Assembly (NCBI GenBank): GCA_017654855.1
Contig: CM030332.1
Coordinates: 5,332,001-5,396,000 of the forward strand
Direction: 5' to 3'
From: Podospora anserina
Taxonomy: Eukaryota
Length of the DNA: 64,000 nucleotides
The translations under genes were made by a program, and so were the position numbers. The notes beneath the pieces are model-generated. The model did not search any database, was not told the origin of the DNA, and saw only the letters and a list, made by a program, of their open reading frames with translations. Below, piece after piece: positions 1 to 64,000 of this stretch (position 1 is the stretch's first letter; the number at the start of each line of letters is the position of its first letter).

Positions 1-26276: not shown

Positions 26277-26981
26277 TTACTTTCTCTTCTCCTTCCTCCT
26301 CCTCTCCCACTCTGCCCTCTCCTCGTCGTCACTCCCACTGAATTCCGCGTCATCATCGCTCTCCTCCTCCCCCTGCTGCTGCTGCTGCTGCACCAGCTTA
26401 CCACCCCCCTTGACATCCCCGACGTCGACAAAGTCACCCTGGTTCAGGCTGGCGTACTCGTGCTTTCTGATCAGCTCTCTGAGTCCTTCATTTCTTGGAT
26501 CTACCAGCTGCAGCGCTGTCAGCCCGCCCTTGTTCTTGATCCTCGGGTTCGACCCGGCTTCGAGCATCATCTCGACCAGGGCGTTGCCGAACTCGCGCTG
26601 CTCGGGGGGCTCCGAGTTGATCCAGCGGATAGCCGTGTGCAGGGGGGTGTCACCCTCGAGGCGGTTGACGGGGTCGCACTCGAAGCTGGGCTGGTCGAGG
26701 AGGGTGTCGATTATTTCGTAGTGGCCCCGGGAGGCGGCCTCGTGGTAGAGGTGGTTGCCCATTACGGTTGTCGTGTTGTTTAGGAGGGCGGCGGCGGCGT
26801 CTTCGTCGTCTTGGGAGAGGAGGGAGAGGAGGAGGGTGGGGTTGTTGGAGCGGCAGGAGGCGATGAGGAGTTCGGCTGTTGAGGCGCCCTGGAGGGGGGT
26901 TAGTGATCGAAGGGGGGCAGGAGAAGGGGGGGTGGGGGGAGATGATACCTCGTGGGATTCTTCTTCTTTGGGGGGTGCCAT
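26277..26981 (-). CDS. Ankyrin-repeat protein
   Basis: GNHLYHEAASRG, EGDTPLHTAI, LEAGSNPRIKNKGGLTALQL; acidic C-terminus. Confidence 0.85.
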   Translation of the reverse strand: MAPPKEEESHEVSSPPTPPSPAPLRSLTPLQGASTAELLIASCRSNNPTLLLSLLSQDDEDAAAALLNNTTTVMGNHLYHEAASRGHYEIIDTLLDQPSFECDPVNRLEGDTPLHTAIRWINSEPPEQREFGNALVEMMLEAGSNPRIKNKGGLTALQLVDPRNEGLRELIRKHEYASLNQGDFVDVGDVKGGGKLVQQQQQQGEEESDDDAEFSGSDDEERAEWERRRKEKRK

Positions 26982-27914
26982 GGTTCCAAACGGTTTATAT
27001 GTATGTGAGGGTGTACGGAAGCTCGGGTTGGAAGCTATGGAACCGATGGTAGGGACGAAGGAGTTGACCAAGACAACACACCGTCAAGACAGGAGGTTGC
27101 TCTCTGTTTTCGAGAGTGAAATCGAGTCCAAAAATATTTGAGGAAGAAGGCTGAACCAACCAACTGCGTGGCTGTCAAGAAGTTGTGTGCCTTATTAGAT
27201 TACGGTCAGGAGGTGGCAGTGTGCACCACCTCGCACTCCTAATTCCCAGCACCCCGCAAGGTCCCCAGCGACGCCAGCCGTCTCCGATAAGGCCAGTTTG
27301 GGCGATAACGGGTGATCCCTGCAGAACCGAGGGTTCGGGTTGGCGGGGCTGGAGCGCTTATCGTTATCAGCGGACCTCACGTTGAGGTTTCACTTTGAAC
27401 ATATTTGGATGAGAGAGATATCACTGGTAATAAGAGAGTGTTTGTCAAGAAGCAATTCCAGACCCGTTTGCTGTGCAGCCTTTGATTTGCCTTGGATAAG
27501 TGACATGGGGCTTAGAAGACAAAGCCCTCGAAGTAGCGTCTCGTAAGGGTGCTCTTAGCATGCCATGCCGCAGAAGCTCAAGTTTTGCTCAATACTCAAG
27601 ATCATGTTTTTTGGGGGGAGAATGAGATGAGCATCTAAACTGTAGCTCCTACAATCAAACTATATACTATGTCGGTGTTGCATGGGTTGAGTCCGTCAAC
27701 TTGATGTTACCAGCGGGGTGGTGGCTCACCCCAGACAATTTTTTTCGTGACAAGCTCCTGGGTTGCCGACGACTCACAACTCAAACTCAACCACAACCAT
27801 CTCAAAAACTTAAAGCCATAAAACAATTTCTTCAGCAACACATCACATTCAGTATCTCAATTTTTCACAAACAAGAGTCTGCAAATTAAAAAAAACCCAA
27901 ACAAACCCGTCAAA

Positions 27915-28366
27915 ATGCCAATCCTCTGTAAGTTTTGATACTTTTATCCTGTATATACGAACGACATCATAAGCTAACCAGCCACCAAAAGTCTGCCCCT
28001 ACTGCGCGAACATGCTCATCCTCTCCCGGATGGACACAGGCGGCAACCGCGTAGAATGCCGCACCTGCCCCTACCAGCACGCCATCGAGAAGCCCTACTA
28101 CTCGCGCAAGGTCTTCCCCAAGGTCGAAAAGGAAGATCTCTTCGGCGGCCCTGATGCCTGGGCCAACGCGCAAAAGCAAAAAGTGCAGTGCTCGTCCGCT
28201 GAGTGCTCGGGCGGGGAGGCAGCTTTCTTCCAGGTGCAAATTCGCTCTGCTGATGAGCCCATGACGACATTCTACAGGGTAGGTTTTCGCCTGAAGTGAA
28301 AGATGAGAATCATGGCTGACAGTGTGGTAGTGCTTGACCTGCGGGAAGAACTGGAGAGAAAACTGA
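27915..28366 (+). CDS. RPC11: RNA polymerase III subunit C11; two introns
   Basis: FCPYCANML, CRTCPY, QVQIRSADEPMTTFY, CLTCGKNWRE: two zinc ribbons. Confidence 0.93.
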
Positions 28367-28744
28367 TTTCTTATGGTGGATGGGGATGTGAGAGAGCAAA
28401 AGGTTCACTGGAGAAGGAAGCATTGCATGGAGTTCTGGTTATGGGGGTATCTTGATTATTCATTATCTGGTGGTTGGCGTTTATGTTGGATATATCAACG
28501 GGAGATGTGCCTGCCTCTCATCAAGGAGACCGCGTCTGGAAAATATACATCCTTGCCCACGTGTCTATCCATGTCGCACCACCCTGCTGCCGGGTTGTCC
28601 TTCTTCTCAGCGTGCGCCGTCATCTCAGGGGGCATTCCTCGGCGCGCACGTGTACATACAACTCCGCCGCTATATGTGCTCTCATGGGCACAGCGCGACG
28701 ATGGTTGTGTCGTCTCTTTCGTTTTCCTGCTTCCGCGGTCTCCC

Positions 28745-29199
28745 TCAGCTCAACGACTCGCGATGCCACTCCACCGCAGCCTTCATTCCCTCGGTAACCA
28801 GCGCATGCGTCAAGTTCGGCGACAGGATATCCTTTCTGAAGCGCTCGACTTGAAGAAGCTCTAGCATCTTCAGACACGAAGTAGGATATGTGATATACTG
28901 GAGATATGGCGGGCGCGTCCAGTATTGCAAGTAATCGAGGTACGCAACGAAGGCGGGATTTTGGAGGAATTTCCGGGAGGCCAGGTAGTTAACATATTCT
29001 GGGTTCCCTAGGGCTTGGACAAACTGTCGAGTGTCAGCCAAACGCGAAGCAAGCCTGGTGAATGGGGAATGTGTTTGCTGACCTCCAATTCCAGCTCGAA
29101 ACGTGTGTGGCCGCCGTACTTTGGCTCCTGCGAGGTCACGTCGGGCACTGGAGGGGGATCTTGGGCTGAGCTCTCTATTGACATTGGTTCGGATGCCAT
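28745..29199 (-). CDS. MED31: Mediator subunit Med31/Soh1; one intron
   Basis: [22 protein letters not shown]...[27 protein letters not shown]. Confidence 0.93.
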
Positions 29200-29643
29200 G
29201 TTGTTGATGTTCAGGTGAGGCTGTCCAGGTCGCAGATTAGGTAAAGCGACGGTGCCTGGTTATCAAGGTGCTTGTGTGACGCAGTTGTTCAGGTCGAAAG
29301 CGCGGAAGTTGCCAGCGAAGAGCCGCTGAATGCAGGGAGCTTCACTGCGCTAAATTGGGCTTTTTCCAGGGATATGGCGCCCCACTTGCAGGCTGCAGCT
29401 GCCTGCTCGGCCGTTTACTACAGCGGCAGCAAGGTACGTACCGTCCACCTCCCGTCGCCGGATGAAGGGTTCCAAGAGAACAACAACGCATTTGTGATAG
29501 CTCAGACCACCAGAACTTTGTATCACTCTACACTTACAACCATATTTTCAACAGTTTTCGCGGGGAAATTGTCGAGCGCAGAGTTATCGGGTCACTTTCG
29601 GACCCCGCATCACTTGGCCCCTGAGGCCTGCCCATCTCTCAAG

Positions 29644-31377
29644 ATGTCTTTAGAGAACACCACTTCCGATTTGACAGATGGCCTCAGCAACACAACCACC
29701 ACCCAGGCCCCAGAACCAACCGCCTTTGCTTTAACACTGCTACTGAGACCAGAATATCTCTCTGTTGTGATCAGCGCGCTATGCATCATTTGGCTAGGCG
29801 CTCATGGCTCACTTCGACGACCGCCCTCAGCGGCACCCATCAAGACGAAGAAAGGCCAGAAGCAGCCTAAAGAAGACAAATTCGCCGAAGGGCTCGCTGC
29901 TTCAGACGCCATCATGTTTCCCATATTGGCCGGTATCCTTCTGATCAGCTTGTATTACCTCATCGAGTGGCTTCAGGACCCTGACATCTTGAACAAGTTC
30001 ATGAGGGCTTACCTGTCCATCATGGCCGTTGCGAGTTTGGGCCGGCTGACCGGAGATTCGCTGGATGTTCTGACGAGTTTGATATTCCCGTCTACCTGGG
30101 TTGATGGCAAGGGGACAGTGTATCACATCGACTCGGACGAGCACCATCAGTATGTTGTCGACAAGGCCACTGGTCAGAACAAGGTTGTCCGGGACCGGAC
30201 GTCTCCCCTTCCTGGCTTCCTGTCTATTCTGGCGCCGTCAAAGAAAGCTGGGGATGTCCTCTGGCTGGTACGGCATCTTTTCACTGAGGAATGGACTGTC
30301 AAGTTTGCGATGCATGGCTTGGTCTTTGTCAAGTTCAACATCAAGCTCAACGACTTGCTTGGGTTCATGGTTTCGATACCCTTTGCTGCGGCGTACCACT
30401 ATCTTGGCTGGAACATTTTGTCCAACATTATGAGTGCGGGGATGTGCTACGCTACGTTTATGCTTTTGTCGCCAACCTCGTTCGGGATCGGGACTATGGT
30501 TTTGTGGGGGCTTTTTGTTTATGATATTGTCATGGTGTTCTATACGTAAGTCATTTTTCTTCTTCCGAGATCTTGGCTGTCACAAGCTAACACCATCCGA
30601 AGTCCCTACATGATCACAGTCGCAACAAAGCTCGACGCCCCCATCAAGCTGGTCTTCGAGAACAACAAGAGCGTCAGCATGCTCGGTCTCGGCGACATCG
30701 TCGTCCCCGGCATGCTTATGGGACTTGCACTTCGCTTTGACTTCTACCAATTCTACCAGAAGCAGATCAAGCTCGAACCTGTCGAGCTGGTTTCGGAGAC
30801 CCTGGCGGAGGATGGAACAAAATCGGTTACTACTACTGAGACTTGCGAACTTCGGGTCAAGGCTCCGTTTGTTGATCCCAGGGGACAGTGGGGCAACAGA
30901 CTTTGGTGCACCCAATTTGGTGGTTTGTTTCCTGTCAAGGAGGCTACCTCGGTCCGGGCTGCCACCGCCTTTCCGAAACCCTACTTTTATGCCTCTATGG
31001 TTGGGTACACCGCGGGTATGCTGGTCACGTTGACAATGTTGTTGGTTTTTAGACATGGTCAGCCGGCGCTGCTCTATCTGGTGCCTGGCGTTACCGGAGC
31101 GTTGTGGCTGACTGCTTTGGCGAGAGGTGAGTTGAAGGATGTGTGGGGGTATACTGAGGATGGGAGCCTTGACACGGAGGATGTGGTTGTCGATGTTGCG
31201 GGAGAATCGAAGGTGGTGGAGAAGAAGGACGGGGAGGTCGAGAAGAAGGCTGGGGAGGTCGACAAGAAGGAGGGCAAGGAGAGCGGTGACAAGAAGGATG
31301 ACTCAGAGAGCTATGATGTCTTTCACTTCTCCATCTCCGCGCCGCGGATAGCGTCAAAGGTCATTAAAGCAACCTAG
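29644..31377 (+). CDS. Signal peptide peptidase (A22B aspartyl intramembrane protease); one intron ~30547-30602
   Basis: LFVYDIVMVF, MLGLGDIVVPG and QPALLYLVP motifs; multiple transmembrane segments. Confidence 0.92.
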
Positions 31378-31557
31378 GGGGTTTACGAGGGACCCGAGCG
31401 GGGACCGTCTCGGAATTGGAACTATTGGGGCATTGCTATTACAGATTAGGGCGGGTTATGCATAGCGAGTGTTTCGTACGATGGCAGTTTTAGTCCCTAG
31501 AAGCGATGCATCGAGTGTGTTCACCAAGTCATTATTCATTCCTTCATTCACGCGACA

Positions 31558-32608
31558 CTACCTATTCGCCTCTGCAAAATCAAGCAGTTCGTCCAACTCC
31601 AGGAACTCATACGGGCCCAGCTCCCACCCCAGGGCATCCTCTTTGCGATCAGGCGTCCTCACGGCAGTGGCAATCATGTAATCCGGCCCCATAGACCTCA
31701 AACACATTTTCACATCCTCGACCTTTTCCCCCCGGAACCTGATATCAAACTTCCTGATCACTTGCGCGGTATCTGTGTCGACATCATCATCATCATCCTC
31801 CCTAGCGGGGACCCCCCACGCCTCTGTTGGTCTTGGAGGGCGGAAAGAGACAAACTCCAGCTCCCTCAGCCACTCGGCCAGGAGAGCCTCGCCCGTGAGC
31901 TTGATGTAAGCCTCCCTCAACGCCCAGAGCGCATAAAACGCGCGGAGCTTCCCGTCGATGAGGTCCTCTGGCTTGGAACCGGATACCAAACCTGGCACGG
32001 CGGAGAGGACACGGTATTTGAGGTAGGTGACCTCGCCCGGGCCGAAGACGTCGGCGTGCATGTCCACGAAGCCGGGCCAGCCGGCGGGGTCGGTGAGGAT
32101 CAGCTTGTGGTCGCGGTCGCGGCGTTCAGAGGTGCAGACTACGTCTACGCCTGTGTCTGCTTGTCCCGAGTGATAGTTGGCCACGGCGACGAGGGCGACG
32201 AGGCCGGCTTGGTGGGTCACGTTGAAGGAGACGGGCTCTTGGCCGGTGGAGGGGTCGAGGTAGACGGGTTTTGTTTTGGAGTTGCGGGTTATGGTTGTGG
32301 CGGACCAGGGGGTGGGGGTGAGCTTGGTGATGGCGTAGTGCTTGAGGAGGTGGGAGGCGAGAGACATTTTGGCGTCGCGGACGTGGAAGTAGCGGAGGAC
32401 CGAGGCGCGTTCTGACTCTGGGAGGAGGGATAATGCTCGAGAGGCCTGGGAGGGGGGGTTAGTAAGATGGGATGAAACAGTTGGGGTGAGTGAATGGACT
32501 TACATGAGTCTCGAGTTGTTTGGTTTGGGTGGCTTCGGGGTACCAGGGGCGGGTGTCTAGGATCCACTGGACGAGGACAGGTTCTTTTTTGTTTGATGGC
32601 GATGCCAT
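31558..32608 (-). CDS. Sfp-type 4'-phosphopantetheinyl transferase (NpgA/CfwA-like); one intron
   Basis: WILDTR, LRYFHVRDAKMSLAS, KP, FNVTHQ, GVDV, FYALWALREAYIKLTGEAL. Confidence 0.9.
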
Positions 32609-34700
32609 GATTGAAGGGGGGGGGTTAGGATAAATCGAATGATTCTATTGTGAGTTTGGCGGTGAAATGTTTCGGGATGTTGCTCATCAGATCATGTAAA
32701 ATGCACCGAGCGTTGTGAGTTCTGGGGGAGGAGCGGATGAGTGAAACCTCCGAGTGTGGAAAATGGGCTGAGGATTTGACTCGCTGCGACACACAACGTC
32801 TCTTGCGACGGCGATTTATTTAAACCACAACCACCACCCTCATTTTTCATGATCTCTCCCCTTTTCCCTTCAACCTCCTCCCAGTTATGAGGGGGGAGGG
32901 ACGCCTTATTCATCCGCTCAGTCACACCCCGTCAATCATCGTCATTGTCTCCCTTCCTGTTTTCCCACCATCATCAAATGACGACCAGTCTCATTCGGAC
33001 ATTTCATATGCAAAACCCGCCATGACGACCTTGCACGCATCATCATCAGATTTTCCAGGCAGGCCCAGCATTTTTGCATTCATGATTTTTCCAATTCGAC
33101 GACAAAATATTGATTATCGGACGACTTCGAGCAAGACAACATTCTCAGTTCCGCTGAGGGGTTCCCACGACGAATGCGTTCCGGTGGTCACCTACCCGGA
33201 ACCTCGACCAAAGCTCCGGACTCCGGTCCGGGCCGAACTAGTCGACACAACCATTTTTCATCAATTGACCACACACATACACCACACCCCAAAGTGTCGA
33301 TAGCATAGAACATGGTACCTATACGGTACTCGACCGTATCGCGCTCCGCTTGCCACCAAGGACAACAATCTTTTTTCGGTTCATCGCCTCACTCGCCAAA
33401 TCGATTTATCCTTGTCAACACCCACCACCCGCTCATCACCCATCCCGTCATCATATGATGATGAGATGAGATGAACGAGTCCCAAGCGTCGAGCCACCGT
33501 TCCGCGGTTCTTGCTGTCCATTCCCCACGGGATGCCCGGCAAGAATTTCTTTCTCTCAAGGCTTGTGTTCCCCATTTTCCATGTTCCGATTCTCACACGA
33601 GTCGTTGAGCAAGCAAGTGAGTTGAGCCCCCTTTGTGAGAGAGCCGCGTTGAGCGTTTTACCACCCCTAGCTCTGTTGTTTTTTTCCCCTCTTCTCTTCT
33701 TTCAAAAGAGAGAAAAGAACAACGTTGTAGCAAGGAAGCCATGCTCCGCGTTGCAGACTCCCGCCGGAAGAGCTTGCAGATAGCGTCTTTTGACCAAGGC
33801 GTGGTCTCGCTCCATGAGGCGGTTGCAGTTAGCCGTGTTGTAGCGTTGGATCAACAAGTGTTTCACTCCGTCCTTGGGAAAAAGCTTTTCGCTGGAAGGG
33901 CCACATCCTTTCTTGCATACTTTTGTTGTGTGCAGGGAGGGACAGGTAACCCCCCCACCTCTTAGCGAGGCGTTTGATTCACACTTTTCACCGGAAGAGC
34001 CAAGCCTTGAGTCGAAAGATTCGGCATGTGCCTGAGGTGTATTGTGAATCTGCTGACGCTGGGGGGTAAACATGGGGGGTTGTCTGGTTGTCTGTTCAAA
34101 CATGGGGAGACTTGAACCAGACGTCAATCTGTGGCGACCTGAAGCTTGAGAGGCTCCCAGGTTCAAAAGACTTTCTGTTTTTTTGTGGGACACAAGAAGA
34201 GAAAGAAAGATGATGTGACGTTGTAGTTGGAGACACGACTTTCAGCCCTCCATAAACGCCGAGAGTTGGGCAAATTCTCGAGTTCTGAGTCTTGATTTGC
34301 TGGCTATTTTCCATGTGTGGGAGAGTAGAGGGAGGTTGGGATGCAAAGGACACAATTACAGACAGTGATGGTAGATCTGTCGTTCATGTATATATAAAAA
34401 ATGAGTCTAACGCCTAAAAAAAGGAAAAAAAAGACAGAAAAAAGGCGGGAGCCGACGCAAGACAGGTTGAACAGTGGCCTTGCCCACTGTGAAAAGCCAA
34501 AATTGAGCATGAAAACCCCCCAAAAATATTATTACGTATTAATTATCCATGATTCTTGCCATGTCCAAAACGAGCCTGTGGGACAAGACTCTTCATTGTC
34601 ATCCACTCCGTTCTTTCTCGTCCAGATCAAATCTTGATCACCCCCTGCGGAACTTCGCCCTTCTAACAGACTTCAAGCTAATTGCACCAGTTGAAGTAGA

Positions 34701-36687
34701 CTAAGGAGCAGAGGTAGGAAGTACACGACTTTCCTCACCACCAACAGGCCAAATCCCCAACTCACCCCCCCTAGTCTCATACCTCAACCTGACATTCTTC
34801 GTCCTCTCCGCAATCTCTCTCATGGTGTCCACACCCGTAGTCTTCCCCGAACTGCCAGCAATAAACTCATTCAAGAACCTCGCCGTCAGCAGGGGGCTAT
34901 CTCGCCCCTTATTGGGAATCATCACCTTCCTGCATGCCAAATAAACCGCCAAAATGACAAACACAGCCGAAGCATTAATAGCAATCATGACGGCCATGGC
35001 TCTCCTCCACTTTACCTGCAGCACCGTCCGAATAAACGGCTTCTCGGACGCCCCCTTCTCCTTCGTGATCTTTGGTAATTGTCTCTGAGCACCGACGAAC
35101 CCCAAGATGGGTAACCTTGCAGCCAAGTGGGCGACATAGACCTCTTCCGCGATGGGGACCGGTCTCAGATACCAGTCAGACATCGTCTTCATTGAGGGCA
35201 AGCCTTGACCAGCATAGTTGACAAGGTGGGTCTGTTTGTCCATGGCTGAATAAATGCGAGTGAATAGGTTGACAGGGTCCATGTACTGGTTGATGCGTTC
35301 GTATGTTCCCATGCCGAGAAGCATGTAGGTTGCAAAGGACGAGTTGGACGATGGGATGAGTTCCGAGAAGACGGTCGGAGACAAGCCAGCCCGAGGCTCG
35401 GATGACGATCCAGAGTGCGCAGAAGAAGTGGAGAGGCAGGATGTGCATCCGAAATAACTGGCGTTGCGTTTGTTGAAGTCTTTCCAGCTGAGGTGATCTT
35501 CCCTGTATATGTCTATTTGGGTACATGTCCCATCCCATGTCAATGATCCGTGCAAGGGTTCAGAGAAGGGGGGGGGTGAATACTTACAAGTCGTCATGCA
35601 CCCTGACGTATTCTGACCGATTGTCTCCTCGTTGATACCAGCAGTCCAGATGTAATCGACAAACGCCGTTGGAAAATGTAAAAGAAGTCCAGAGAGTATC
35701 TGCAAGTACTCGGGATCATCACGTGGGATTTGTTCCATGTTTGTAGCTAAATTCGACCATGATACCAGTTAGCAAGGAGACTTTAATTGATCGACGCTCA
35801 AGAGAATCAAATTTACCCGTGACTTCTCCCACGCTCTTCCCATCCTGGTAAACCGTGCCATTATAAAAGTTCCGGACGATGCAGCTCGACGAGCTGTGGA
35901 CGACATGGTCTTTGTTGGATTCGACTTCCAGACCGCGATACTCATTGAGGGAGAAGGTGTAAGTGAGCGTGCGGCCGTCTACTGTTCGATTCACACCCAG
36001 CCCGTCGACATTCTCGGTGGTCCATGATGCCGGATCCGACTTGTTCAGGGATAAAGGGGATGTTGCCAGCCCAACCGAAGCAAAGTCCACAAACCTGCGC
36101 AGGGTCTCTCGGGGATCGGGTTCTGTTATCCATCCCGGATCTCTCCAATCCGTCATCATGACCGGGTAATCGACCCCGGCCTCCTCGTTCAACTCGAATG
36201 TCAAGCCCAGACCGGCGACGCTGATTCGAGCAAGAATCGAGGCAATGAAGTAGAGCAGCACAATAATCGTTGTTTTGGTCCACCCCTTGCCACGCCAAGT
36301 GTGGCCCCAAAGAAGCCTGAGAGAGCCGGTCGGTTCGCCAATTCCCAGAATGAGATCAACGTTCCCTGGAGTTGCTGCCTCTCTTTGCAGGAGATGCCAA
36401 CGGAGCGTGTGGCCCAGGAGCGTCAGCAACGAACCCAGCGCCAAACTCACAAAGGCCGAGAAGAGAATGTTCAGCGTGTTGAATCCTCGACGGTCCCAGG
36501 AACTGAGGACGCCCATGCGTTCGTACCCCCAGAGCATGACGATGATGAAAATAAAGCAGAACAGAGAGCCCGTGAAGCGCCATGCGATTCCAACCCACGG
36601 AAACTTCAGAGGCCTCTTCTCAACCTTCCCCCGTTCCACTTTTTCCTCCGTGATGTCGGTCGTGATTGATTGATATTCGGATGCCAT
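34701..36687 (-). CDS. Uncharacterised multi-pass membrane protein (intron-containing)
   Basis: Two long consecutive ORFs (35719-36687 and 34701-35738) with several hydrophobic segments; plausible intron ~35750-35816. Confidence 0.65.
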
Positions 36688-37482
36688 TGTTGTGTTTTCG
36701 ACATTGACAATCGTAGATGTAGGTGGGTGGCTTTTTCCTAGGTATTAGTGCATATATCATTTCTCGACAAGTCAGAGGCAGCCTATTCTGCGAGAGTTTT
36801 TCTCGGTCGGGTTTACGCGTTACCCAGAAAACAGGACGTACCTTGCTGCCCGCGGGTGGGCTTTGGCATATCGTGCCACCTAGGCTAGACATTGCGAAAA
36901 AGATTGTGCATACTCGTGGTCGTGAAAGGATGGCCTACCATCTTATCAGAGGCCATGGCCACACAGGTCCAGACTCAAAGGCACAGGAGGCAAAGTTCTA
37001 GAACCTCGTGAGACGTACCTTTCTTGAATGTGTCACACCTCACTCTCCTGACACAAGGCATTCTTGCAGGCAGGGGACCACAGCAAAGCAATGTCGTGCG
37101 GGAGCATGAGGTTCAGGCCTCGATCGGAAGATCCGTATCAGACATGATGACCCTTCCCCCAGGGCTCCACCAAAATGATGACTTCTCGGTCCTGCCTGCC
37201 TTGGAGTTGATATATTGAGGCTCATGCCCGGTAGGAGCCATGAGGCGGAAGGACCCAGTCCGGCTACTAAGTGGGCCCTCCCTGGGACAGCGTATTCGAC
37301 GTGGACGTCATGTTCTACTAAAGCATCAAGTTCATTTTATCACTGTGGTGGACAAAGAGTATGAAGAAGAGATAAAGATGAAAAGGTACGTATTTAACTA
37401 TCTCTCAAGCATGAAGAGGCTGAAGACAGTGAAATACAACTAGCGTCCTCGCTCCCCTCCCTCTTTTCTCAACAAGCTATCC

Positions 37483-38512
37483 TTACAAGCACTGCGAGTA
37501 CCATTGGTTAGAGGCCCTGCAAGTACCCTGCGAGCAGCATGTCGGCCCGTTGAAACTCTGACCTCCGCATTGCCCATATAACGCAGCGCAGTTTCCGCCT
37601 GTCGGCTGAGGGGAGCTCGCCGTGCTGGTAACCAAAGTTGTCGCAGGTGTCGATGTCGGCGTTGGCACGGCGTTGGTGGGGGTTGGGTTGCCAGATCCGC
37701 CTTGGACGTCGTTGATGAACTGGATCAGCTTGGGACCGACTTGTCTCGCGATGAACTGATCACCCTGGCTGTTGGGGTGGACACCATCACCCTCGAGCAT
37801 GTTGTTGGTGAACCCGGCAGCCCGTGAGCAATCTGCGACGACGATGGGGGATTGAGATGTGGTGTGTTGCTGTGCCCAGCCAGGGATGGCATTGTTGACG
37901 GCCTCGATCGTTGCGTCACTCCAGCTTGTTGGGATGAGCTTGTCGATCTGCAACGATATAATGTAAGTACAACCGGCTCTTGACCCTGGGGAAGCATATG
38001 TCACGACTTACAATAACCTTCACCTTCGGATTCGCAGCCCGCATAGCATTGAGCATAGTCGTGTACGAATCCAAGATGCTCTGCACGTTCCGCTTGCCGA
38101 TGTTGACGTCGTTGGTGCCGAGCATGAACTGGACAATATCAGGCTTGGTGCTCTGGACCCAGCCGGCGATGTTGTTCCTCGCAATATCGTACGCTTGCCA
38201 GCCTGAGTGGCCTTCGTGGTTGGGGTCAAAGCCTGCCGGCCTTGAGCACTTTCCCTGGAGATTGCTCATGCTCCCGACAAAGTCGACGTTGTTTGCCAGC
38301 CCGGCGGAGGTGAGTTGAGTCCATACTAGAGGTCTCCAGCAGCTGATCTCAGTGATGGAGTCACCGAGTAGCACTTTTTGGAAGTGTCAGTTTACTGCTC
38401 CTAACAACCAGACAGTGTATAAGGTTGGTAGGTTCCACTTACTAACTTTGACCTTTTGACCGGCCGCAGTGGCGGCAAGGCCAGCAACAATGGTGGAAGC
38501 GAAGAACCTCAT
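37483..38512 (-). CDS. Secreted SGNH/GDSL esterase (CE3-like) with C-terminal CBM1; two introns
   Basis: Signal peptide; LGDSIT, HEGHSG, LGTND, DGVHPN; Pro/Thr linker; YGQCGG..F.GPTCC..GTC...NQWYSQCL. Confidence 0.92.
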
Positions 38513-39416
38513 GGTCACAGAGTACAAATTTCACCTTGGACACGTCTTGTATCTAGTCCAGCAACGTAGCCAGCCGTCATGCCAGCCCATCCTCCAGGGG
38601 GGCGATTTGTTTATAAAGTATTTTTGTCATTGCTGAAATCTTCCGTAGCTCGCTAGCAACGGACATCTGTCGTTCCCAAGTTGTCGAATCAGGCATGGTT
38701 AGTCGACAATGTAGGTAGCAACCGGCTAATAGCTGCACTCGCTCTCGTAGAATCTAAGTACTCGCATTGGAGCGCTTCTGTACTTTTCAACATGCGCGCC
38801 AGTAGGATAAATAGGATCGTACAAAACACACACGACTAACAGGGTCCCACACATAAAACCAGCAAGCGCTCATTCTCACAAGCACATGAAATCAACCTCT
38901 TCTCTTCACCCGACCTGTCAGCGGCGTTCTTGACAACTGAAACATCTTACATGACCAGGTAGATCAAGAATATACGGCACTTCCGTGTGCATCAACTTTC
39001 CACGACATCCTTTAGGCTACTTGCTTATGCCGTGGCTCTTCCCTGATCATCAGGAGTTCAATCAATAACCCCCCTCATCACGGATTCCAGTTCTCCACCC
39101 TGCACCCTGCTCAAATCGATAAACCCCCCTCGTGAATTCCACTCCTCTTTTCTGCCCAAAAGAAGGTCATGTTCAGGCATGTTTGTTGTTGACACTTTCA
39201 ACATCCCCTGAAGTTACTCCGTAAACATCCCGGAAGATAACATTGTACTTAAATTCTTGACTGTGGAATCGCAACCGGTTGACCAACCAGACAAGCCACA
39301 ACCACCACAACACACCCCTTTAAGCCTCTTATAACCATCCAAAAAAAGATGGAGGAAAACGTTTGGAGATAGAATCAGAGTATTTATTATGTATGATTGT
39401 CAAAAAAGACTAAAAA

Positions 39417-39474
39417 ACATACAACACCAGGTATTCCCCAGTGGTCACCCACCTGAGTACTGGTCTGGCGATCA
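39417..39474 (-). pseudogene. 3' half (58 nt) of an interrupted 5S rRNA gene, with oligo-T terminator
   Basis: Reverse complement TGATCGCCAGACCAGTACTCAGGTGGGTGACCACTGGGGAATACCTGGTGTTGTATGT followed by TTTTT. Confidence 0.93.
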
Positions 39475-40639
39475 TGTAGCATGACCGCGAGGATGGGCGA
39501 CTCCAAAAAGGGTATATTGTTTACTTCAAAATGTGGAAGAAAGCGTGCCGCTAAACGGTTCGTGGACGGACAGGCTTGGCCCGTCTCAACCGTTACAGAT
39601 TAGAGAATGCAAACACGCCCACACCGCGGTGTTAAACTGGGTGGAATGTGTTCCAGATGTGCAGATCGCGCCAACAGCTCTCGGCCGGTTTATGATTGGA
39701 TGCAGCTGGCATCAGTCATATCTTTGGCGTCAGTCCCCACCTCCGGCGTAATCACTCCAGTAAGTTTGCTGATTCCGAAGAGATGGTGTTGGTAATAAAC
39801 TGTTGATTGTAGTAACTATGGAAAAGAGCACTGAGAAATGCTGCAAGTTCCAAACAAACCAGCCCAGGTTGGCCCAGGTTTCCTGTGGAGCCAGTTGTGG
39901 CTACCCACACAACAGATGGAAATTTGGATATCTGGTCCGCCTTGAGCAGCGAGCTTTTCACAGTGGATCGCTTCTCCAGATTGATTCTCTGCGCTCCTGT
40001 CATCTTTGGATCTCTCTGGATTACTTTTTACCGGGGAAACAGCTGAACGTGCGTCTTCAGCTTAGTTGCATGTCCTGATATGCGCAACTCGATAGACATG
40101 CCAGGGGGTTAACGCCATCTCGTCGATTTCTTAATAATATTCTTTTGAAACTCAAAGATATTGGTCTATAACCAAGGCTTGAGGTGTTTGTTCCACTTCT
40201 CGGTGCAATAGGCGGGTGGGATAACCTTGTCTTCGTAGCCGACGTAAAGCCCAGATGCCCCCCGGAATGGCCAAACCATATCTGGTCCTGGCAGTTGCAC
40301 TCTGATGCGGTATTCTAATAACGTGGAAGAGGCGCAAGAATTAGTTATTGAGTTCGACCGCAGCGTGTTATTCCTTCTTGAACTAGGTAAAAGGTTAGAA
40401 AGGTTAGGCGGGTAAACCGTGACCTTCGAATTGATAGACTGTCTAAGATAGTTTTATTCGTTATTTCAAATACTGTAACCCTTAGCGTAGAAGGGCTGGC
40501 GAGCATACGTGAAGTTAAGGGTAGTGGATATAATGGTTCTTGTTAGGATTCCTTATAGTTAAGTGGCTGGGGGTCTTATAGTCCTGGCCAAGTTATATTT
40601 GAATCGTAGCTAGGCTACTCGTTAAGAAAATAAAACAGT

Positions 40640-40915
40640 GATAACGCCCTTGTTCAGTCAAAGGAGTACGGAGCTTTGTCGGTTTTGCGAACCACTACCA
40701 AGCATTTATACGCAAGTTCTCGGAGAGAGCTCTTCCACTGACGGCTTTGACTAAAAAAGGGGTTTCTTTCAGTTGAATTCCTCAGTGCGAAAAAGCGTTC
40801 AAGACACTTAAGACACTTCTGATCAGCGCGCCAGTACTCGTCCAGTGGGACCCAGAAAGGAGGATGGCGGTGGACACAGATTCATCGGGCTATGCCGTGG
40901 GTGGGCTTCTGTTAT
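40640..40915 (+). mobile_element. Ty3/Gypsy pol fragment (RT connection / RNase H), degenerate
   Basis: [14 protein letters not shown]...[10 protein letters not shown]...CEKAFKTLK..LISAPVL..WDPER...VDTDSSGYAVGG, with stop and frameshift. Confidence 0.88.
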
Positions 40916-42299
40916 GGCAGCTCACACTAGGCAGTTCTACTCGACAGCTGAGCAGACTCAGTGAAGGGACAAGATAGAGGGTTCATAAAAAAACACAGTT
41001 CCCTTCACATGCAAAATTCCTTTCGCATGCCTATTTGTGAACACCTCGCTCAAGCATACAAATCAGTCATTTTGTTTCTTGTCAACACTTTGCATACTTA
41101 TCTTAATCTCATCCCTCTTTTAAAATTATCCCACTCCGGCTCCCTATTCGTAGCATCCATCACCAAAAGCTCCTCATCACCCATTTGCAGAACCATAATA
41201 AAGCACCCCGCAACAGTCAGTCGACCCTACGCGCCAGAGAGAATTATGCTAGCCGCTGCCGAGTCTCCACGGGATGCCCCTGCCCCTACTATCACCCGAG
41301 GCATCGACATCGAACAGGCCCTCACAAACTTGTGTAAATGGGCTGGGGGTGTGAAATCATTCCATGACTTCGAGCCAGAATATTCACCTATATTCGGATG
41401 AAACCACAGAAAAAGAGCTTATTAACGCACGAGCTGGCTCTTTGGGAGAAGCATGCCAAGGGTAAAGGAGGAGAAGAGGACGAAGGGTTGGTTATGTAGG
41501 TGGCCTTGTTACTGTTCTTGAGGTGCCAAGTCTTTCTTTGCATGATTGGAAGGCTCAATGTGGTTGGTTCTATCCAGTGCCATCCCTGGCAGACCCAGAC
41601 AACAGGCGCTTTTGGGGCATCATGAGAGGCACACCGGAGATTTTCTGGAAGTCTCTCAGGGAGATTGCGGTTATGCTGCACTCTGGTAACTAGGATGCTT
41701 GGTAAGTTTAAGGGTTTAAAGTCTGTGATATGAAGGCTAGGAAGTTTGGATTCTCGCCCTCATGCTGGAACGTCGAGTTACAGAGGAAGAAACAAGGGAA
41801 ATCTTTCAACAACATCGGCCAGACCCAGGTATGTTCAATAATCCGTAATCGTTGAGTGGCTGCTAACAACGGCGAATTAACCGGGGAACACAACAGGGGA
41901 TTTTACATCAGCGAGGATGTCACCCATTGATGGGACAGCCGACCGCTTCCTGGACTGTATGCGCTCTACGACCGCAAGCAAACAGCAGGTGATGAGGGCA
42001 GGCGCCCCAAAAAGGACGGATGGTGTTGTGGTGAAAGGATGTGCTACCGACCTGCGTTGGTGTTCTTTCTGGTCGAGGGAATGTTTTGCCGTTTTCAGAC
42101 TTATCCTGGTCTGGACGGTCACGTGATAAGGCACACGGTTACAAGCAGAGCAACCGGATGGGTAAAAGGCAACCAATGGGGAAGGGATCATGAGTTCTGT
42201 CAATCATCCAGCAATCTGGAGATAGGATCATTGTGGCTTGGAAATGATCCAGAAAAACTATAGTCTATATTTACGGAGGAACTAGCTAGCTTGTAGATA

Positions 42300-42463
42300 G
42301 TTCTGCAGTATGCAATTCACATTGTGAGTTCTCAAGGACCAAGCACTTACGAGAGACAATTGGTGATCTTTGTTGTGTACCTTTTGGCTACACCGAACCG
42401 TTATTCAGAAGCAGCCTTCAACCCAGTATCCCTTTCAGAGGTTCCGATCAGGGGTTCGTCACA
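42300..42463 (+). repeat. 3' part of an LTR, related to the copy at 43520-43753
   Basis: About 90 bp shared: CACCGAACC.TTA.TCAGAAG.AGCCTTCAA....GTATCCCTTTCAGAGGTTC.GATCAGGGGTTCGTCACA; 5' boundary not resolved. Confidence 0.7.
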
Positions 42464-42679
42464 ACTGTAACGGGCTGAGCCCTGAACCCTCGGCCCTGAT
42501 GAAGCTATTCCTAGAACACACACACACAGACCACTACTCCAGAACCCTCTATCACCACGCACTGGCCAACGCGCTCAGCCATATCAGAGGCTCATGTTGT
42601 CAAAACTTCTCTTTCTCTTTTTCTTTTCTTGTCCAAGTTCAGTGTACTCGTAGAGTGGCCTAGCTAGTTGCAATATACT

Positions 42680-43200
42680 ACCTTGATACCATTACAACAA
42701 CCTTGGGGTTCCCGGTTTATCGTATCTCGGGGGGCTACTAGATCCAGGTCCCAGTGTGTTTCCAGTTGTAGAAGAGCTTCCGAATCGGGTTTGTATCGGT
42801 CGTATAAATCCCACAGTGGGTGGTGGTGTAAGCTGAAGTCCCCTGCAAGGACTACCGGGTAGGTTGGTCTGGGTTGTTCGAGCAGACTCCTCGGGAGGGT
42901 CTTGTTGGTAGGAGGATTGTATATCGACCGGATTTCCAGACCCCTTTCTTCACGCCTTCTTCACTTCTACCTTCGCTCCTCCCTTTCCTCCTCCTTTCAC
43001 CTCTTCCTTCACCTCTTCCTTCACCTCTTCTTTCACCTCTTCTTTCACCTCTTCTTTCACCTCTTTCTCCACCCCTCCTTCAATACTTAGAAACCATACC
43101 TTGCACCAGTCTCCCGAAACCTTGTAGTCCCATTGACTGGCATCCAGTCTCTTGGTAATGAATATAGCTGCCCTGCCCTCTGGTTGATATAACAGCACCA
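42680..43200 (-). mobile_element. LINE (Tad-like) APE endonuclease fragment interrupted by a 12-bp minisatellite
   Basis: RAAIFITKRL...W...DWCKVW and GLEIRSIYNPP...VVLAGDFSLHHHPLWD (APE GDFNxHHPxW motif). Confidence 0.75.
42996..43067. repeat. Minisatellite (TTCACCTCTTCY) x6
   Basis: Six tandem 12-bp units, the last imperfect. Confidence 0.9.
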
Positions 43201-43519
43201 ACAATATCGGAATCTGGAAATGGACAATTTCCATTTCCGTTCTTGGACCTGAGCACTCGCCGCTTTAACCTGAGCAGAAGTGGAGATCTCCTGAGAGTGG
43301 ATGAGCAAAGCCCTGAGCAGGGCGAGCAATGGCTGAATCCACCTGAGACCAGGCTACACTAGAGGTAGACCATGCCAGAGCTGTTTCTGGAGCGTACACC
43401 TATTCCACGGTAATTGTTGTTAGCGCTGCAGGGGGCCTTTTGGTGGAAGTTGCTAGAAAATGGAGGGTGGCTAGGGAAAACATGCTAGCGCCCTATACAA
43501 AACACGGCTAATCATGTTT

Positions 43520-43753
43520 TGTCACGACCATGACCAACAGAAAGCATGACCCCCAACAAAAAGCACGTGACCGGTGGGAGACAGCCAATCAGGGGTGGAC
43601 CGACAGACCGAGGGGAACGACCTGTATTCATGGTATCTTGTGTTTACATTGAGTCAATCTTGCTGTGCACTGTTTAGCAGCACCGAACCATTACTCAGAA
43701 GAAGCCTTCAATTGTGTATCCCTTTCAGAGGTTCTGATCAGGGGTTCGTCACA
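43520..43753 (+). repeat. Solo LTR, ~234 bp
   Basis: TGTCACGA...TCGTCACA termini (TG...CA); 3' end shared with the copy ending at 42463. Confidence 0.7.
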
Positions 43754-44291
43754 ATAGGCCTATAATACTGGCCAGGCCAATATCTTACGATGACCCGCAC
43801 TTTGGTTGGAGGGGTGCCGTTTCGAGATGGAATTTGTATAGGCGTGAGTCGATTTTTCGCCGAACGCACCAAAATCGGGGTCAGTCAGATCGGACTCTGG
43901 CTCATCTGTTCGCTCTGGTGTGCGAGACGCTGCGCATCGGTCGGTAGGTATATGATAGAGGTCGAGTACGAACCCTATTACAGAGTCTATTCAGGTGGAT
44001 TACAATTGGCTAGCAATACAATATACGAGGTTACCCACTATACTATCTGTCTACAGTACCTATAAGGTACTTCAGTCCAGTACCACAGCTGTGAGCTTTG
44101 GGTATCGTGCATGAGCCTTCCGTTGCACTAATTACTGTGTGTGTTTACTGTTTACAGGGCCTTAGGCCTGTAAATGGCCATACCTATTTCAATAATAAAG
44201 ACCTTCGAAAACGGCCTCTTTTGTCTTGAAGTCCATCATCAGCTAGATCAACAGTCATCAAGACAAGAGATCAACCCAGCTAGTCGACACC

Positions 44292-45125
44292 ACGGCTCCC
44301 AAGTCTCTCGCCATCACGGCGGTGTACCTTTTCCTCTCTCTTGCTTCCGCAACCCCCGTCACCCTCGAAGCAAGAGATCTCCTGAACCCCATTGGACTAA
44401 CTGCCACGGCCGAGCAGGAGAAATGGTGCCCGGCTCTCGGCTATGACACCTACAGCTGCTACAACACCGTGGCCATCTCCCCGACCGGCCAGCTCAACAG
44501 CGGCCAGGACCCTGGCAAGAGCCAGAACGACATCCTCAGCTTCTGCCACAAAAAGTACTGCCTCACCAAGCACAACATCTACGTCCAGTCCAAGTGCAAC
44601 AACGGCTGGTGCGCCCATATGTACGACTACTACTTCGAGTTCGACTTCGGCATCGGCGGCCGGGAGCACATCGCCGTCTGGATTCAGAACGGACAGCTCA
44701 AGTTCGTCTCGGCTTCCGAGCACGGCAAGTGGAACATCCGCTTCCCTGGGAAGAACTCCAAGATCCGTTTTGAGGGAAGCACTCACGCCAAGATTGTCTA
44801 CCACAAAGATGGTGCTGGTACCCATGCCTTCCGCTATGCGAACAACGGTGATGAGCCTCCTGAGAACCACTGGCAGAGCTGGCGTTGGCGCATTGGTGCC
44901 GGTCTGCTGAAGTTGGACTCGATCGCCGGCAACCTGCGCACTACGCTGTCTCAAAAGGATTGGGGTAAGGCTGAGGTGGCTGTTAGGGACAAGGGCGGCA
45001 AGGCCTGGAACTTTGGCTGGTACTTGGACCGCTCCAGATACCACTGCGTTACCGAGCTCGAGTGCCCCGGTAACCTGGCTACGGCGTTTGATTCTTGGGC
45101 TTGGGTGGAAGGACAGTGGGTGTGA
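44292..45125 (+). pseudogene. Necrosis- and ethylene-inducing peptide 1-like (NLP/NPP1) gene, probably decaying
   Basis: Signal peptide; P.L.YDTYSCYN..AI...G.LNSG, CNNGWCA.MYDYYFE.D, EHIAVW, IVYHKDGAGTHAFR.A, PPENH; ACG in place of ATG; GHRHDWE heptapeptide missing. Confidence 0.85.
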
Positions 45126-45828
45126 TGGAACTACATAGACCAGGTGTTGGAATACAGGGGTTGGAAAGGCGGGATACATGTAGGAACTAGACGTACACAG
45201 TTGTCTTTATCAGCTGGGCCTTTTCTCAGGTAGCCTTCAAATTTGATTGCTTGTGTACTCTAGCCAGGTAACCAATTGGACTGACTTCAACGCATCTATC
45301 CCCTCATCCTCGTGTATTGGTTTCAAAGCGAGGGTAGAGGAAGATTGCCCGCTAACAGGAAGCTGAATGCACATAATTCTCTAGAGATAGGTAGATAGTT
45401 TCCAGTTGACGTAAACACCTATTCTCCAATGGAGCCCCAGGCCCTCCTTGCAACTTCCATACTGTGTAATATGCCCCAGGCACCTCAAATAGAATTGCTG
45501 CCCCTCAAAGCCGCTGGTGGCCCCTGCTTGCAGCTGCACGCCTAGCCAACTGCATCATGCGGATTGTTGTTGCACGCATTCCCTTGGTCTGTGAACTGAC
45601 TCCAGGCAAGGAAATTTGGGGCTGGTTGCGATGTCCGCGCCACTCTTATCTCGGATTTCCCAAATGGCATGCCTAGATTTGGGAGGTACGGAGATTGACT
45701 TTGGGTGGGTGGGATGATGACAGTGGATGAGACTCGGCTGTAGGTATAAAGCTAGCAAGTTCCATCCCATGGAGAGTCCAGAGCTTAGGTGGGTATGAGT
45801 TCAGACTACAGCCAAGAACCAACCTAAA

Positions 45829-46485
45829 ATGAAGACAGCCATTCTTCTCGCCGTCCTGTTTGTCGGGGCCAGCTCCCTTCCTGTCGCTCCATCTCTCGAG
45901 GCCAAGGTATATCTGTCCCTTTCTGTGAGTCACACAGCAGTGTTGATCTGTGCATAGGAGATACAAAACCGCCATGTTCACCCTGCCGGGGCTTGGGAGT
46001 TTCCCACAGTTGATGCCACGAGCACCCGTGCGCAGTGGGTGTCTTCATACGGAAACAAACCCCCAAAGAAGGCCCAGGAGAATGAGCCGACTGTGGATGG
46101 TACGAGCACTCGTGGACAGTGGGTGTCCTCCCACGGCAACAATCCCCCCAAAAAATTTCAAGAGGGCCCCACCGTGGATGCAACAAGCACTCGGGCACAG
46201 TGTGTGTCCTCCTATGGTAACAAACCCCCGAAGAAGGGAGCGTCGTTTTCAGACCATTGGGTAAGTTGCTCGTTGCCTTAGAAGCTACCTCCATACCTAT
46301 AGTCAGTGTGGTTCCAGGATACACGCTAACACCTTCCTCACCAGCTTCCTGTCGGTCCCGGTTACTTGGACCTTGATGCACTCGAGTCTGGCTACCATGC
46401 CCACTTGATGATCATGCACGACTCGACTTCTTGGCTTCAGTCCGGGATGACGGCCATCAAGCGTTTCATGCGCAGGTTCGCTTAA
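45829..46485 (+). CDS. Secreted repeat-peptide precursor (KEP/dikaritin-precursor-like); exons 45829-45906, 45958-46260, 46345-46485
   Basis: Signal peptide MKTAILLAVLFVGASSLP; three repeats PTVD[AG]TSTR[AG]Q[WC]VSS[YH]GN[KN]PPKK; canonical introns keep the frame. Confidence 0.75.
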
Positions 46486-47089
46486 GGCTATGGGACTGCC
46501 AGCCAGTGTTTGTTGGAGGAAGCCACTCGACGGGGTGCTGTACTGCCGGTGCACCGCCTGCTATTCATTGAGGCAATCTGAGTCATAAATGTAGAAGATT
46601 GAAGTGGGATGGTTCTTTCTTTTCCTTCCTTGACCTTTTCGTCTTAACGGTTGATTTGGCCTCGAAGGCCACTGGATGGTTTACAAGGACCAAGCACAAG
46701 GCATCTGGGCCTGAAAAAACACTCACTTTGCTCCAATGATAATATACCTGCCTCATTTAGGTAGCTACTTAGGTACCTACTATCTCACACAACGAGTAAC
46801 ACACCAATACACTGATCTCTCAGCAACTTTTAATGCGGCTGGGCCATTTGACCCCCAAAATTTGGAGTCCAAGCCTACCGCCTTTCAGCCATTCAAAAAA
46901 CAAACCAAGTAGGTGGCGGTTGAGGAATCGAGATTTTGTTGGTTACCTATCATTTGATGGCAAATACAGACACATGCAGTGCTGATAAACAACTTGGACC
47001 CCGCATCAACCAACACTTGGCGAATTTGCTGCAGGTGAATATTCACAATCCCCAAAACACAGCTAAATATTCACTGTGAACCTCTCAAA

Positions 47090-48544
47090 ATGCCCTCTCA
47101 CAATCACGCCAACTACCAAGCTCGGCTTGATTTCGTGCGCAATCTCTTGAATGACCGTTTTTCTCGGGGTAAGATACTTGACGAACCGCAGCGGATTTGA
47201 TGATTAGTCCCGCCAGCTAACTCGACCTAACAAAACAAACTTGACATCTCCCCGGTTCAGTATGACCCCGAGTGCATTTTTGAGTACAACAACTTTGTTT
47301 ACCACGTCTCACTCGCGTCGCCGCTCATCGCGGACCACTCAGACAACAACTGGAATGGCACCTTTCAGCCAGGTACTGTGGCCATTTCCAAGGGCACAAA
47401 AGACCTCGTGGTGCGACTTGGTAATCGTGATATTGAGGGTGTTCACCAAGCGACCCGTATTGAGAACGGAGTAGCAATAACCAACCTGGTCTTGGCGGCT
47501 CTCAGCCATGCCTTCCAGCCATCCATTGTTCCTCGGATTTATGGGTGGGGAAGCGCTGCAGCTGAAGCTGCTCAGGGCTGGATACTGCAGGAGTTCATGC
47601 CGGGGATTGGCGTGGACCAGCCGTTTAGTCAGCAGGATCTTGAGCAGAAGAAGGCACTGTTGGCTCAGATGGCAAAAATCGTCAAAGCCCTGCAGGCCTA
47701 TAGCCTGCCGTCTACGATCACTGGCTACGGAGGTCTGACGTTCAACGAAGGTGGTGAGATCGTCAGTGCAGCTATGCCCACGGTTGGCGCTGGGCCTTGG
47801 CCGTCTTACCAAGCGTCATTTCAATACCGCCTGGACCTGGCCCTCAAAAAGGCTGATTCAAATCCATACATCAAGGGATGGCGAGCCAATGGGCTTCGGG
47901 AGCGCATTGATGCTTTCGTCCAGCGGGGCGTTCCGGCTCAGTTCGAGTCGTTGAGCGATAAGGATGACAAGGTGGTGGTGCACTGTGATTTTAGTAAGAT
48001 TCCAAATCCCAGCACTACAGCTGTGTCAGGCTGCGTTTTGTCTCTGCCGATAGCTGACCCTCCCGATCCAGGCCCAACCAACATCTTATTTGACGAAGCC
48101 TCGGGGCGTATAACCGCCCTCATTGATTATGACTTTTCCTGGATCTCTCACCCCTCTTACGAGTTTCTGCGCTCATTCGATGGTCTCGGGGGCCAATTTT
48201 GAGGCTGGTCCAGCGACGAAGAGAGCCAGGAAGCAGCGTTGAGAGATGCCAAACTCCACGGGTTTCCTGTCTCCCTACCATCCACCACCGAGTCAGACTC
48301 GGGAGTTGATTGGGTTGTTGCGAAGGCCTGGGAGGAGGCATTGGAGGCTGAAGGAGTCAAACGACCAAGGACTATGGAAGGTGTCGATAGGGTGGCTGAC
48401 GTTGACGCAATCCTATGTGCTATTTTGCCATGGCGCGTGACCAACGCCGACATCTTGGCTCGCCAGACTGAGGAGGTTATCATTGAATGCAGAAACAATA
48501 ATGAGAAGCATCTGGACGAGTTGTTGACCCGCCTGGGATTCTGA
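47090..48544 (+). pseudogene. APH/choline-kinase-like phosphotransferase with a premature stop
   Basis: VPRIYGW, WILQEFMPG, HCDFSPTNILFD...ITALIDYDF; TGA at 48200 followed by in-frame continuation to 48544; first intron lacks a clear AG acceptor. Confidence 0.8.
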
Positions 48545-49177
48545 TCTCTGGTACAGTAAGGCAGATAGTCGGTTGGACGTGGTTTAAATGGTCCATGGGA
48601 TCGGACTTCGATGCAGTGGACGCAGAAGGAGGAAAATTGATATTTTATGTGCTCCGCGTTCTGGAAAGGTTTTTTTTATGGATTAATTCCAATAATGTAT
48701 CTTTGGGCTTACTAAAATGAACAGAGATAGACACATGCTACAAAATATACATAGGTAGGCAAGTACAGTGAGGTTGTATCCTCATTTTCCCTTGTGATTT
48801 CGGTATGAAGTTGTGATGGATAGGCACTTTAGCAACCACCGGCTAAATTGTCAACCTTGGAACACACAATTGTGGGTCGAGCACATCTCACTTATGTCAT
48901 GTTGATGTTCTGTTGATGTTATGTTGCTGGAGCGACGAGTATCTTGACTGGAATTGCGGTGAATAAGTCTTTTGCTAGGGGACAGATGGTGATTGTGGAT
49001 GGTGTTGTGAAGGTCCATGATTGTGACCGCGGAGCCACAAACCACTGCACTATGAAGCCACGTTGCATAAAAGCATCAAATCAATCAAACTGCCCAAGCT
49101 CGATCGATCCAGTCGTTATATACGTTCACGCACTGCATGTTGGCCATACCTGTCAGCCAGTGCCGTGATACTGATGA

Positions 49178-49420
49178 CTAGAAGAGGCACTTGTACCCGA
49201 CAATGGCTGCGCCAAGCATCATCAATTCATAGCCCCTGAAGTCAACACGCCCAGCACTGCTCCTGGTTGTCGTGGCAACGGCTGAAGTCCCGCTACTCGA
49301 GGTCGCCCTGTGTGAGGTGGGAGCGGTAGTGATGGAAGAGTTACCGTGAGCTGAGATTGGCATGGTGCCGAGGTCAGGCTCAGTCGCGGTTGCAGTCAAG
49401 GTGACAGAATCATCGTGAGC
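49178..49420 (-). pseudogene. Orphan terminal exon of a Ser/Thr-rich GPI-like protein
   Basis: S/T-rich stretch ending SSAGRV..hydrophobic tail; CTACAG acceptor at ~49421; no upstream exons seen (pogo relic lies there). Confidence 0.45.
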
Positions 49421-49599
49421 TGTAGCTAATCAGCATGGTGTTGAGGCCGGGCTCTGTGTATGTCGACAATATATCCTTCTCCCAGCATGCCCAGTGGTGC
49501 TCACCACTGTGATCTCCACACCGGTTTAATATCAAAAAATTTCGACCTTTCGTTTTATTTTCTTCACAATTCAACCAAAACTACCGCTTTTTTACTATT

Positions 49600-51269
49600 T
49601 CAAAATAGAATCTCTAATTCAAGCGGCCCTTCAATACCTAGAAGAAAACCCGGGAGCTCCAGTGGCACGCGTCGCCCGGGAACATGGCCTTGAACGCAGT
49701 CAGCTTCAATCTCGCCTCGAGGGCCATGGGCCTACCAAAGGGCGTGAGCCACCACACAAGCGTCTGAGTGACCCAGAAGAAGTTGTGATTTGCCGGCATA
49801 TTGATCGCCTTGATGCTCTCAATATGGCAGTACGCCCTGAGTTTATCACAGAGGCAGCAAACCGGATCCTCCTAGCCAGGTGCTCGCGCCAAGAACTCGC
49901 TGATCCCCCTCAGGTTGGACCAAACTGGGCACCCCGCTTCATTCGCCGCCACGGGTATCACAAGCAGCGCCAGAAAACCACGGCGAGCGAGCGGAAGCAC
50001 TCAGAGGATCCCCAGGCCGTTGAAAACTACTTCAACAAGCTCGCTGCCGTCGTCAAAGAGCATGGGTTACAGCCTGAGGACATATGGAATATGGACGAGA
50101 CGGGGTTTCGAAATCGGGGTGGGCAAGAGCCAGCTTATCGTGATCAAGCGCAAGAGAGCTCACTACTTTGCTATTCCTGAGAATAGGGAATCGGCCATGG
50201 CGCTCGAAGCTATCTCGGCCGTTGGGCGCTTTTGCCCACCCTTCTTGGTCTTGGCTGGCCAACTTCACATGACCCAGTGGCACAAGCAGGAGGAAGTGGA
50301 GCCAGAGACTGTGATATCGACCTCCCTCAGTTACTATTCGAATGAGGAGCTTTCTTTGGAATGGCTGAAGCACTTTGACTAGCATTCGAAGAAATCTCAA
50401 CTAGGCGCTTATCGGTTACTTATCATCAATGGGCATGGATCTCATCACACTATCCAATTTATTAAGTACTGTCAAGAAAACAACACCATTTCTTTCGGCT
50501 TACCACTAAATCTTACGCATGTTCTTCAACCTCTTTTGATGCTGTGGTCTTTCAGCCGCTCAAACATTACCATGGCAAGGCCCTAGATGTGTTGGTTCAT
50601 AATGGCCTTACAAACATCACCAAGATCGAATTCTTGGGTATGATCCAGGGTGTGCGCTCACAGGCCTCCAAAAGGCCCATTCTATCGGCTTTCACCAGAA
50701 CTGTCATCTTTCCATTCGATACCTCTGTTGTACTGGTTGAACTGCGGCAGAGGGTTCGGCCAGAGACACCCCTCTCCCACACCCAAACCTCAAGCCCTCC
50801 CCGTCAGCACACCTGTTACCCTCAAGCAGATGAACAAAGTGGCTGATAAGCTGTCGAATTCGCTACCTGACGATCTTTCTGATGAACTTGTTGATGGCAT
50901 GGGGAGGTTCATCAGGGGGTTCCTCACCACGGCTACCGAGCTGGTCCAGACGAAGAGGGGCCTGAGCGCCACATAACTGGCCCAGGCTGTTGCCAGAGCT
51001 CGCTGGGCATCGAAGGGAGGGGGGGCTTAAAATCAGGGGGGGTGCTTACTGTGGCCGATGGGCGGCAAATGGTTCGAAAGAGGGAGGACGAGGCCCTCAT
51101 CAAGGCGAAGAAGCTGGTGGAAGCGGCCGGGCAAAAGGCTCTCAATTTACGTAAGAGGGCTTGGAAAGAAGCGACCAAAGAAGCTCGCAGTTGGCGTACT
51201 ACTGGGAAGCTTAAACCGGCCGAAATTTCTGATGGATCTGGTGTTTTGAAGCGGTTACGGCGTTTTTAG
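49600..51269 (+). mobile_element. Pogo/Fot1-type (Tc1-mariner) transposase pseudogene
   Basis: HTH VAREHGL..S.L..R, CENP-B-like LS..EE..I..I..L, VG.NW..RF..RH, IWNMDETGF, RLLII[N]GHGSH, TH.LQP, VFQPLK.Y; several frameshifts and stops. Confidence 0.92.
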
Positions 51270-51281
51270 TTCAAGAGGTTC

Positions 51282-51843
51282 GATTGATTGATTGATTGAT
51301 TGATTTATTAACGCCCGGGCGGCTAAGCCGAAAGGGCAACTATTACCGATTGAAGCATACACTCCCCAAGATATGCCCTGATCTCCCTAAAGCCCATGCA
51401 AAGTCCGATCTAGCTTATACACTCTTTTTTCCCCTTTCTCTACGTATTCTCGTGGGTTAATAGGATTGTTAGTAGGTTGGCTTGAAGTCGGTTCTCCAAG
51501 TATTCAACGTCCCATCTTCGGCGGCTGAAGCGGTACCTGCTATCTATAGCACGAGGTAATAGGTGTAGGGTCGGTGGAGAGTGGTGGTTGGTCGGTTAGG
51601 TATTTCAGTTGGCCTGCGGTTGGTTCGCGTCGAGTCGGCCCGTGGACATTGCGAACCGAATCGTTGCCCGAACGGTCTTGACGTTCGGAGTCCAGTCTTC
51701 TTTATCCGACGGCGACTTCCCTCCTAGATAGAAGGAAATATTGCCTCTGTGAGTGGTTGTGCGCTGGAGCATCTCTGCTCGGTACGCCGTCCATTTCTTG
51801 CACCGGAAGAGGAAGAGTTCCACTGTCTCTCTCGCTTGTCCGA
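51282..51843 (-). mobile_element. 5'-truncated LINE (Tad-like): ORF2 C-terminus, 3' UTR and (AATC)n tail
   Basis: GQARETVELFLFRC..W..YR.....RGNISFYLGG.......W.PN..TVRATIRFA..TGRL; reverse-complement tail AATAAATCAATCAATC... Confidence 0.85.
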
Positions 51844-51876
51844 GGGTGGCTAGAAAATAACATTGCGGTCAATTAC

Positions 51877-51936
51877 TTGCTTAACTAGGGGAGAGCGGAC
51901 GGGATCCCGTATATTCAACTGCCTATGATCGTATGT
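51877..51936 (-). pseudogene. 5' half (60 nt) of the interrupted 5S rRNA gene
   Basis: Reverse complement ACATACGATCATAGGCAGTTGAATATACGGGATCCCGTCCGCTCTCCCCTAGTTAAGCAA. Confidence 0.93.
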
Positions 51937-52286
51937 GATATGTTGTGCCGGCCCATGGGCTTATAACAGAATGGTATAACCTTAAGTTTGTCTCACGGCT
52001 TGGCTCGAGCTCGGCTATTTCCGTTGTTGAGGTTGTGCTATCACGACTAAGTCCACAAAATAATGTGTGAAGAAGCGGAGAAGGATTATTTCGAACTCGC
52101 CAACGGTTTAGGTGTACACGGAAAAGGAATTTTTCGAAAAAGGACATACTCCTCAGCTCGCTATGAGTGAAATGCTGAAACCCATCCCCTTGTCTGCTCA
52201 ACACCGGCACGCCTCCCATATATACAAAGTCAAACACGTCCGTCTCTTTAGAATCCCTATTATTGATCACCTTAAAAACGGATAAA

Positions 52287-54192
52287 TCAAGCAGAAAACA
52301 AGGCCTTAAGCACCGTCTTCAACCTCCTCCCCCCAGGAACAGTCGCCTTCCCCCTCTCCAACTCCACACCCCCCTCCAACTCCCTCAGCACCCTCCCAAT
52401 CTCCATATACGTCTCCACCGCCCCAATCATCGGCCCCCTCGCCTCCTTGGGAATCCCATTCATTTTCGGCCTCGCCTCATCATACAACTTGAACGCCTCG
52501 CTCAGTAATCTCCTCCTCAGGTTCTCCACATGTTTCCCCCTTGGATGGGCGACGACGTCTTCTGGGGTGAGACCTTCCTCCTTGAGCCAGGTAGTGGGAA
52601 GGTAGACCCTTCCCATCTCGGCATCTACAACAATGTCCCGTGCAATGTTGACATACTGCAGCGCCACGCCCATTGTTCGTGAAACCGACATGAGCATCTT
52701 CTTGCGCTCATCAGGCATCTCTGGCTCGCAGTGCTCGATGATGAGAGCAACGCAGAGTTCGCCTACTGTTCCCGCCACGCATTGGCCGTAGTAGTTGAGC
52801 TTGTCCTCGTCGACAATGGGGTACTTGGCCGACTCGGAGGAGTCATGAAAAGAAAATTGGGAGTCGAGCTCGAAGCCCTCGATGAGTTGGTAGAGAGGCT
52901 GAGAGGGGAGAATGGTAGCTGGGAGATACTTGAGTGCTGACTTTGCCTCGGGTGGGAAAGCCTCGTCGATATAGTCGTTGATCCGGGCTTTGTTGGCTTT
53001 TACGTCGGACTTGTAGTGGAGGTCAAGGAACTTGTAGAGCTTGGTGGTCCAGGACTTGACTTCGGTGCGGGAGGTGGAGTCGTCGACGAGATCATCGGCG
53101 AGGCGGCAGAAGGAGTACCTGGAGAGCTGTTAGTGACATGCTGAGCAAGATGGGAAGGTGGGGTGGACTTACAGAAGAATCAAATCGATGCGAAGACGGC
53201 CGGTAAAAAGCGAGTTGGCCAGGTAGAAGCTTCTGCTCTTTGCCTTCAGCCGAGTCACAGCGTCGGACAGGCCCGCAATCCTTTCGAGATCGTATTGCTT
53301 GGTGTTTGAGAACCGGCTCTGGACCAACATCAAAGGCGTGGGAGACCGAGGCACCTTGGGGAACAGGTGAGGGAAGGCAAAGATGATGGCCAAGTACTGG
53401 TCAAAAACTGCCATGCCGAACACAATGAGGATATTGGTCGCGAGGAAGAAGGTAGCCTCCTCGATGTCAAGGACACCAAACAGACACCATCCCAGCTTCG
53501 TGCCGGACTCAATGGCCCAAGTTCCACGTCCCAAAGCCAGCTCGTCCACGAGCCACAAGTAGACTGTCGGAATGATGATCGGAACCACAGTGGAGGTCAA
53601 GGGCAGGGTTAGAATAAATCTGCCCGCAACAGTAAAGGTCAACAAGGCGAATGGGAAGGCCCATGCCAGAATAAGTCCCAGATAGGTGCCAGGACCGCCA
53701 GTTCTAATCTGGTGAACACCATAGAGCGTCAATGCGACGAGAATGCCCTGTCCGATAACCTTGCCTCTGGCGATCCGTTGCGGTGGGTTTCTCTGGGTGC
53801 TGAGGTACAGAGGGTGGAACAATGGCTTGCTGAGGAGGATGTAGAAGAGCGAGGTGATGTATGTTTGAATCACGAAGAAGAACAGCTCTTCAATTGGAAT
53901 TCCATAGAGACGAGGCCCAATGATGGCGTCTGGCGGGTAGGTCCAAATGTTGCTTCTGATCAAGTATGAGTCCCATGGTAGCGTCGCGAGGAAGGAGACA
54001 ACTATTAGACTCCCAATCTGGAGGAAGTGTATTCGGTGGAATATTGGGTAGGCGATAACTGTAAGCAACGCAGCAAGGGGTATCGTGTATTTTAAATGTC
54101 TAGACACCAAAGTTAGTATATTTACATGATCGTGTCTCGGGCGGCTCAAAGGAAGAGAGCAGAGCTTACACAAGGGCATAATCGTAAGCCAT
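52287..54192 (-). CDS. al-2: Bifunctional lycopene cyclase/phytoene synthase; two introns
   Basis: [63 protein letters not shown]...GRVYLP. Confidence 0.95.
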
Positions 54193-55345
54193 GATGAAAA
54201 GCGTGTTTGAGTGGTCGTGTAATGAGGTTATTCCGGGGTTCTGCAAGCCTTGGCTCGTCCCAAGGGCTCAAACGGTGAAAGAGTAAAGCACGTGTCGATC
54301 CCAACCAAAAAAATGAGGCGTTTACAAGTCAATCCAGCGCGTCATGACAGAAAGTGAGGATTCGTTTGCGGTGAAAGAGAGAGCAAAGCTACACATCCAG
54401 GGGAAAGAAAGGCGGGACCCCAAGCAAAATGAACCCTTTCGTCATCGATCAAAGAAGGGGCCAGCCCTTCGGGACCCGTGGCAGTGTCCGCCCTTTTTCT
54501 TGGAGGATCCATATCTAAGCACTCAAACCCACTGCAACATGTCGAGATAGAAGCGCCAAACAAATCGATTTCGATGGGGGTTGACCCTGGCCTGGCTCTC
54601 ACATCTATCGGACGAACTGCCGCGTAATCCTGATGTCAGTGTAGCTGGGTCCCAATCCGGATGACCCGCATATATTCAGCCCTGATGAGCAAGAGCCCGG
54701 TGACCTGCCAGATGCGGTTCTGGATCGGACGGAGTGCCCTGGAAAGTCAAAAGCGCCGCCGGCAGTAACACTGCCGGAAACAAAAGTACGCCAGAGCGCC
54801 GCTGGCACGGGACCGCATGGGACGGCACTGACAAGAGCGGCTTCGATCTGCGACATGGCGATAGAGCGACAGGACGAACTAGGCCCAAGACAGCAAGGTG
54901 ATCGTGGGTTTGGTGAGTAATTGCTGCTAAATCAAGGGCCAAGACTGGCAGTGACTCCCTCCGATCCAGTTGTCTGGGGAATTCGGAAACAAATGGAAAA
55001 ATGACATGTCCTCATCGCCCGCATCAGGCTGTGATCGTTGATCTTTGAAAACGGTTGTGGATGTCAAAGATCGCACAAACCCCTGCCCCGATCGACACCG
55101 CTGTCACGGCAAAACAAGCAGACTCCGCTTCCAAGCGCTTGGCATCCCACTTTTATCATCAGCCAATCAGAACCAAGGCGCAAATCCTCTTGTCTTGTCT
55201 TGCTCGGCCTCGGCCCGGACGGAACGTGGAAACCGGCACGGCACCGCAATTCAACCAAGCACCGACCCTTAATCAAGCCAACCTTTTTCCTCCGTGTCAC
55301 CTCCGCCGATCGCCGAGATCACAACCGCAACCACACATCCCGAAA

Positions 55346-56359
55346 ATGGTCCCGAGAATACACACCTACCGTCCGCTCCTGCGGCTTGCCCACCGGCAAA
55401 TCCCCGCTCAACCCCGACCAAACCTCGTCGCCGCCGTCGCGTTCTCAACCTCCCGGTCGACCCGGAACCAACCACCACCACCACCACCACCACCACCACC
55501 CTCACAAACCCCCTCCGAACCCCTCCCGGAAACCATCCACATCAGCGACGCCTCCCCTCCCCCTCCCCCACAGCCTCTCATCACCAAAACCATCCCCAAC
55601 CGCCGCCCCAACCGCCGCCGTCTGATCTCCCGCCTCCTCTTCGCCGGCACCTTCCTCCTCCTCGGCACAATCGGCGGCTCAACCCTCCGCCTCTTCATCT
55701 CCCCCCCGACCCCTCCGACCCCCGACACCGACCAAGACAAATACGTCATCTCCGACCTCCACTCCCAAGCCTCCCGCCTCCCCATCGTCCAGCAACTCTC
55801 CTCCGACCCAGCCTGGACCAGCTGGGAAGCCTACAACACCCTCCCCCCCTCCCACCGCTCCCAGCACATAACAGCCCACACCCTCCGCGGCTCCCGCGGC
55901 GTGGGCGGCTACCAGCGCATCTTCCACAACGCCTCCATCGGCGAGCTCGTCTCGGTGATCTTCTTTGGTCCGGCCACCATCGGCTGGCCGGGTGTTGTTC
56001 ACGGGGGGTGTTTAGCCACCATTCTGGATGAGAGCTGCGGTAGGGCAGCGTTTAAGCAATGGGGTGGGCTGGCGGGTGTGACTGCCAAGCTGAATATCGA
56101 ATACAAAAAGGCGACGTTGGCGAATGGGTTCTATATCATAAGAGTAAGACCAAGGACGGAGGAGGAGTTGCCTGAACGTGAGAGGGGGAAGAGGCATTAC
56201 AAGAGCTGGGTGGACGCAGTGATTGAGGAGCCGGCTACGGGGCATGTGACGGTGAAGGCGGAGGCGTTGTTTGTGGGGGGGAAGGGGAATGGGAAGGGGG
56301 AGGGTAAGAAGATGTTTAGTTGGGGGGGAAAGGTGCAGGATGCGCATGCCGAGTTTTGA
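55346..56359 (+). CDS. Hotdog-fold thioesterase superfamily protein, probably mitochondrial
   Basis: GWPGVVHGG.LATILDE..GR, GVTAKLNIEYKK; Arg-rich N-terminus plus one transmembrane segment. Confidence 0.85.
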   Translation: MVPRIHTYRPLLRLAHRQIPAQPRPNLVAAVAFSTSRSTRNQPPPPPPPPPPSQTPSEPLPETIHISDASPPPPPQPLITKTIPNRRPNRRRLISRLLFAGTFLLLGTIGGSTLRLFISPPTPPTPDTDQDKYVISDLHSQASRLPIVQQLSSDPAWTSWEAYNTLPPSHRSQHITAHTLRGSRGVGGYQRIFHNASIGELVSVIFFGPATIGWPGVVHGGCLATILDESCGRAAFKQWGGLAGVTAKLNIEYKKATLANGFYIIRVRPRTEEELPERERGKRHYKSWVDAVIEEPATGHVTVKAEALFVGGKGNGKGEGKKMFSWGGKVQDAHAEF

Positions 56360-59300
56360 ATAGAATTGGGGGAGGTGTATGATAGGTGAGGAAAGACATC
56401 GTCATGTTGGAAGACCATGCGCCGAGAGCAATAGTGGGACACGGGCTTGTTGGTGGATATGATATGATATCAGCGGCCTACATAGCAGTTTTACGGCTTT
56501 TCAGACATAGAGTGGAGGATCATGTTCAAACCAAGTAAGAGATTCTTGGTCAGGCTCTTAGTACTCTTTGTTCTGGTGTGGTACTCGAATCCAAAGGCAG
56601 CCAAGAACGCAAGATCAAGAGACGACTACATACACATGTAAAAGCTTACGCATATGTGCCTCTCAAGCACACGTGGGCCAAGGACCTATCTACCTATACA
56701 TCAAGCTCAAGCACTAATGCCCGTGCAGCCGCATGCGAAGAATATCGCGGCCGCCGGGTCCATCTCCCGTCGGAGCATACCATCCGTCTCTACCCCACGA
56801 ACCATGTGGCTACCTCGTGGCAGCAGGTTGTTCCTCTTCCACAACACCCACAGCCGCCGAGGGTCCGTCGCAGGGTCCTACAGCGGGGTCGCCGAGATGC
56901 ATATATACCGCCCGATTCAACCGCTGAACGAGGGATATCCCGCATCGACCAGGCCAAAGTTCCCACAAGAGCCAATATACGTCGATATAAATCAACCCAC
57001 GGCGGCGTCTATCCCATGCCCGAAAAGGCTCGGAACGTTCTAGGTGGTCAACCAAGGTCATGTGGTGGTAGTAGCCGCCCAAGTGATGCCTGTTAAATCT
57101 GCACCGTAACCTTGATAGCACCCACCCGGGAACATGTCCTTGATGACAAGAATATTGTTCAGCATCCAAGACATTTCAGCCAAGACCCTAGGTATGAAGG
57201 GTCTGAAACAGAATGATGGTATTTCCGACGAGGAATAGAAGCTCTGATCGATGCGCAAGTCGTCGAACCTCGCGATCAGACCAGGAAGCGGGTGGGTGGA
57301 TAGTGAAATGCACGGTGACGGAATCGAATGTGCCGTGCATGGAAGGTGATCTGTCTCGGGAAAAAAAAGTCTCGACGATGAGAAGGGTGATTGATGACCA
57401 TGCGACTGGTACATTCAGAGACATGTGAGCGGCATGCCGTTTCGTTGAGTTTAGGAACAAGGTCATTGACCGTGATGTTGGGTACCTGGGTTCATCGTAT
57501 CGCGTGAGGTTGTAGGTATACCCTCACGCCGCCCACACATGGATCCAGATCAACCACACCGACTTTTGCAAAAGCTTTGCTGGAATCACTCAGCTGGGAT
57601 TTCCTGGGGAGCTAGGCAGTCGACATGGTTGGATTAGAGAGCAAGAGGGTCTCGATGTCAAGCTGATATCTTCAGTCATGGCTGGACCCTTCCATATGGG
57701 AGCTGTCATCCCAGCAAGGATACCAGGAAAGTCAGCTCAAATCTAGATTCGACCGTCTTCATGTTGCGGCAAACCTGATAGAGCCACACGTGGCAGTTAT
57801 CAGCCCCGTTTCCGGACCCGGGAAATCGGTTAGGGTGGCTGAACGGCTAGGGAACAGGTCCTCCCGCTGTTGGCGGGTTTCCCCAGACTTGGCAACGCGA
57901 ACCTTTGGGACTAAAGTTCCTCGAATATCAGCCTTCAAAGCTTTCCGATAACACAACAGCGGGTGAGTCGAACACTGCATAAGACACTGTCAGTTCAGAT
58001 CTTGATTTTTGTCTTGCATTTGACGTCAAATGATCAGTTACCCTCCGGCTATGCTAGCATCTAGAGCAAGGCCCTGGAAGTTAGGTATTGGCAGAAGAAG
58101 CCATGGACCTTGTCGTGCTGGCACCCGAGAGAGTACCAGGGACCAGGTGGTGTGTTAACCAGAAACGCCACGCCCAGAAGAACATTCGGTGAGCGTTCCA
58201 ACAAGATGAGGCGTAAAACCTTGACCCCGGCACGTCCGGCTTCACACGAGTCCCTACATACCGGTACCTACATAAAACATTTCTAGGTACCAGAGTTGCT
58301 GCCGTGAAACATGAACCAATCTTTGCCGCAAAGAAGGAGGTCGTTCTTTCTGGAGTGGTCGGGTTGATATTGGGGTTTGCCGCTAGCGAGGACTCGAGGA
58401 TGGAATGATGATGGCGATCTTCAGTTGGTTCTCGGGTAAGGGCTAAGAGCAGGGCGAAAGTGAAGCAACAGAAAAAGAAGTTACCTCGTCATGACATCTC
58501 CTTGTGTAGCCATGAGGAAAGCAGACAAGGGGTCGCGCAAGAATGCAAAAAGGGTCTTGCAGGGAACACAAACCGATGAAGGCCTCTTGTGGATGTCCAC
58601 ACACCACAACCTCCTCACCAACAGAGACCGGAGACGCCTGCGGACCAGTGTCAGTAGATATTTGTCCATCCAAAATTTAACAGTTAGCAGCGCATTTTGG
58701 AAATGGGGAAGTGACGTCGGGGATGCCAAGACACCAACGCCGGGACCACATCCGAGGACCTGGACGAGCAGCCTTGGCTTTGAATTCCCGGCTGTTGATA
58801 GGCCAATTCCCACCTGTCCACAGGGATGGGAATTGCCTTGGCCTTCTTTGAAGCAATGGCCTTTTTTGTTTGGCTCGATCGTCGGGCGATGGGGCCCTTC
58901 GCTGAGATCGAAGTAATCGGCTCTTTTCATTCGTTCGTTTCTCAAATCTCGCCCAAAGAGGCAAGATATCGCTTGGCATATTCAATTCGATTGCACTTGC
59001 CAAAAGCCTCACTTTGCCCATCCTAGGAACCAAAGAACGAGACGTCAAAGAGAAAAACCATCAACAATGAGGATTAACAAGACAGTTACAATGTCACAGT
59101 TTTGCTCGGCCGGTGGGCCAAGACGTTTAAGGGGTTCCCCAGACATTCGAGTCGCTGGTGGGCGCAAGAGACAAGGCTTCGGAGCCGTCGACTGGCGGCA
59201 TGCCGGTGAGACCTTCTGTCATGAGTTTTGTATATTCTTGGTCTTGTTCTGGCCCGATGGTCAGGATCATCACCCACCCCTTCCATCCCACCCGGCATTC

Positions 59301-60103
59301 TCGTCTTCCCGCCCATGCTGCCATGCAGCCATGCAGCCCGGCTGCTTCCCCATCACCAACCCCACGCAAACCCTCAGGGGTGCGTCTTTCTTTGACACTT
59401 GACCACTCATGGCAGTCACTTCCAGGGATGTCGTACATCATCATTGCGCCCCCCTTCGAGGTACCTGCGGATACTTAGTCCATGTCCCGCCTCCTCATGG
59501 GTCCCTGTTCATCTACTCTTCACCTCCTTCCTCACCTCACTCTCAACAACCTCGTTCCTTCTTCCAAAGACCCCCAGACGCTGCTAGGCTGCCTGGTAAA
59601 GAACTTGACGAGTTTCTGGTCTTCGGTCAAGATGTGTATTTGACCCTCACCACCCCCTCCCCCCTCCTCCCCCACATCTCTTTGTCAAAGACTATTCATT
59701 GACATCGTTGGTCTATATCTGGTTATCAACATTGCTTTCTTGGAATGCTCTATAGCATTTGGCATAGCTGTTTAGCATCCGAACTAGCCTGCCAGAACAG
59801 CTATTCTGGTCTCCCCAACTGGTGTCCGACAACCTCTGCACCGGCCGTGCCACAGTTTCCACCATTTCAGATACGTGACCACTAGCTCTTAGCTCAAGAA
59901 AAAGTCAGTTTCTCGGTGTTCCCCCCTCTTTAAATCCCCCCTCCGTCACTGTTCCCACTTCCCATCTTGCGTCTGTTTTGGACAGCGTGACATCGCCGAA
60001 TCTCTTTGACTGACAGGAAGACAGATCCGAACGTGCCTAGTGCATGCTTGTTTATCGGACTACGACTCAACCAAGTTCAGATAGAAGTCATTCACGAGCA
60101 ATC

Positions 60104-62574
60104 ATGACGGTCTCAAAAGCACCCCAAAACATCCTCATTCACATCATCCGCCGTGACCTTCGGACGTCAGACAATCCCCTCTTCCATGCTGCGGCTACCG
60201 CACCAGATGAGGAGAAGTTCGATGCCTACCTCCCTGTGTATGTCTTTGATGCCCAGCAGATCGATGTGTCGGGGTTCATCCAGTCTGCTGGTGCAACGAA
60301 CCCGTACGGGTCACCTCGTAGCCAGGTAGCTGGCTACCACCGCTGCGGGCCTCACCGGGCCAAGTTTCTTGGCGAAGCTGTCTGGGACCTCTCAGAGACC
60401 TTGAAGGAGCTCAAGTCTGGCCTTTTCATCCGTGTGGGCAGAATTCCTGATGTGGTCGAGACGCTGGTCAGTGAATTGGCCAAGAAAGATGCCAAAATCG
60501 GCGCTGTCTGGATGACCAGCCATGAGGGCAGTGAGGAAAAGGCGGACGAGAAGGCTGTGGCTTCCTTGTGTAAAAAGGTTGGGGCCAAATGGAAGCTTTG
60601 GGTGGATGAAAAGTACTTCATTGACGAGTGAGTTGAGTTTTGTGGCGACGGCCGTCTACTCGTGTTGCTAACGTAGCGATTGGCAGCCGTGACACGGGTC
60701 TTGAATCCATCGACAAGTTGCCGGGTGTCTTCACAGAGTACAAAAAGAAGCAGCTGCCCCTGCGCGAGAAGCCTCGTCCGGTTCTTCCGCCTATCGAGAA
60801 GGGTTCACTGCCGCCTCTCATTGATGCCGCCCTGGTCGCCCCGCAGTCCTCCCCGTTCCATATTCCTGATTCACTCGATCGCCTGGTTGAGTTCCTGGTT
60901 GCGCCCGTGAAGGACTTCCTCCCGAACAAACCCGAGTATCCAAAGGGTGCAGAGTCTGCACACCCCTACCAAGGAGGCGAGCACGCCGCCCTCCAGCGGC
61001 TGAAGGACTTGATCAGCTCCGGAGCCGCCACCACATATGACACGACCCGCAACGGCTTGCTTGGAACCGAGTTCAGCACCAAGCTGTCTGCCTTTTTAGC
61101 CCAGGGCTGCATCACGGCCCGTCAAGTTCATGCCGCAATGGATAGCTTCGAACGTGGTACTGATCCCGCCTTCAAGGACGTTGAGGGCTTTGGTGCGTTG
61201 ACAAAGGAAGAAGGTATGTCTGAAGACGAGGCACAGAACACTGGAATGGAATCCATCCGGACCGAACTGTTGTGGCGCGATTACATGAGGCTCTGTCACC
61301 AGAAAGACGGGAACAGGTTGTTCCAGTTGACGGGCACGTTGAGGTATAAATTGGACCATGCCGCCGACATGATGGACGGCATGGCTAGCATCACCGCCCA
61401 AAACGGCCACAACAGCGAGAACAGCGACACTGGCGACAACGGCGCAGCCAGCGCAGCCAGCGACGGTGACGGGAGTGCTCAGGAGAAAAAGTTGAAATCA
61501 CCCGACAAGGAGAGAGCGCGGCCTCAACAGGGCAGCGGCATCAACGAGAGTCTTCTGGCGAAAGAGTGGAAGTCGGCCGACAAGGAGAAGGCTTTGCCTC
61601 GGCAGTCGCCTACCGCTGAAGAAGTAGCGAAAATCTTGGAGCGCTTCAATCTCGGCACCACGGGCATGGGACTGATTGACGCTTCGCAGCGCGAGTTGCT
61701 ACACACGGGGTACACGTCCAATCGCGCCCGACAGAATGTGGCGAGCTTTTTGGCGAAGCACCTCGACATTGACTGGCGATACGGGGCAGAGTGGTACGAG
61801 ATGTTGCTGGTTGACTATGACGTGTCGTCGAATTGGGCCAATTGGCAGTACGTCGCTGGTGTCGGCAACGATCCCCGTGGCCACATGCGAATTTTCAACC
61901 CGGTCAAGCAGGGTTTTGAGTATGACCCGTCCGGGTCCTATGTCCGAACATGGATCCCCGAAGTGAGCGGGTTGGAGAAGCTGGAAAATGCTTTTCAACC
62001 TTGGACTGCTTCGAAGGAGGAGCTCGAGAAGACGGGCCTGTCAGGCAATGACATGGTTGCGAACCCGGTCAAGAGGATCCAGTTTGTTGTCGAAGGCAAG
62101 CCGAGAACCAACAAGAACGGTGGCTTCCGAAGAGCACTCGCACGCGGCAACCCGTCCAAAGCCTCTCAAGCGAATGGGAACGGCTCCGGCTTTGGAAACG
62201 GCTCCGGAAACGGCTACAGGAACTCACAGGACGTGCGGACGGATGCACCGGTTGTCAATGGTACCACTAGAGGGCCTCGTGGGCGGGGAGGATTTCGTGG
62301 GTCGTTTGGGGGACCTCCCAGGGGTTCTTTGGGAGGCGGCCGCGGGGGCTTCAATGGCAACACCAATGGTTCACCCAGCCCTGCGGCAAACCAGGGCAAT
62401 GGGATCTTGGCGCCCGGTTATGGAAGAGGCCGAGGCGGCGGCAGACGTGGTGGAGGTGGTGGTTATGGTGCACCTCCCCGGGGAGGCGGCCAAAATGGGT
62501 ATTTTACTCCAGCCAAGATGCCTCGAGTCAATGGCAGTGGCAATCACGATCAGGTCAATGGCAATCAAGTTTAG
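60104..62574 (+). CDS. cry: Cryptochrome DASH with RGG-rich C-terminus; intron ~60628-60686
   Basis: RRDLRTSDNP, GGE..AL.RL, TRNGLLG..FSTKLS, ELLWRDY, IDA.QREL..TGYTSNRARQNVASFL, DYDVSSNWANWQY.AGVGNDPR. Confidence 0.95.
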
Positions 62575-64000
62575 GAGAGTGAGGTAACGAACGGCTCAAG
62601 GATATGGCGATCAGCGATACGGTGCTTGAGGATGGGGGGATTTTTGGGTAGGATGAGAAGGGTTATCGTATAATGCAACAAGGGCCCCCTTATGTAGTTA
62701 CCTCTCGTGATGGGAGCAGGCAGCGTCCCGGTCGGCCTCCGAGGGCCCGTCCAAGGGCCCGTCGGGGAAGAAGACGATGAAGGGTATACATTTGCCTGGG
62801 GTCTGTTTGCTTGGGTTGGTTGTGGGTTTGGGGGACGGGATTATGGTAAACGAACAGCGGTGTTTTTGTACGATAGGAGCGGTCTTGTAAGTGTTTGTTT
62901 GTGACTTTTTTGTTGCTTTGTTGTTTGGTGTTTGTACCGTTTACTTGTGCGTGTGCTTTGGTGTGTTTTGTTGATGTTTTCTAGTTATGGTGCTGCCTCT
63001 TGTGCTGTCTTTGGTGTTGTCTTTTGTGTTGTCTTTGGTGTTGTCTTTCTGGTGTTTTCCTGTAGTGTTGCTCTCCTGTTGGGTCGTCTTGCCCGAGTGT
63101 GTTGTTTTAGGCTGTCATATTCATGGAGAACTTTTTTTTCTTTCTATTGTGGCATGCTCTCTGTCGCAATTTTGTTGAAAAATAAAACCAGGACCGGCGG
63201 CGGCACCGCAGATGTACCATACCCAAGTGCTGAAAATGCGTGGGGGATTGGGTGTGACCACCTGCAGGGAAATGGAAGAAGAAGAAATGGAGGAAGAGGA
63301 CGAGGAATCCGAGAGAGGCGGAGAAAATAGGGGGAGTAGTGGATGACGGGTCTACAAGGAAAATGAGAAGAAAGGGGGGTGGGTTGAGAAGGGGGTTGAG
63401 ATGGGGACAATGATATGGATCTGATTTGTGTTGATTTGGGTATTCTTGTGGGTGTGTCTTCTGGGTCTTTTGTTTTCTCGACTTTGGTTTGGTGATGGGT
63501 TTTGGCTATGGAAACACAAGCTACCTGGCGAGCGTTTGAAGGAGGAAACAAAAAAAAAAAGGAAAAGCATAGCCCATGGGGTTTAGGGGTTGTAGGTGTG
63601 ACGGATGGGAGGGAATTTGTCTTTACAGATGATACCCTCTCGTTTGAAGTCTGGCGTGATGCGTGTTTTTTTCATTCGTTTTTTCTTACCTGGGTTGACG
63701 GTTGTCCGGATGCTTGATTTGTGGATTCAATAGTTTTTGTTGGTGGTTTCTTTTCTGGGAACTGACGGTCGAGGGCTTTGGGTGCATCTTCAGGGGACAG
63801 CTAAGAGGAATTGCAAAAGAAACAGCGAAAAGAAACACGTAGTAATGAAAAGAAAAAAGTACAAGAATTACCAATCTTCAAGCAGTGTGATGCCGAGGAT
63901 GACCCCCCTTCCGTATCCATCCCCGCATAAGGGAGGGTTGCCTCTTGTGAGGACCGCAATCACAACTCAACCGAGGTATAATAACAATCCAAGGTACATC

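What the first reader, a model, noticed from the sequence alone, without database searches (positions are those of the whole stretch)
39417..51936. A 5S rRNA gene split by a 12.4-kb cargo-bearing insertion (candidate 5S-targeting Starship-like element)
Seen: on the minus strand, 5S nt 1-60 lie at 51936-51877 and the final 58 nt plus oligo-T terminator lie at 39474-39417. They are in the right order and orientation. 60+58+1 = 119 nt, the length of the intact copy at 3594-3712. Joining them with one base gives TAAGCAA[C]TGATCGCC, which restores helix II pairing with CAGTTG of the 5' half, consistent with both halves coming from one gene. Everything between is accessory (NLP, repeat peptide, kinase, TE relics), while the flanks are ordinary genes. 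Established: some Starships, e.g. Voyager of Macrophomina phaseolina, insert in 5S rDNA and carry cargo. Inference: this is a site-specific giant-element insertion.
Basis: partly seen in the sequence, partly recalled or inferred. Interest (0 to 1): 0.92.

Follow-up and report, generated by a model that had tools for sequence, protein, structure and literature searches.

The report
Old insertion splitting a 5S gene
A 5S ribosomal RNA gene of the dung fungus Podospora anserina was cut in two long ago by 12.4 kb of inserted DNA, now a decayed mix of transposon relics and two damaged genes, and nothing in it shows that a giant Starship transposon put it there.

Summary
On the minus strand, 5S nt 1-60 (51936-51877) and the last 58-59 nt plus T-run (39474-39416) lie 12,402 bp apart. 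They have the same orientation and one base is missing. Joined, they fold like a 5S RNA.

The window is Podospora anserina chromosome 1. A six-frame Pfam scan of the interval found:
- an NPP1 gene (Pa_1_15230);
- an APH-like gene (Pa_1_15235);
- relics of a pogo/Tc5 transposase, a gypsy-type pol and a LINE endonuclease.

It found no DUF3435/integrase captain. There are no terminal inverted repeats, and no direct repeats or target duplication beyond chance.

Both genes are damaged. The NLP copy forms its own long-branched clade next to the conserved chromosome-5 paralogue.

Protein accession order places the same genes between the same flanks in four other species of the P. anserina complex. 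All 19 holder runs carry the insert. No empty site was found.

Verdict: a real, old, fixed insertion into a 5S gene. "Starship-like" is unproven, and its defining features were tested and not met. Interest is modest.

The parts
51877..51936 (-). 5' part of the split 5S rRNA gene (nt 1-60)
   Evidence: 49 of 60 identical to the intact copy; Rfam 30.1 bits.
39416..39474 (-). 3' part of the split 5S gene (about nt 62-120), followed by the oligo-T terminator just below 39416
   Evidence: 46 of 59 aligned columns identical to the intact copy; Rfam 28.0 bits. Junction bridged by contigs in 4 of 4 runs.
39475..51876 (.). Inserted DNA, 12,402 bp. GC 0.503; no overall RIP signature.
40780..40914 (+). 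Fragment of an LTR-retrotransposon (gypsy-type) pol, RT_RNaseH_2
   Evidence: E 8.6e-9, residues 455-499 of the frame starting at 39418.
42263..42464 (.). Copy of a short, high-copy dispersed repeat
   Evidence: 99 nt at 84% to 43657-43754; summed word depth of the bin 720-2000 against about 25-105 for single copy.
42664..42960 (-). LINE endonuclease fragment (Exo_endo_phos_2), next to 12-bp tandem repeats at 42940-43082
   Evidence: E 8.5e-5; E 0.012.
43623..43754 (.). Second piece of the same high-copy repeat. In other genomic copies 42321 joins directly to 43623, so here the repeat carries a 1.3-kb nested insertion.
   Evidence: table 5: joint 42321->43623, summed depth 1606-4351 in 4 of 4 runs.
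44247..45125 (+). NPP1/NLP paralogue (locus Pa_1_15230), decaying
   Evidence: No ATG at the position of the homologues' start; four residues missing inside the conserved heptapeptide region; reading frame runs 7 codons past the homologues' end.
46003..46237 (.).
47231..48544 (+). APH-type phosphotransferase gene (PODANS_1_15235) with an in-frame stop at 48200-48202. About 113 conserved codons follow the stop.
49530..51269 (+). pogo/Tc5-type transposase relic (HTH_Tnp_Tc5 about 49785-49967; DDE_1 about 50191-50535), spread over more than one frame
   Evidence: 12-23 stops per frame. No terminal inverted repeats.
51270..51876 (.). Low-copy repeat with RIP-like composition, next to the 5' half of the 5S gene
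   Evidence: TpA/ApT 0.97, (CpA+TpG)/(ApC+GpT) 0.90; 2-6 contigs with differences at 51362-51716.
37483..38386 (-). Flank: CE3 (GDSL) esterase with CBM1, PODANS_1_15210
52287..54227 (-). Flank: bifunctional lycopene cyclase/phytoene synthase (al-2-like)
3594..3713 (+). Intact 5S gene used as the reference copy
   Evidence: 87.7 bits.

Best explanation
A once-functional 5S rRNA gene of a distinct sequence variant lay between the CE3 esterase gene and the al-2-like gene on P. anserina chromosome 1. Mobile DNA opened it at nt 60/61 before the P. anserina species complex radiated.

I think the present 12.4 kb was not delivered as it now stands. It is most likely a repeat nest that grew and decayed in place:
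- a first insertion that left no target duplication and cost one base;
- later nested transposon insertions (gypsy-type, LINE, pogo/Tc5, a short high-copy repeat);
- the arrival of a duplicate of the chromosome-5 NLP gene and of an APH-type gene;
- then deletions and point mutations.

The 5S gene is dead: the break lies in the internal promoter region (textbook knowledge, not tested here). Both carried genes are damaged, and nothing in the interval can now move it.

Shown: the split, the content, the damage, one nested insertion, and the conserved gene order in sister species. Inferred: the order of events and the stepwise growth.
For: Split gene.

Relics of three transposon classes, plus a short high-copy repeat of unknown class, and no transposition gene intact.

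At least one nested insertion is visible. The high-copy repeat is contiguous elsewhere in the genome (joint 42321->43623 in 4 of 4 runs) but is interrupted here by 1.3 kb that holds the LINE fragment.

The genome paper states that P. anserina transposons and segmental duplications are nested together, and that 15 of 87 5S genes are not full length (PMC2441463, passages).

The NLP copy:
- It is a paralogue of Pa_5_1900 (82% identity).
- Copies of this type form one clade (100/100) on a stem of 0.12, with end branches of up to 0.09. The chromosome-5 type has end branches of 0.002-0.01.
- All eight chromosome-1-type rows that cover the region lack the same four residues there; the other two have a wider gap.

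The APH gene has a stop where 3 of 3 full-length homologues have Arg.

Gene order esterase, one gene, NLP, (APH), al-2, thioesterase follows from consecutive protein accession numbers in P. bellae-mahoneyi, P. pseudocomata, P. pseudopauciseta and P. pseudoanserina. That such numbers run in genome order is my knowledge of GenBank practice. The order esterase ...991, NLP ...993, APH ...995, thioesterase ...997 in P. pseudocomata fits it.

GC and RIP indices are ordinary.
Against: - The sequences directly at both junctions match no transposon family and show no termini, so the first inserted element is not identified.
- Starships also accumulate transposons, so a nest does not exclude one.
- The APH gene has no paralogue in P. 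anserina among the 195 hits, so it was moved rather than duplicated. A cargo-carrying element would explain that more simply.
- 5S genes are a very small random target (87 genes of about 120 bp in 36 Mb). That favours a targeted element over a chance hit.
- No empty site was seen in any relative, so insertion is inferred from the gene's anatomy alone.
Confidence: 0.4

Rival explanations
1. Relic of a 5S-targeting Starship (or another tyrosine-recombinase cargo element). It integrated in one step at nt 60/61 carrying the NLP and APH genes. It then became fixed and lost its captain gene and most of its length through deletion and transposon insertions.
For: [quoted passage not shown] Enterprise itself is a Podospora element.
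- The insert carries protein-coding genes that came from elsewhere. The NLP paralogue is on chromosome 5. In Apiosordaria backusii the APH homologue lies on a different contig from both flank genes.
- The absence of a target-site duplication is compatible with recombinase-type integration.
Against: - No DUF3435/integrase signal in six frames at E <= 0.1, although transposon relics of 45-115 residues were detected in the same scan at E between about 1e-11 and 1e-2.
- No other domain appeared in that scan, so none of the usual auxiliary Starship genes.
- No TIRs.
- No direct repeat, whereas 5S-targeting families have DRs of 6-16 bp (test p = 0.79).
- 12.4 kb against 27-393 kb.
- No polymorphism.
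- Voyager's site is 20 bp from the 5S start, not 60.
Confidence: 0.3
2. One-step capture of unrelated DNA at a chromosome break inside the 5S gene. End-joining repair or a segmental duplication filled the gap, with no transposase or recombinase involved.
For: - One base lost, no target duplication and no element termini at either junction.
Against: - The interior is a mosaic of unrelated pieces rather than a copy of one donor locus.
- Only the NLP gene has a known paralogue.
- The homology to the chromosome-5 protein ends near the start codon.
Confidence: 0.12
3. Two independent truncated 5S pseudogenes, or a rearrangement joining two loci, that only look like halves of one gene.
For: - 15 of 87 5S genes in P. 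anserina are partial.
- In Apiosordaria backusii the esterase (contig 1.79 Mb) and al-2 (contig 2.97 Mb) are not on the same contig. So the two flanks were not neighbours in that outgroup, or were separated there.
Against: - The break points are complementary to within one base. Strand and order are right. The helix II pairs that span the halves match (GG with CC).
- The insert ends show no trace of the missing 5S halves (p 0.66-0.99).
Confidence: 0.05

Closest known systems
5S-rDNA-targeting Starships (Voyager of Macrophomina phaseolina; Enterprise-, Arwing- and Voyager-family elements)
   Same: Large gene-carrying DNA sitting inside a dispersed 5S gene of a Pezizomycotina fungus, at an internal position that kills the gene.
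   Different: - No captain recombinase, no DRs or TIRs, no copies elsewhere in the window, no empty site.
- 12.4 kb instead of 27 kb or more.
- Breaks at nt 60/61, not at 20 bp as for Voyager.
- Fixed across a species complex, and its genes are decayed.
Psi-63 5S pseudogene of Neurospora crassa, interrupted by the Fot1/pogo-class element Punt (Margolin et al. 1998; recalled from memory, paper not seen)
   Same: A dispersed fungal 5S gene split by inserted transposon DNA that was later inactivated. A pogo/Tc5-type relic is present here too.
   Different: As I recall it, a single roughly 1.9-kb element heavily mutated by RIP. Here it is 12.4 kb of mixed content. The pogo relic does not reach either junction, has no TIRs, and the interval has no overall RIP signature.
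Nested transposon / segmental-duplication islands of P. anserina (Espagne et al. 2008, PMC2441463)
   Same: Mixed relics of several transposon classes together with a duplicated gene, weakly affected by RIP.
   Different: The paper says 5S and tRNA genes are the exception to nesting. Here the nest sits inside a 5S gene.

Membership tests
Starship | Captain tyrosine recombinase (DUF3435) near one end | tested here: not met
   Six-frame Pfam scan of 39417-51937 with stops as X, E <= 0.1. Only NPP1, APH, HTH_Tnp_Tc5, DDE_1, RT_RNaseH_2 and Exo_endo_phos_2 were found.
Starship | Defined ends: direct repeats matching the target (6-16 bp in 5S-targeting families) and/or short TIRs | tested here: not met
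   No terminal inverted repeats. The best shared word at the junctions, TGAYCGC, is no better than shuffles (p = 0.79).
Starship | Presence/absence polymorphism with an empty site | tested here: inconclusive
   All 19 holder runs carry the insert. Four of four sister species are occupied by accession order. The outgroup A. backusii lacks synteny of the flanks. No genome DNA of relatives could be read.
Starship | Size of tens to hundreds of kb with cargo genes | tested here: not met
   12,402 bp with two or three damaged genes. The published range is 27-393 kb.
Starship | Insertion in a preferred niche such as 5S rDNA | tested here: met
Fot1/pogo (Tc5-type) DNA transposon as the splitting element | TIRs at both junctions and a TA duplication | tested here: not met
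   The relic lies at 49530-51269, 600 bp from one junction and 10 kb from the other. No TIRs; no duplication.
Helitron | Rep/helicase gene; 5' TC and 3' CTRR ends between host A and T | tested here: not met
   No Rep or helicase domain. On the + strand the insert starts TG and ends TTAC; on the - strand it starts GT and ends ACA.
LTR retrotransposon or LINE as the splitting element | LTR pair or a poly-A tail at the junctions | tested here: not met
   Self-BLAST finds no direct repeat between the two ends. There is no A-run at either junction. The pol and endonuclease fragments are internal.
5S rRNA gene (Rfam RF00001) | Full-length match above the gathering score | tested here: not met
   The halves score 30.1 and 28.0 bits against a cut-off of 38. 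Together they cover the model apart from one base. It is a split pseudogene.

The most novel reading that the evidence does not exclude
The interval is the stripped-down remnant of a previously unrecognised 5S-targeting cargo element of Podosporaceae, with a target at nt 60/61. It delivered an NLP and a kinase-like gene to the ancestor of the P. anserina species complex and then lost its recombinase. If so, some of the other 14 partial 5S genes of P. anserina, or 5S genes of related genera, should be broken at the same base. Intact captain-bearing relatives should exist.
Probability: 0.2. Interest if true: 0.55.

Novelty: new member of a known kind. Interest (0 to 1): 0.3.

Why it matters
Dispersed 5S genes are a favoured landing site for giant cargo transposons in filamentous fungi. 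P. anserina is the species in which the Enterprise element was described.

A fixed, decayed insertion in a 5S gene, shared by a whole species complex, would be a dated example of what such an insertion looks like long after it stopped moving. That only holds if its origin can be shown.

As it stands, it is one more disrupted 5S pseudogene in a well-studied genome. It also flags two locus annotations as likely pseudogenes: Pa_1_15230 and Pa_1_15235.

Tried and rejected
- Whole genome of the window: not held. No census of other broken 5S genes was possible.
- Public runs: no run held only the flank half of the probe. The four runs laid gave long contigs with 0-7 other letters over the long pieces, apart from one X19 piece that is a paralogue. 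So they are essentially one strain background and carry no population information.
- The 'joints' 39462-39474 -> 51877-51884 have only 27-54 letters per side. Most have multi-copy depth; one has single-copy depth. I read them as other intact 5S genes, not an empty site.
- A loose end at 51884 first looked like a second broken 5S. By eye (no script) I could not distinguish it from a diverged 5S variant or pseudogene like the loose end at 39474, and I dropped it.
- The row at 39486 first suggested several copies of the right junction. Its depth equals 2-3 overlapping single-copy contigs, so I dropped that reading too.
- Apparent short repeats at the junctions (AATTGA.., TGAYCGC, GCGGTCA) and 5S-like words inside the insert ends: not above shuffles.
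- Testing neighbourhood in Neurospora through locus tags of the esterase: no Neurospora hit among 35 proteins.
- Helitron, LTR, LINE and pogo as the splitting element: see the membership tests.
- Literature: (2, 1 and 3 papers) found nothing on this locus beyond a table entry for Pa_1_15230. Searches failed because a search term was too short.
- Supplementary tables of the genome paper (transposons, segmental duplications) and of the starfish paper (target coordinates in 5S) were not seen and may bear on this.


Full report
**What is there**

Rfam finds one complete 5S gene at 3594-3713 (+). With relaxed thresholds it also finds two partial matches on the minus strand, at 51936-51849 and 39484-39416. 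The sequence read directly shows 5S nt 1-60 ending at 51877. The remaining 58-59 nt start at 39474 and are followed by a T-run.

BLASTN of the interval against the whole window matches only these two pieces to the intact copy (83.6% and 86.9% over 61 nt). A global alignment leaves one column empty between the halves. With C or T at that position the joined RNA folds into the canonical three-armed shape, -34.9 or -32.6 kcal/mol against -36.3 for the intact copy.

The split copy differs from the intact one at 11 of 60 and 13 of 59 positions, partly through paired changes in helix II that span the two halves. So it was a distinct 5S variant and not a pile of random mutations.

Complementary break points, the same strand and the right order make two independent truncations very unlikely. 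The first and last 100 nt of the insert show no trace of the missing halves (p 0.66-0.99 against shuffles). I take the split of one gene by 12,402 bp of inserted DNA as established from the anatomy. It is not confirmed by an empty site.

**Where it is**

Protein look-ups name the locus. The APH-type frame at 47231-48202 clusters with PODANS_1_15235. The NPP1 frame is locus 1_15230. The esterase is PODANS_1_15210. The thioesterase frame at 55061-56356 belongs to the cluster of locus 1_15250. The window is therefore Podospora anserina S mat+, chromosome 1.

The flanks are ordinary genes: a GDSL/CE3 esterase with CBM1, and an al-2-like lycopene cyclase/phytoene synthase.

**What the insert contains**

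I read all six frames with stops as X and scanned them against Pfam (single frames). The hits were:
- NPP1 (44.2-45.1 kb);
- APH (47.2-48.2 kb);
- HTH_Tnp_Tc5 and DDE_1 of a pogo/Tc5-type transposase spread over more than one frame (49.8-50.5 kb);
- a 45-residue RT_RNaseH_2 piece of a gypsy-type pol (40.8-40.9 kb);
- a LINE endonuclease piece (42.7-43.0 kb).

Nothing else reached E 0.1. There was no DUF3435, no integrase and no helicase. The absence of DUF3723, patatin, ferric reductase and NLR domains matters because I recall them as the usual auxiliary Starship genes.

A short repeat at 42263-42464 and 43623-43754 is very abundant in the genome. In other copies 42321 is joined directly to 43623, so here it carries a nested 1.3-kb insertion that includes the LINE piece.

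GC is 0.50 and the RIP indices are ordinary. The exception is the 600 bp next to the 5' half of the 5S gene (TpA/ApT 0.97, second index 0.90), which is also a low-copy repeat. No terminal inverted repeats exist. The best shared word at the two junctions is at chance level.

**State and history of the two genes**

The NLP copy:
- It is 82% identical to the chromosome-5 gene Pa_5_1900, whose 90% cluster also holds Cercophora samala and Triangularia setosa.
- In the alignment, all eight chromosome-1-type rows that cover the region lack the same four residues inside the conserved heptapeptide region. The other two rows have a wider gap there.
- The window's copy has no ATG where the homologues start, and it reads past their stop.
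- The P. comata copy is out of frame for about 20 residues.
- In the tree the chromosome-1 type is one clade (100/100) on a stem of 0.12. Its end branches are several-fold longer than those of the chromosome-5 type.
- This is the pattern of a duplicate released from constraint before the species complex split.
- A published table lists Pa_1_15230 as 168 aa and not induced (1.18-fold), against 8.66-fold for Pa_5_1900 (PMC3689799, passages).

The APH gene has an in-frame stop at 48200-48202 where 3 of 3 full-length homologues have Arg. About 113 well-conserved codons follow it. Its nearest named relatives are in Podosporaceae (85%, 84% and 75%), then about 56% elsewhere. No P. anserina paralogue appears among 195 hits, of which 120 were listed.

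**Age and fixation**

GenBank protein accession numbers, which to my knowledge follow genome order within a submission, give the following orders:

| Species | Esterase | NLP | APH-like | Thioesterase |
|---|---|---|---|---|
| P. pseudocomata | ...991 | ...993 | ...995 | ...997 |
| P. pseudopauciseta | ...809 | ...811 | not found | ...815 |
| P. pseudoanserina | ...304 | ...306 | not found | ...310 |
| P. bellae-mahoneyi | ...011 | ...013 | not found | ...016 |

Four of four species thus have 4-5 proteins between the flanking esterase and thioesterase. An empty locus would have one, al-2.

P. comata has the chromosome-1-type NLP and the thioesterase four numbers apart.

In Apiosordaria backusii the esterase, al-2 and the APH homologue lie on three different contigs. 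That outgroup offers no empty site, and it shows that the flanks are not neighbours everywhere.

Within P. anserina, all 19 runs that hold the probe (half insert, half flank) hold at least 0.90 of its words, across 6 studies. None holds about half. The four runs laid are one strain background.

**Comparison with Starships**

According to the passages I read, 23% of 222 curated Starship insertion sites are in 5S rDNA, at five or more internal sites, with direct repeats of 6-16 bp (PMC11162782). Voyager inserts 20 bp from the 5S start, and Starships of the 2022 survey measure 27-393 kb (PMC9156397).

The present case shares the niche and the presence of genes. It fails every other feature that I could test: captain, ends and size. 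Polymorphism was not seen, but that test is incomplete.

The captain is unlikely to have merely decayed beyond recognition, because older-looking relics and the NLP pseudogene are still easily detected. It would have to have been deleted.

**Reading**

I favour a nest that started with an unidentified insertion and grew in place (0.40). This fits the nested insertion that is actually visible and the description of P. anserina repeats in the genome paper (PMC2441463, passages).

A stripped Starship-type relic is a serious second (0.30). A 5S gene is a tiny random target, and the APH gene was moved rather than copied.

Capture of DNA at a break (0.12) and coincidental truncations or rearrangement (0.05) follow.

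I found no paper on this locus. Supplementary tables that might list it were not available.

Noticed in passing
window 39486: All contigs covering this place in 4 of 4 runs read T where the window has C, at single-copy depth per contig. This is either a difference between the reference and the sequenced strains or a reference error, 12 nt inside the insert.
   Followed up: partly
window 41436-41678: Six G-to-A differences within 243 bp in run X19 only (one contig, depth 39). This is a RIP-like cluster in one strain, in a stretch that is single copy in the window.
   Followed up: no
window 42263-42464, 43623-43754, perhaps 39787-39911: A short dispersed repeat of very high copy number (summed word depth up to 6782 against about 25 for single copy in X13). 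One contig elsewhere in the genome joins 43753 to 39787. The family was not identified.
   Followed up: partly
window 48200-48202: The annotated protein PODANS_1_15235 (328 aa) ends at a stop that interrupts an otherwise conserved frame of about 437 codons. It is probably a recently inactivated gene.
   Followed up: yes
window 44247-45125: Gene models for locus 1_15230 differ widely between species (168, 223, 223, 234, 270 and 304 aa), which fits a pseudogene annotated as a gene.
   Followed up: yes
window 1525-1598 and 3594-3713: A tRNA gene (62.7 bits) and the intact 5S gene lie 2 kb apart near the start of the window.
   Followed up: no
window 46003-46237 and 42940-43082: Two tandem-repeat arrays inside the insert: three units of 81-84 bp, and about seven units of 12 bp.
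   Followed up: no
Apiosordaria backusii proteins P0240, P0295, P0103: The orthologues of the two flank genes and of the APH gene sit on three different contigs (1.79 Mb, 2.97 Mb, 126 kb). This neighbourhood has therefore been rearranged within Podosporaceae.
   Followed up: partly

Follow-up and report, generated by a model that had tools for sequence, protein, structure and literature searches.

The split 5S rRNA gene and the insertion within it

The window, that is, the whole 64,000-nucleotide stretch of Podospora anserina DNA analysed here (G000:C1:5332001-5396000), contains a minus-strand 5S rRNA gene in two pieces, a 5' piece at 51866-51936 and a 3' piece at 39416-39468. Between them lies an insertion of about 12.4 kb (39469/39475-51865). 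Motif searches found the split gene, which Rfam did not detect at gathering scores. The genome searched for related sequences was a 36-Mb assembly of nine contigs. A gene piece from it has its relatives among Podospora proteins (81-87%). The features of the locus are as follows.

39416..39468, minus strand: 3' piece (nt 68-120) of the interrupted 5S rRNA gene, closest to the intact subtype L008-L011 and followed by a T-run at 39412-39417
39468..39488, no strand: imperfect palindrome across the left junction, with 9-nt arms (8/9 matched) and a 3-nt centre, including the left "arm" of an earlier note on this DNA
39469..39474, minus strand: the 5S nt 62-67 core as it stands on the cargo side (TGATCG), one base off the host subtype TGACCG
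39475..39700, plus strand: conserved cargo-side terminus beginning TGTA; four sister ends are 78-85% like it, over about 125 nt in every one of them and about 230 nt in the closest
39785..39914, no strand: nested dispersed repeat, found in seven other places at 79-91%
within 42260..43760, no strand: nested high-copy repeats (42260-42463 and 43623-43753)
42667-42960, minus strand: endonuclease/reverse-transcriptase-type fragment between these repeats (Exo_endo_phos_2, E 8.5e-5, below the curated cut-off)
44247..45125, plus strand: cargo, a frame with an NPP1 (necrosis-inducing protein, NLP) domain (PF05630, E 1.2e-31)
47231..48202, plus strand: cargo, an APH/kinase-like phosphotransferase frame (domain scan and relatives)
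49530..51269, plus strand: broken relic of a Tc5/pogo-type DDE transposase in several frames (HTH_Tnp_Tc5, E 3.4e-9), its extent inferred from the frames
51303..51840, minus strand: nested repeat, 80-90% like four other places in repeat comparison, lying where the sisters have their captain-side end
51841..51865, minus strand: remnant of the captain-side terminus, beginning CAATGTTAT like sisters L053 and L125
51866..51872, minus strand: host 5S nt 61-67 (T-TGACCG), the right "arm" of the earlier note and the captain-side copy of the direct repeat
51873..51876, minus strand: four extra nucleotides within the dead half of the split gene, GCAA standing there a second time as GTAA after a C-to-T change, from the junction alignment
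51877..51936, minus strand: 5' piece (nt 1-60) of the interrupted 5S rRNA gene, from comparison with intact 5S copies

The NPP1 and APH domain frames are the cargo genes inside these boundaries. The NPP1 frame has no ATG in the open frame upstream of its domain, and the APH frame encodes 323 aa as against about 430 aa in most relatives, its best named relatives being from Cladorrhinum (75%) and Apiosordaria (85%). No DUF3435 captain or captain remnant was found in 39475-51865, and DUF3723, FRE and NLR domains were absent from the 11 scanned frames of the insert. The nested repeat at 51303-51840, which reaches within 25 nt of the captain-side end, has no Pfam hit; its frame is similar to the closing part of a non-LTR reverse transcriptase of fungal type. 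Dinucleotide ratios indicate little RIP-type skew across the insert. Three imperfect 84-nt direct repeats are present within it at 46000-46260. Adjoining the insertion, a phytoene synthase gene (SQS_PSY) occupies 52287-54227 on the minus strand, with an upstream exon that we take to be cyclase-like; on the opposite side a GDSL-family gene lies near 38 kb. Elsewhere the window holds a tRNA gene (1525-1598) and, at 3594-3713, an intact 5S gene belonging to a different subtype.

Corrected boundaries of the insertion

The placement of the two ends depends on which bases belong to the host gene, and for this the 66 ungapped intact 5S copies of the Podospora genome served as a reference set for subtype comparison. 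Both halves of the split gene best fit a subtype bearing AATTGACCGC, with 3 mismatches in 108 nt. The earlier note had placed the ends at 39476 and 51876 and described asymmetric terminal inverted repeats there, and every letter and coordinate it quoted is as given: GTAGCA-TGACCGC at 39476-39488, GTAAT-TGACCGC on the minus strand at 51876-51865 and TTAC-N7-A at 51873-51884. The interpretation is another matter. While the left arm is element sequence, the right arm is host 5S and not an element end, because AATTGACCGC stands at nt 59-68 in 7 of the 66 intact copies and because the sister elements start only after nt 67, host 5S being retained through that nucleotide in three sister insertions. 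After nt 67, L053 and L125 continue with CAATGTTAT, as the window does. From this shared start and the junction alignment, the right end of the element is 51865 rather than 51876, the latter lying 11 nt too far into the host gene.

Once the boundary is corrected, no 5S base is missing, and the reported loss or replacement of one base at the junction is a by-product of its misplacement. The four extra nucleotides at 51873-51876, present in the window and absent from the other four of five aligned captain-side junctions, probably arose by duplication in the dead 5S half; they supply both the "GTA" of the supposed right arm and the TTAC of the supposed target motif. The letters of TTAC(N7)A are indeed present, but the motif depends on these four nucleotides and is found at 1 of 10 family junctions (on one side, in host-derived sequence) and in none of the 66 intact 5S copies. 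Across the window it occurs 70 times, where chance predicts 69.

For two 20-mers drawn at random from the window, the probability of an inverted match of 7 nt is 0.013, so that the match seems more than chance at first sight. The earlier note had proposed that TGACCGC be conserved across homologous termini and had itself equated the contrary outcome with a chance match. Within this genome the motif is exact in one of five left ends, the corresponding position showing 0, 1, 2, 3 and 4 mismatches, and the inverted repeat is thereby refuted on the note's own terms. At the corrected ends no significant inverted repeat was found (longest matches 4, 3 and 6 nt; P 0.83, 1.0 and 0.08), and a profile of the cargo ends scored on the captain ends reached P < 0.05 in one of five. 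L053 has a weak GGATGG inverted match (P 0.04-0.08); terminal inverted repeats, an optional feature of Starships, were otherwise not found.

Sister insertions and the captain relic

Searching the genome by motif for the two 5S halves gave 84 and 81 matches. Together with end searches, this revealed one lineage present at least seven times, as whole or half insertions, at a single 5S position in the Podospora genome, and further end searches gave no additional copies. Three are complete: the window copy (12.4 kb), L052 (9.5 kb) and L053 (5.9 kb). The remainder are lone cargo-side ends (L054 and L067) and lone captain-side ends (L125 and the decayed L066), while four orphan 5S halves that bear no family terminus (L061, L063, L064 and L065) are excluded from these counts. 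All copies lie at or beside 5S nt 62-67. The same termini thus recur at independent sites, five ends of the cargo side and five of the captain side sharing one 5S position; all five cargo-side ends read TACA followed by the nt 62-67 hexamer, and the four clean captain-side ends break after nt 67. The sisters have termini in common and no common cargo. In the window copy only about 25 nt of the captain-side terminus are left, with 9 nt identical.

The link to Starships comes from L052. An 81-aa relic of a captain N-terminus is located there, about 600-830 nt into the element as counted from the 5'-half junction and directed away from that junction; the relic matches the captain of a second element on C7 (described below) at a tblastn E of 6e-5. 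In phmmer the relic finds a relative, P0005 (E 1.2e-5), which bears DUF3435 (E 1.8e-16), finds the relic again at E 2.4e-8 and is 37% identical to the C7 captain over 320 aa. A full HMMER search with the relic returned 11 hits, and one of the nine scanned carries DUF3435; a word-indexed search returned the relic itself and two Podospora Myb fusions only, and the same kind of search with the C7 captain exon returned nothing. At L052:8782-9603 (minus strand) the relic adjoins a Myb-domain frame, and the annotations of two sister Podospora species treat the pair as a single Myb protein; the insertion is therefore older than those species or shared with them. A DUF3435 search of the whole genome gave at least four matches, representing two genes; this is a lower bound, as the search missed the L052 relic and a putative captain on C1 for which there is no more than a weak hit.

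Since the window copy has no captain of its own, its Starship membership rests on the termini that it shares with L052 and the other sisters. The conclusion of the earlier note that a tyrosine recombinase, rather than DDE or LTR transposition, integrated the element still holds, but the evidence offered for it, the inverted repeat and the target motif, fails; it is supported instead by the fixed insertion point in 5S, the termini common to the sisters and the captain relic in one of them.

Several further observations concern individual copies. L125 (G000:C3:3901200) and L067 (G000:C5:2366037) both fit the rare 5S subtype L103/L021 and could be the two ends of one insertion parted by rearrangement. 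Behind the lone cargo-side end of L054 is a tandem array with a 99-nt period (L054:1042-2177), and 6.6 kb beyond it comes an intact 5S gene. The decayed 5S copy L061 (G000:C5:2462695-2462779) has a 21-nt internal repeat just after nt 68, perhaps left by repair or by a simple duplication. A broken DUF3435 gene with many stops lies at L068-L069 (G000:C5:428288-429720), with no 5S gene or family terminus nearby. In a metagenome pattern scan no outside homologue of the termini was found; the sole match to the left junction, L070, has no 5S gene around it and is due to chance.

Presence across sequencing runs

Run holders were ranked by share, and the 20 holders among the 24 runs listed all hold at least 0.95 of the words; 10 of them may be the source itself. 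The unique parts of the insertion were covered in four of four runs, and no empty allele was seen in them. Reads joining 39474 to 51877 with one A between them were considered as an empty allele and rejected, their depth being several times that of a single copy, which fits intact paralogous 5S genes. In run X11 a loose end (two contigs, agreement 0.88) places an L052-type end behind a TGAGGG subtype at a site not found in G000, a faint indication of a further insertion at the same break point.

A second 5S-inserted lineage

The same 5S position has been hit in both directions, by two lineages in opposite orientation. The second lineage has other termini and likewise breaks the 5S gene after nt 67. 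Its main representative is an element of 58.6 kb on C7 (G000:C7:1720800-1779400, L055-L060) that splits a 5S gene, contains a DUF3435 gene and is flanked by an AGAG repeat. In size, repeat and captain position it agrees with Pans_Starship2, with which it is presumably identical. A lone end on C3 (L062:350-720; G000:C3:3014878) is 94% like the captain end of the C7 element. The three bases next to this lone end follow its own host subtype (TCG), the C7 bases being GAG; this is a hint that a short target duplication proper, or else repair of a heteroduplex, took place in the C7/C3 lineage.

The direct repeat and the origin of the cargo-side hexamer

The sequence of 5S nt 62-68 stands at both junctions of the window insertion, as GCGATCA at 39468-39474 and GCGGTCA at 51865-51871 (6/7 identical), so that the element is flanked by the imperfect hexamer pair TGACCG/TGATCG. 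The statement that no duplication is visible overlooked this repeat, although it would be correct in the mechanistic sense, with no true target-site duplication having taken place. At the captain side the hexamer is that of the host subtype in all four clean junctions (TGACCG, TGACCG, TAATCG and TGATCG; the decayed junction of L066 is excluded). At the cargo side the hexamers of the five ends are TGATCG (three times), TGACCG and TAGCCG, and in all three complete copies the hexamer is unlike the host's, by one base only in two of them. Mismatches number 4 of 18 in the cargo-side hexamers, a count that excludes L054 and L067, which have no 5' half, against 9 of 324 in the remaining halves (Fisher P 0.003), and P is 0.014 when L067 is added at zero mismatch; the test draws on three elements that are related to one another, and choosing the best among 66 copies skews its background downward.

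These departures fit a core carried by the element rather than a duplicated target. The hexamer at 39469-39474 was thus probably brought in by the element, and the direct repeat would reflect a likeness between terminus and target. A more specific proposal is that the lineage recombines across a mismatch-tolerant 6-bp overlap (5S nt 62-67), with one junction receiving the hexamer of the host and the other that of the previous site, as in Tn916, and with the palindrome at the cargo end as the captain binding site. We regard this as a tentative and rather improbable proposal, and the divergence of the cargo terminus (78-85%) could yield the same spread of hexamers. If it were true, every relic would record the site that the element last left, and the lineage could use the most variable stretch of 5S and escape host change at its target.

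Among the 66 intact copies, the genome-wide 5S genes (L001-L030 and L080-L116) hold 16 different hexamers at nt 62-67. Variants there are paired with corresponding changes on the opposite strand of the helix, and both Starship lineages break exactly at this place. The commonest hexamer, TGAGGG (12/66), forms GGGC at nt 65-68 with the following C, while the occupied sites bear other hexamers.

Alternative explanations

The insertion is very probably a derelict, captainless element of the Starship type, integrated by a captain after nt 67 of a dispersed 5S gene, and four other readings have to be weighed against it. The reading with ends at 39476 and 51876, asymmetric terminal inverted repeats and no direct repeat has in its favour that the letters are there and that the 7-nt match is itself uncommon by chance. 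It is nevertheless highly improbable, given that its right arm is found in intact host 5S genes and is missing at the four other captain-side junctions, and that its left arm is seldom exact and the corrected ends lack a significant inverted repeat. Nor is it at all likely that rearrangement or decay joined two unrelated 5S fragments around a stretch of transposon debris. In favour of this reading, nested repeats make up a patchwork within the insert, which has no cargo in common with its sisters, yet a single 5S subtype accounts for both halves, which meet in register, and both termini recur at the same 5S position elsewhere.

As a rival account of the direct repeat, an ordinary target-site duplication of 6-7 nt may have been altered afterwards on the cargo side, by mutation or by conversion from other 5S genes; we consider it unlikely. 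The window copy differs by a single C-to-T change in a gene whose halves have other changes too (3 in 108 nt), the L067 hexamer may equal that of its host, and in the second lineage the captain-end bases follow the host in both copies, on C7 and on C3, with AGAG on both sides at C7. Against this, the departures in the three complete copies are all on the cargo side, one by two changes (TAATCG vs TGACCG), while the other side departs in none of four (P 0.003-0.014), and experimental Starship excision leaves no footprint in the reported work (PMC10104507). A crossover within nt 56-61 of the 5S gene was likewise considered and dropped, the 5'-side hexamer following the host in four of four junctions. 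The palindrome at 39468-39488 suggests a local symmetry in which the cargo terminus holds an inverted target core bound by the captain. Its arms match at 8 of 9 positions in the window (P 0.0015 over 13 spacers) and at 7 of 9 in the majority of five copies (P 0.017), but it was noticed post hoc and is rated a lead only, the sisters matching at 6, 5, 4 and 3 of 9 positions and the junctions folding no better than shuffles in four of four (z -1.2 to +1.0). We consider this symmetry rather unlikely, and it can stand beside the preferred explanation.

Under the preferred explanation, a captain tyrosine recombinase would have integrated the element into a dispersed 5S rRNA gene, behind nt 67, the element bringing its own hexamer like 5S nt 62-67 at the cargo end. 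The captain would have stood on the minus strand at the 51865 end, directed away from that end, and would later have been lost along with all but about 25 nt of the captain-side end, while the dead 5S half gained its 4-nt duplication. The element is now unable to move by itself.

Comparison with known systems

The window element is a known kind of relic, an ordinary derelict of a described class, and probably derives from an Arwing-like lineage. Starship insertion sites are in 5S in 23% of cases, with at least five target positions, and Arwing (family 9) inserts in either direction at CCCG/GGGC (PMC11162782). The same source lists Pans_Starship2 of P. anserina as 60 kb long, with the repeat TCTC/ctct and a fam09 captain (PMC11162782). 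The likeness to the Arwing family consists of insertion inside 5S rDNA, a short direct repeat and either orientation at one site. In contrast to Arwing and Pans_Starship2, the window copy has 12.4 kb and no captain, and the likeness to the C7 captain runs indirectly through the 81-aa relic of a sister. The lineage also differs from the C7 element in its termini, its opposite orientation and a repeat of 6-7 nt rather than 4. With a range of about 20-700 kb for Starships (PMC12153272), the window copy and its sisters (9.5 and 5.9 kb) are below the usual size, as expected for decayed copies. As regards the features by which Starships are recognised, the window lacks a DUF3435 first gene at the 5' end and has a direct repeat reflecting the target as well as cargo.

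Derelicts have been described as captainless Starship regions in which cargo and debris outlast the captain (PMC9156397). The window relic resembles them in retaining cargo and debris after loss of the captain and differs in being recognised by its termini and target site, not by Starship-typical cargo. Voyager of Macrophomina inserts in 5S at a distance of 20 bp from its 5' start, and the same report raised the idea of variant 5S genes escaping insertion (PMC9156397). Osiris of Aspergillus fumigatus also inserts in 5S, and 18 of 20 elements have TIRs (PMC12153272). Both split dispersed 5S genes and have direct repeats of at least 6 nt, like the window element (PMC9156397, PMC12153272); unlike it, they belong to other families and are active and large, and Voyager is not at nt 67. 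The main text of a Pyricularia preprint (bioRxiv 10.64898/2026.01.28.702382) has nothing on 5S or repeats, and a literature search with most subscription papers outside its scope found none on a captainless Podospora lineage or on Starship hexamers carried from a donor site.

Hephaestus of Paecilomyces variotii excises without a footprint and has the target TTAC(N7)A, and its authors hypothesised that the termini carry target-like sequence (PMC10104507). It resembles the window element as a tyrosine-recombinase element with a direct repeat arising from terminus-target likeness (PMC10104507). However, Hephaestus targets its motif at many sites, whereas the TTAC of the window stands on one side of one copy, in host sequence. 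The asymmetric inverted repeats and the Hephaestus motif as first reported are a misreading of little import. The Tn916 coupling sequence is a 6-bp donor-derived end that need not match the new target (PMC11838328; coupling sequences are also treated in PMC12229494). Tn916 differs from the window element in being a bacterial conjugative element with AT-rich targets, and a fixed terminal mimic and a carried sequence are indistinguishable here. The modest value of the element is mechanistic. With many 5S subtypes in one genome, the host side and the element side of a Starship direct repeat can be told apart, and the source of each side is the question that the experimental work on Hephaestus left as a hypothesis (PMC10104507).
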